Shown here piece after piece: positions 1 through 37,362 of a stretch of 37,362 nucleotides of DNA. A program made the position numbers and the translations under genes. Every line of letters starts with the position of its first letter. The stretch's first letter is position 1. This stretch comes from a virus. The stretch lies in the IMG/VR virus record IMGVR_UViG_3300045988_106398; one strand, given 5' to 3'. The notes below the pieces were generated by a model. It was not told the origin of the DNA. It was given only the letters and a program-made list of their open reading frames with translations, and made no database searches.

Positions 1-6489: not shown

Positions 6490-9260
6490 TATATACTGTT
6501 CCTCCTTCTTGAAACTCCTTTTCTGCCTAATCCGGTATCCATAAGTGGCAATAATTCACTTGCCACGGTCTTTCCATTTAAAGTGCTTGTATGCTGCACT
6601 GTAACATTTCCCATAGCCTCGCAGATTCCTTGGATCAGCCGGTCATAATCGATTGGTGTTGTAGTGGTATTCGCATTTGCTCTTGCAGATTCTTTCGCAT
6701 ATTTCATAGAAATATCATGTGGAATAACCTGGGTTCCATTCGGTAGATATGTAAGCTCTCCCCTTCCGCCTTCATTCATTCGCGCAAATCCACCTTGCCA
6801 GTCCTCTGTACCATGCAGCAAATATGGAATCGTACCAATATTCACTCCCGGTATTTTATTAATCAAACCGATTGCTGCATTAATCCCGCCAATCACTCCA
6901 TTTACAAATCCTTTTACTTGTGACACCAATGCATCAACAGCCGAAGCAACACCGCTAAAAACACCGGATACAAACGATGTAAGCCCATTCCAAGCACTTT
7001 TTATTCCATTGAACACTCCTGTAATGTACCCGCCTACTTTATCCATAATAGAAGATACAATTGAGTAAACAGAATTAAATACATTCCCCACCGTTCCCGC
7101 TATCGTCGCTATCACACTCGACGCCACATTAATTGCATTTGATATTACTTTTGATATATTTGCGAAAATGTTCTGTACAAATGAAAATGCAGTGGAAAAC
7201 GTACTGATAATAACATCTAACACACCGCTCACCGCTCCTATTATTTTTCCAATAATAGAAATAATGGAAGCAATAATACTAGCTACAAAAGTCACAATCG
7301 GTGAAATTACCGATATAATCGTTGAAATAATACCGCCAATAAATGATACAATCGGTGAAATAGCCGAAATAATAGAGGCTATCACACTGATTACAACAGA
7401 AACAATGGATACCACCACAGATATAATATTTGTCAGCACCGGAACAATTGCTTGAATAACAGACATTACTACATTCATAATCGCAATCACTGCCGGCATT
7501 GCAGCCGTTACAATATTCATAATTACTTTAAGCACGGTCTGTATAATATTAATCACACTTGTTAAAAGCGGTACTAACGCACCGGACAATTGAGAAATCA
7601 TCGGTCCAACAGACGCAACTACATTTCCGATTAAAGATGCTATCTGTACCAAAAATGGAGCAACTTGATTTAGCAAATTCACGACAATCGGCAATGCCAT
7701 AGTCAGTACATCAATCACACTTCCAATTAACTGCGAACCAACCGTTACGATATCCCCAATTACTGGAGCCAAATTCGCCATCAAAGACTGAAAAGCCGGA
7801 AGCAACGAAGAAACGATTCCCCCTATCGTTGTACCAAGCGTCGTAAATACCGGAACCAAACTACTTCCTATCGTTGATACCAGACTAACAATCTGAGATC
7901 CAAAATTTTGAAATAACAAAAGTAACATTTTAATATGCGGTGCAATCAAACCAATCACCGTAGAAAATACATTTCCGAATCCCCGTATCCCTGATAAGCT
8001 TCCTAAAAATCCCTCCGAAAGTCCTGAAAAAAATCCAGATAGTGCATCTGATAGCACCCCTACTATTGTTTTTATTGTTGAAAACATACTTTGAAACGCT
8101 GGAAGGAAAGATTTTGCACCTTCAATAAATCCCTGAAATAAAGTTTCTGCCACAGGCCTAATTGCTTGTATAGCACTTTGTATTTTATCTCTCACAAAAT
8201 CCCATATCGCAGCCACCATATTTCGAAATGTTTCATTTGTATTTATCAAATATACAATCCCTGCTGCCAATGCTGCAATTGCCGTTATGGCAATTGTTAC
8301 CGGTGCTCCAATCATACCTATAACACCGGCTATTTTCCCGATACTACTTATAAGCGTACCAATGATTACTAAAGCCGGTCCTGCTACCGCTGCAACCGCT
8401 GCTATCTTTAATGCAATCTGCTGCACCTGTGGACTTGCATTTGCAAATGCATCTACCATTTCCGTTGCTTTCTGCACAAGCGGTGTCAACGTTGGAAGTA
8501 AATGTTGTCCAAGTGCAATATTCAGGTTATCTACTGCCCCTTGGAAAGTTCTCAAACTATTTGCCGTACCATCCGAAGTCCTCGCATAGTCCCCCTGTGC
8601 ATTTGCCGCCATTTCCATAACATAATTGTAGCGGAGCTGTACTTTTTCTGCCTGAGACATTTCTTTATATACTTTTCCTGTTCTAGAAGCAAATTCTTCA
8701 AGATTTGTCTCCGTCATCACAATGCCAAGTTGTTTCAGGCTTTCCGTTTCTCCGGTAAACACCCCGGCAAGGGCGGTCATAGCCTGATCTACACCTATAT
8801 TCTTAAAAGACGCCAAATCACCAGCTAACCCCGCAAGAGCTGTTGACATGTTTGCGGCTTCCGGTTGCGCCAATCCCATCGAGGTTGCCATATCTCCAAA
8901 TAAAGCAGTTGCCTCCAACGCCTGATTTTTTGAAAGTCCAAACTGCTTTGTTGCATTTTCCGCCCACGACGTAACTGCTTCTGAAGATTCCCCAAATGCA
9001 ACATCCACTTTATTGAGATTTTCATCAAAATCAGAGGCAGCGTTCACCATACTTTTCGCAGCCAGCGCAATTGGGGTTGATATTCCTAGAGATAACTTGG
9101 CACCAAACCCAGACAGTGAACTCCCTATACTATCTAGTTTAGACGAAATGCTCTTCATTCTTGTTTCAAACCTATCCGCTGCTTTCTGAGCAGTCGAAAA
9201 TGCTTTTTCAAATCCGCTACTATCACCTGTAATTTTGGCACTCAATGTATAGTCTGCCAT
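6489..9260 (-). CDS. Tail tape measure protein (TP901-type core)
   Basis: 923 aa, the longest gene, located after the chaperone pair. N-terminal TMP core (AANMSTALAGLAGDLASFKN). Long I/V/S/A-rich hydrophobic repeat region. Confidence 0.9.
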   Translation of the reverse strand: MADYTLSAKITGDSSGFEKAFSTAQKAADRFETRMKSISSKLDSIGSSLSGFGAKLSLGISTPIALAAKSMVNAASDFDENLNKVDVAFGESSEAVTSWAENATKQFGLSKNQALEATALFGDMATSMGLAQPEAANMSTALAGLAGDLASFKNIGVDQAMTALAGVFTGETESLKQLGIVMTETNLEEFASRTGKVYKEMSQAEKVQLRYNYVMEMAANAQGDYARTSDGTANSLRTFQGAVDNLNIALGQHLLPTLTPLVQKATEMVDAFANASPQVQQIALKIAAVAAVAGPALVIIGTLISSIGKIAGVIGMIGAPVTIAITAIAALAAGIVYLINTNETFRNMVAAIWDFVRDKIQSAIQAIRPVAETLFQGFIEGAKSFLPAFQSMFSTIKTIVGVLSDALSGFFSGLSEGFLGSLSGIRGFGNVFSTVIGLIAPHIKMLLLLFQNFGSQIVSLVSTIGSSLVPVFTTLGTTIGGIVSSLLPAFQSLMANLAPVIGDIVTVGSQLIGSVIDVLTMALPIVVNLLNQVAPFLVQIASLIGNVVASVGPMISQLSGALVPLLTSVINIIQTVLKVIMNIVTAAMPAVIAIMNVVMSVIQAIVPVLTNIISVVVSIVSVVISVIASIISAISPIVSFIGGIISTIISVISPIVTFVASIIASIISIIGKIIGAVSGVLDVIISTFSTAFSFVQNIFANISKVISNAINVASSVIATIAGTVGNVFNSVYSIVSSIMDKVGGYITGVFNGIKSAWNGLTSFVSGVFSGVASAVDALVSQVKGFVNGVIGGINAAIGLINKIPGVNIGTIPYLLHGTEDWQGGFARMNEGGRGELTYLPNGTQVIPHDISMKYAKESARANANTTTTPIDYDRLIQGICEAMGNVTVQHTSTLNGKTVASELLPLMDTGLGRKGVSRRRNSI

Positions 9261-9274
9261 TTCACACCTCCTCG

Positions 9275-9984
9275 TTATAACGGAAAACCATTTGCACGGT
9301 AGATTTCATCCACCCATGACAAACCTTCCTTCTGTTCTACCTCTTTGATAACTTTCATATTTTCGCTAATAACTTCTATATCTGCACGCTTCATTTTTAC
9401 TTTTTTCCATAGTTTCAACGCACGTTTGTTTTTCTTCCGATTCACGTTATAAGTAGCGGTAAACACCGCATTATACACGTGATAAGAATCCGACACTGTT
9501 TTGTTCTCCCATGCCTTATAAATGAAAAGCCTTTCACGTGGGGTGAGTTCCTCGTAATCTGATTTGGAATAGCCAAAATTGACCGCAAAAAAAGCGAAGT
9601 CTATCTCTTTCTGATAGGGCTCCGCCATGCGATCATATTCTTCGTCCTGTTCTGCCGAGAAATACTCATACTCAATCAGGCGCTTTGGAAGAAAAAAGGG
9701 CAGTCTCTCTGTAAGCTTTCAAGCACTTCGCCACAGACTTTCTCGTATCCGCTCGATTCGATTAATTCCTCGCAAATTTCAATTCCTTCTTTCGGTTTTA
9801 CAAAGATGTCTGCTCCCTCTTCTTTCAGACCATATGCAAAATATGTCTTAAGAGACGCTATTCCAAGATATCCTCTTGTTCTCTGTAGTTCTGCCATTGT
9901 CGGCATGTTTGTAGATGCCTCAATCATTTCAATTCTTTTTAAATTATATTTTAATACATATTTCTTTCCATTCACTTCTATCAT
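9275..9984 (-). CDS. Tail assembly chaperone GT fusion made by a -1 programmed frameshift
   Basis: The downstream ORF (9275..9628 in the track) is in the -1 frame of gpG and stays open back through the slippery site. 710 nt plus 1 re-read nt gives 237 codons. Confidence 0.65.
9676..9984 (-). CDS. Tail assembly chaperone (gpG-like)
   Basis: 102-aa ORF between the major tail protein and the tape measure protein. Ends just after a slippery run. Confidence 0.75.
   Translation of the reverse strand: MIEVNGKKYVLKYNLKRIEMIEASTNMPTMAELQRTRGYLGIASLKTYFAYGLKEEGADIFVKPKEGIEICEELIESSGYEKVCGEVLESLQRDCPFFFQSA
9691..9700 (-). other. Slippery sequence CCCTTTTTTC (C CCT TTT / T TTT TTC heptamers in the gpG frame)
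   Basis: Read directly from the sequence. It lies 4 codons before the gpG stop. Confidence 0.65.
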
Positions 9985-9994
9985 CTGTTACCTC

Positions 9995-10807
9995 CTACGC
10001 CTTCGCTGTTACTGTTGCTACTCCTGCTTTCAATGCTTTCCCGCTTTTATCACATTCTATAATCATAATCTGATCTCCTGTAGTGGCAGCGAGAGATTCA
10101 AGACCATTCCATGCAGTTTCCGTAATGATTTCACCATACCCCGGATATAGCAAAGGAGCTTTTCCTGTCTTGTAAAAATACTTATTTTCCCCTGTTTTTA
10201 CTGGATTGACATATACATTTGTTTTTCCAGATGCATCCGCTCCTGCAACAGATACCACCGTTAATGGAGCAAGTGCCGAACCACCTTCCGGCATAGTATC
10301 TGGTTTTACCGGATTTTTTGCAAGATCTACAAGCGGTCCCATTCCTTCAAGTGACAAGCTGTATGTCATAGCATCATCATACGGTGCTTCTAACGGATAG
10401 TCCGTGATTACCGCAAGTCCTCCAAACATCCCTTTTTTCGTTTTTCCATTGATAACTTTTAAACAAATCGGATCACTATTCTCAAACGCTTGTGATAGTA
10501 ATCCATGTGATTCATCTCCTGGTACATAAAGACCATCATTGTCAATGCTCCACTCTTTCATCCCAGCAATTTTAGATTTCCAGCCTCCTAATGTATCTTT
10601 TGATGTGATCTCGATACTATCAGCACTTCTGTTAATAGTAAGCCCCTGCTGCCCGCTGATCGCAAGCAGTTTCGTTCCATCCGCATTGTAAATTGCAAGC
10701 AGTATATCTTTTCCAGCTACTGCCTTTGCAGATGAACTTGTAAAATCACAATACGCATTGTCATCATAAGCAAATAATTGTAATCTGTTAAATTTCTTAT
10801 TTTTCAT
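9995..10807 (-). CDS. Major tail protein with N-terminal LQLFA propeptide-like motif
   Basis: Start reassigned to MKNKKFNRLQLFAYDD, preceded by RBS TAGGAGG. Position upstream of the chaperones fits a major tail protein. Confidence 0.75.
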   Translation of the reverse strand: MKNKKFNRLQLFAYDDNAYCDFTSSSAKAVAGKDILLAIYNADGTKLLAISGQQGLTINRSADSIEITSKDTLGGWKSKIAGMKEWSIDNDGLYVPGDESHGLLSQAFENSDPICLKVINGKTKKGMFGGLAVITDYPLEAPYDDAMTYSLSLEGMGPLVDLAKNPVKPDTMPEGGSALAPLTVVSVAGADASGKTNVYVNPVKTGENKYFYKTGKAPLLYPGYGEIITETAWNGLESLAATTGDQIMIIECDKSGKALKAGVATVTAKA

Positions 10808-10817
10808 ATTCCGCCTC

Positions 10818-11231
10818 CTAAATTTTGCATTTAAACCCATAGCACACCATAAACTCATAGGCAAGTACAGCATGCTTTTCATTTGTCTCATCTTTTTTTA
10901 TTGTTTGAATTCCATTATTTATCTGCATCACAAGCTCATATTCCTCTGGAAGTATAATCTCCTCGGTCAAAGCCTCCTCTAAATTCTGTATGAGTTCATA
11001 TATCTGAACTGAGGAATCACCCTTCTCTGCAATGGCATGAATCCAAACAGTAAATACATCTCTCCACATTGTTTTTGTATGTGCAGGACGTTTTCCCACT
11101 ACCTGTGCAAAATAAAACGGACTTGCTGCATTCAGCTCTACGGCGTCATAACACTCAAGTCCTGTTCCACTTTTCACCCTTTTTTGAATTGAAGTAATCA
11201 ATTCCACCAATCCAAGTTGTTTATATGCCAT
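10818..11231 (-). CDS. Tail terminator / tail completion protein (putative)
   Basis: Start reassigned to MAYKQLG, preceded by RBS AAAGGAG. Assignment rests on the conserved position directly before the major tail protein. Confidence 0.55.
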   Translation of the reverse strand: MAYKQLGLVELITSIQKRVKSGTGLECYDAVELNAASPFYFAQVVGKRPAHTKTMWRDVFTVWIHAIAEKGDSSVQIYELIQNLEEALTEEIILPEEYELVMQINNGIQTIKKDETNEKHAVLAYEFMVCYGFKCKI

Positions 11232-11235
11232 ATTT

Positions 11236-11610
11236 TTACTCCTTTGTGATTGCATTAAGTAAGTCCTGTTTATAAATCGGCTGTTGAATTTCTACATTTC
11301 TTCTCAAAAATCTCTGCCCTTCTACATAACCGCCTTTAACCGTTCTATGTCCATACTCTACATGAGGAGCATAATCCTTTGAATATCCCATTTCAGAATC
11401 TTTTCCTGTCCCGATTTTTCCTACGCTTTCTATCAGTTCACCAGTGTCATACGGTGTCCCTCCCTGTGTGGCATTATGATTTTGTGTTGCCCTGTCAACC
11501 ATATCAACCATCTGCATTTCAACTACTGCATCAAAACGGATTCTGTTCATCTCGGAAAGTTTACGCTCTAATGTTTCTAGTCCATTCATCTTCACGCTTA
11601 CTAATGACAT
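11236..11610 (-). CDS. HK97 gp10-family head-tail joining protein
   Basis: The motif SKDYAPHVEYGHRT resembles the YA..VE.GT signature of the gp10 family. Position in the neck module. Confidence 0.7.
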   Translation of the reverse strand: MSLVSVKMNGLETLERKLSEMNRIRFDAVVEMQMVDMVDRATQNHNATQGGTPYDTGELIESVGKIGTGKDSEMGYSKDYAPHVEYGHRTVKGGYVEGQRFLRRNVEIQQPIYKQDLLNAITKE

Positions 11611-11614
11611 TACA

Positions 11615-11932
11615 TCACCTCTTGCTGACTTTTACTTTTATCAAAGTCCAACGGGGAGATAAATCAACTACCTTGTCAATTTCCTGAAAAATTTCTCCGT
11701 CAATAGATACGTGCGTACACTCCTTCGGAAATTGTTCATATGGCAACCGCAACATAAACTGCTGAATATTTTCCGTCACCTCACGACCTTCTAGTTTTAT
11801 CTGTTCATCTGTCCGTGGCGTATGTTTGCAATCCACTATCTTTTCAGTGTGCCACACACCGCCCGAAAGATTTCCCAAAGCATCTTTTGTTTGATTGATA
11901 CACTTTTTCAATTCGCACTTTTTCCATCTCAA
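11615..11932 (-). CDS. Head closure / head-tail adaptor protein (putative)
   Basis: 105-aa ORF between the gp6-like connector and the gp10-like protein. Overlaps the upstream stop. Confidence 0.55.
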   Translation of the reverse strand: MRWKKCELKKCINQTKDALGNLSGGVWHTEKIVDCKHTPRTDEQIKLEGREVTENIQQFMLRLPYEQFPKECTHVSIDGEIFQEIDKVVDLSPRWTLIKVKVSKR

Positions 11933-12270
11933 AGAAACTTCACCGTCCTTTTATTTCCCCCACCGGAATTTGCCCTTGCTACTTTCCATTCGCTGATTTC
12001 CTGCGTATATTCGGATAAAATATCTTCTACAAATGTTGTGGACATATTAACCACATTTTCCGAAGAAATGCCTTCGTAATAAGTCCTTCTGAACATTTTA
12101 ACAGTTGCATCTACGCAAATGGATTGAAATGCGTCCGGGAGTTTTTCCTCTCCCAAACGCAAAAGCAATCTATCCTGTATAGTGCTGATATATTCTTTCA
12201 GTGCATCATCACTGATTTCACTATCTGGAATCCGCAACCTTACTCTCTGCAGTAATTTATTATCTTCCAT
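11929..12270 (-). CDS. gp6-like head-tail connector protein
   Basis: The N-terminus L..V+LRI.DS.ISDDALKEYI....DRLL.RLG is typical of the Phage_connect_1 family. First gene after the capsid gene. Confidence 0.65.
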   Translation of the reverse strand: MEDNKLLQRVRLRIPDSEISDDALKEYISTIQDRLLLRLGEEKLPDAFQSICVDATVKMFRRTYYEGISSENVVNMSTTFVEDILSEYTQEISEWKVARANSGGGNKRTVKFL

Positions 12271-12274
12271 ACGC

Positions 12275-13195
12275 CTATTTTCCTTTTGTGCCGGACGCCT
12301 CTGCTGCCGTAATTGTTCCGATTACTACTCCTCCAAGATTTTCAGCAAACAAACCTACACCTGATGCCGCCACAGTTTCTGATGTAAGATTTTCATAAAC
12401 CGGTCCTGTATGAATACCGATTAAACCTGTTGTATCTGACGTAAGGTTAAATGCCTGTGCCAAATCTGAACCTGTCACATTTACAAAGTACAACACGATA
12501 TTCTCTGACGCCGTTGCATAAATCTTTCCTTTTGGAACATCTGATGCAAGGATAACTGTACCGATACCGAGGAAGTTCTCAATATAAGACATTCCAAAAG
12601 CAGTCTGCGTAACAATCTGTGCTCCTCCTAAATAATCTGCCACGTCTAACGGATTCATCAGATACACTGCCTCAACCGAAGTATCCTCCCAAATCACCTG
12701 AAGTTGTCCCCATACCTGTGCTAGTGCTGCCTGTAAACCTACACCTGTGGCTTTTCCCGAACCAGTAGCAAGAAACGCTGCGAAGTCTTTACGAATACCT
12801 TTCTGAATATCCTTAAGCATCTTATCATTTGTATCGTTTACCGCCTGTCCATATCCTTTGCTGGAAATAGCCTCCGCAGTTGTCTGCTTTCTCCATTTCT
12901 TCAAGTTAGCCTCTCCAACCGGTGCGTATGTTGTCTTATACTCTGAAAGCGGAATTACTTCACCTTCAGCGACTGTACCATTCGCCAAAGTTCCTGTAAC
13001 TTTATATACCTTCAGTACTTCTCCTGCCTTTTTCTCAACCTTTCTTGTGATACCGAGCATTTTCATCAAGGTCTGAATGCCTGTCGTAAATCGCTCCGTA
13101 AAATCTACGTCTCTCACTTTTGCAAGGTCTGCTGAAATAATCATCTTCTCATCAACTGCAAATAACTGTAATCCAAATTTTCTGTTCTTGTTCAT
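12275..13195 (-). CDS. Major capsid protein (HK97-fold type) with N-terminal LQLFA motif
   Basis: 306 aa, follows the scaffold gene. N-terminus MNKNRKFGLQLFAVDE. Position and size are typical. Confidence 0.8.
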   Translation of the reverse strand: MNKNRKFGLQLFAVDEKMIISADLAKVRDVDFTERFTTGIQTLMKMLGITRKVEKKAGEVLKVYKVTGTLANGTVAEGEVIPLSEYKTTYAPVGEANLKKWRKQTTAEAISSKGYGQAVNDTNDKMLKDIQKGIRKDFAAFLATGSGKATGVGLQAALAQVWGQLQVIWEDTSVEAVYLMNPLDVADYLGGAQIVTQTAFGMSYIENFLGIGTVILASDVPKGKIYATASENIVLYFVNVTGSDLAQAFNLTSDTTGLIGIHTGPVYENLTSETVAASGVGLFAENLGGVVIGTITAAEASGTKGK

Positions 13196-13205
13196 AAATT
13201 ACCTC

Positions 13206-13802
13206 CTAAAAATCATATAACTCTCTATTTTCTAACATTTTTTGCTGTCTTAATTCCGGGTCTTTGATTGCCGAAATTTCTTCTTTTGTCATTGTTGCCT
13301 TACCACTGCTTCTGCTAGGCGTTTTGCCTTTAAGACGTTCCTTAACCGCCTCTTCTACTGCATCATTGAATGCAGTTACAAAACCGTCTACTGCCTGTTT
13401 TGTTTTATCTGCGTCAGGCGTGACTAAAACCGCCAAAAGTTCATCTGAGACCACAATGTGATTGTCTGCCAGCATTTTTCTTGCAGTATTTGTCATTCCT
13501 GCAATAGCATCTTTTCTCTCGTATTCGTCTAACTTCTTCTGAAGTTCGTTTCTCTCATACTCGGCTCTCTCCTGTGCATTCATCTCGGCAAGTTTCGCAG
13601 CCTCGTCAACTTTCTTCTGGTGTTTTTTCTCCCACTCAGCAAATTTCTTGTCGATTATTTTATCAACATCTGCATCTGTGTATTTCACCTCATTCTTCTC
13701 AGGCTCGCCACCTCCTGTGTGGGAATCTTCCACATTATCCGGCTTACCCCCTTCTGTATCCTCTGCAAATAACTGCAGTTTCCAAAAATCTTTTACTTTC
13801 AT
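13206..13802 (-). CDS. Capsid scaffolding protein (GP20-like) with N-terminal LQLFA motif
   Basis: Charged helical 198-aa protein directly upstream of the capsid gene. N-terminus MKVKDFWKLQLFAEDTEG. Confidence 0.75.
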   Translation of the reverse strand: MKVKDFWKLQLFAEDTEGGKPDNVEDSHTGGGEPEKNEVKYTDADVDKIIDKKFAEWEKKHQKKVDEAAKLAEMNAQERAEYERNELQKKLDEYERKDAIAGMTNTARKMLADNHIVVSDELLAVLVTPDADKTKQAVDGFVTAFNDAVEEAVKERLKGKTPSRSSGKATMTKEEISAIKDPELRQQKMLENRELYDF

Positions 13803-13898
13803 TGTATACCTCCATATTTTAAAACTTACGCTCTATTCCCCGTAGTTTATAGTCTCCACGCCTGACTTTCCGTAAGGTTTAGTGACACTCACGCCTGG

Positions 13899-14186
13899 TC
13901 ATAAAATTTTTACATATTCGGGGAATTCCTCTGAAATCATGGAAATCCCGATAAAAAAAGAGTCTATCAAAACTCGCGATTTTTCTGATAAACTCCTATA
14001 AACAATTTTAGATGCTCCCGGTCTTAGACAATATTCAATTTTATCATTAGTTAAACTCAGTATGGATTTAACCAATGACTGAAAAAGGGCAGTCACTCCT
14101 GCACACACAATGTCACTTCCACTTGCTGCATATCCCGCATGACCGTCTACTGTAATTTCTGTACTTGTTACTTTTACTGCAATCAA
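13899..14186 (-). CDS. prp: Prp-like cysteine protease (ribosomal-processing cysteine protease family, DUF464)
   Basis: The motif VDGHAGYAASGSDIVCAGVTALFQS matches the His/Cys dyad region of Prp. Start reassigned to the TTG at 14186, preceded by GGGAGGTGG. Confidence 0.75.
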   Translation of the reverse strand: MIAVKVTSTEITVDGHAGYAASGSDIVCAGVTALFQSLVKSILSLTNDKIEYCLRPGASKIVYRSLSEKSRVLIDSFFIGISMISEEFPEYVKIL

Positions 14187-14253
14187 TCGGCACCACCTCC
14201 CTAAAAATAAGTATAAAAATACCACAGATCTTTTCGACCTGTGGCATCTGCAC

Positions 14254-14529
14254 TTATATATTTTTCAACCAATCTGCTACTTCCTCAACGTCAATCGCTC
14301 CTGTGTGGTTCATATACACCATCTCATCAGACAATAAAACTACCGCTGGCAATTTGTCTATCTGATATTTGTCTGCCACAAATGATTCGTCCTGCACGTT
14401 TACACGCTGTATTTTATCAATCCCGACTTTTTCCTCTAAAGGTTCAATAAACTGCTTTTCATAAAATCTACAGGGCGGACACCACGGAGCATGAAAAAAT
14501 AATAGTTTTTTCATAACTTTTCTCGTCAT
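14254..14529 (-). CDS. Thioredoxin-like protein (WCPPC active site)
   Basis: LLFFHAPWCPPCR ... LPAVVLL follows the thioredoxin-fold pattern. The start could instead be the second Met (MKKLLFF). Confidence 0.8.
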   Translation of the reverse strand: MTRKVMKKLLFFHAPWCPPCRFYEKQFIEPLEEKVGIDKIQRVNVQDESFVADKYQIDKLPAVVLLSDEMVYMNHTGAIDVEEVADWLKNI

Positions 14530-14721
14530 CTTCCTTACTTAAATACTATCTCACACAATCAGAATTTTTGTCTTTTTTCCCATTCCATATATTCTCTAGC
14601 TTCACTTAATGTCATTATCATCACTCCCAGTATAATCCAGTGGTACTATTACCATAATATTCCTCTGCTTCCTTTTGGTAAAACCGCTCCTATCTTTCTA
14701 ATTCAAACTACTGTTTCAACT

Positions 14722-14907
14722 CTAATCTGTAATATTTTTAATGTTATTTTGAGCAATATGCTTTTTATATGTCACTCCATTGTTACATATGGTTCCTTTG
14801 GTTTTAGGAGTATGCAATATTTCCTCAGGTATTCCTTTCGGATACGCATCACATACCATATTTTTTTTACAATTATCGCAATCCAAACAGTACGGTATTC
14901 TAATCAT
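14722..14907 (-). CDS. Small Cys-rich protein translationally coupled to the MuF-fusion gene (possible immunity/partner)
   Basis: The ATG overlaps the MuF TGA (ATGA), preceded by RBS AAAGGTGGA. CLDCDNC..(5)..C cluster. No family recognised. Confidence 0.55.
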   Translation of the reverse strand: MIRIPYCLDCDNCKKNMVCDAYPKGIPEEILHTPKTKGTICNNGVTYKKHIAQNNIKNITD

Positions 14908-16454
14908 TTCTTTTTCCACCTTTCTATGTAAATTTCAACCAACCTTCTTGCTTTATCCGGCACTTCTTCACCGTTTCTTATTTTTACAAAAGCCTCTGCT
15001 ATCGTTTCAAATCCATCCTTTGCATCATCAGAATATCCTGAAACTCCTGGAACATATTCCTTTTCAACAGTATTTAAAAAAGTCTCAAATTCCTCTGCGT
15101 CTTCAATATGTTGTCCTGTCATTACGTGTGCCATTTCGTGAATAATATGGTCTGTTATACTTTTTCCTGAAAAATAACCATATGCATAGGCTCTGGCAAC
15201 TATTTCATCAAACCCTGTAAAATCAAATCCACTATTTAAAACAAATATTGATTCATGTTTTCCATTATTATTCGCATATCTACATAGATAAGGAATATCC
15301 AAACGCGAAGTTCCCAAATCTTCTACCAACACCCATTTTAAATTCAACTCATATTCATTTTCTATTATATTAATACCCTTTTGCATATTTTCAATCATAT
15401 TAGGAGTAATACCAGTAGCCCGTCTAAGTTGTTCTGGAATTATTATTTTCTTTATCATACCATAGTCAACATTTTTTACAACCTTTAATCTATCAGATAT
15501 TTTCTTTCCTTCACCATTTCCATGACGTTTCTCATAATCTTCAACAAACTTCTCCCTATCCGTAACACTTGGTGTTGCGGTACAATGGCACCACGGGTGC
15601 ATAGGTGGAAAGTTTATTCCCGGCTTTCTTTCACCCCATTTGAAACGTTTCTCATGCAAATCATCACAAATATCCGACCAACCGGAACGCCTTGCTTTAT
15701 AGTGCTGAATACGGAACACATATTCCTCTGTGTCCTGCTCAAATGCCACTGCTCTTGCTTCATTTGATATAAATGTACCTTCTGTGTAAATCAGCCGATA
15801 TGCGTCATTTCTGGACACTTTCTCAAATCTCTGTCTTAACTTCGAAACAAGTTTGCTATAACTGTCACCACGGGCAAATCCCGCAGCAATATCCCTTCCC
15901 AAATATCGTGCCAGTTTCTGAATATTTCCCCATATTCGTTCACTGAAATCTTTTCCGTCATACCACTTTGCATTTACAATTTTTCGTATGATTTCCGAAT
16001 TTTCCGAGTAAAAGTTCTTGCCGTACCCCATTGTTTCTGCTACCTGATTAGCATTGCGTACAGCCTGTCTTACAAGATGCTCCCTGACCGTCTTAATATC
16101 GACTGCACCGATTTCCAACTGCTGCATAAGTATTGACATCTGTAATCCTTCAAGACGGTTTAGTTTATATATACTTTCCCGTATAGGAAGCATATCCGCA
16201 TACTCAGGATACAGTTGAGCAAAGTCCTGCATTCTTTTGATAAGTCGTTCCCTATCCGCATCGTCCAAGTTCTGCATCAACTTTCTGTACTCGATAACCT
16301 TGTCCTCACCATATATGGAATAATATGCTGCTATTTCTTTTTCTAACTTTCTGTATTCTGCACTATAAAAGGACGAGAGTTTTTTCTTTAATTTCTTCTC
16401 GTCCTTTTCCAATTCCTGATTCAGTTGTTTCTGTCTCTTTTCCCAGTAGTTCAT
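14904..16454 (-). CDS. Minor head protein (SPP1 gp7 / Mu F family) fused to a C-terminal HExxH metallopeptidase-like domain
   Basis: The MuF motif NFPPMHPWCHCT lies mid-protein. The C-terminal ~190 aa contain HIIHEMAHVM and a downstream ETIAEAF. Follows the portal gene. Confidence 0.8.
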   Translation of the reverse strand: MNYWEKRQKQLNQELEKDEKKLKKKLSSFYSAEYRKLEKEIAAYYSIYGEDKVIEYRKLMQNLDDADRERLIKRMQDFAQLYPEYADMLPIRESIYKLNRLEGLQMSILMQQLEIGAVDIKTVREHLVRQAVRNANQVAETMGYGKNFYSENSEIIRKIVNAKWYDGKDFSERIWGNIQKLARYLGRDIAAGFARGDSYSKLVSKLRQRFEKVSRNDAYRLIYTEGTFISNEARAVAFEQDTEEYVFRIQHYKARRSGWSDICDDLHEKRFKWGERKPGINFPPMHPWCHCTATPSVTDREKFVEDYEKRHGNGEGKKISDRLKVVKNVDYGMIKKIIIPEQLRRATGITPNMIENMQKGINIIENEYELNLKWVLVEDLGTSRLDIPYLCRYANNNGKHESIFVLNSGFDFTGFDEIVARAYAYGYFSGKSITDHIIHEMAHVMTGQHIEDAEEFETFLNTVEKEYVPGVSGYSDDAKDGFETIAEAFVKIRNGEEVPDKARRLVEIYIERWKKK

Positions 16455-17966
16455 CTACATTTCCCCATTCAAAATCGAACGTGCCTCTTCTCTGCTAATT
16501 CCTATTGCAGTTGAAATAAGTCTAATCGCCTGTCCTTCTGTCAAACTTCCTGCACTGTATTGCGACATAATAGCAATTAAACTTTGTGTCTGTGCTACGT
16601 TCAGTGCTTTCCCTTGTATTTCAGTCACCCCCTCTGTAATAGAAACTATATCCTCACTCTCTTCATCATCTCTGCCTGTCGGATAGTCTGTGTTATACCC
16701 TAGCAAATCCTGCTCGGCATCTATCTTTTCTATTTCCCCTTTCACATCTTCTACTGTTGAAAGTACCTTCAGTTGGGTTTCTTTACTTGTAATGCCTGCA
16801 AGATTTCCCACTATCTGTGATTCTTCCAACAAGTTGGCCGGAAAATTCGGTGTGAAAACATATTTTAATTTTACCCATGAATCCTTTGGAACTTTTGACC
16901 TAGGGTGGCTAAACAATACCTTGTACCGACGATTCATGCCTGACGTGAACTTTCTCTCCTTTGTCTTTTCCAAGTTACTCATAGCCTGCAGTTTATACTT
17001 CAATGAAATTCCTGAACTTGCACCAAAATTTTCATCAGAAATATTTGCCACCATTGATAATTGAAAAATCAATCTCTCTAATCTGTTAAGAAGATTTTCC
17101 TGTGTACCGTCACCGCTCGGCTTGTCCATAAATTCTACGATAATCTTATCCACTTCATCTCCCGAAAAGTTTACAACACGTTTATCGCGGATAAATTCAA
17201 GGTCGCCATCTTTTAATTCAGCACCAAGCACCTTCATATATGCATCTGCAAAATAATCTACATCATTCGCTTTTTCACTGATTGCATTATTATAGGCATT
17301 AATCATCGTCAATACTGGTTCAAATATACTCTGCCGTTCTGCATTCTCCACAAACTCTGTCGCAGGCACTCCCTCAAAATAATGCGATTCCCACTCACTT
17401 GTCCAAATATACCCTCCTGAAACTTGAAAATACCTAACCTCTGTCCCGTTAGATATACTTCCTCTCTCTGTTTTATTGTAATCTGTATAGTACCTTACAA
17501 AAAACTGTGGTCTTTCAATAATAGATTCATCAAATATCATAAATGCTTCTGTCGGATCAAGATAAGTGGTACACAGTTCTGCCTCTTCATCTGCATAATA
17601 CATCTCGTACCCTTTTCCATAAATATCACATATCTTGGACAACTCTGCGTTGTTGTCATCTTGGTCATTGTATTGATTAAGAAATTCCACATACTCTAAC
17701 AAAGATTTATCTTCTGACGTAATTCTAATCGGATTTCCCAAAAAGAACCCGTTCATTGTATCAACTATATATTTTGCAAAATTTGCTACAATACGATTAT
17801 CTGGTTTATAATCCGGTTTCTTTTTTCTATGCAAAATTTCATAATCACTTGTATAAGCGTCCTGTAATGGCTTGTATCTTTTGCTGACCATTTTCTTATG
17901 CCTGTCTACAAATTCAGCCAGTAATTCCAATGTAATCTCTGTACCTGCTGGTAATATAAACATCAA
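16455..17966 (-). CDS. Portal protein (SPP1 gp6-like)
   Basis: 503 aa directly after terL. The NRIVANFAKYIVDTMNGFFLGNPI motif is typical of SPP1-type portals. Confidence 0.85.
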   Translation of the reverse strand: MMFILPAGTEITLELLAEFVDRHKKMVSKRYKPLQDAYTSDYEILHRKKKPDYKPDNRIVANFAKYIVDTMNGFFLGNPIRITSEDKSLLEYVEFLNQYNDQDDNNAELSKICDIYGKGYEMYYADEEAELCTTYLDPTEAFMIFDESIIERPQFFVRYYTDYNKTERGSISNGTEVRYFQVSGGYIWTSEWESHYFEGVPATEFVENAERQSIFEPVLTMINAYNNAISEKANDVDYFADAYMKVLGAELKDGDLEFIRDKRVVNFSGDEVDKIIVEFMDKPSGDGTQENLLNRLERLIFQLSMVANISDENFGASSGISLKYKLQAMSNLEKTKERKFTSGMNRRYKVLFSHPRSKVPKDSWVKLKYVFTPNFPANLLEESQIVGNLAGITSKETQLKVLSTVEDVKGEIEKIDAEQDLLGYNTDYPTGRDDEESEDIVSITEGVTEIQGKALNVAQTQSLIAIMSQYSAGSLTEGQAIRLISTAIGISREEARSILNGEM

Positions 17967-19240
17967 ATCCCTCCTGTTATCTTTCTGTTCAATCCTGAAC
18001 CCTTTTTCTCTAATTTTCTTATCAGACTTGCTGCCGAGTCAGGACTATCATCATGTTCCGCAAACTCTGAATAGTCCAGTATCTCGTTAATATACTCCGG
18101 GTCTGTTTCTTCAAACCACACTATGTTCTTCCAGTGTTTACGCAGATACGTTGATATTTTCACAAATTTGTTCATGCTCTCATGATACCCATGCACCGGA
18201 AGGAACATTGTTTTCAACTCCTTCTTCAAATAGCCTTTATCTGCATTATCCTCGCATTCTATTGTTCCAAGCCTGAACCTTTCGTGATAAGCATCAATCT
18301 CCGTCAAACAGTCCTCTACGTGCCTTTCCCACCGTTTTCCAAATGCTGCTATACGTCCGTCCTGTAACTTGTGCATTGCCGTAAATGCTGTTGCGTCCTC
18401 TCCGCCATACGCAGCATCTATATGCGCAATTCCGTTATATAACAAACTTTCATCCTCCATAAATTGAGGAGACGTAAACATAGCGTTTTTATCAGCTATA
18501 TGTTTTAACTCATAATTTGCAGCAAACAAACTGTCTGACATTGAACATCTGATTTCTTCCAACTTTCCTCTGTCTATCAATCCTGTCGAATAACAATCAT
18601 ACCGTTTTACATTCGGCATGATGGAAATCGCATCTTCTTTGTGCCACGGTGTTCCGGTATTAATAAAACGTCCATGTCTATTACAGATGTTTTGTAGTTC
18701 CATGTACTGCACCTTTGTTCTCTCGCGTTCTGCTCTGCTGATTCTGTCTTTTAGATTAACAATATCATCTGTAACGACTATATCCGCATGTTTACCTGTA
18801 ATGGATGTTCCAATACCAAGTCCAAGTATCTGACTGACTCCTTTTGTGAATGTGCAGAGGTTTGTATGGATTTCTGCATTGTTCGATTTCAAAAAATGAA
18901 TATAACAGCCATACAAAGCATATGTGATCGACTGCATAACATCTGATGACAATATTTTTTGCGCCTGAACCATCACTTCTACGACATCCGTATCAGTTTT
19001 TCTGAAAAACATAACATTTTCATTTGGTCGTTCCACCGTATGTAATGCAAGAAACAACGATAAATCCGTCGTCTTATAACTGCCCCTGTGAGCAAGCAGC
19101 GTCTGGTCTTTCTTTTCATACAAAAATGACCGAAGCCACTCATTGTGTAGCCTGGTCAAATCCTTAAACCCTAACCAATGTCCTATCTTATAAGGCGTTT
19201 CCGTCAGTAGTGTTATCGCCTGTTGCTTTGTAATTCCCAA
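17963..19240 (-). CDS. terL: Terminase large subunit
   Basis: 425 aa between terS and the portal gene. ATPase-like and nuclease-like halves (GSYKTT..., ADIVVTDD...). Overlaps the terS 3' end. Confidence 0.8.
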   Translation of the reverse strand: MGITKQQAITLLTETPYKIGHWLGFKDLTRLHNEWLRSFLYEKKDQTLLAHRGSYKTTDLSLFLALHTVERPNENVMFFRKTDTDVVEVMVQAQKILSSDVMQSITYALYGCYIHFLKSNNAEIHTNLCTFTKGVSQILGLGIGTSITGKHADIVVTDDIVNLKDRISRAERERTKVQYMELQNICNRHGRFINTGTPWHKEDAISIMPNVKRYDCYSTGLIDRGKLEEIRCSMSDSLFAANYELKHIADKNAMFTSPQFMEDESLLYNGIAHIDAAYGGEDATAFTAMHKLQDGRIAAFGKRWERHVEDCLTEIDAYHERFRLGTIECEDNADKGYLKKELKTMFLPVHGYHESMNKFVKISTYLRKHWKNIVWFEETDPEYINEILDYSEFAEHDDSPDSAASLIRKLEKKGSGLNRKITGGI

Positions 19241-19736
19241 AATATTCTTCCATTTCTCTCACAGTGTCTGATGCAGGTGTCACCTTCATGTCCAATTTAT
19301 CATTCCACATACCTAAATGACGTCCTAACATTTCCAACGCCTTTTCTTTATCATTCAATTTGATTTCAATTCCATTAGCTCCCTCTTTGATTCCTGCGAT
19401 TGCTCCTATCTGCTCTTCTGACAGTTCTGTAGTTGGCTTCACCATAACCACGCTATTTGTACCATCAACTTTAATTTCTACATAATCTGTTGCCCTTGCA
19501 AAAGCAATCGAAGCCAACTCTTGAAGCACCATATCCTGTGTGATTTCCGTTCGCTTTTGGCGTTCGTTCATTCGATCTGAAATATACCCTGCAACGTTAG
19601 CATTTGTTAGCATTCTGCTTCCATTTGCCCTCGCTGTTTCATCTTTCTTCACGGATGGATATGCCGCGCGGTAAGCCCGTGTAGCATTCAAATCAATCAA
19701 GTATTCATCTGCAAATATTTTCTGTTTTTCTGTCAT
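19188..19736 (-). CDS. terS: Terminase small subunit (Terminase_2 type)
   Basis: MTEKQKIFADEYLIDLNATRAYRAAY is the classic terS N-terminus. Start reassigned to this Met, preceded by RBS GGAAGGTGGTG. The longer track ORF runs into the tRNA. Confidence 0.85.
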   Translation of the reverse strand: MTEKQKIFADEYLIDLNATRAYRAAYPSVKKDETARANGSRMLTNANVAGYISDRMNERQKRTEITQDMVLQELASIAFARATDYVEIKVDGTNSVVMVKPTTELSEEQIGAIAGIKEGANGIEIKLNDKEKALEMLGRHLGMWNDKLDMKVTPASDTVREMEEYFGNYKATGDNTTDGNAL

Positions 19737-19774
19737 ATGGCTCACCACCTTCCAATCTATCAATTTTCTATCTC

Positions 19775-19846
19775 TGGATACAACAGGAATCGAACCTGTG
19801 ACATATTCCCTACGAGTGAAGTGCTCTACCACTGAGCTATGTATCC
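19775..19846 (-). tRNA. tRNA-like gene, anticodon loop CUCGUAG (Thr-CGU) with a weak anticodon stem
   Basis: Acceptor GGATACA/TGTATCC, D arm GCTC-AGTGGTA-GAGC and T arm ACAGG-TTCGATT-CCTGT are all canonical. The anticodon stem has only 3 Watson-Crick pairs. No CCA is encoded. Confidence 0.75.
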
Positions 19847-19883
19847 ATATTTGGGTATTAGAAAAGACGCCCTAATGGACGCC

Positions 19884-20030
19884 TTACATTTGTCTCATCT
19901 TCACATCAACTGCCTCTTTCCTGACATTGTGATGCTGGTTCTGATTCTCCGGCTTTACCTTCTCAGTAATGCTGTTGAATTCTTCATTGCTTTTCTTTCT
20001 GTTTAACTTCTCTTGATCCTTCTTATCCAT
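19884..20030 (-). CDS. Small highly charged hypothetical protein (48 aa, MDKKDQEKLNRKKSNEEF...)
   Basis: My own translation. RBS AGGTGAGGAA lies immediately upstream. Located between the cassette terminator and the tRNA. Confidence 0.4.
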   Translation of the reverse strand: MDKKDQEKLNRKKSNEEFNSITEKVKPENQNQHHNVRKEAVDVKMRQM

Positions 20031-20079
20031 TTCCTCACCTCGGATATAGTATGTGAGGAATGAGATGTTTTATGTATTG

Positions 20080-20100
20080 AAAAAGCACCCCGAAGGGTGC
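20080..20100 (-). terminator. Intrinsic terminator ending the two-gene cassette (GCACCC-UUCG-GGGUGC-UUUUU)
   Basis: Perfect 6-bp GC stem, UUCG tetraloop and U5. It starts 4 nt after the stop at 20105. Confidence 0.85.
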
Positions 20101-20104
20101 ATAT

Positions 20105-20749
20105 TTAATTGTTTGGTTCTTCATCTTTCTCTTTTTCTATAATTTCCATTACTCTTGTACCCGCGTGCATTTTGAAAAGCTGAAAAATGTTAAAAATAAA
20201 ACTTTTTATCTCCCACATTATATAAAAAGCGAAAAAGAAATATAAATTTAACAATAGTATTGCTAAAGCATTGTTATATATTCTTCTTTCAAAACATACA
20301 AAATCATTTGGAACAGCTCCTAAGCACAATGACAAAAACAAATTCAAAAGTATAAAAAACAGGCACAGCATCATCAAATTTACAAACTCCTCATTAGTCT
20401 CTTGCAATTTGCTTTTGTCTTTACCATTTTTTTCAGTTTTGCTATTCAACATACGAATCAATAAGTCATCATTGACCAAAGCTTGAAAAAACACATATCC
20501 TGTAAATACAATTCCAAATATCGCCAATAATATAGCATTAATTTTTTCTACTGAATTTTCAAAAAGATCAATCGTATCTTCAGAATAGCCAATTAGCAAT
20601 GCCGGAATCAATGCTACTAAGCAAATAAACAGGAATTTTTTAATCTCCTTTTTTGTGGGTTTTAAGCTCTCGAAAGATTCCAGCATTATTTGATCAGATG
20701 ATTGAGGTTCAAGCATTTTTTGTAATAAATCAATGTCGATTTTTTTCAT
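20105..20749 (-). CDS. Four-TM membrane protein of unknown family (cassette gene 2, candidate effector)
   Basis: Start reassigned to MKKIDIDLL, preceded by RBS GGAGGGTGAG. Hydrophobic helices FLFICLVALIPALLIGY, INAILLAIFGIVFTGYVFFQALV, FVNLMMLCLFFILLNLFLSLCLGAV and ALAILLLNLYFFFAFYIMW. Confidence 0.75.
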   Translation of the reverse strand: MKKIDIDLLQKMLEPQSSDQIMLESFESLKPTKKEIKKFLFICLVALIPALLIGYSEDTIDLFENSVEKINAILLAIFGIVFTGYVFFQALVNDDLLIRMLNSKTEKNGKDKSKLQETNEEFVNLMMLCLFFILLNLFLSLCLGAVPNDFVCFERRIYNNALAILLLNLYFFFAFYIMWEIKSFIFNIFQLFKMHAGTRVMEIIEKEKDEEPNN

Positions 20750-20772
20750 TCTCTCACCCTCCACATCCAATA

Positions 20773-21744
20773 CTATTTTTTAATAAAACCTATTATTTTA
20801 CTGCTGTTTCTAGAATATATTTCATTGTTATTTTCACTCACATATGTAATGCTTTCCAATTTTTTACCTTCTTCAATAATCTGTGATATTTCGTTTCTTA
20901 AATTCCCTTGTCGAATATCCAAATTCATACTCTCTGAAATTCTTTCATTTTTTATTCTTGTCTTTTTCTTCTTTCCGTCTTCAGTTCTATAGGTCACCTT
21001 GAATATCGGCTCTACAATCCCGTTAGATTTTTCAACTAAATCAATCACTTCTTCTATATTTCCAGGTGATTTTAAAATCAAATCTGTTTTCTTACAGCCC
21101 ACTGCTCTTCTGACATCATTTGATATATCTCCTAATATCCCACCAAAATCAATATCTCCATTTAATGGATAAAATCTTAAGCACAGTTCATTAATTTTTT
21201 CCACTTCTTTTAATGATTCTACCAATTTTTTCCTCATTGGAATACCCACTACATTTAATATAGGTATCGGAAGTTCTTTTTTATTTTTTCCCTTTAAGCT
21301 CTGATTTTCCTCTTTAACAAATCTATTCAAAAAATCTTTCGCTGTTGCCTTAAAATTTTGAATTGTCGGACTTCCCTTTTGATTTTTAACAAATAGCATT
21401 CTATGATTCTTTAAATAAATCACAAATATCGAGAATGGTGCAGACGGGTATTTTTCATCTTTTTCAATTATATCCCAATTCTCATCCACATCAGATTTTA
21501 CTTCTAAGACGGTTCTTTTAACTATTAAACCTGTTAAAACATATTCTCCATCTCTTGCTTCTTCTAAATTAATTTCCGTAAAAAAGAACTCAGAATCTCC
21601 TGCTTTTTTAATATACTTTGCAGTGAGTGCCGGCATAAAAATCGCATCAAAGTAATTTAGCAATGGTTCTTCACTTCCATTCTCGCCATAAAAAACCAAA
21701 TTAAAGTTTGCAACCATACTACTTTTCATGTTCTCTTGTTTCAT
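20773..21744 (-). CDS. 323-aa soluble protein of unknown family (cassette gene 1, candidate sensor)
   Basis: Start reassigned to MKQENMK, preceded by RBS GGAGGAAAG. I could recognise no Walker A, HExxH, HNH or other catalytic motif. AT-rich codon usage. Confidence 0.75.
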   Translation of the reverse strand: MKQENMKSSMVANFNLVFYGENGSEEPLLNYFDAIFMPALTAKYIKKAGDSEFFFTEINLEEARDGEYVLTGLIVKRTVLEVKSDVDENWDIIEKDEKYPSAPFSIFVIYLKNHRMLFVKNQKGSPTIQNFKATAKDFLNRFVKEENQSLKGKNKKELPIPILNVVGIPMRKKLVESLKEVEKINELCLRFYPLNGDIDFGGILGDISNDVRRAVGCKKTDLILKSPGNIEEVIDLVEKSNGIVEPIFKVTYRTEDGKKKKTRIKNERISESMNLDIRQGNLRNEISQIIEEGKKLESITYVSENNNEIYSRNSSKIIGFIKK

Positions 21745-21852
21745 ATTCTTTCCTCCACACACTTACATAAACAAAACCCTATAAACATAATACAAGATTT
21801 TTCATCATCATTCAACATGGTGTGACATTTATTTCACGTATGAAGTAAATCC

Positions 21853-21881
21853 ATTATAGAACGTCTGTTCTTTTTTGTCTA
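21853..21881 (-). promoter_or_regulatory. Sigma-70-type promoter of the two-gene cassette (TAGACA-17-TATAAT)
   Basis: On the minus strand, the -35 is TAGACA (21876..21881) and the -10 is TATAAT (21853..21858), with an exact 17-nt spacer. Confidence 0.65.
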
Positions 21882-21894
21882 TTGACAAAATTCA

Positions 21895-21929
21895 CAAAAA
21901 AGACACCTCACAATCTCTGCAAGGCGTCT
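21895..21929 (-). terminator. Intrinsic terminator after the late regulator gene
   Basis: Minus-strand AGACGCCU / AGGUGUCU form an 8-bp stem (one G-U pair) with a 13-nt loop, followed by UUUUUUGUG. Confidence 0.7.
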
Positions 21930-21992
21930 CTCTCAATGTATGTGTGTTTTGGGAAGAAAAGTCTAAAGTTAATTATAACTTTTCTAGAATAA

Positions 21993-22433
21993 TTATAGCA
22001 CACTATTTTTGTGCTTTGTGTGCAAATTGAGATAATTCGTAATTTTTTTCGATATTACACTCCGTTCCAATCCGATAACCTCCGCAACCTCTCTCTGCTT
22101 TTTCCCTTCTACATACAGCAATTCAAAAATCTCCTTAATCTCTACATCCTCTATCCCGTCAAGAAACTCTTCCACCTCTTGAATCTCTGCTACTACCTGC
22201 AGGCGTTCCGCTTCTTTTTTCCTGATTTGCTTGTTTATTCGCTCCTGCTCATCCGGATCAGGTATCATCACAGATGTCCTAACTTCCGTATAGGGAAAAT
22301 CTTTACTTGACCCACGAACCTTTCCCATCACTTCTCCTGCCGGCTCAGTCTCACAGAGTTCTGATATCCTCTCTTCTATACGCTTAAGTCTTGCTTTGTT
22401 CGGTCTGTACTTTTTCAGTTTTAACTTGTCCAC
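21993..22433 (-). CDS. Late gene transcriptional regulator (RinA/ArpU/sigma-region-4-like HTH)
   Basis: The C-terminal segment KQREVAEVIGLERSVISKKI is an HTH, and GSSKDFPYTEV is a typical mid-motif. Position is just upstream of the packaging genes. Start tentatively at the GTG after GGGAGGTGG; an ATG at 22463 is the alternative. Confidence 0.6.
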   Translation of the reverse strand: MDKLKLKKYRPNKARLKRIEERISELCETEPAGEVMGKVRGSSKDFPYTEVRTSVMIPDPDEQERINKQIRKKEAERLQVVAEIQEVEEFLDGIEDVEIKEIFELLYVEGKKQREVAEVIGLERSVISKKITNYLNLHTKHKNSVL

Positions 22434-22644
22434 CGGCACCACCTCCCTTAAGTCTTTCCTCATAAAAATCCGCCACACTACTATACTCTGCCAACTGTTT
22501 CCTCTCCTTGCGATGACTGCATGTTGTGTATGCTTTCCGCTGCATGTGCCACTTTGCGTTTTCACTCGGTCCTCGCTTTATAATATCATCAAAGGTCTTT
22601 TCTTCGTCCAGCTTTGCTTGTTTCCGTGTTCTTCCATAGCTCAA
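22384..22644 (-). CDS. Hypothetical basic protein (TTG start), 3' end overlaps the regulator gene
   Basis: RBS AGAAGGTGA lies before the TTG. The C-terminal ~17 codons overlap the regulator start in another frame. Coding status is uncertain. Confidence 0.35.
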   Translation of the reverse strand: MSYGRTRKQAKLDEEKTFDDIIKRGPSENAKWHMQRKAYTTCSHRKERKQLAEYSSVADFYEERLKGGGAGGQVKTEKVQTEQSKT

Positions 22645-22778
22645 ATTATCACCTTCTTTAATTTTTATATTTTTTTAAATAGCGTTAGATTTTTCAAGAT
22701 CGCGTGTATATATAGTAGAGGAGCCTATAATACTGTGAGGTCGGGGCAACGGCACTTAAGACCGTGCTCCGCTGTCCT

Positions 22779-23654
22779 CTATAAAAAGTCCTCTATGCTC
22801 ATCTGACCTGGTATGTTTTCATCTTCCATCCACCAAAGGAACACTTCTTCTCCAGACTTCCATTTGCATTCTTTTCCGCGTCTTTTACGCTCTTCCAACA
22901 TCCTGTCAAATGCGTGGATATACAGTTTCTTGTATTCCGGAAAATCCGCAAATTCCTTGTAACGTTTCTTGCTTGCCATTGGGCAACCAATACATCCAAC
23001 TCGATCATATCCACGTTTGTACAAATCGCATACTTCTATATGTTCTGATTCTATGTACTGCCAAATATCTGAATGCGTCCAGTCGATAATTGGATTTACA
23101 ACCATTTTATTCTGTTGCATACAAAGCTCACCCATTCGTCTCTTTGATCCGTTATCGTTCATAAGCATAATAGTAGAAAAAGTCTCATTCTCATTGTAGC
23201 TTTTCCCAAGCTTTTCAAATTCTCCTCTTTCCGCTCTTTTATTCGATTCATCCCACCTTACTCCTGTTGCGATGTATCTATTTTGGCATCCTGTCTCTTT
23301 CAAGACAGAGCGGCAATATCTCACCATTCTTGTAGGTGGCATAAGTTTTTGTGGTATCAATTTCCACATACTTGTTGGTTTTCCTTTGTATGTCGGCATT
23401 TCGATTTCGCATTTAATTCCTTGTAATTCCAATTTTTTTAATACTTCTCTGATATGGTATACTGTCTGTGGCGCATCTGCCGTAGTATGGCTGTTATGTA
23501 CCTCAAACGGGATTCCGGATCTCTTAAATAACTCAAGTATTACATCCGAATCTTTCCCACCGGAATATGTACAGATAAGAGGCTTTCCGTAATGATGCAA
23601 ACTCATTTCAGATGCCATCTTGATTCGTTCTATCGATTTTTGCTCTTTATCCAT
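22779..23654 (-). CDS. PAPS reductase / PP-loop family protein (IbrA/DndC-like)
   Basis: The PP-loop motif CTYSGGKDSD lies near the N-terminus, with a C-terminal Cys cluster (VGCIGCPMA). Confidence 0.8.
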   Translation of the reverse strand: MDKEQKSIERIKMASEMSLHHYGKPLICTYSGGKDSDVILELFKRSGIPFEVHNSHTTADAPQTVYHIREVLKKLELQGIKCEIEMPTYKGKPTSMWKLIPQKLMPPTRMVRYCRSVLKETGCQNRYIATGVRWDESNKRAERGEFEKLGKSYNENETFSTIMLMNDNGSKRRMGELCMQQNKMVVNPIIDWTHSDIWQYIESEHIEVCDLYKRGYDRVGCIGCPMASKKRYKEFADFPEYKKLYIHAFDRMLEERKRRGKECKWKSGEEVFLWWMEDENIPGQMSIEDFL

Positions 23655-23718
23655 TTTTTTCTAAAGGAATCCGACATGTCTTTCCCGGCCGGGGATTCGG
23701 TCTCCTTTCTAAAATTTC

Positions 23719-24198
23719 CTACTCAACTTTCATAAATTTGTTCATAATATGTTCATTTCCTGCTGCCGGAAGGTCTTTCTTAGGCTTGTATGGTTCCGGA
23801 AGTGGACGCCATGCTATAACCTTTCGTTTCACAGCACAATTCCCCTTTTCGCACTTCCATTTTCCATCAATCGTATAAGATGTTCCGGATTTTCGTGTTC
23901 CGTCTTCAAATTCAAAAGTTACATTTACTTTGTCCGACGACTTTTCAAACATTGCATTTGACCACATGTCTGTTCCTTTAAATTTTGCAAATATAGAATC
24001 ATGTTCTTCCGGCAATCCGTCTTCTACCGGAATCCAACCGACATTGCTAGTAACATTCGTATCTCTACAATTCGTCAAATAGTTTCTTATAATCTTAGAG
24101 CAATCATACACTGCACTGTTGTATCCTAAATCGAGGTCACTCTTGACAAATCTATTCTTCTCTTTTATCTCTTCCAAAATCTTCTCTAGTACGTTCAT
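23719..24198 (-). CDS. DUF551-like phage protein
   Basis: GWIPVEDGLPEE ... VIAWRPLPEPY matches the DUF551 pattern. Confidence 0.6.
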   Translation of the reverse strand: MNVLEKILEEIKEKNRFVKSDLDLGYNSAVYDCSKIIRNYLTNCRDTNVTSNVGWIPVEDGLPEEHDSIFAKFKGTDMWSNAMFEKSSDKVNVTFEFEDGTRKSGTSYTIDGKWKCEKGNCAVKRKVIAWRPLPEPYKPKKDLPAAGNEHIMNKFMKVE

Positions 24199-24482
24199 TG
24201 AATCACTCCTTTTCGTTTAAGCCACTGTTTGACACGTTCCGTCCCTATGTATTCCATAATTTCCTCGTCAATTGCATCCATGTGGTAAACTGGATATTCT
24301 TTTTCAGGCTTCTCCCATTCATCTGCCGTACAATCAAAAATCATCACAAATTTATATCCTGTCCCATAATGACTATACAGCCACTCATGGATATTCTGAG
24401 GGTTTGCATCTTTTCCAGATACGCGAATATGAGGGTAAATTCCATATCTGTCTACCTTTTCTTCTTGATTTACTTTCATCAC
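24195..24482 (-). CDS. Hypothetical protein
   Basis: 95-aa ORF, coupled to its neighbours by overlaps. No motif recognised. Confidence 0.55.
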   Translation of the reverse strand: MMKVNQEEKVDRYGIYPHIRVSGKDANPQNIHEWLYSHYGTGYKFVMIFDCTADEWEKPEKEYPVYHMDAIDEEIMEYIGTERVKQWLKRKGVIQ

Positions 24483-25036
24483 TCCACCTCCAACAAATCT
24501 GCATTATCAAAAATATCCTTTTCTCGTGCTTTAACTGTACTCCAATCACAATCGAGTTCTTTTGCTATTTTGTTAATGCTATATCCCTTATCTAGCAACT
24601 CTTTAACATCGCTGATTGAAACATCTTTTCTGTGGAAAGGTTGTCTCGTTCCTTTTCTTGCATGATTCATTTCTAAGAGTCTATCCATCATCTTTTGAGT
24701 AATCTTTTTACCTTTATTATGATTACTGTTATGAACAGAATTTAATACAACAGACAAATTATTTTTAGAAGCATTTAATCTGTTTTCATCAATGTGATGT
24801 ACCGAAAATTCTGTGGGTATTTTAGAATCCAACCAATACATCATTAATAATCTATGAATATGTATTTTATCTTTTCCGATACTTACAGCAGGATATTTCC
24901 CATGCATATAAATATGTTTAACTGAAGTAACTGGTGAATCCGAGTACCATAAAATAGCATTTTCTAATTCTTTATAATCTACAATTGCTTCACAATCATT
25001 TACAAAGTTAATTTTCTTCTGTTTCTTTACCGTCAT
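24479..25036 (-). CDS. HNH homing endonuclease (HNH_3 type) with C-terminal HTH
   Basis: VHHIDENRLNASKNNL..LNSVHNSNH plus YSINKIAKELDCDWSTVKAR. RBS GGAGGTTTAA. Confidence 0.8.
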   Translation of the reverse strand: MTVKKQKKINFVNDCEAIVDYKELENAILWYSDSPVTSVKHIYMHGKYPAVSIGKDKIHIHRLLMMYWLDSKIPTEFSVHHIDENRLNASKNNLSVVLNSVHNSNHNKGKKITQKMMDRLLEMNHARKGTRQPFHRKDVSISDVKELLDKGYSINKIAKELDCDWSTVKAREKDIFDNADLLEVE

Positions 25037-25448
25037 TTAAACCTCCATCAAAAATATTTCCAACCACTTCTACATCTTCCGGCTCAACGGATTCTCCAAA
25101 GAAATGATTGTACATCCAACCTTTCTTGCTTAATACCCAGCTTGCCTTAAAATGATGCCATGATACCATTAATTTTTCATTTTCGCCTATACGCAAAATA
25201 TCATTCTCCCAAATCTTATTGCCGTTCTTATCGGTAAGTCCTGTGTACTGGCAGAGGGTGGTTGGGTCGACTTTATACCATCCTTCAAACCCTATATCAT
25301 TTGAGTATTCTTCCGTATACATCCAAGACTCTTTTAACGGGATTATTATCACTTTGAAATCATCATCTACATCTTCTGATTGCACAAGATTCCCTTCCAC
25401 CCATTCGCCGTTATCCAACCTCTTTGCTTTAAAAAGTATTTCTCGCAT
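25008..25448 (-). CDS. YopX family protein
   Basis: REILFKAKRLDNGEWVEG...YTGLTDKNGNKIWENDIL...VVGNIFD is the characteristic YopX pattern. Confidence 0.8.
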   Translation of the reverse strand: MREILFKAKRLDNGEWVEGNLVQSEDVDDDFKVIIIPLKESWMYTEEYSNDIGFEGWYKVDPTTLCQYTGLTDKNGNKIWENDILRIGENEKLMVSWHHFKASWVLSKKGWMYNHFFGESVEPEDVEVVGNIFDGGLNDGKETEEN

Positions 25449-25464
25449 CTCTACTCACTCCAAT

Positions 25465-25962
25465 CTAATCTTTCATTCCTAATCTTCTGCAAACAGTGTT
25501 ATATCCACAATTTAGTTTTTCAGCAATTTGGTTGATTGTTAACCCTTTGTTCCTAAGAGAAATCACTGTTTCTTTTGTAACATCACTTCTCGAAATAATA
25601 TGTCGCATCCTGTTTCCAAAATTTCTTTTATACTCTTCTGAAACATATTGAACTAAATTATGTTCTTTTGTATGTAACGAATTTTTAATTACTTGAAGAT
25701 TAGAAATATTATTATTTAATTTATTTCCATCAATATGGTGAACGTGAATTTCTGAATCGAAATTAAATCCAACAATATATTTCCCAATTATTCTATGTAC
25801 CGACACCTTGTCATGCTTTATTGAAATTCCAGCATATCCACGATAAAGATAAATTTTGTATTCGTCTTTGGGTGTGATATTTCTTCTACTACATTCTTCT
25901 TTTATTGCTTTTTCTAAAATTGAATAATCTACTATGCAGTTACATGCATTTTCAAATTTCAT
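25465..25962 (-). CDS. HNH homing endonuclease (HNH_3 type) with C-terminal HTH, paralog of 24479..25036
   Basis: VHHIDGNKLNNNISNLQVIKNSLHTKEH plus LTINQIAEKLNCGYNTVCRRL. RBS GGAGGTTTAG. Confidence 0.8.
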   Translation of the reverse strand: MKFENACNCIVDYSILEKAIKEECSRRNITPKDEYKIYLYRGYAGISIKHDKVSVHRIIGKYIVGFNFDSEIHVHHIDGNKLNNNISNLQVIKNSLHTKEHNLVQYVSEEYKRNFGNRMRHIISRSDVTKETVISLRNKGLTINQIAEKLNCGYNTVCRRLGMKD

Positions 25963-26374
25963 CTAAACCTCCGAAATCTAGTCTCTGTCCGCACTCGTCG
26001 CAAAACCTCATATAACTTCTAAGTATTCCTCCACATTTTGGACATTCCCCCACTCTGCATCCAATTGCTCCATTCACCCCGATGATAATCGGTTTCTTCG
26101 CCGTATCCCGTTCCTTCAGCTCCTGCACCTGCTTTAGCAGCTTTGCAGTCTGCGTCTTATCAAAATCATTAATCCGATTGTATTCATTCAAGATATCGCA
26201 GATAAACTTCCCAATTTTACATTCTGAACATATAATTTCTAAAGACTTTCCATCTGCCATGTGCGGATATCGGCACAGATTGTCACAGATATGCTCTGCA
26301 AATTCCGTTGTTATCTTATCCATCTTTGTCTCTTCATCAGTTTTTTCACCGTGATATTCTGTATATCTATCCAT
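25952..26374 (-). CDS. Cys-rich hypothetical protein with C-terminal zinc ribbon
   Basis: CPKCGG..(11)..CDECG. Start reassigned to MDRYTEY, preceded by RBS GGAGGAAAAAC. Confidence 0.6.
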   Translation of the reverse strand: MDRYTEYHGEKTDEETKMDKITTEFAEHICDNLCRYPHMADGKSLEIICSECKIGKFICDILNEYNRINDFDKTQTAKLLKQVQELKERDTAKKPIIIGVNGAIGCRVGECPKCGGILRSYMRFCDECGQRLDFGGLDEI

Positions 26375-26387
26375 GTTTTTCCTCCAC

Positions 26388-26741
26388 TTAATCAACAATC
26401 TCCGATTCCAATTCAACCAGTCTCACAGAATGAATGCACATCAACAGTTCTCTCATGTTAAAAAATTCTGCTTCTATCTGATCTCCAAAATCATCATAAA
26501 ACAAGACACATAGCGTTCCATAACTATCAAATCGGAACCCTTTTTCTTCGTTTTCTGCAAGTTCTTCAAAGAGCTCTTCAATTTCATTCATCTCATCATA
26601 AAGACATACGGTATAAGGTCCATCTGTTCTAACTTCTGTTGTCACATATCGTTTAAGCCCCTCTTCTGCAACTAGCAAAATTTCATACATATATCTATAC
26701 CTTACATTCATGCAACTGGATAATACTTCTGAGCACGTCAA
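26388..26741 (-). CDS. Acidic hypothetical protein (start uncertain)
   Basis: ORF in the early operon. None of the candidate starts has a strong RBS. Confidence 0.5.
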   Translation of the reverse strand: MTCSEVLSSCMNVRYRYMYEILLVAEEGLKRYVTTEVRTDGPYTVCLYDEMNEIEELFEELAENEEKGFRFDSYGTLCVLFYDDFGDQIEAEFFNMRELLMCIHSVRLVELESEIVD

Positions 26742-26771
26742 ACAACTCTGTGTTCTTATTTTCTTGGTCTT

Positions 26772-26933
26772 TTATAAAAACGACTCTACTTTTCCATCAT
26801 CATAAACTCTTCCAACTGATTCCCCGTATGAATGTCCATACCATTCATTTCTTGTATCTAATGTTCCATTTTTCTTTATTGGAATTTCTTTCGGTAATTC
26901 TTCTACCAGTTCAATTTTATATTCATAACTCAT
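26772..26933 (-). CDS. Small hypothetical protein (53 aa, MSYEYKIELVEELPKEIP...)
   Basis: My own translation. Strong RBS AGGAGGAAGAAAGC before the ATG. Confidence 0.5.
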   Translation of the reverse strand: MSYEYKIELVEELPKEIPIKKNGTLDTRNEWYGHSYGESVGRVYDDGKVESFL

Positions 26934-26945
26934 GCTTTCTTCCTC

Positions 26946-27560
26946 CTAAAATTCAAATTTCACTTTCGGCGCTTTCACGAACGTTACACCGCACTCTTTT
27001 TGATTCTCCAGTTCTATTCTCCGTATCGCTTTCTGTATGGCGTTGTCCTTGTCTTTTACGTAAACATATCCATCCGGTGCATACAGACTTTTGACTCTTC
27101 CGTTTATCCTGTCCAAAATCGTCTGATATGCCATGTGGTTCTTGCGTCCCGCTTCTCTCGCAGATTTATAAAAATCAATGATTTCTCCGTTGTTATCAAT
27201 CTTCACAACCGGGAACTCACTACCATTCCACGTACCTGTCATCTTTCCGAGTTCCAAACGAGTGGTGATTCCGATATTGTTCAGTGCATCGTCCGTCAGA
27301 ATCCCATTCTTGTGATACGTCACATAACCTTGTTTCAGTTCTCCGATGAACGTGATCTGCATGAGTTTCATCACAACAACCTCTTTGCAATTCAACTTCA
27401 CTGCTCGTCTTCCGTTGGAGCTCTTAGTGTACGGATGCAGGTCTTTGTATCTGCCATTCTTCAAAGCACGTCTGATATTGCCGAAGTAATTGATCTGATA
27501 CTTTCCGCCGTATCCTGGTATGTCATACCAAGCATTCGGGTTTATCTGCTTGATTCTCAA
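26946..27560 (-). CDS. NUMOD4-type homing endonuclease-like protein
   Basis: WYDIPGYGGKYQINYFGNI is a NUMOD4 motif and YHKNGILTDDALNNI is HNH_3-like. TTG start, preceded by AGAGGAA. Confidence 0.65.
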   Translation of the reverse strand: MRIKQINPNAWYDIPGYGGKYQINYFGNIRRALKNGRYKDLHPYTKSSNGRRAVKLNCKEVVVMKLMQITFIGELKQGYVTYHKNGILTDDALNNIGITTRLELGKMTGTWNGSEFPVVKIDNNGEIIDFYKSAREAGRKNHMAYQTILDRINGRVKSLYAPDGYVYVKDKDNAIQKAIRRIELENQKECGVTFVKAPKVKFEF

Positions 27561-27873
27561 TTAAATTCCTCTTTTCTTCAATCGCTTTGTTGTCAACCTC
27601 CAATAAAGCAGCCTCCAACTTGTCGAAATCGTATCCCCTTGGCAAGAAATTGTTAAATCGATTTCTGTGCTCTGTACCTGCTCTCAATTCTGCAATTGTC
27701 GGCGCGAACTTATTCGCCTTGATGTGGTTTTCAAGCGTTCTCGAAACATCTTCATAGCTTGCATCCTTTAACATCTCATACCACAGATCAAATACTGCTT
27801 GGCTGTCAATCGGAGTATTTGTATATGCTGCCCTTATGGCTTTGACAATGTTCTTAAACTCTTCCCTTGTCAC
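27523..27873 (-). CDS. G39P-like helicase loader/inhibitor family protein (putative)
   Basis: F..IVKAIRAAY.......V..LWYEML.D.SYEDV...L..HI...KFAPTIAEL resembles the Loader_G39P pattern. Follows the replisome organizer. Confidence 0.5.
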   Translation of the reverse strand: MTREEFKNIVKAIRAAYTNTPIDSQAVFDLWYEMLKDASYEDVSRTLENHIKANKFAPTIAELRAGTEHRNRFNNFLPRGYDFDKLEAALLEVDNKAIEEKRNLIENQADKPECLV

Positions 27874-28634
27874 CAGTTATCCACCTCGCTTACTCGGTCG
27901 CGAATCCTCGTCTGAACTATTCCGTTTGCATGCGCCTTGTCGTCATAATTTCCATCCAGTACCTTTGCCATATTACCGTCCATGATCAGCCAGTCGAATG
28001 TAGCGGACCAGTTCCGGTTGTTCTGCCCTTTCAAGAAACTGCTCCCCTCTGCCTTTTTAAACAACATCTGAAAATCACTCAAGGTATAGCCTGTATTCAT
28101 CCTTGCACGGACAGCCTTTTTCCGCCTCTCAGACATGGTCTTCAATGTCGGGTAAGATACACAGATGCTGTTGTACAAGTCGGAAATCGCCGCAAAGTCG
28201 ATTTTTTCTTTAGATACGTTAGTATCTTTCTTTTTATTTTTAGTTTCTGTTTTATATTTATCTATGTCTACGGTTTCTGCTACTTGTTTTACTACCGCTT
28301 CTACTTCGCTTTTTACTACCGTTTCTACTTCGCTTTTTACTACGTTTTTGAAAGTGAAAGGTATTAATCTGTATTTGTTCGGGCTTCCTTTTTTGCCCTT
28401 TTGGTATTCGATTAAACCAGCTTTTAGGAGATCGTCTCGCACCTTTATAAAGGTTGCCTCACGACTCATTTGCATGGCTGCCATCAATCTCAGGTTATCT
28501 ACTGTAACCCACTCAGGCCAGTTACACTTATTAGCCTGGTACATTAATCTGTACCACAGGAGTTGGGCGTCTCTGGTCAAGTAGTTATTTTCGAGCCATC
28601 GTTCGAAGGCGATAATCTCAGCTAAGTAATTCAA
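27870..28634 (-). CDS. Replisome organizer / replication initiation protein (winged-helix N-terminus, conserved phage C-terminus)
   Basis: The N-terminus has a DnaD/organizer-like wHTH (KKGSPNKYRL). The C-terminus F..LY..I....P....MSERRKKAVRARM...FLKG.N.RNW.A.FDWL is Phg_2220_C-like. Internal 24-nt repeats. Confidence 0.7.
   Translation of the reverse strand: MNYLAEIIAFERWLENNYLTRDAQLLWYRLMYQANKCNWPEWVTVDNLRLMAAMQMSREATFIKVRDDLLKAGLIEYQKGKKGSPNKYRLIPFTFKNVVKSEVETVVKSEVEAVVKQVAETVDIDKYKTETKNKKKDTNVSKEKIDFAAISDLYNSICVSYPTLKTMSERRKKAVRARMNTGYTLSDFQMLFKKAEGSSFLKGQNNRNWSATFDWLIMDGNMAKVLDGNYDDKAHANGIVQTRIRDRVSEVDNW
28273..28344. repeat. Three tandem 24-nt repeats inside the replisome organizer gene (candidate origin iterons)
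   Basis: Units at 28273, 28297 and 28321. Units 2 and 3 match at 22/24 (gYttctacttcgctttttactacS). They encode VE.VVKSE repeats. Confidence 0.8.
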
Positions 28635-28642
28635 GCCATCAC

Positions 28643-28951
28643 CTACTTCTTATAAATTTTCATAAAATCATCTAATGTCATTGTTACCTTCCACTTTTCA
28701 CCATTTTTTCTGTGCATTACAACAGGTATTTCTCCATCTTTACTGTCTGAAATCGACTGCTGCATTGCTTTTTCAATATTAAGCGCTTCTACCCGCTTGC
28801 ACTCAATATGTATTCCTGGTATTCCTACAACGTCTGCATCTCCATTAGAACCGCAGTATTGCTGTCCTCTTCGCGCTTCATAGCCATATTCCCTGAGTTT
28901 CTTTGCGAGTTCACGTTCTCCAGATGCTCCTTTTCTTCTGCTATTTGTCAT
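28643..28951 (-). CDS. PD-(D/E)XK Holliday-junction-resolvase-like nuclease
   Basis: RRKGASGERELAKKL...GSNGDADVVG...IECKR follows an Hjc-like catalytic pattern. Confidence 0.6.
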   Translation of the reverse strand: MTNSRRKGASGERELAKKLREYGYEARRGQQYCGSNGDADVVGIPGIHIECKRVEALNIEKAMQQSISDSKDGEIPVVMHRKNGEKWKVTMTLDDFMKIYKK

Positions 28952-29276
28952 TCCGGTTCTTCCTCATTTCCTGTGCATACCATATTTCAAGGCGTTTCAT
29001 TTCGAATGCAACATTCATACACGCCTGCTTACTTTTTAACTTATCTATTCTAGACTTGTTCTGTCTCATATATATTTTATACTCTGCTTCATCTATCTCA
29101 TTTCCCGGAATCGGTCTGTAATACCCGTTCTTTCCGGAAATAATACAGTCACCGTTATGATTTGCATGTTCAATCAATGCTCGCAGTTTTCTGTCAACAT
29201 TCAGATCATCTGGTCTCCCTACCGCGTTTCGATGTCCATCACCAATTCTGTTAAATATCATTTCTGCAAAACTCAT
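28941..29276 (-). CDS. Hypothetical protein
   Basis: Start reassigned to MSFAEMIF, preceded by GGGAGGAGAAAGG. No motif recognised. Confidence 0.55.
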   Translation of the reverse strand: MSFAEMIFNRIGDGHRNAVGRPDDLNVDRKLRALIEHANHNGDCIISGKNGYYRPIPGNEIDEAEYKIYMRQNKSRIDKLKSKQACMNVAFEMKRLEIWYAQEMRKNRNDK

Positions 29277-29400
29277 TGCATCACCCCTTTCTCCTCCCAC
29301 TCAGCATTGTGTAGCAGGAGGTATTTGGCTTACGTTTTGTGATATACTATTCTGCCATGAACGGTTTACGAGTTACTCTATAGCAAAGGATTTTCCCTTA

Positions 29401-29703
29401 CTAACTTCTGTAAAAAAATTCTTGCCGGAACTGTTCTTCTGTTCCGTAGTGTTCCAAATAATACGCTTTGCAGCGTTTCTTTAAATCCTTATCTATCTTT
29501 CCTGCATCTTTCCCTCTATGTACTCCATTTGGATGCAAATCCGGTCTTAACGGAGCAATAAAACCATAATCTTCGCACAAATCTCTCTCGTTTGACGTGT
29601 GCGAGAAAATATGATGTCTTTCCACCCCGTACTGACCGGTATACATACAGTGATCCATATCGTCTGTAAAAATGCTCCATAGCCTTTTAGCCAAAATCCA
29701 CAC
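29401..29703 (-). CDS. Small His/Cys-motif protein (possible HNH-like/Ref-like nuclease), tentative
   Basis: C.YTG....ERHHIF......R...E..G.I.PL...LH..G.H resembles small phage HNH-like proteins. Start is a GTG overlapping the NinB-like stop. Confidence 0.35.
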   Translation of the reverse strand: MWILAKRLWSIFTDDMDHCMYTGQYGVERHHIFSHTSNERDLCEDYGFIAPLRPDLHPNGVHRGKDAGKIDKDLKKRCKAYYLEHYGTEEQFRQEFFYRS

Positions 29704-30262
29704 CGTACCTTTCTTTCAAAATTCTCTTTTCGTCCGGTGATGCAATATCGGCATCCGGCATACCTGCATCTTTGCAACACTGCACTAATCCATCAATCAA
29801 TCTAGCCATTTCTTCTGTGTTGTACGTGTGCGACCCTCTTAGCAATTTGTATGTCCGGTACATAATACCGTCATTTCCCTCTCGGACTTGCGAAGTCGCT
29901 TGTAGGTGGTAGTCTGTTGCGTTCTTGACCTTTTTCTCTGCCTCTTCCGTATCCGGAATCGTGATGTATACTGCTTTATTTCCGAACAGCTCAACTTGTC
30001 CATATCCGCAAAGTAACATATTATGCGCTTCCGGATTTGATAAGCCTATCTTTTTTGCTAATTTGGTAAGCAGTACCCAGTAGTATGCATTTGCATCAAG
30101 ACTTCTCTTGCGCCTGTATGGCTTTATTTCAAGGCTTAACTTCTCGTAGTCCTTAAGTTCTTCGTATGCCTGCCGAAAATCCTCGACAGGCTCAAATAGC
30201 AATATTGGCTTTCCAGTTGCAAAATCAATTATTGGCTGTTTCAATTCCCCTGTAAGTTTCAC
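29687..30262 (-). CDS. NinB/Orf-like recombination mediator (putative)
   Basis: RRKRSLDANAYYWVLL parallels the RNRSLDQNRKLWACL motif of lambda Orf/NinB. Adjacent to the Sak-like annealase. Confidence 0.55.
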   Translation of the reverse strand: MKLTGELKQPIIDFATGKPILLFEPVEDFRQAYEELKDYEKLSLEIKPYRRKRSLDANAYYWVLLTKLAKKIGLSNPEAHNMLLCGYGQVELFGNKAVYITIPDTEEAEKKVKNATDYHLQATSQVREGNDGIMYRTYKLLRGSHTYNTEEMARLIDGLVQCCKDAGMPDADIASPDEKRILKERYGVDFG

Positions 30263-30882
30263 TACTCATCACCGTATTTCTTCTTAATTGCATTCAGCAT
30301 CTTTGCCGCTTCTCCTTCGGTTAAGGTCTCACGCGTCCTTCCATTTCCACAAATCCATGCATCCAAATCGATGCCGTGGGAAATACACAACTTTTCCAAT
30401 GTTTTTATTTTTGCCGCGGAAGCTAGGTTATCCGCTGTTTCCGGGATTTGCGCTTCCATCTTGTTGTATTCTTCCTTAAGCCACAGGTCAAATCCTAACC
30501 CTGTATGTATTGCAACACACTTTACAAATGCCCTGCACATACTGTTCCACACTCTCTGTTGCGACATTGAATTGTCTTTTACTGGATTCGCTCCATTCAT
30601 AACTGGTGTCTGCATCTCATACTCATTACCATCGATAATTACTCGGATACGTGTCTCATAACAGCGATTTGTATTCCCTTTGGAATCTGTAAAAACAGTA
30701 TCAGACATTCTAAGGCTACCACCCGTCTTTTCGTTTGGAATTGGCTCCCAGTATACTCTTGTAGCTCCATTTTTCCGTAACAAATCGATGCACATAGCCC
30801 AATTCAGATATAGCAGCCCATCTCGTTTCTCGCAATATGGCTTCACATCTATTTTCCTAAGCTCATCATAACTTTTAAGCAT
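30262..30882 (-). CDS. Sak-type (Rad52-like, DUF1071) single-strand annealing protein
   Basis: The YLNWAMCIDLLRKNGA...YWEPI pattern. Start reassigned to MLKSYDEL, preceded by GAGGAGGAACAGG. Confidence 0.65.
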   Translation of the reverse strand: MLKSYDELRKIDVKPYCEKRDGLLYLNWAMCIDLLRKNGATRVYWEPIPNEKTGGSLRMSDTVFTDSKGNTNRCYETRIRVIIDGNEYEMQTPVMNGANPVKDNSMSQQRVWNSMCRAFVKCVAIHTGLGFDLWLKEEYNKMEAQIPETADNLASAAKIKTLEKLCISHGIDLDAWICGNGRTRETLTEGEAAKMLNAIKKKYGDE

Positions 30883-31039
30883 CCTGTTCCTCCTCGTATA
30901 TATAGTTTCCCGAGTAAAACCACTCAACAAACTCTTTTTGTAATTCCTCATCCCATTGCATCTGCTCTAATGCATATTGATAAGCGTCACAATCATTTAT
31001 GCATGTTCCTTTCTCTTGTCCGGCAATACCTATGTACAT
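30875..31039 (-). CDS. Small hypothetical protein (54 aa, ...EFVEWFYSGNYIYEEEQDA)
   Basis: My own translation. The start overlaps the upstream stop and the stop overlaps the Sak start. Confidence 0.5.
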   Translation of the reverse strand: MYIGIAGQEKGTCINDCDAYQYALEQMQWDEELQKEFVEWFYSGNYIYEEEQDA

Positions 31040-31191
31040 GCAATCAACTCCTTTAATGCAAATTGTCCGTCTTTTTCCTGCACAAACAGCTGCTTACGTA
31101 GATTTTCTGCCTCCTTGCGCTTTTCCGTGCAGTCACACTTCTCGCCCGGGTCCAAATTTGCCCCGCAACTTTGGCATACATACTTATGCAT
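31030..31191 (-). CDS. Small zinc-ribbon-like protein (53 aa, MHKYVCQSCGANLDPGEKCDC...)
   Basis: My own translation. The ATG overlaps the upstream TAA (ATGCATAA). C..C-(9)-C.C motif. Confidence 0.55.
   Translation of the reverse strand: MHKYVCQSCGANLDPGEKCDCTEKRKEAENLRKQLFVQEKDGQFALKELIACT

Positions 31192-37362: not shown

Follow-up and report, generated by a model that had tools for sequence, protein, structure and literature searches.

We analyzed a viral DNA sequence of 37,362 nucleotides (the window) and found that it encodes a MuF head protein fused to a zincin-like metallopeptidase domain, directly followed by an overlapping gene for a 61-residue predicted zinc-binding protein. By analogy with known phage proteins, the fusion is probably a capsid-packaged metallopeptidase that is injected together with the DNA and held latent by the small protein, which would act as a stoichiometric inhibitor or immunity partner. 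As part of the same explanation, the window likely represents a temperate siphophage of gut Clostridia.

Gene order and phage type

The MuF-zincin gene (14904..16454, minus strand, stop codon included) encodes 516 residues, and an identical protein was found in a public metagenome assembly (P0001). On the minus strand, the genes run in the order small terminase (by Pfam), a large ORF at the large-terminase position, a portal-position gene and MuF, followed by the variable cassette and then by the thioredoxin, Prp, scaffold and capsid genes. The 503-residue gene directly upstream of MuF (16455..17966) has a counterpart in sister phages that is an SPP1_portal protein, and the terminase lies further upstream. 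An integrase, a Cro/C1 repressor and an amidase endolysin are all encoded in the window. The integrase and the repressor, together with the location of relatives of the fusion within bacterial chromosomes, argue for a temperate phage. GenBank phage records contained nothing that matches the cassette at either the nucleotide or the protein level, and the nearest virus record does not contain the gene.

A swappable cassette behind a conserved MuF module

Residues 1 to about 323 (15486..16454, minus strand) are, by their profile matches, a MuF/SPP1-gp7 minor head protein and would serve as the capsid-targeting module. Pfam Phage_Mu_F (PF04233) matched residues 188 to 293 with an E value of 4.9e-14 (53.5 bits against a cut-off of 29.6), TIGR01641 (phageSPP1_gp7) matched with 1.7e-17 (63.8 bits against 39.65), and PHROG 115 (minor head protein) covered residues 1 to 321 with 3e-72. 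The MuF motif NFPPMHPWCHCT noted in the sequence-only reading is indeed present, but at residues 281 to 292 and not at residues 285 to 296.

The junction (residues 305 to 334; 15453..15542, minus strand) consists of a conserved EDYEKRHG...(A/S)xR(L/F) motif and a disordered linker, and residues 1 to 11 of the zincin domain have a pLDDT below 50 in the AlphaFold2 (AF2) model. The N-terminal domains of the sister phages are 94 to 98% identical, yet they carry four different C-terminal domains, and the sequences beyond residues ~312 to 324 are unrelated. At the DNA level, blastn identity stops at window positions 15519 (L037), 15484 (L040) and 15497 (L041), which places the recombination breakpoint at ~15484 to 15519, and identity returns only at 14517, at the start of the thioredoxin gene. 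The cassette ends in a noncoding tail of 192 nucleotides (14530..14721, minus strand) delimited by the blastn break, with a GC content of 0.33. Its GC content overall is 0.31 to 0.33 (0.32 for the zincin domain), as opposed to 0.40 for the N-terminal module.

Among 73 close homologues, at least 13 unrelated clusters of C-terminal domains were found. This diversity on closely related N-terminal domains, combined with a DNA mosaic that has a fixed breakpoint, indicates that the polymorphic-toxin architecture proposed in the sequence-only reading is genuine at the sequence level. The C-terminal swapping at a fixed MuF junction that it had suggested looking for was observed in related phages, and this region is no standard component of MuF homologues. 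The cassette itself shares 70 to 72% nucleotide identity with prophages of Maccoyibacter and Roseburia, and the match does not extend into their flanks. The low-GC unit of zincin domain and small gene thus recurs across otherwise unrelated Lachnospiraceae prophages, which establishes its mobility.

Searches for the zincin domain found 137 representative clusters; every full-length representative tested had a PF04233 or PF06152 N terminus, and the searches did not encounter the domain in other families of polymorphic toxins. Jamet et al. (2017, PMC5576092) reported that 75% of toxin domains are shared with other delivery families; such sharing is therefore typical rather than obligatory, and its absence here counts against the toxin reading.

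The C-terminal domain is a predicted zincin

Residues 324 to 516 (14907..15485, minus strand) form the predicted zincin metallopeptidase domain, as delimited by the AF2 model, invariant residues, hhalign and GC content. The motif HIIHEMAHVMTGQH occupies residues 436 to 449 and contains the HEMAH catalytic and zinc-binding motif (H439, E440 and H443; 15126..15140, minus strand). ETIAEAF at residues 483 to 489 provides E487 of the AEAF motif, the predicted third zinc ligand (14994..14996, minus strand). The HEMAH residues and E487 were invariant in alignments A1, A5 and A6, and the full set of invariant residues in the alignments comprised N407, H439, E440, H443, S472, Y474, D476 and E487. The AF2 model of the domain had a pLDDT of 93.3 and predicted, in domain numbering, a helix (28-44), a three-stranded sheet (51-55, 66-73 and 76-84), a helix with HEMAH (110-122) and a helix with E487 (158-170). 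In this prediction an N-terminal helix and the three-stranded sheet precede the active-site helix, as in the MPTase core. The zincin-like arrangement that had been read from the letters was thus upheld by invariant catalytic residues and by a zincin topology, which establish the fold class.

The relation to known peptidases was examined by profile comparison. Hhalign connected the window domain to viral MuF-terminal zincins with 98.2% probability (E value of 4e-14), and seven of these zincins match Pfam ATLF, down to 1e-27. The window protein itself reached no ATLF score in Pfam, and only the hhalign result links it to the ATLF-positive relatives. The comparison suggests that the window zincin falls within a large superfamily of MuF-terminal peptidases of the lethal-factor-like kind (Pfam ATLF). 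Pfam, NCBIfam and PHROGs do not recognize this clade in the window protein. Searches of PDB sequences with the domain or its profile found nothing, and Foldseek gave no significant PDB match for the model; its fold matches in BFVD were other phage zincins. An assignment to the WLM/SprT minigluzincins was considered and dropped. The weak Pfam matches to WLM (20 bits against 26) and SprT were subthreshold, as was WLM in 12/12 members matching this model, and the third histidine of HExxHx5H (H449) is not conserved in the family, whose consensus there is TGQx.

The small partner is a conserved, translationally coupled gene

The small ORF (14722..14907, minus strand) encodes 61 residues from its ATG, or 65 residues from an upstream GTG, and contains the CLDCDNC...C motif. 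The stop and start codons overlap in ATGA (14904..14907, minus strand), with the TGA of the fusion at 14906..14904 and the ATG of the small gene at 14907..14905, exactly as the sequence-only reading had it; this arrangement points to translational coupling. A Shine-Dalgarno sequence, AGGTGG (14916..14921, minus strand), lies 8 nucleotides upstream in the codons for R512 and W513. It is embedded in the conserved ERWKK C terminus of the zincin domain, where these residues (R189 and W190 in domain numbering) are (near-)invariant in the alignment. Overlap or abutment of the two genes is the rule among relatives, with a median spacing of -4 to +4 nucleotides.

Homologues of the small protein were found at 32/32 genome loci with a zincin-type domain, in each case directly downstream of it. 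Because of this conservation, the four invariant cysteine residues of the homologues and pairwise dN/dS values of 0.05 to 0.25, which reveal selective constraint, we regard the small ORF as a real gene and not a chance frame. The broad family, collected with a degenerate DNA motif, is present in more than 100 viral contigs and keeps C7, C10, C19 and H32, whereas C41 is confined to a Clostridial subfamily. The AYPKGIP loop spans residues 21 to 27, and the AF2 model has a pLDDT above 90 over residues 11 to 50. Neither sequence nor profile searches of Pfam, NCBIfam and the PDB gave a match, nor did Foldseek find a significant PDB match for the model; the family showed only a weak match to PHROG 33375, of unknown function. 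A weak match to HPIP_like in 5/30 small proteins was absent from the broad family and was taken as chance. The original remark that the protein resembles no known head protein therefore understated the case, as it appears to belong to a widespread, undescribed phage family of CCCH mini-proteins that are predicted to bind zinc.

Linkage of the partner to zincins and alternative roles

In a sample of MuF proteins that was not chosen via the small protein, the partner followed 2/2 C-terminal zincins and 1/44 of the other proteins (Fisher p=0.003). Pooling these two with the 32 genome loci places it behind 34/34 C-terminal zincins, as opposed to about 1/43 to 44 other MuF fusions, and so establishes the linkage. 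The possibility that the partner is unrelated to zincins, raised by a narrow zincin HMM that matched only 9/117 viral loci, was ruled out by alignment: most of the upstream ORFs are divergent zincins. However, the linkage is not exclusive. At ~35% of the loci found via the partner's own motif, a JAB-like, ART or other domain lies directly upstream with the same start/stop overlap. Judged by these gene neighborhoods, the partner is not strictly zincin-specific; the conservation and coupling expected of an immunity or chaperone partner were found, and strict specificity was not.

Could the zincin instead be a processing ("releasing") peptidase that cuts the MuF fusion or internal head proteins at assembly or ejection, with the small protein as its regulator or cofactor? 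Autoproteolytic processing has been proposed for MPTases of capsid-packaged polyvalent proteins (PMC5512222), and such a role fits the related zincins that occupy internal positions: P0268 is a MuF-zincin-glutamine deamidase protein, and in L194 the zincin is followed by an LQFFA site, at which Prp would cleave, and an extra domain. In many upstream proteins of the viral sample, likewise, a terminal zincin occurs together with ART, PARP or Zeta domains, and L141 encodes a 991-residue polyprotein in which the small domain and an ATLF-like zincin occur with NUDIX and DUF2213. The window protein, however, has no segment beyond the zincin to release, and the zincin is dispensable, since sister phages with near-identical heads have unrelated domains instead. 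Moreover, intact small genes outlive a functional zincin, as seen beside truncated zincin remnants in L024, L025, L028 and L030, which would be unexpected for a pure cofactor. We consider a processing role unlikely.

A generic role of the small protein for MuF-fused effectors, in place of specific inhibition of zincins, seems similarly improbable to us. In such a role it might donate metal, or it might be a chaperone or packaging adaptor that maintains the C-terminal cargo in a state fit for encapsidation, comparable to the chaperones of type III secretion. In favor of a generic role, one family is translationally coupled to MuF fusions whose terminal domain is a zincin or is JAB-like, ART, P0195-like or Zeta-like, its CxxC...C-x-AFPxGIP...H core is constant whatever domain precedes it, and it is N-terminally fused to other proteins in L121 and L141. 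The invariance of the AFPxGIP loop in all contexts does suggest that its function or target is conserved, and not that its surface was fitted to a single toxin. A generic accessory, however, should not be distributed as the pooled counts show: most cargo types and the short MuF proteins manage without the partner, and it is missing from the sister phages L040 to L043, which have the same MuF module and other cargo. The small gene had been expected to be swapped along with the domain; its absence from L040 to L043 agrees with this, but one sister phage has kept the partner behind an unrelated domain and another small gene. Retained copies of the small gene were found in L033 to L039, extra copies in L006 and L024, and tandem copies in L006, L060 and L158. 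The nonzincin cases look like replacements of the upstream domain in front of a retained small gene. Well-supported sister small proteins do adjoin different domain classes, in a small-protein tree that is poorly resolved overall, and dN/dS is saturated between small genes behind zincin and nonzincin domains.

It is very improbable that the zincin is the capsid maturation protease of the phage: PHROG 595 (head maturation protease) matches, but only over residues 1 to 331, and the actinophage annotations "capsid maturation protease and MuF-like fusion" and a weak BFVD fold match to a mycobacteriophage protein annotated "capsid maturation protease" are points of comparison, yet the phage already encodes a Prp-type cysteine protease (13899..14225; Pfam 2.8e-19), the L27-like ...LQLFA leaders at the N termini of its scaffold and capsid proteins indicate that the maturation role is filled, and sister phages with the same capsid genes have unrelated domains in place of the zincin.

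Comparison with known systems

The favored reading, in which the small protein silences an injected metallopeptidase, has a parallel in the latency pro-domains of zinc metallopeptidases, such as the cysteine-switch propeptide of matrixins and the PepSY/FTP propeptides of M4 peptidases. In these, a small module, fused or free-standing, silences the zincin until it is removed. The two-gene form in the window and the fused form in L141 resemble this arrangement. However, no sequence or fold similarity to such pro-domains was detected in the small protein, and the conservation of four ligands in it is more suggestive of a structural zinc site than of one cysteine acting as a switch.

The window system shares several features with the MuF polymorphic toxins (PMC5576092): a MuF domain at the N terminus, a place among the head-morphogenesis genes of a temperate phage, a C-terminal enzymatic domain that varies beyond a fixed junction, a small ORF (<150 residues) immediately downstream, and abundance in gut Firmicutes. 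Metallopeptidase domains were reported in 20% of 191 MuF toxins (Jamet et al. 2017, PMC5576092). The characterized MuF toxins are Apk2, a (p)ppApp synthetase, and Bxa, an ART, both of which are neutralized by adjacent small proteins; BACSTE_RS09440 is an unexplained small ORF adjoining Bxa (PMC11699363). Neither Apk2 nor Bxa is a metallopeptidase, as the window protein is predicted to be. The window system further differs from MuF polymorphic toxins in that its zincin was not found in other toxin-delivery families, and from a typical one-toxin immunity protein in that the partner comes from one widespread family which also stands behind other domain types.

Two other groups of zincins share features with the window domain. 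The MPTases of polyvalent proteins, for which processing or effector roles were proposed, accompany MuF, ART and further effector domains in proteins packaged into capsids and have the same order of N-terminal helix, three-stranded sheet, HExxH helix and Glu-bearing helix (Iyer et al. 2017, PMC5512222). In contrast, the window zincin stands alone at the end of a short protein of 516 residues instead of being one of the modules that make up a giant protein. The words "zinc ribbon", "Zn-ribbon", "ZnR" and "cysteine" are all absent from PMC5512222, so a small zinc-binding partner seems not to be described there. The Tox-ALF toxins are lethal-factor-like HExxH zincins that also serve as C-terminal toxin modules, and relatives of the window domain match Pfam ATLF. 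They are listed as delivered by PVC or type II secretion and have SuFu-like immunity proteins (Imm-SuFu; Zhang et al. 2012, PMC3482391), whereas here the carrier is MuF and the partner is a predicted zinc-binding protein of ~60 residues, not SuFu. Phage T4 Alt (PMC5512222) resembles the proposed system as a head-packaged enzyme that is delivered with the DNA and has host proteins as targets early in infection. It differs in being an ADP-ribosyltransferase of a virulent phage with a different capsid-targeting signal and without a coupled small partner.

Proposed mechanism and significance

From the literature on SPP1 gp7 and MuF toxins, we infer that the MuF module would bring the protein into the capsid, where a few copies would sit at the portal. 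The zincin and the small gene would have been gained together as a mobile, low-GC cassette, bringing a peptidase of the lethal-factor-like MPTase clade with HExxH and a Glu ligand. Through translational coupling, the small protein would be made in step with the protease and most likely binds it, acting in trans much as a pro-domain does and conferring latency or immunity. Bound in this way, the peptidase would stay inactive in the cell that makes it, and cells that carry the gene could be shielded. During infection, the MuF-protease would leave the capsid along with the DNA and then cleave a cytoplasmic protein of the host. The small gene sits inside the late operon, which counts somewhat against true immunity, since that would need expression in lysogens. 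The partner persists where the toxin domain has been replaced and where the prophage has decayed, and for this reason it may also act as a stand-alone shield against protease-injecting phages. We propose, tentatively and with more doubt than for the mechanism as a whole, that the 61-residue family is dedicated to keeping capsid-packaged zincin effectors latent, or to immunity against them, as a module acting in trans, possibly with this additional shielding role.

Phage-delivered polymorphic toxins are already known as a kind of system; the protease group and the partner family found here are undescribed in public libraries. MuF toxins are abundant in gut prophages and about one-fifth of them have metallopeptidases (Jamet et al. 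2017), and only Apk2 and Bxa have been characterized. The present locus is a compact and well-delimited example with precise domain borders and predicted catalytic residues, and its sister phages provide a natural "isogenic" set with other cargo. It offers a candidate neutralizing partner from a family that Pfam and NCBIfam models do not match, and it opens two questions, namely which substrate a phage-injected protease has in the newly infected cell and how the protease is silenced in the producer. If the proposed role is true, the small protein would become the first inhibitor, or "pro-domain in trans", to be defined for metallopeptidases that phages inject.

The MuF-zincin gene and its genomic setting

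The 516-aa ORF on the minus strand (14904..16454 in the ORF list) encodes a product that matches Pfam Phage_Mu_F at residues 188-293 (E 4.9e-14, exceeding the gathering score), TIGR01641 phageSPP1_gp7 (1.7e-17) and, over residues 1-321, PHROG 115 'minor head protein' (3e-72). The MuF motif NFPPMHPWCHCT noted in the sequence-only reading is indeed present, but at residues 281-292, slightly earlier than that reading placed it; HIIHEMAHVMTGQH occupies residues 436-449 and ETIAEAF residues 483-489. The TGA stop of this gene (14906..14904) and the ATG of the 61-aa small ORF (14907..14905, minus strand), whose product begins MIRIPYCLDCDNCKKNMVCDAYPKGIPEEILH, together form ATGA. The Shine-Dalgarno sequence AGGTGG of the small ORF lies 8 nt upstream of its ATG, within the R512-W513 codons of the conserved ERWKK end of the zincin. 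ORFs, profile matches and sequence thus bear out the proposed pairing of a MuF protein with a small ORF at an ATGA overlap.

The minus-strand order starts with the small terminase (Pfam Terminase_2) and a 425-aa ORF in the large-terminase position, and a 503-aa gene in the portal position, whose sister-phage counterpart is an SPP1_portal, precedes MuF-zincin. Downstream of the small ORF come a 192-nt gap, a thioredoxin (14254..14529), a Prp-type cysteine protease (13899..14225), the scaffold and the major capsid protein. Window genes for an integrase, a repressor of the Cro/C1 type and an amidase endolysin bearing choline-binding repeats mark the element as a temperate siphophage or prophage. 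Adjoining the integrase is a 513-aa protein (34325..35866) with a C-terminal T5orf172/MUG113 (GIY-YIG-like) domain. L27-like leaders with a terminal LQLFA open the scaffold and capsid proteins (at 13778 and 13171), as they do another structural protein near 10783; together with the protease, they imply Prp-type maturation of the head and possibly the tail. The task of capsid maturation is thus already taken. The thioredoxin gene is part of the head module, not of the cassette: every sister phage (L033-L043) has it at the position separating the MuF cassette from Prp, independently of the cargo. It is adjoined by a gene for an HExxH protein of ~100 aa in sister phages (L040:5012-5323, L041:5055-5366 and L042:5421-5720), with a further case in L017:5669-5998; the gene lies in the thioredoxin-Prp interval in L040 and L041 and just upstream of thioredoxin in L042; the L040 protein weakly matches Pfam Peptidase_M78/IrrE-like, and the window has no such protein.

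Fold and family of the zincin domain

Residues 324-516 were modelled with AlphaFold2 from an alignment of 51 homologues, and the model was confident (pLDDT 93.3, pTM 0.89). It comprises, in order, a helix (28-44), three strands, the HExxH helix (110-122) and a helix (158-170) carrying E160 and E164. This is precisely the core that Iyer et al. (PMC5512222) describe for the zincin-like MPTases of polyvalent proteins. H439, E440, H443 and E487 are invariant in the zincin alignments, as are N407, S472, Y474 and D476. Pfam gave only sub-threshold WLM matches for the domain, NCBIfam and PHROGs gave no significant match, and neither sequence search nor Foldseek found a match in the PDB. Among predicted viral structures, the best matches outside the family were other phage zincins, annotated as matrixin, lethal factor, SprT-like, M34 or IrrE. 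Profile-profile comparison related the family to a far larger set of MuF-terminal zincins from viral contigs (probability 98.2%, E 4e-14, 160 columns), seven of which matched Pfam ATLF (E down to 1e-27). The modelled core, the invariant HExxH and E487, and these ATLF-linked relatives uphold the zincin-like arrangement proposed earlier. A WLM/SprT-type peptidase was rejected because the third histidine of the window's HExxHx5H varies within the family, and the domain is predicted to be a gluzincin-type peptidase instead.

Polymorphic architecture and cassette borders

A search with residues 1-320 retrieved proteins 94-98% identical across the N-module and of differing length. Their sequences run parallel up to ...EDYEKRHG-x-(A/S)xR(L/F) (residues ~305-324) and are unrelated beyond it. 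The 73 homologues whose MuF motif is an exact match fall into at least 13 unrelated C-terminal clusters, including ADP-ribosyltransferases, PBECR nucleases, DUF6883, a JAB-like domain and a glutamine deamidase, and none of them lacks a C-terminal extension. The C-terminal region is hence no ordinary part of the MuF family. Aligned as DNA, the window matches three sister phages at 89-97% identity over a stretch that runs from the terminase into MuF and ends at 15519, 15484 and 15497 (codon ~312-323). Beyond these points no similarity remains until 14517, where the thioredoxin gene begins. Such swapping of the domain and the small gene behind it, at one constant border, is what the sequence-only reading had proposed as a check. 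The variable cassette (~14530..15484) has a GC content of 0.31-0.33 vs 0.40 for the MuF N-module, and it alone is 70-72% identical to Maccoyibacter intestinihominis and Roseburia hominis prophages. Furthermore, two distinct MuF-type N-modules, PF04233 and PF06152, carry the same zincin domain. By these comparisons, the architecture is truly polymorphic.

Some sister MuF proteins carry a Prp-cleavage-like motif, (L/M)xLQ(F/L)FA, at or after the junction (P0199 residue 337, P0223 residue 520, P0294 residue 516), as do the MuF ORFs of L181, L183, L188 and L194; in L194 the motif separates an internal zincin from another domain. The C-terminal cargo of these proteins may thus be released through Prp; the motif is absent from the window protein. 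Intein/Hint-like insertions were found at the junction in P0008 (874 aa; Pfam Intein_splicing) and, as 'HIVLTSRGWVRAKNLIKGDKV...', after residue ~325 in the MuF ORFs of L182, L189 and L198.

The small partner gene and its family

A homologue of the small gene lies directly downstream in 32/32 genome loci encoding the zincin domain, all from Lachnospiraceae and Oscillospiraceae/Ruminococcaceae. Its start overlaps the zincin stop by 1-16 nt (~50 nt in four loci), four cysteines are invariant among these homologues, and dN/dS is 0.05-0.25; the small ORF is conserved. Sister phages with other cargo domains (L040-L043) are without it, and in five genomes searched whole it is confined to the MuF-zincin locus. 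A second sample, drawn through the MuF N-domain and independent of the small protein, had the small gene behind 2/2 C-terminal zincins vs 1/43 non-zincin MuF proteins (Fisher p=0.003), and the sole internal zincin (L194) was without it. These data indicate a real gene linked to the zincin.

Searching viral contigs with a degenerate DNA motif for C-x-AFP-x-GIP retrieved at least 117 contigs, and the small-protein profile matched in 109 of the 117 listed. Across 94 members among the matches listed, C7, C10 and C19 never vary and H32 is kept in at least 90%, which points to a predicted CCCH site; a fourth cysteine (C41) is limited to the Clostridial subfamily. No listed member matched Pfam, no relative was present in the PDB, and the only PHROG match was a weak one to PHROG 33375, whose function is not assigned there. 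The upstream gene nearly always encodes a large MuF protein (50 PF04233 and 9 PF06152 of 89 among the matches listed), and the last upstream domain among 92 listed is a zincin in ~60, JAB-like in ~11, ART in ~5 and of another type in the remainder. Stop and start codons overlap in the same way across these classes. Although the tree of small proteins has poor resolution, it contains several strongly supported sister pairs that unite zincin-type and non-zincin-type contexts, so it looks as if the upstream domain may have been replaced while the small gene was retained. This state can be seen directly in one sister phage, whose MuF protein ends in an unrelated domain and is followed by a 72-aa gene and then by a copy of the small gene with 79% identity.

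Role of the partner

We consider the chances roughly even that the small protein is an inhibitor or immunity (latency) factor, and there are precedents in Apk2 and Bxa, which are blocked at the active site by the products of small adjoining genes (PMC11699363). A neutralising role is favoured over that of a mere cofactor because the small gene travels with the toxin cassette, is multiplied in tandem, and persists intact beside truncated zincin remnants or without a zincin. The tandem copies occur within one ORF or as adjoining genes (L060:5708-6055, L158:3603-4031, and L006 at 7154 and 7462). Six bacterial contigs carry such remnants, namely the final 40-115 zincin residues and the small gene without a preceding MuF. 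They represent decayed prophages or orphan modules; L024, L025, L028 and L030 have an intact small gene, and in L031 and L032 it is apparently disrupted.

Three features count against strict cognate immunity, namely the occurrence of the family behind unrelated folds, a core loop invariant in all contexts, and the position of the small gene within the late operon. A generic chaperone of MuF cargo is a less likely role, and so, to the same degree, is that of regulator of a zincin acting as a processing protease. A 991-aa viral protein (L141:1946-4918) has the small zinc domain at its N-terminus, fused to a zincin of the ATLF-like kind, a NUDIX domain and DUF2213, and apparently represents a MuF-less polyvalent protein of the capsid interior. 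By Rosetta-stone logic, the fusion links the small domain functionally to the zincin, and the small domain there resembles a pro-domain.

Relation to known MuF toxins

MuF-effector fusions with predicted capsid delivery were reported by Zhang et al. 2012 (PMC3482391), Iyer et al. 2017 (PMC5512222) and Jamet et al. 2017 (PMC5576092). The last of these counted 191 MuF toxins, of which 20% carried a metallopeptidase and 89% were followed by a small ORF. This kind of toxin was thus already described. The words 'zinc ribbon', 'Zn-ribbon', 'ZnR' and 'cysteine' do not occur in PMC5512222, which therefore does not seem to cover the small zinc-binding partner. What is new here is the definition of the window's zincin clade, the exact borders of the cassette of zincin and small gene, and the recognition of a widespread, predicted zinc-binding partner family.

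Follow-up and report, generated by a model that had tools for sequence, protein, structure and literature searches.

We propose that a pair of minus-strand genes, placed in a prophage between the late-regulator gene and that of the small terminase, is most likely a distant relative of the lambda RexA/RexB exclusion system that cannot be recognised by sequence. The DNA analysed (the window) is a stretch of 37,362 nucleotides from IMG/VR record IMGVR_UViG_3300045988_106398. Gene 1 encodes a soluble protein of 323 aa and gene 2 a protein of 214 aa with four transmembrane (TM) helices. The whole block is probably a self-contained mobile RexAB-type phage-exclusion (abortive-infection) moron of a Lachnospiraceae-type prophage. 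The original prediction had described the pair as a candidate novel system belonging to no nameable family. That description had to be given up, because the only significant PDB match of the gene 1 model is lambda RexA, and because gene order, four-TM partner and CI-adjacent relatives mirror the RexAB layout. The cI-rexA-rexB layout, the four-TM partner and the RexA fold match thus indicate a known kind of system and not a new one. Within this kind, we infer a new, large Firmicute clade of RexAB-type systems.

The window represents a prophage, in which an integrase and an ImmR/ImmA-type repressor module (HTH plus M78 peptidase) are encoded. Features of the region are collected in Table 1. The block contains 30% GC, as compared with about 39% in flanking DNA. 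Values over 20001-22000 range from 0.29 to 0.32 and those in the flanks from 0.39 to 0.42; gene 1 (0.300) and gene 2 (0.287) differ accordingly from the left (0.388) and right (0.395) flank. The AT-richness first noticed by eye is thus confirmed by computation, and both ORFs were found as described, 23 nt apart and with strong Shine-Dalgarno (SD) sequences. The late regulator also shows a weak Sigma70_r4 match, and its 156-aa form is a called gene in a related locus (L054). A longer, GTG-started ORF of the small terminase overlaps the tRNA; the identical 182-aa protein occurs in 2,593 blocks of the collection.

Table 1. Features of the cassette and its surroundings (positions refer to the window)
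Feature	Position	Strand	Description
Small terminase (TerS), 182 aa	19188..19736	-	Terminase_2, E 8e-40
tRNA-Thr (CGU)	19774..19847	-	downstream border of slot; Rfam tRNA 63.4 bits; ARAGORN
48-aa basic ORF	19884..20030	-	within swapped segment, outside AT-rich cassette; status uncertain
Swappable cargo segment	19885..21885 (2,001 bp)		hotspot, late-regulator gene to tRNA-Thr/TerS
Cassette intrinsic terminator	20080..20100	-	GCACCC-UUCG-GGGUGC-U5; hairpin plus U run at 20085..20100, -11.8 kcal/mol, z -3.7
Gene 2, four-TM RexB-like membrane protein, 214 aa	20105..20749	-	SD GGAGGG
Gene 1, soluble RexA-like protein, 323 aa	20773..21744	-	ATG at 21744; SD GGAGGA
Proximal promoter P2	21787..21815	-	TTGAAT-17-TATTAT; 9/12 consensus positions; -10 ends 42 nt before ATG
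Distal promoter P1	21853..21881	-	TAGACA-17-TATAAT; 11/12 consensus positions
LexA (Cheo) box, Gram-positive	21858..21871		palindrome AGAAC-N4-GTTCT; fills P1 spacer, abuts -10
Terminator after late-regulator gene	21895..21935	-	-22.1 kcal/mol, z -5.7; conserved flank
Late transcriptional regulator	21993..22463	-	upstream border gene; phrog_36 transcriptional regulator, E 7.9e-13

The borders of the cargo were set by blastn against relatives that share the TerS but carry other cargo (L046, L047, L049, L050, L053). Homology to these cassette-less relatives stops at 21886 and restarts at 19884, and the flank downstream of the cargo is 99.9% identical in them. The swapped segment therefore also includes a 48-aa ORF beyond the terminator. 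This ORF has flank-like GC (0.38), gave no match in family scans and is confined to the same phage lineage (L048, L052, L054). Because it is missing from all other cassettes, it was rejected as a third component. Near-identical phages without the cassette hold unrelated cargo in the slot, so the cassette is dispensable for the phage cycle. A virion or packaging role for gene 1 was rejected as well, since phages with 99.9%-identical packaging genes are without the cassette.

The near-consensus promoter originally assigned to the pair (P1) is indeed the top promoter-like site within 19000-23000. It carries a LexA box with the sequence AGAACAGACGTTCT, an operator overlapping the promoter as expected of the Gram-positive LexA regulon, for which the consensus is GAAC-N4-GTTC/T (PMC4234289). 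The motif GAAC-N4-GTTC at 21859..21870 is the sole exact occurrence in the 37-kb window. Of 30 unique regions upstream of cassettes, 4 contain an exact box, as compared with 1 in 351,690 nt of background. When at most one mismatch is allowed, the number rises to 8 of 30, and most of these boxes occupy one and the same position within the distal promoter. The same -35/box/-10 layout recurs upstream of diverged cassettes (L001, L025, L040). Because P1 carries this box, we predict from its sequence that it is SOS-inducible. The proximal promoter P2 lies in a block conserved in alignment A5. A promoter matching at least 9/12 positions, with its -10 ending 25-70 nt before the ATG, is present in 24 of 29 unique cassettes, as compared with 13% of shuffles; the majority of cassettes have a LexA-independent proximal promoter only. 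The weaker but conserved P2 may be the source of basal expression. Both the LexA box in the distal promoter and the conserved proximal promoter are new here.

Carriage by a temperate phage and a set-up suited to expression in the lysogen are thus indicated by the integrase and repressor, by P1 and P2 and by the terminator. The earlier assumption of expression from the repressed prophage nevertheless needs qualifying, since the strong P1 has a LexA box and is predicted to respond to SOS. The pair had also been described as bracketed by terminators. The downstream one stands, and in most other cassettes gene 2 is likewise followed by a GC-rich hairpin and a T run. The upstream one lies inside the region homologous to cassette-less relatives and hence belongs to the conserved flank, not to the insert. 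Altogether, the region holds six terminator-like sites, with 1.6 expected. A scan of the region with Rfam found no regulatory RNA in the leader, the tRNA being its single match.

The strongest link to RexA comes from structure. The AF2 model of gene 1 (pLDDT 84.6, pTM 0.85) was subjected to the Foldseek comparison that had been suggested for it, with a PDB library current to April 2026. Lambda RexA (PDB 8TWQ) is the only significant match, with E 1.7e-7 for chain 8twq_B and E 3.2e-6 for chain 8twq_A (prob 1.00 for both); the next match, which is unrelated, has E 6e-3. The alignment runs over the whole length (339 alignment columns) and recovers the two-domain RexA fold with an rmsd of 13.6 A and a low TM-score (0.29-0.32), the latter presumably due to a different inter-domain angle; the similarity may hold for single domains or at fold level only. 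In BFVD, a viral RdgC-type "recombination-associated protein" matches the model at E 6e-3, in agreement with the relation between RexA and RdgC reported in PMC11077077. In the model, a seven-strand sheet with helices at the N-terminus is followed by an alpha/beta domain in the centre and by helices at the C-terminus; the published RexA structure has a split globular beta-sheet domain and an alpha/beta domain for dimerisation. The protein is mildly basic (computed pI 8.5), and we predict that it is the sensor or DNA-binding partner. Its family retains a nearly invariant polar Asn/His/Ser cluster, with N13, N15, S105, N113, H114 and N195 invariant, and the literature cited here contains no description of such a cluster for RexA.

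Sequence comparisons give a different picture. Neither protein has a significant family in Pfam, PHROG, NCBIfam or PADLOC, the last of which had been named as a check in advance. Gene 1 matches neither PF15969 nor the PADLOC RexA model, while lambda RexA as a control scores 1e-97 (Pfam) and 9e-110 (PADLOC). However, the RexA/RexB HMMs of PADLOC recognise lambda alone, the validated Butters gp30 and CarolAnn gp44 escaping them, so the negative PADLOC result is uninformative. The 77 family members of alignment A3 have no RexA, RexB or DUF4747 Pfam match. For PF15931 (DUF4747), by which Rex-like proteins are linked in the literature, neither the window protein nor these 77 members had a match at E <= 1, and faint precomputed matches occur in 13 among the 120 homologues listed. 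When the family profile was compared by hhalign with lambda RexA, with a 23-sequence RexA alignment, and with Butters gp30 and CarolAnn gp44, the probability stayed below 1% in each case. Family scans were equally empty for four close homologues, eight distant representatives, two Klebsiella proteins and the 77 A3 members. Faint matches to TCAD3, Dam, DUF4064 and YobI, all well under the cut-offs, were dismissed. Sequence searches of the PDB (with gene 1, A1, A3 and A4) returned chance matches only, namely ribosomal protein S8, sarcosine oxidase and BST2.

Gene 2 is predicted to encode the effector. Hydropathy and the AF2 model (pLDDT 84.4) place hydrophobic helices at about 38-58, 70-92, 121-146 and 159-181. 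The four helices described originally are therefore there, and the cytoplasmic head in front of them measures about 37 aa instead of about 45. Conserved motifs are found in a cytoplasmic loop (KSKLQETNExF) and in the C-terminal helix (KSFIFNIFQLF), the central cytoplasmic loop being the best-conserved portion of the protein. As a co-oriented four-TM partner encoded downstream, the protein corresponds to RexB, but four TM helices are a weak criterion for RexB likeness. It matches neither PF15968 nor the PADLOC RexB model, hhalign gives it a probability of 0.9% with lambda RexB, and its model has no significant fold match in BFVD. The membrane partners of Butters and CarolAnn are likewise without sequence kinship to RexB or to each other. 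A role as holin or in lysis was rejected, as the endolysin gene (219..1262) is about 19 kb away and the pair also occurs outside phages.

The gene 1 family forms 489 clusters at 90% identity and 654 at 50% identity. It comes mostly from gut Lachnospiraceae and other Clostridia, with one branch in Klebsiella P2-like phages. The search for related loci used alignment A1, and all complete loci have a gene 2 homologue 8-42 nt downstream of the gene 1 homologue. Asked whether the two genes co-occur elsewhere, the data thus answer that they are an obligate pair; in distant branches the partners co-diverge. Cassette GC stays at 0.27-0.33 regardless of flank GC, which varies from 0.32 to 0.51, and the cassette moves with its own terminator and promoter. 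It is shared by unrelated phages with differing switches; copies elsewhere are situated inside a tail module and, in one case, in a non-phage chromosomal defence island, and one copy adjoins HicAB modules. These observations support the original view of the block as an accessory cassette that is autonomous, spreads horizontally and occupies a prophage hotspot.

For distant homologues, the gene 2-21 nt upstream encodes a CI-type repressor. In the Klebsiella P2-like phage 4LV2017 the order is CI, gp02, an unannotated 201-aa four-TM ORF and integrase. Here gp02 matches the gene 1 profile with 98.7% and E 3.9e-16, and the 201-aa ORF matches the gene 2 profile with E 2.4e-6 in a small local search and E 1.1e-4 by hhalign. 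In the metagenome locus L057 a repressor (HTH_3+Peptidase_S24) is followed by a 349-aa homologue and next by the start of a partner, cut at 134 aa by the contig end. The 349-aa protein is shared with L058 and L059, where the partner is complete (203 aa); that of L058 has E 4.9e-31 with the gene 2 profile. Among cultured phages, tblastn of gene 1 led to the Klebsiella 4LV2017 group only, and the CI-adjacent 349-aa homologue found no match.

Systems of the RexAB type have been described before (PMC6426596, PMC6426606, PMC7542560, PMC11077077, PMC12894663). With lambda RexA/RexB the pair shares two adjacent co-oriented genes, the soluble one first and the small four-TM one second, carriage by a prophage, and, in distant family members, a place right after CI-type repressors, which recalls cI-rexA-rexB. 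It differs in lacking detectable sequence similarity in either protein and in the larger size of both (323 vs 279 aa and 214 vs 144 aa). Further, the pair here lies away from the repressor, in a hotspot of the late region, and is preceded by promoters of its own, one of them LexA-boxed, and its host is a Firmicute, whereas that of lambda is enterobacterial. The pairs of Sbash (gp30/gp31) and CarolAnn (gp44/gp43) also combine a cytosolic and a four-TM protein, are sequence orphans and were recognised as Rex-like only via weak or structural signals (PMC6426596, PMC6426606). Sbash gp30/31 resembles the present cassette in its own lysogenic promoter and its place beside virion (tail) genes, and the central loop of its membrane protein, functionally important there, corresponds to the best-conserved loop of gene 2 (PMC6426596). 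The products of gene 2 and lambda rexB, Butters gp31 and CarolAnn gp43 all have a long central loop and four TM helices. In contrast to the family described here, which is known from sequence and models and has no sequence similarity to gp44, defence by these actinophage systems is experimentally shown and their triggers are known (PMC6426596, PMC6426606). "DUF4747/CarolAnn" operons sit under DNA-damage regulators (PMC13373217).

Butters gp30/gp31 has the same two-gene architecture with a weak DUF4747 link only (PMC7542560) and, like the pair here, is missed by the PADLOC RexA/RexB models. It shows no sequence similarity to the family, and its roles are exchanged: here the effector is the cytosolic protein, which is kept in check by the membrane protein (PMC12894663). 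Mechanism is therefore not uniform even within the Rex kind. In RexABpp of a Pseudomonas putida prophage (PP_5643/PP_5644), overexpression of A leads to B-dependent growth arrest and membrane damage; RexApp has an HHpred match to RexA (98%) (PMC12894663), while the family here has none. For RexBpp, modelling has given a pentamer ring.

A possible mechanism can be outlined as follows. What we observed is the gene pair with its mobility and genomic contexts, the RexA-like fold of gene 1 and the promoter and LexA-box sequences; that the genes are expressed, that DNA is bound, that the two proteins interact, that they act on the membrane and that they exclude phage are all steps that we infer. Gene 1 would encode a cytoplasmic two-domain RexA-like protein, probably a dimer, that may bind DNA or a phage protein-DNA complex. 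Gene 2 would encode a small inner-membrane protein whose four TM helices leave both termini and the conserved central loop in the cytoplasm. Upon infection by another phage, the gene 1 protein might become activated and engage the gene 2 protein at its cytoplasmic loop and C-terminal helix, whereupon the gene 2 protein would open or disrupt the membrane. The presumed collapse of membrane potential and ATP would abort the infection. The proximal promoter would probably provide basal expression in the lysogen, and the distal LexA-box promoter would raise it in the SOS response, that is upon DNA damage, phage attack or prophage induction.

Some of the same observations can be read differently. 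Kiwa, too, pairs a four-TM protein with a cytosolic protein, of about 310-320 aa, which acts on DNA, and its kwaA (TM) precedes kwaB (soluble). The analogy with Kiwa drawn at first is not borne out: DUF4868, KwaA and KwaB gave no match in Pfam or PADLOC, and the order here, soluble then TM, is reversed, on which grounds membership was rejected. No Kiwa structure is present among the 50 PDB matches listed, from a library that may not hold one. A two-gene anti-phage system with a membrane effector could still work by a non-Rex mechanism, either Kiwa-like or as superinfection exclusion at DNA entry, with the RexA likeness reflecting a shared RdgC-like DNA-binding fold only. The low TM-score and the missing sequence link to any Rex protein compared suit this reading, as do the polar cluster of gene 1 and the size of gene 2, larger than RexB, with an extra cytoplasmic head and motifs of its own; the defence-type contexts are uninformative on mechanism. 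We nevertheless consider it unlikely: RexA is the only significant PDB match, neither Kiwa nor any other PADLOC family gave a match, gene order is that of rexA-rexB, and the CI-adjacent layout in distant relatives copies lambda. A RexA-fold system might also have diverged in function. With LexA-wired expression and an Asn/His/Ser ligand-binding or catalytic pocket in gene 1, it would sense a defined DNA-damage or phage signal or act in prophage induction, instead of being a lambda-type Abi switch, and would predominate among the Rex-type modules carried by Firmicute prophages of the human gut. This we regard as unlikely.

It is quite improbable, in our opinion, that the pair serves the cycle of its own prophage, being induced by SOS and aiding lytic commitment or protecting the induced cell. 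The LexA box in the strongest promoter, seen in about a quarter of cassettes, and the position at the head of the late operon agree with such a role, and so does the ImmR/ImmA-type module of the host prophage, as these modules are typically SOS-responsive. In lambda, RexA favours the lytic side of the switch, and a proposed role of RexB is to avert self-exclusion once induction has taken place. According to PMC11077077, lambda RexA needs no RexB for its action on the bistable switch. Against this role, near-identical phages do without the cassette, one copy resides in a non-phage chromosomal defence island, most cassettes have the proximal LexA-independent promoter alone, and the same cassette occurs in unrelated phages with different switches. 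The pair could also be a selfish addiction (toxin-antitoxin-like) module, in which the soluble protein checks a membrane toxin, or another moron without phage resistance, such as a host-fitness factor. Obligate pairing of a membrane and a soluble protein does resemble some TA-type pairs, HicAB modules neighbour one copy, and the Butters membrane protein sequesters a toxic cytosolic partner (PMC12894663). This is very improbable, because there is no similarity to known toxin or antitoxin families, the RexA fold match stands, and the repeated defence contexts and hotspot behaviour suit defence cargo better.

Taken together, we favour the interpretation of the pair as a RexAB-type exclusion system. 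To our knowledge, RexAB is the oldest known abortive-infection system, and its trigger and mechanism are unsettled. According to a paper of January 2026, no more than five Rex-like systems have been described, all of them from Proteobacteria or Actinobacteria (PMC12894663). If our assignment is true, hundreds of sequence clusters (654 at 50% identity) would be added, from a family that is invisible to Pfam, PADLOC and PHROGs. Its compact, well-conserved proteins would offer material for the study of mechanism, with the KSKLQETNExF loop and the C-terminal helix of the membrane protein as candidate interaction motifs. Since the slot bordered by the late regulator and tRNA-Thr/TerS is a hotspot of defence cargo in a very abundant gut prophage, it can be mined for further systems. 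Finally, through the LexA-box promoter, a connection of a Firmicute Rex-type system with the SOS response can be put directly to the test.

The original prediction placed two ORFs with strong SD sequences and a 23-nt gap on the minus strand of 20080..21929, and all of this was confirmed. The AT-richness noted by eye corresponds to a computed GC content of 0.29-0.32 across 20001-22000, against 0.39-0.42 on both sides (gene values in the table compare with 0.388 and 0.395 for the flanks). Gene 1 encodes a soluble protein; gene 2 does encode four hydrophobic helices (~38-58, 70-92, 121-146 and 159-181), but the head preceding them has ~37 aa instead of the ~45 aa proposed. The idea that terminators bracket the pair holds in part: both hairpins beat shuffles in folding (upstream -22.1 kcal/mol, z -5.7; downstream -11.8 kcal/mol, z -3.7), but the upstream one is part of the flank and lies outside the swapped unit defined below. 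Past the cassette terminator, within the swapped segment, there is also a short basic ORF (48 aa) preceded by an SD of its own. It has flank-like GC (0.38), is confined to this phage lineage and may not be a gene.

Neither protein matches Pfam, PHROGs, NCBIfam or PADLOC, the last being a check proposed at the outset. Gene 1 and gene 2 each belong to a real family and occur as an obligate pair. Clustering at 90% leaves 489 relatives of gene 1, and clustering at 50% leaves 654 representatives; for gene 2, 85 relatives were found. Matches in genomes come from Lachnospiraceae and further Clostridia (Dorea, Sporofaciens, Roseburia, Faecalimonas, Oribacterium, Allofournierella). When all fetched loci were searched with both profiles (hmmsearch), a gene 2 homologue was found 8-42 nt downstream of every complete gene 1 homologue; it is missing where the copy is pseudogenised (two cases), fragmentary (one) or cut by a contig end (one). 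The co-occurrence proposed as a check was seen, also in unrelated prophages. Gene 2 conserves FGIVFTGYxFFQAL (TM2), KSKLQETNExF (central loop) and KSFIFNIFQLF (after TM4), while APFSxFxIYLKNHRM..NQKGSP and FYPLNGDxD are strongly conserved in gene 1. Across 77 gene 1 members, otherwise only ~25% identical, a polar and aromatic cluster (N13, N15, P103, S105, F107, L111, N113, H114, P126 and N195) is near-invariant, which suggests a candidate specific binding or catalytic pocket. The polar cluster (N13, N15, S105, N113, H114, N195) has no counterpart in the published RexA descriptions consulted for comparison.

Structure gave gene 1 a match. The AlphaFold2 model of gene 1 (48 homologues; pLDDT 84.6, pTM 0.85) has a sole significant protein match in PDB by Foldseek, phage lambda RexA: 8twq_B (E 1.7e-7) and 8twq_A (E 3.2e-6), both with probability 1.00 and aligned over the whole length, the remaining matches having E 6e-3 or worse. 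The claim of a novel system belonging to no nameable family is not supported, RexAB-type systems being known. The TM-score to RexA is low (0.29-0.32), which may reflect a different domain angle; in the crystal, RexA is reported to adopt a closed conformation, a hinge and a swivel loop lying between its two domains (PMC11077077). In the model, seven strands at the N-terminus, flanked by helices, are followed by a central alpha/beta domain and by C-terminal helices, consistent with the plan published for RexA, a split globular domain plus a dimerisation domain. When predicted structures of viral proteins are searched, uncharacterised proteins of the gut virome come first (E 1e-12 to 1e-10, TM <=0.57), and an RdgC-type protein (E 6e-3) fits with the RexA-RdgC relation described in PMC11077077.

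No sequence method tried links the family to Rex. Alignments with hhalign to lambda RexA, the RexA family alignment, Butters gp30, CarolAnn gp44 and RexB all stayed <1%, none of 77 members matches PF15969 or PF15931, and faint precomputed DUF4747 matches occur in 13 of 120 homologues among those listed. The validated Rex-like systems are, however, equally divergent in sequence, and the literature ties them together by weak HHpred matches to DUF4747 (PMC6426596, PMC6426606, PMC7542560). PADLOC RexA/RexB models detect lambda and miss Butters gp30 and CarolAnn gp44, so that negative family scans do not weigh against placing the family among Rex-type systems. The Rex system of P. putida was assigned on similar grounds (PMC12894663).

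Gene order in distant relatives is that of lambda cI-rexA-rexB. In the Klebsiella P2-like phage 4LV2017, the CI gene is followed after 2 nt by gp02 (349 aa; 98.7%, E 3.9e-16 to the gene 1 profile), then, 1 nt past its stop, by a 201-aa four-TM ORF weakly matching the gene 2 profile (hhalign E 1.1e-4; hmmsearch E 2.4e-6, small local set), and by integrase. The same arrangement is found in metagenome locus L057: an HTH_3+Peptidase_S24 repressor, 21 nt, a 349-aa homologue, 19 nt, and a partner gene stopped at 134 aa by the contig end. Two loci with the same 349-aa protein (L058, L059) carry the complete partner (203 aa); in L058 it contains four TM helices and scores E 4.9e-31 against the gene 2 profile. 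Gene 2, lambda RexB, Butters gp31 and CarolAnn gp43 all combine four TM helices with a long central loop. As an observation on the 4LV2017 record itself, this lambda-like operon is absent from its annotation.

The window is a complete siphovirus-type prophage. The long GTG-started terminase small subunit (TerS) ORF (19188..19832) overlaps tRNA-Thr, and the true start is therefore the downstream ATG. Some other genes deserve mention. The gene for the 513-aa protein, which carries a T5orf172/MUG113 domain at its C-terminus, lies in AT-rich DNA (GC 0.29-0.34), flanked by the genes of the ImmA-type peptidase and the integrase and oriented like the repressor; it is a second candidate for an accessory or defence gene expressed in the lysogen. 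Two similar HNH_3 + HTH_7 genes, homing-endonuclease-like, occupy local AT-rich patches (GC ~0.29-0.30) in the early/replication region. Next to the Mu-F-like head gene, the thioredoxin gene adjoins another such patch (14501-15500, GC 0.31-0.32); like the PAPS-reductase-domain gene, it is kept in relatives of this phage.

Features of the prophage and of one relative of the cassette
Feature	Position	Strand	Remarks
Endolysin	219..1262	-	
Tape-measure-size gene	6489..9260	-	
Thioredoxin	14254..14529	-	
Mu-F-like protein	14904..16454	-	
Portal-sized ORF	16455..17966	-	near-identical L046 homologue matches SPP1_portal
TerL		-	in gene series between portal-sized ORF and TerS
TerS	ATG start 19736	-	Terminase_2, E 8e-40; 182 aa
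tRNA-Thr (anticodon CGU)	19774..19847	-	phage-encoded, directly between cargo slot and TerS
48-aa ORF	19884..20030	-	
Gene 2	20105..20749	-	214 aa, SD GGAGGG, GC 0.287
Gene 1	20773..21744	-	323 aa, SD GGAGGA, GC 0.300
P2, proximal promoter	21815..21787	-	TTGAAT-17-TATTAT; -10 ends 42 nt before ATG
P1, distal promoter	21881..21853	-	TAGACA-17-TATAAT, 11/12 positions
Late regulator		-	phrog_36, E 7.9e-13; next to cassette, upstream side
PAPS-reductase-domain gene	22779..23654	-	upstream of late regulator
HNH_3 + HTH_7 genes	24479..25036, 25465..25962	-	
Right-end genes		+	HTH repressor, M78 ImmA-type peptidase, 513-aa T5orf172 protein, integrase
513-aa protein	34325..35866	+	
201-aa four-TM ORF of 4LV2017, unannotated	L013:6025-6630 (+) = NC_047818.1 ~1244..1849 (-)		between gp02 and integrase

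The prophage bearing this TerS is very common: the collection records the exact 182-aa protein in 2,593 blocks. Comparison by blastn with relatives keeping the same TerS shows homology breaking at 21886 and 19884, with 99.9% identity in the downstream flank; the swapped unit is thus 19885..21885. The slot between the late regulator and TerS is a cargo hotspot and the pair is mobile cargo. The slot holds the pair plus the 48-aa ORF in L048, L052 and L054, a 64-aa gene with a 162-aa DUF2335 gene in L046 and L053, a split DUF2335 version in L047 and L050, a protein of 268 aa weakly matching Abi_alpha in L049 (L049:4059-4865), and IS elements in L051; none of these alternative inserts matches PADLOC. 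In unrelated prophages the pair also precedes at least four other terminase types. Elsewhere it lies within a tail module, where a protein of 1050-1160 aa precedes it and DUF6711 follows; one copy is flanked by two HicAB modules, and in one setting it adjoins IS21 and a group II intron. Its GC content stays at 0.27-0.33 irrespective of the flank (0.32-0.51), and most copies have a GC-rich hairpin and T run downstream of gene 2.

The varied slot cargo, the multiple settings, the flank-independent GC and the own hairpin exclude a virion or packaging role. They also support accessory, defence-type cargo, and the context supports the predicted combination of a putative sensor with a membrane effector for defence.

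Upstream regions of diverged cassettes were aligned, and two conserved promoters were seen. P1, the promoter originally predicted, is the top-scoring promoter-like site within 19000-23000. Of 29 unique cassettes, 24 have an equivalent of P2 (at least 9/12), compared with 13% of shuffles. The P1 spacer is filled by AGAACAGACGTTCT (21871..21858), whose core, GAAC-N4-GTTC, is the LexA operator of Bacillus and Clostridium (PMC4234289) and the sole such site within the 37-kb window. Exact LexA boxes are present in 4 of 30 unique upstream regions (background 1 in 351,690 nt) and, with one mismatch allowed, in 8 of 30, mostly at one position within the distal promoter. In one cassette the box, GAACAAATGTTTG, has the same sequence as the core of the lexA and recA operators of C. 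difficile (PMC4234289). From these sites we infer that P2 would provide basal expression and P1 LexA-repressed, SOS-induced expression. The 'DUF4747/CarolAnn' operons under the DNA-damage regulators CapK/CapS (PMC13373217) are a precedent.

We suggest that the pair is probably a RexAB-type abortive-infection or exclusion module. By analogy with lambda, Sbash, CarolAnn and P. putida (PMC6426596, PMC6426606, PMC12894663), the gene 1 protein would be a cytoplasmic RexA-like sensor, probably a dimer, binding DNA or a phage protein-DNA complex. Once activated, it would engage two conserved parts of the gene 2 protein, the cytoplasmic loop and the C-terminal helix, and the engaged four-TM protein would compromise the membrane and stop phage growth. 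A Butters-type reversal of roles between the two proteins is possible. A membrane-effector defence system with a different action seems rather unlikely beside the RexA match of gene 1. That the pair serves the SOS-triggered switch of the prophage itself, for which the LexA box in P1 might be read, is less likely still, the pair being mobile among unrelated prophages. An addiction module or another kind of moron would be the most improbable reading.

The literature search found no description of the gene 1/gene 2 family. Five Rex-like systems have been described, none of them from Firmicutes according to a 2026 paper (PMC12894663). Among the RexAB-type systems already known, the family of this pair would be a large new clade, and its putative regulation through a LexA box is a new point.
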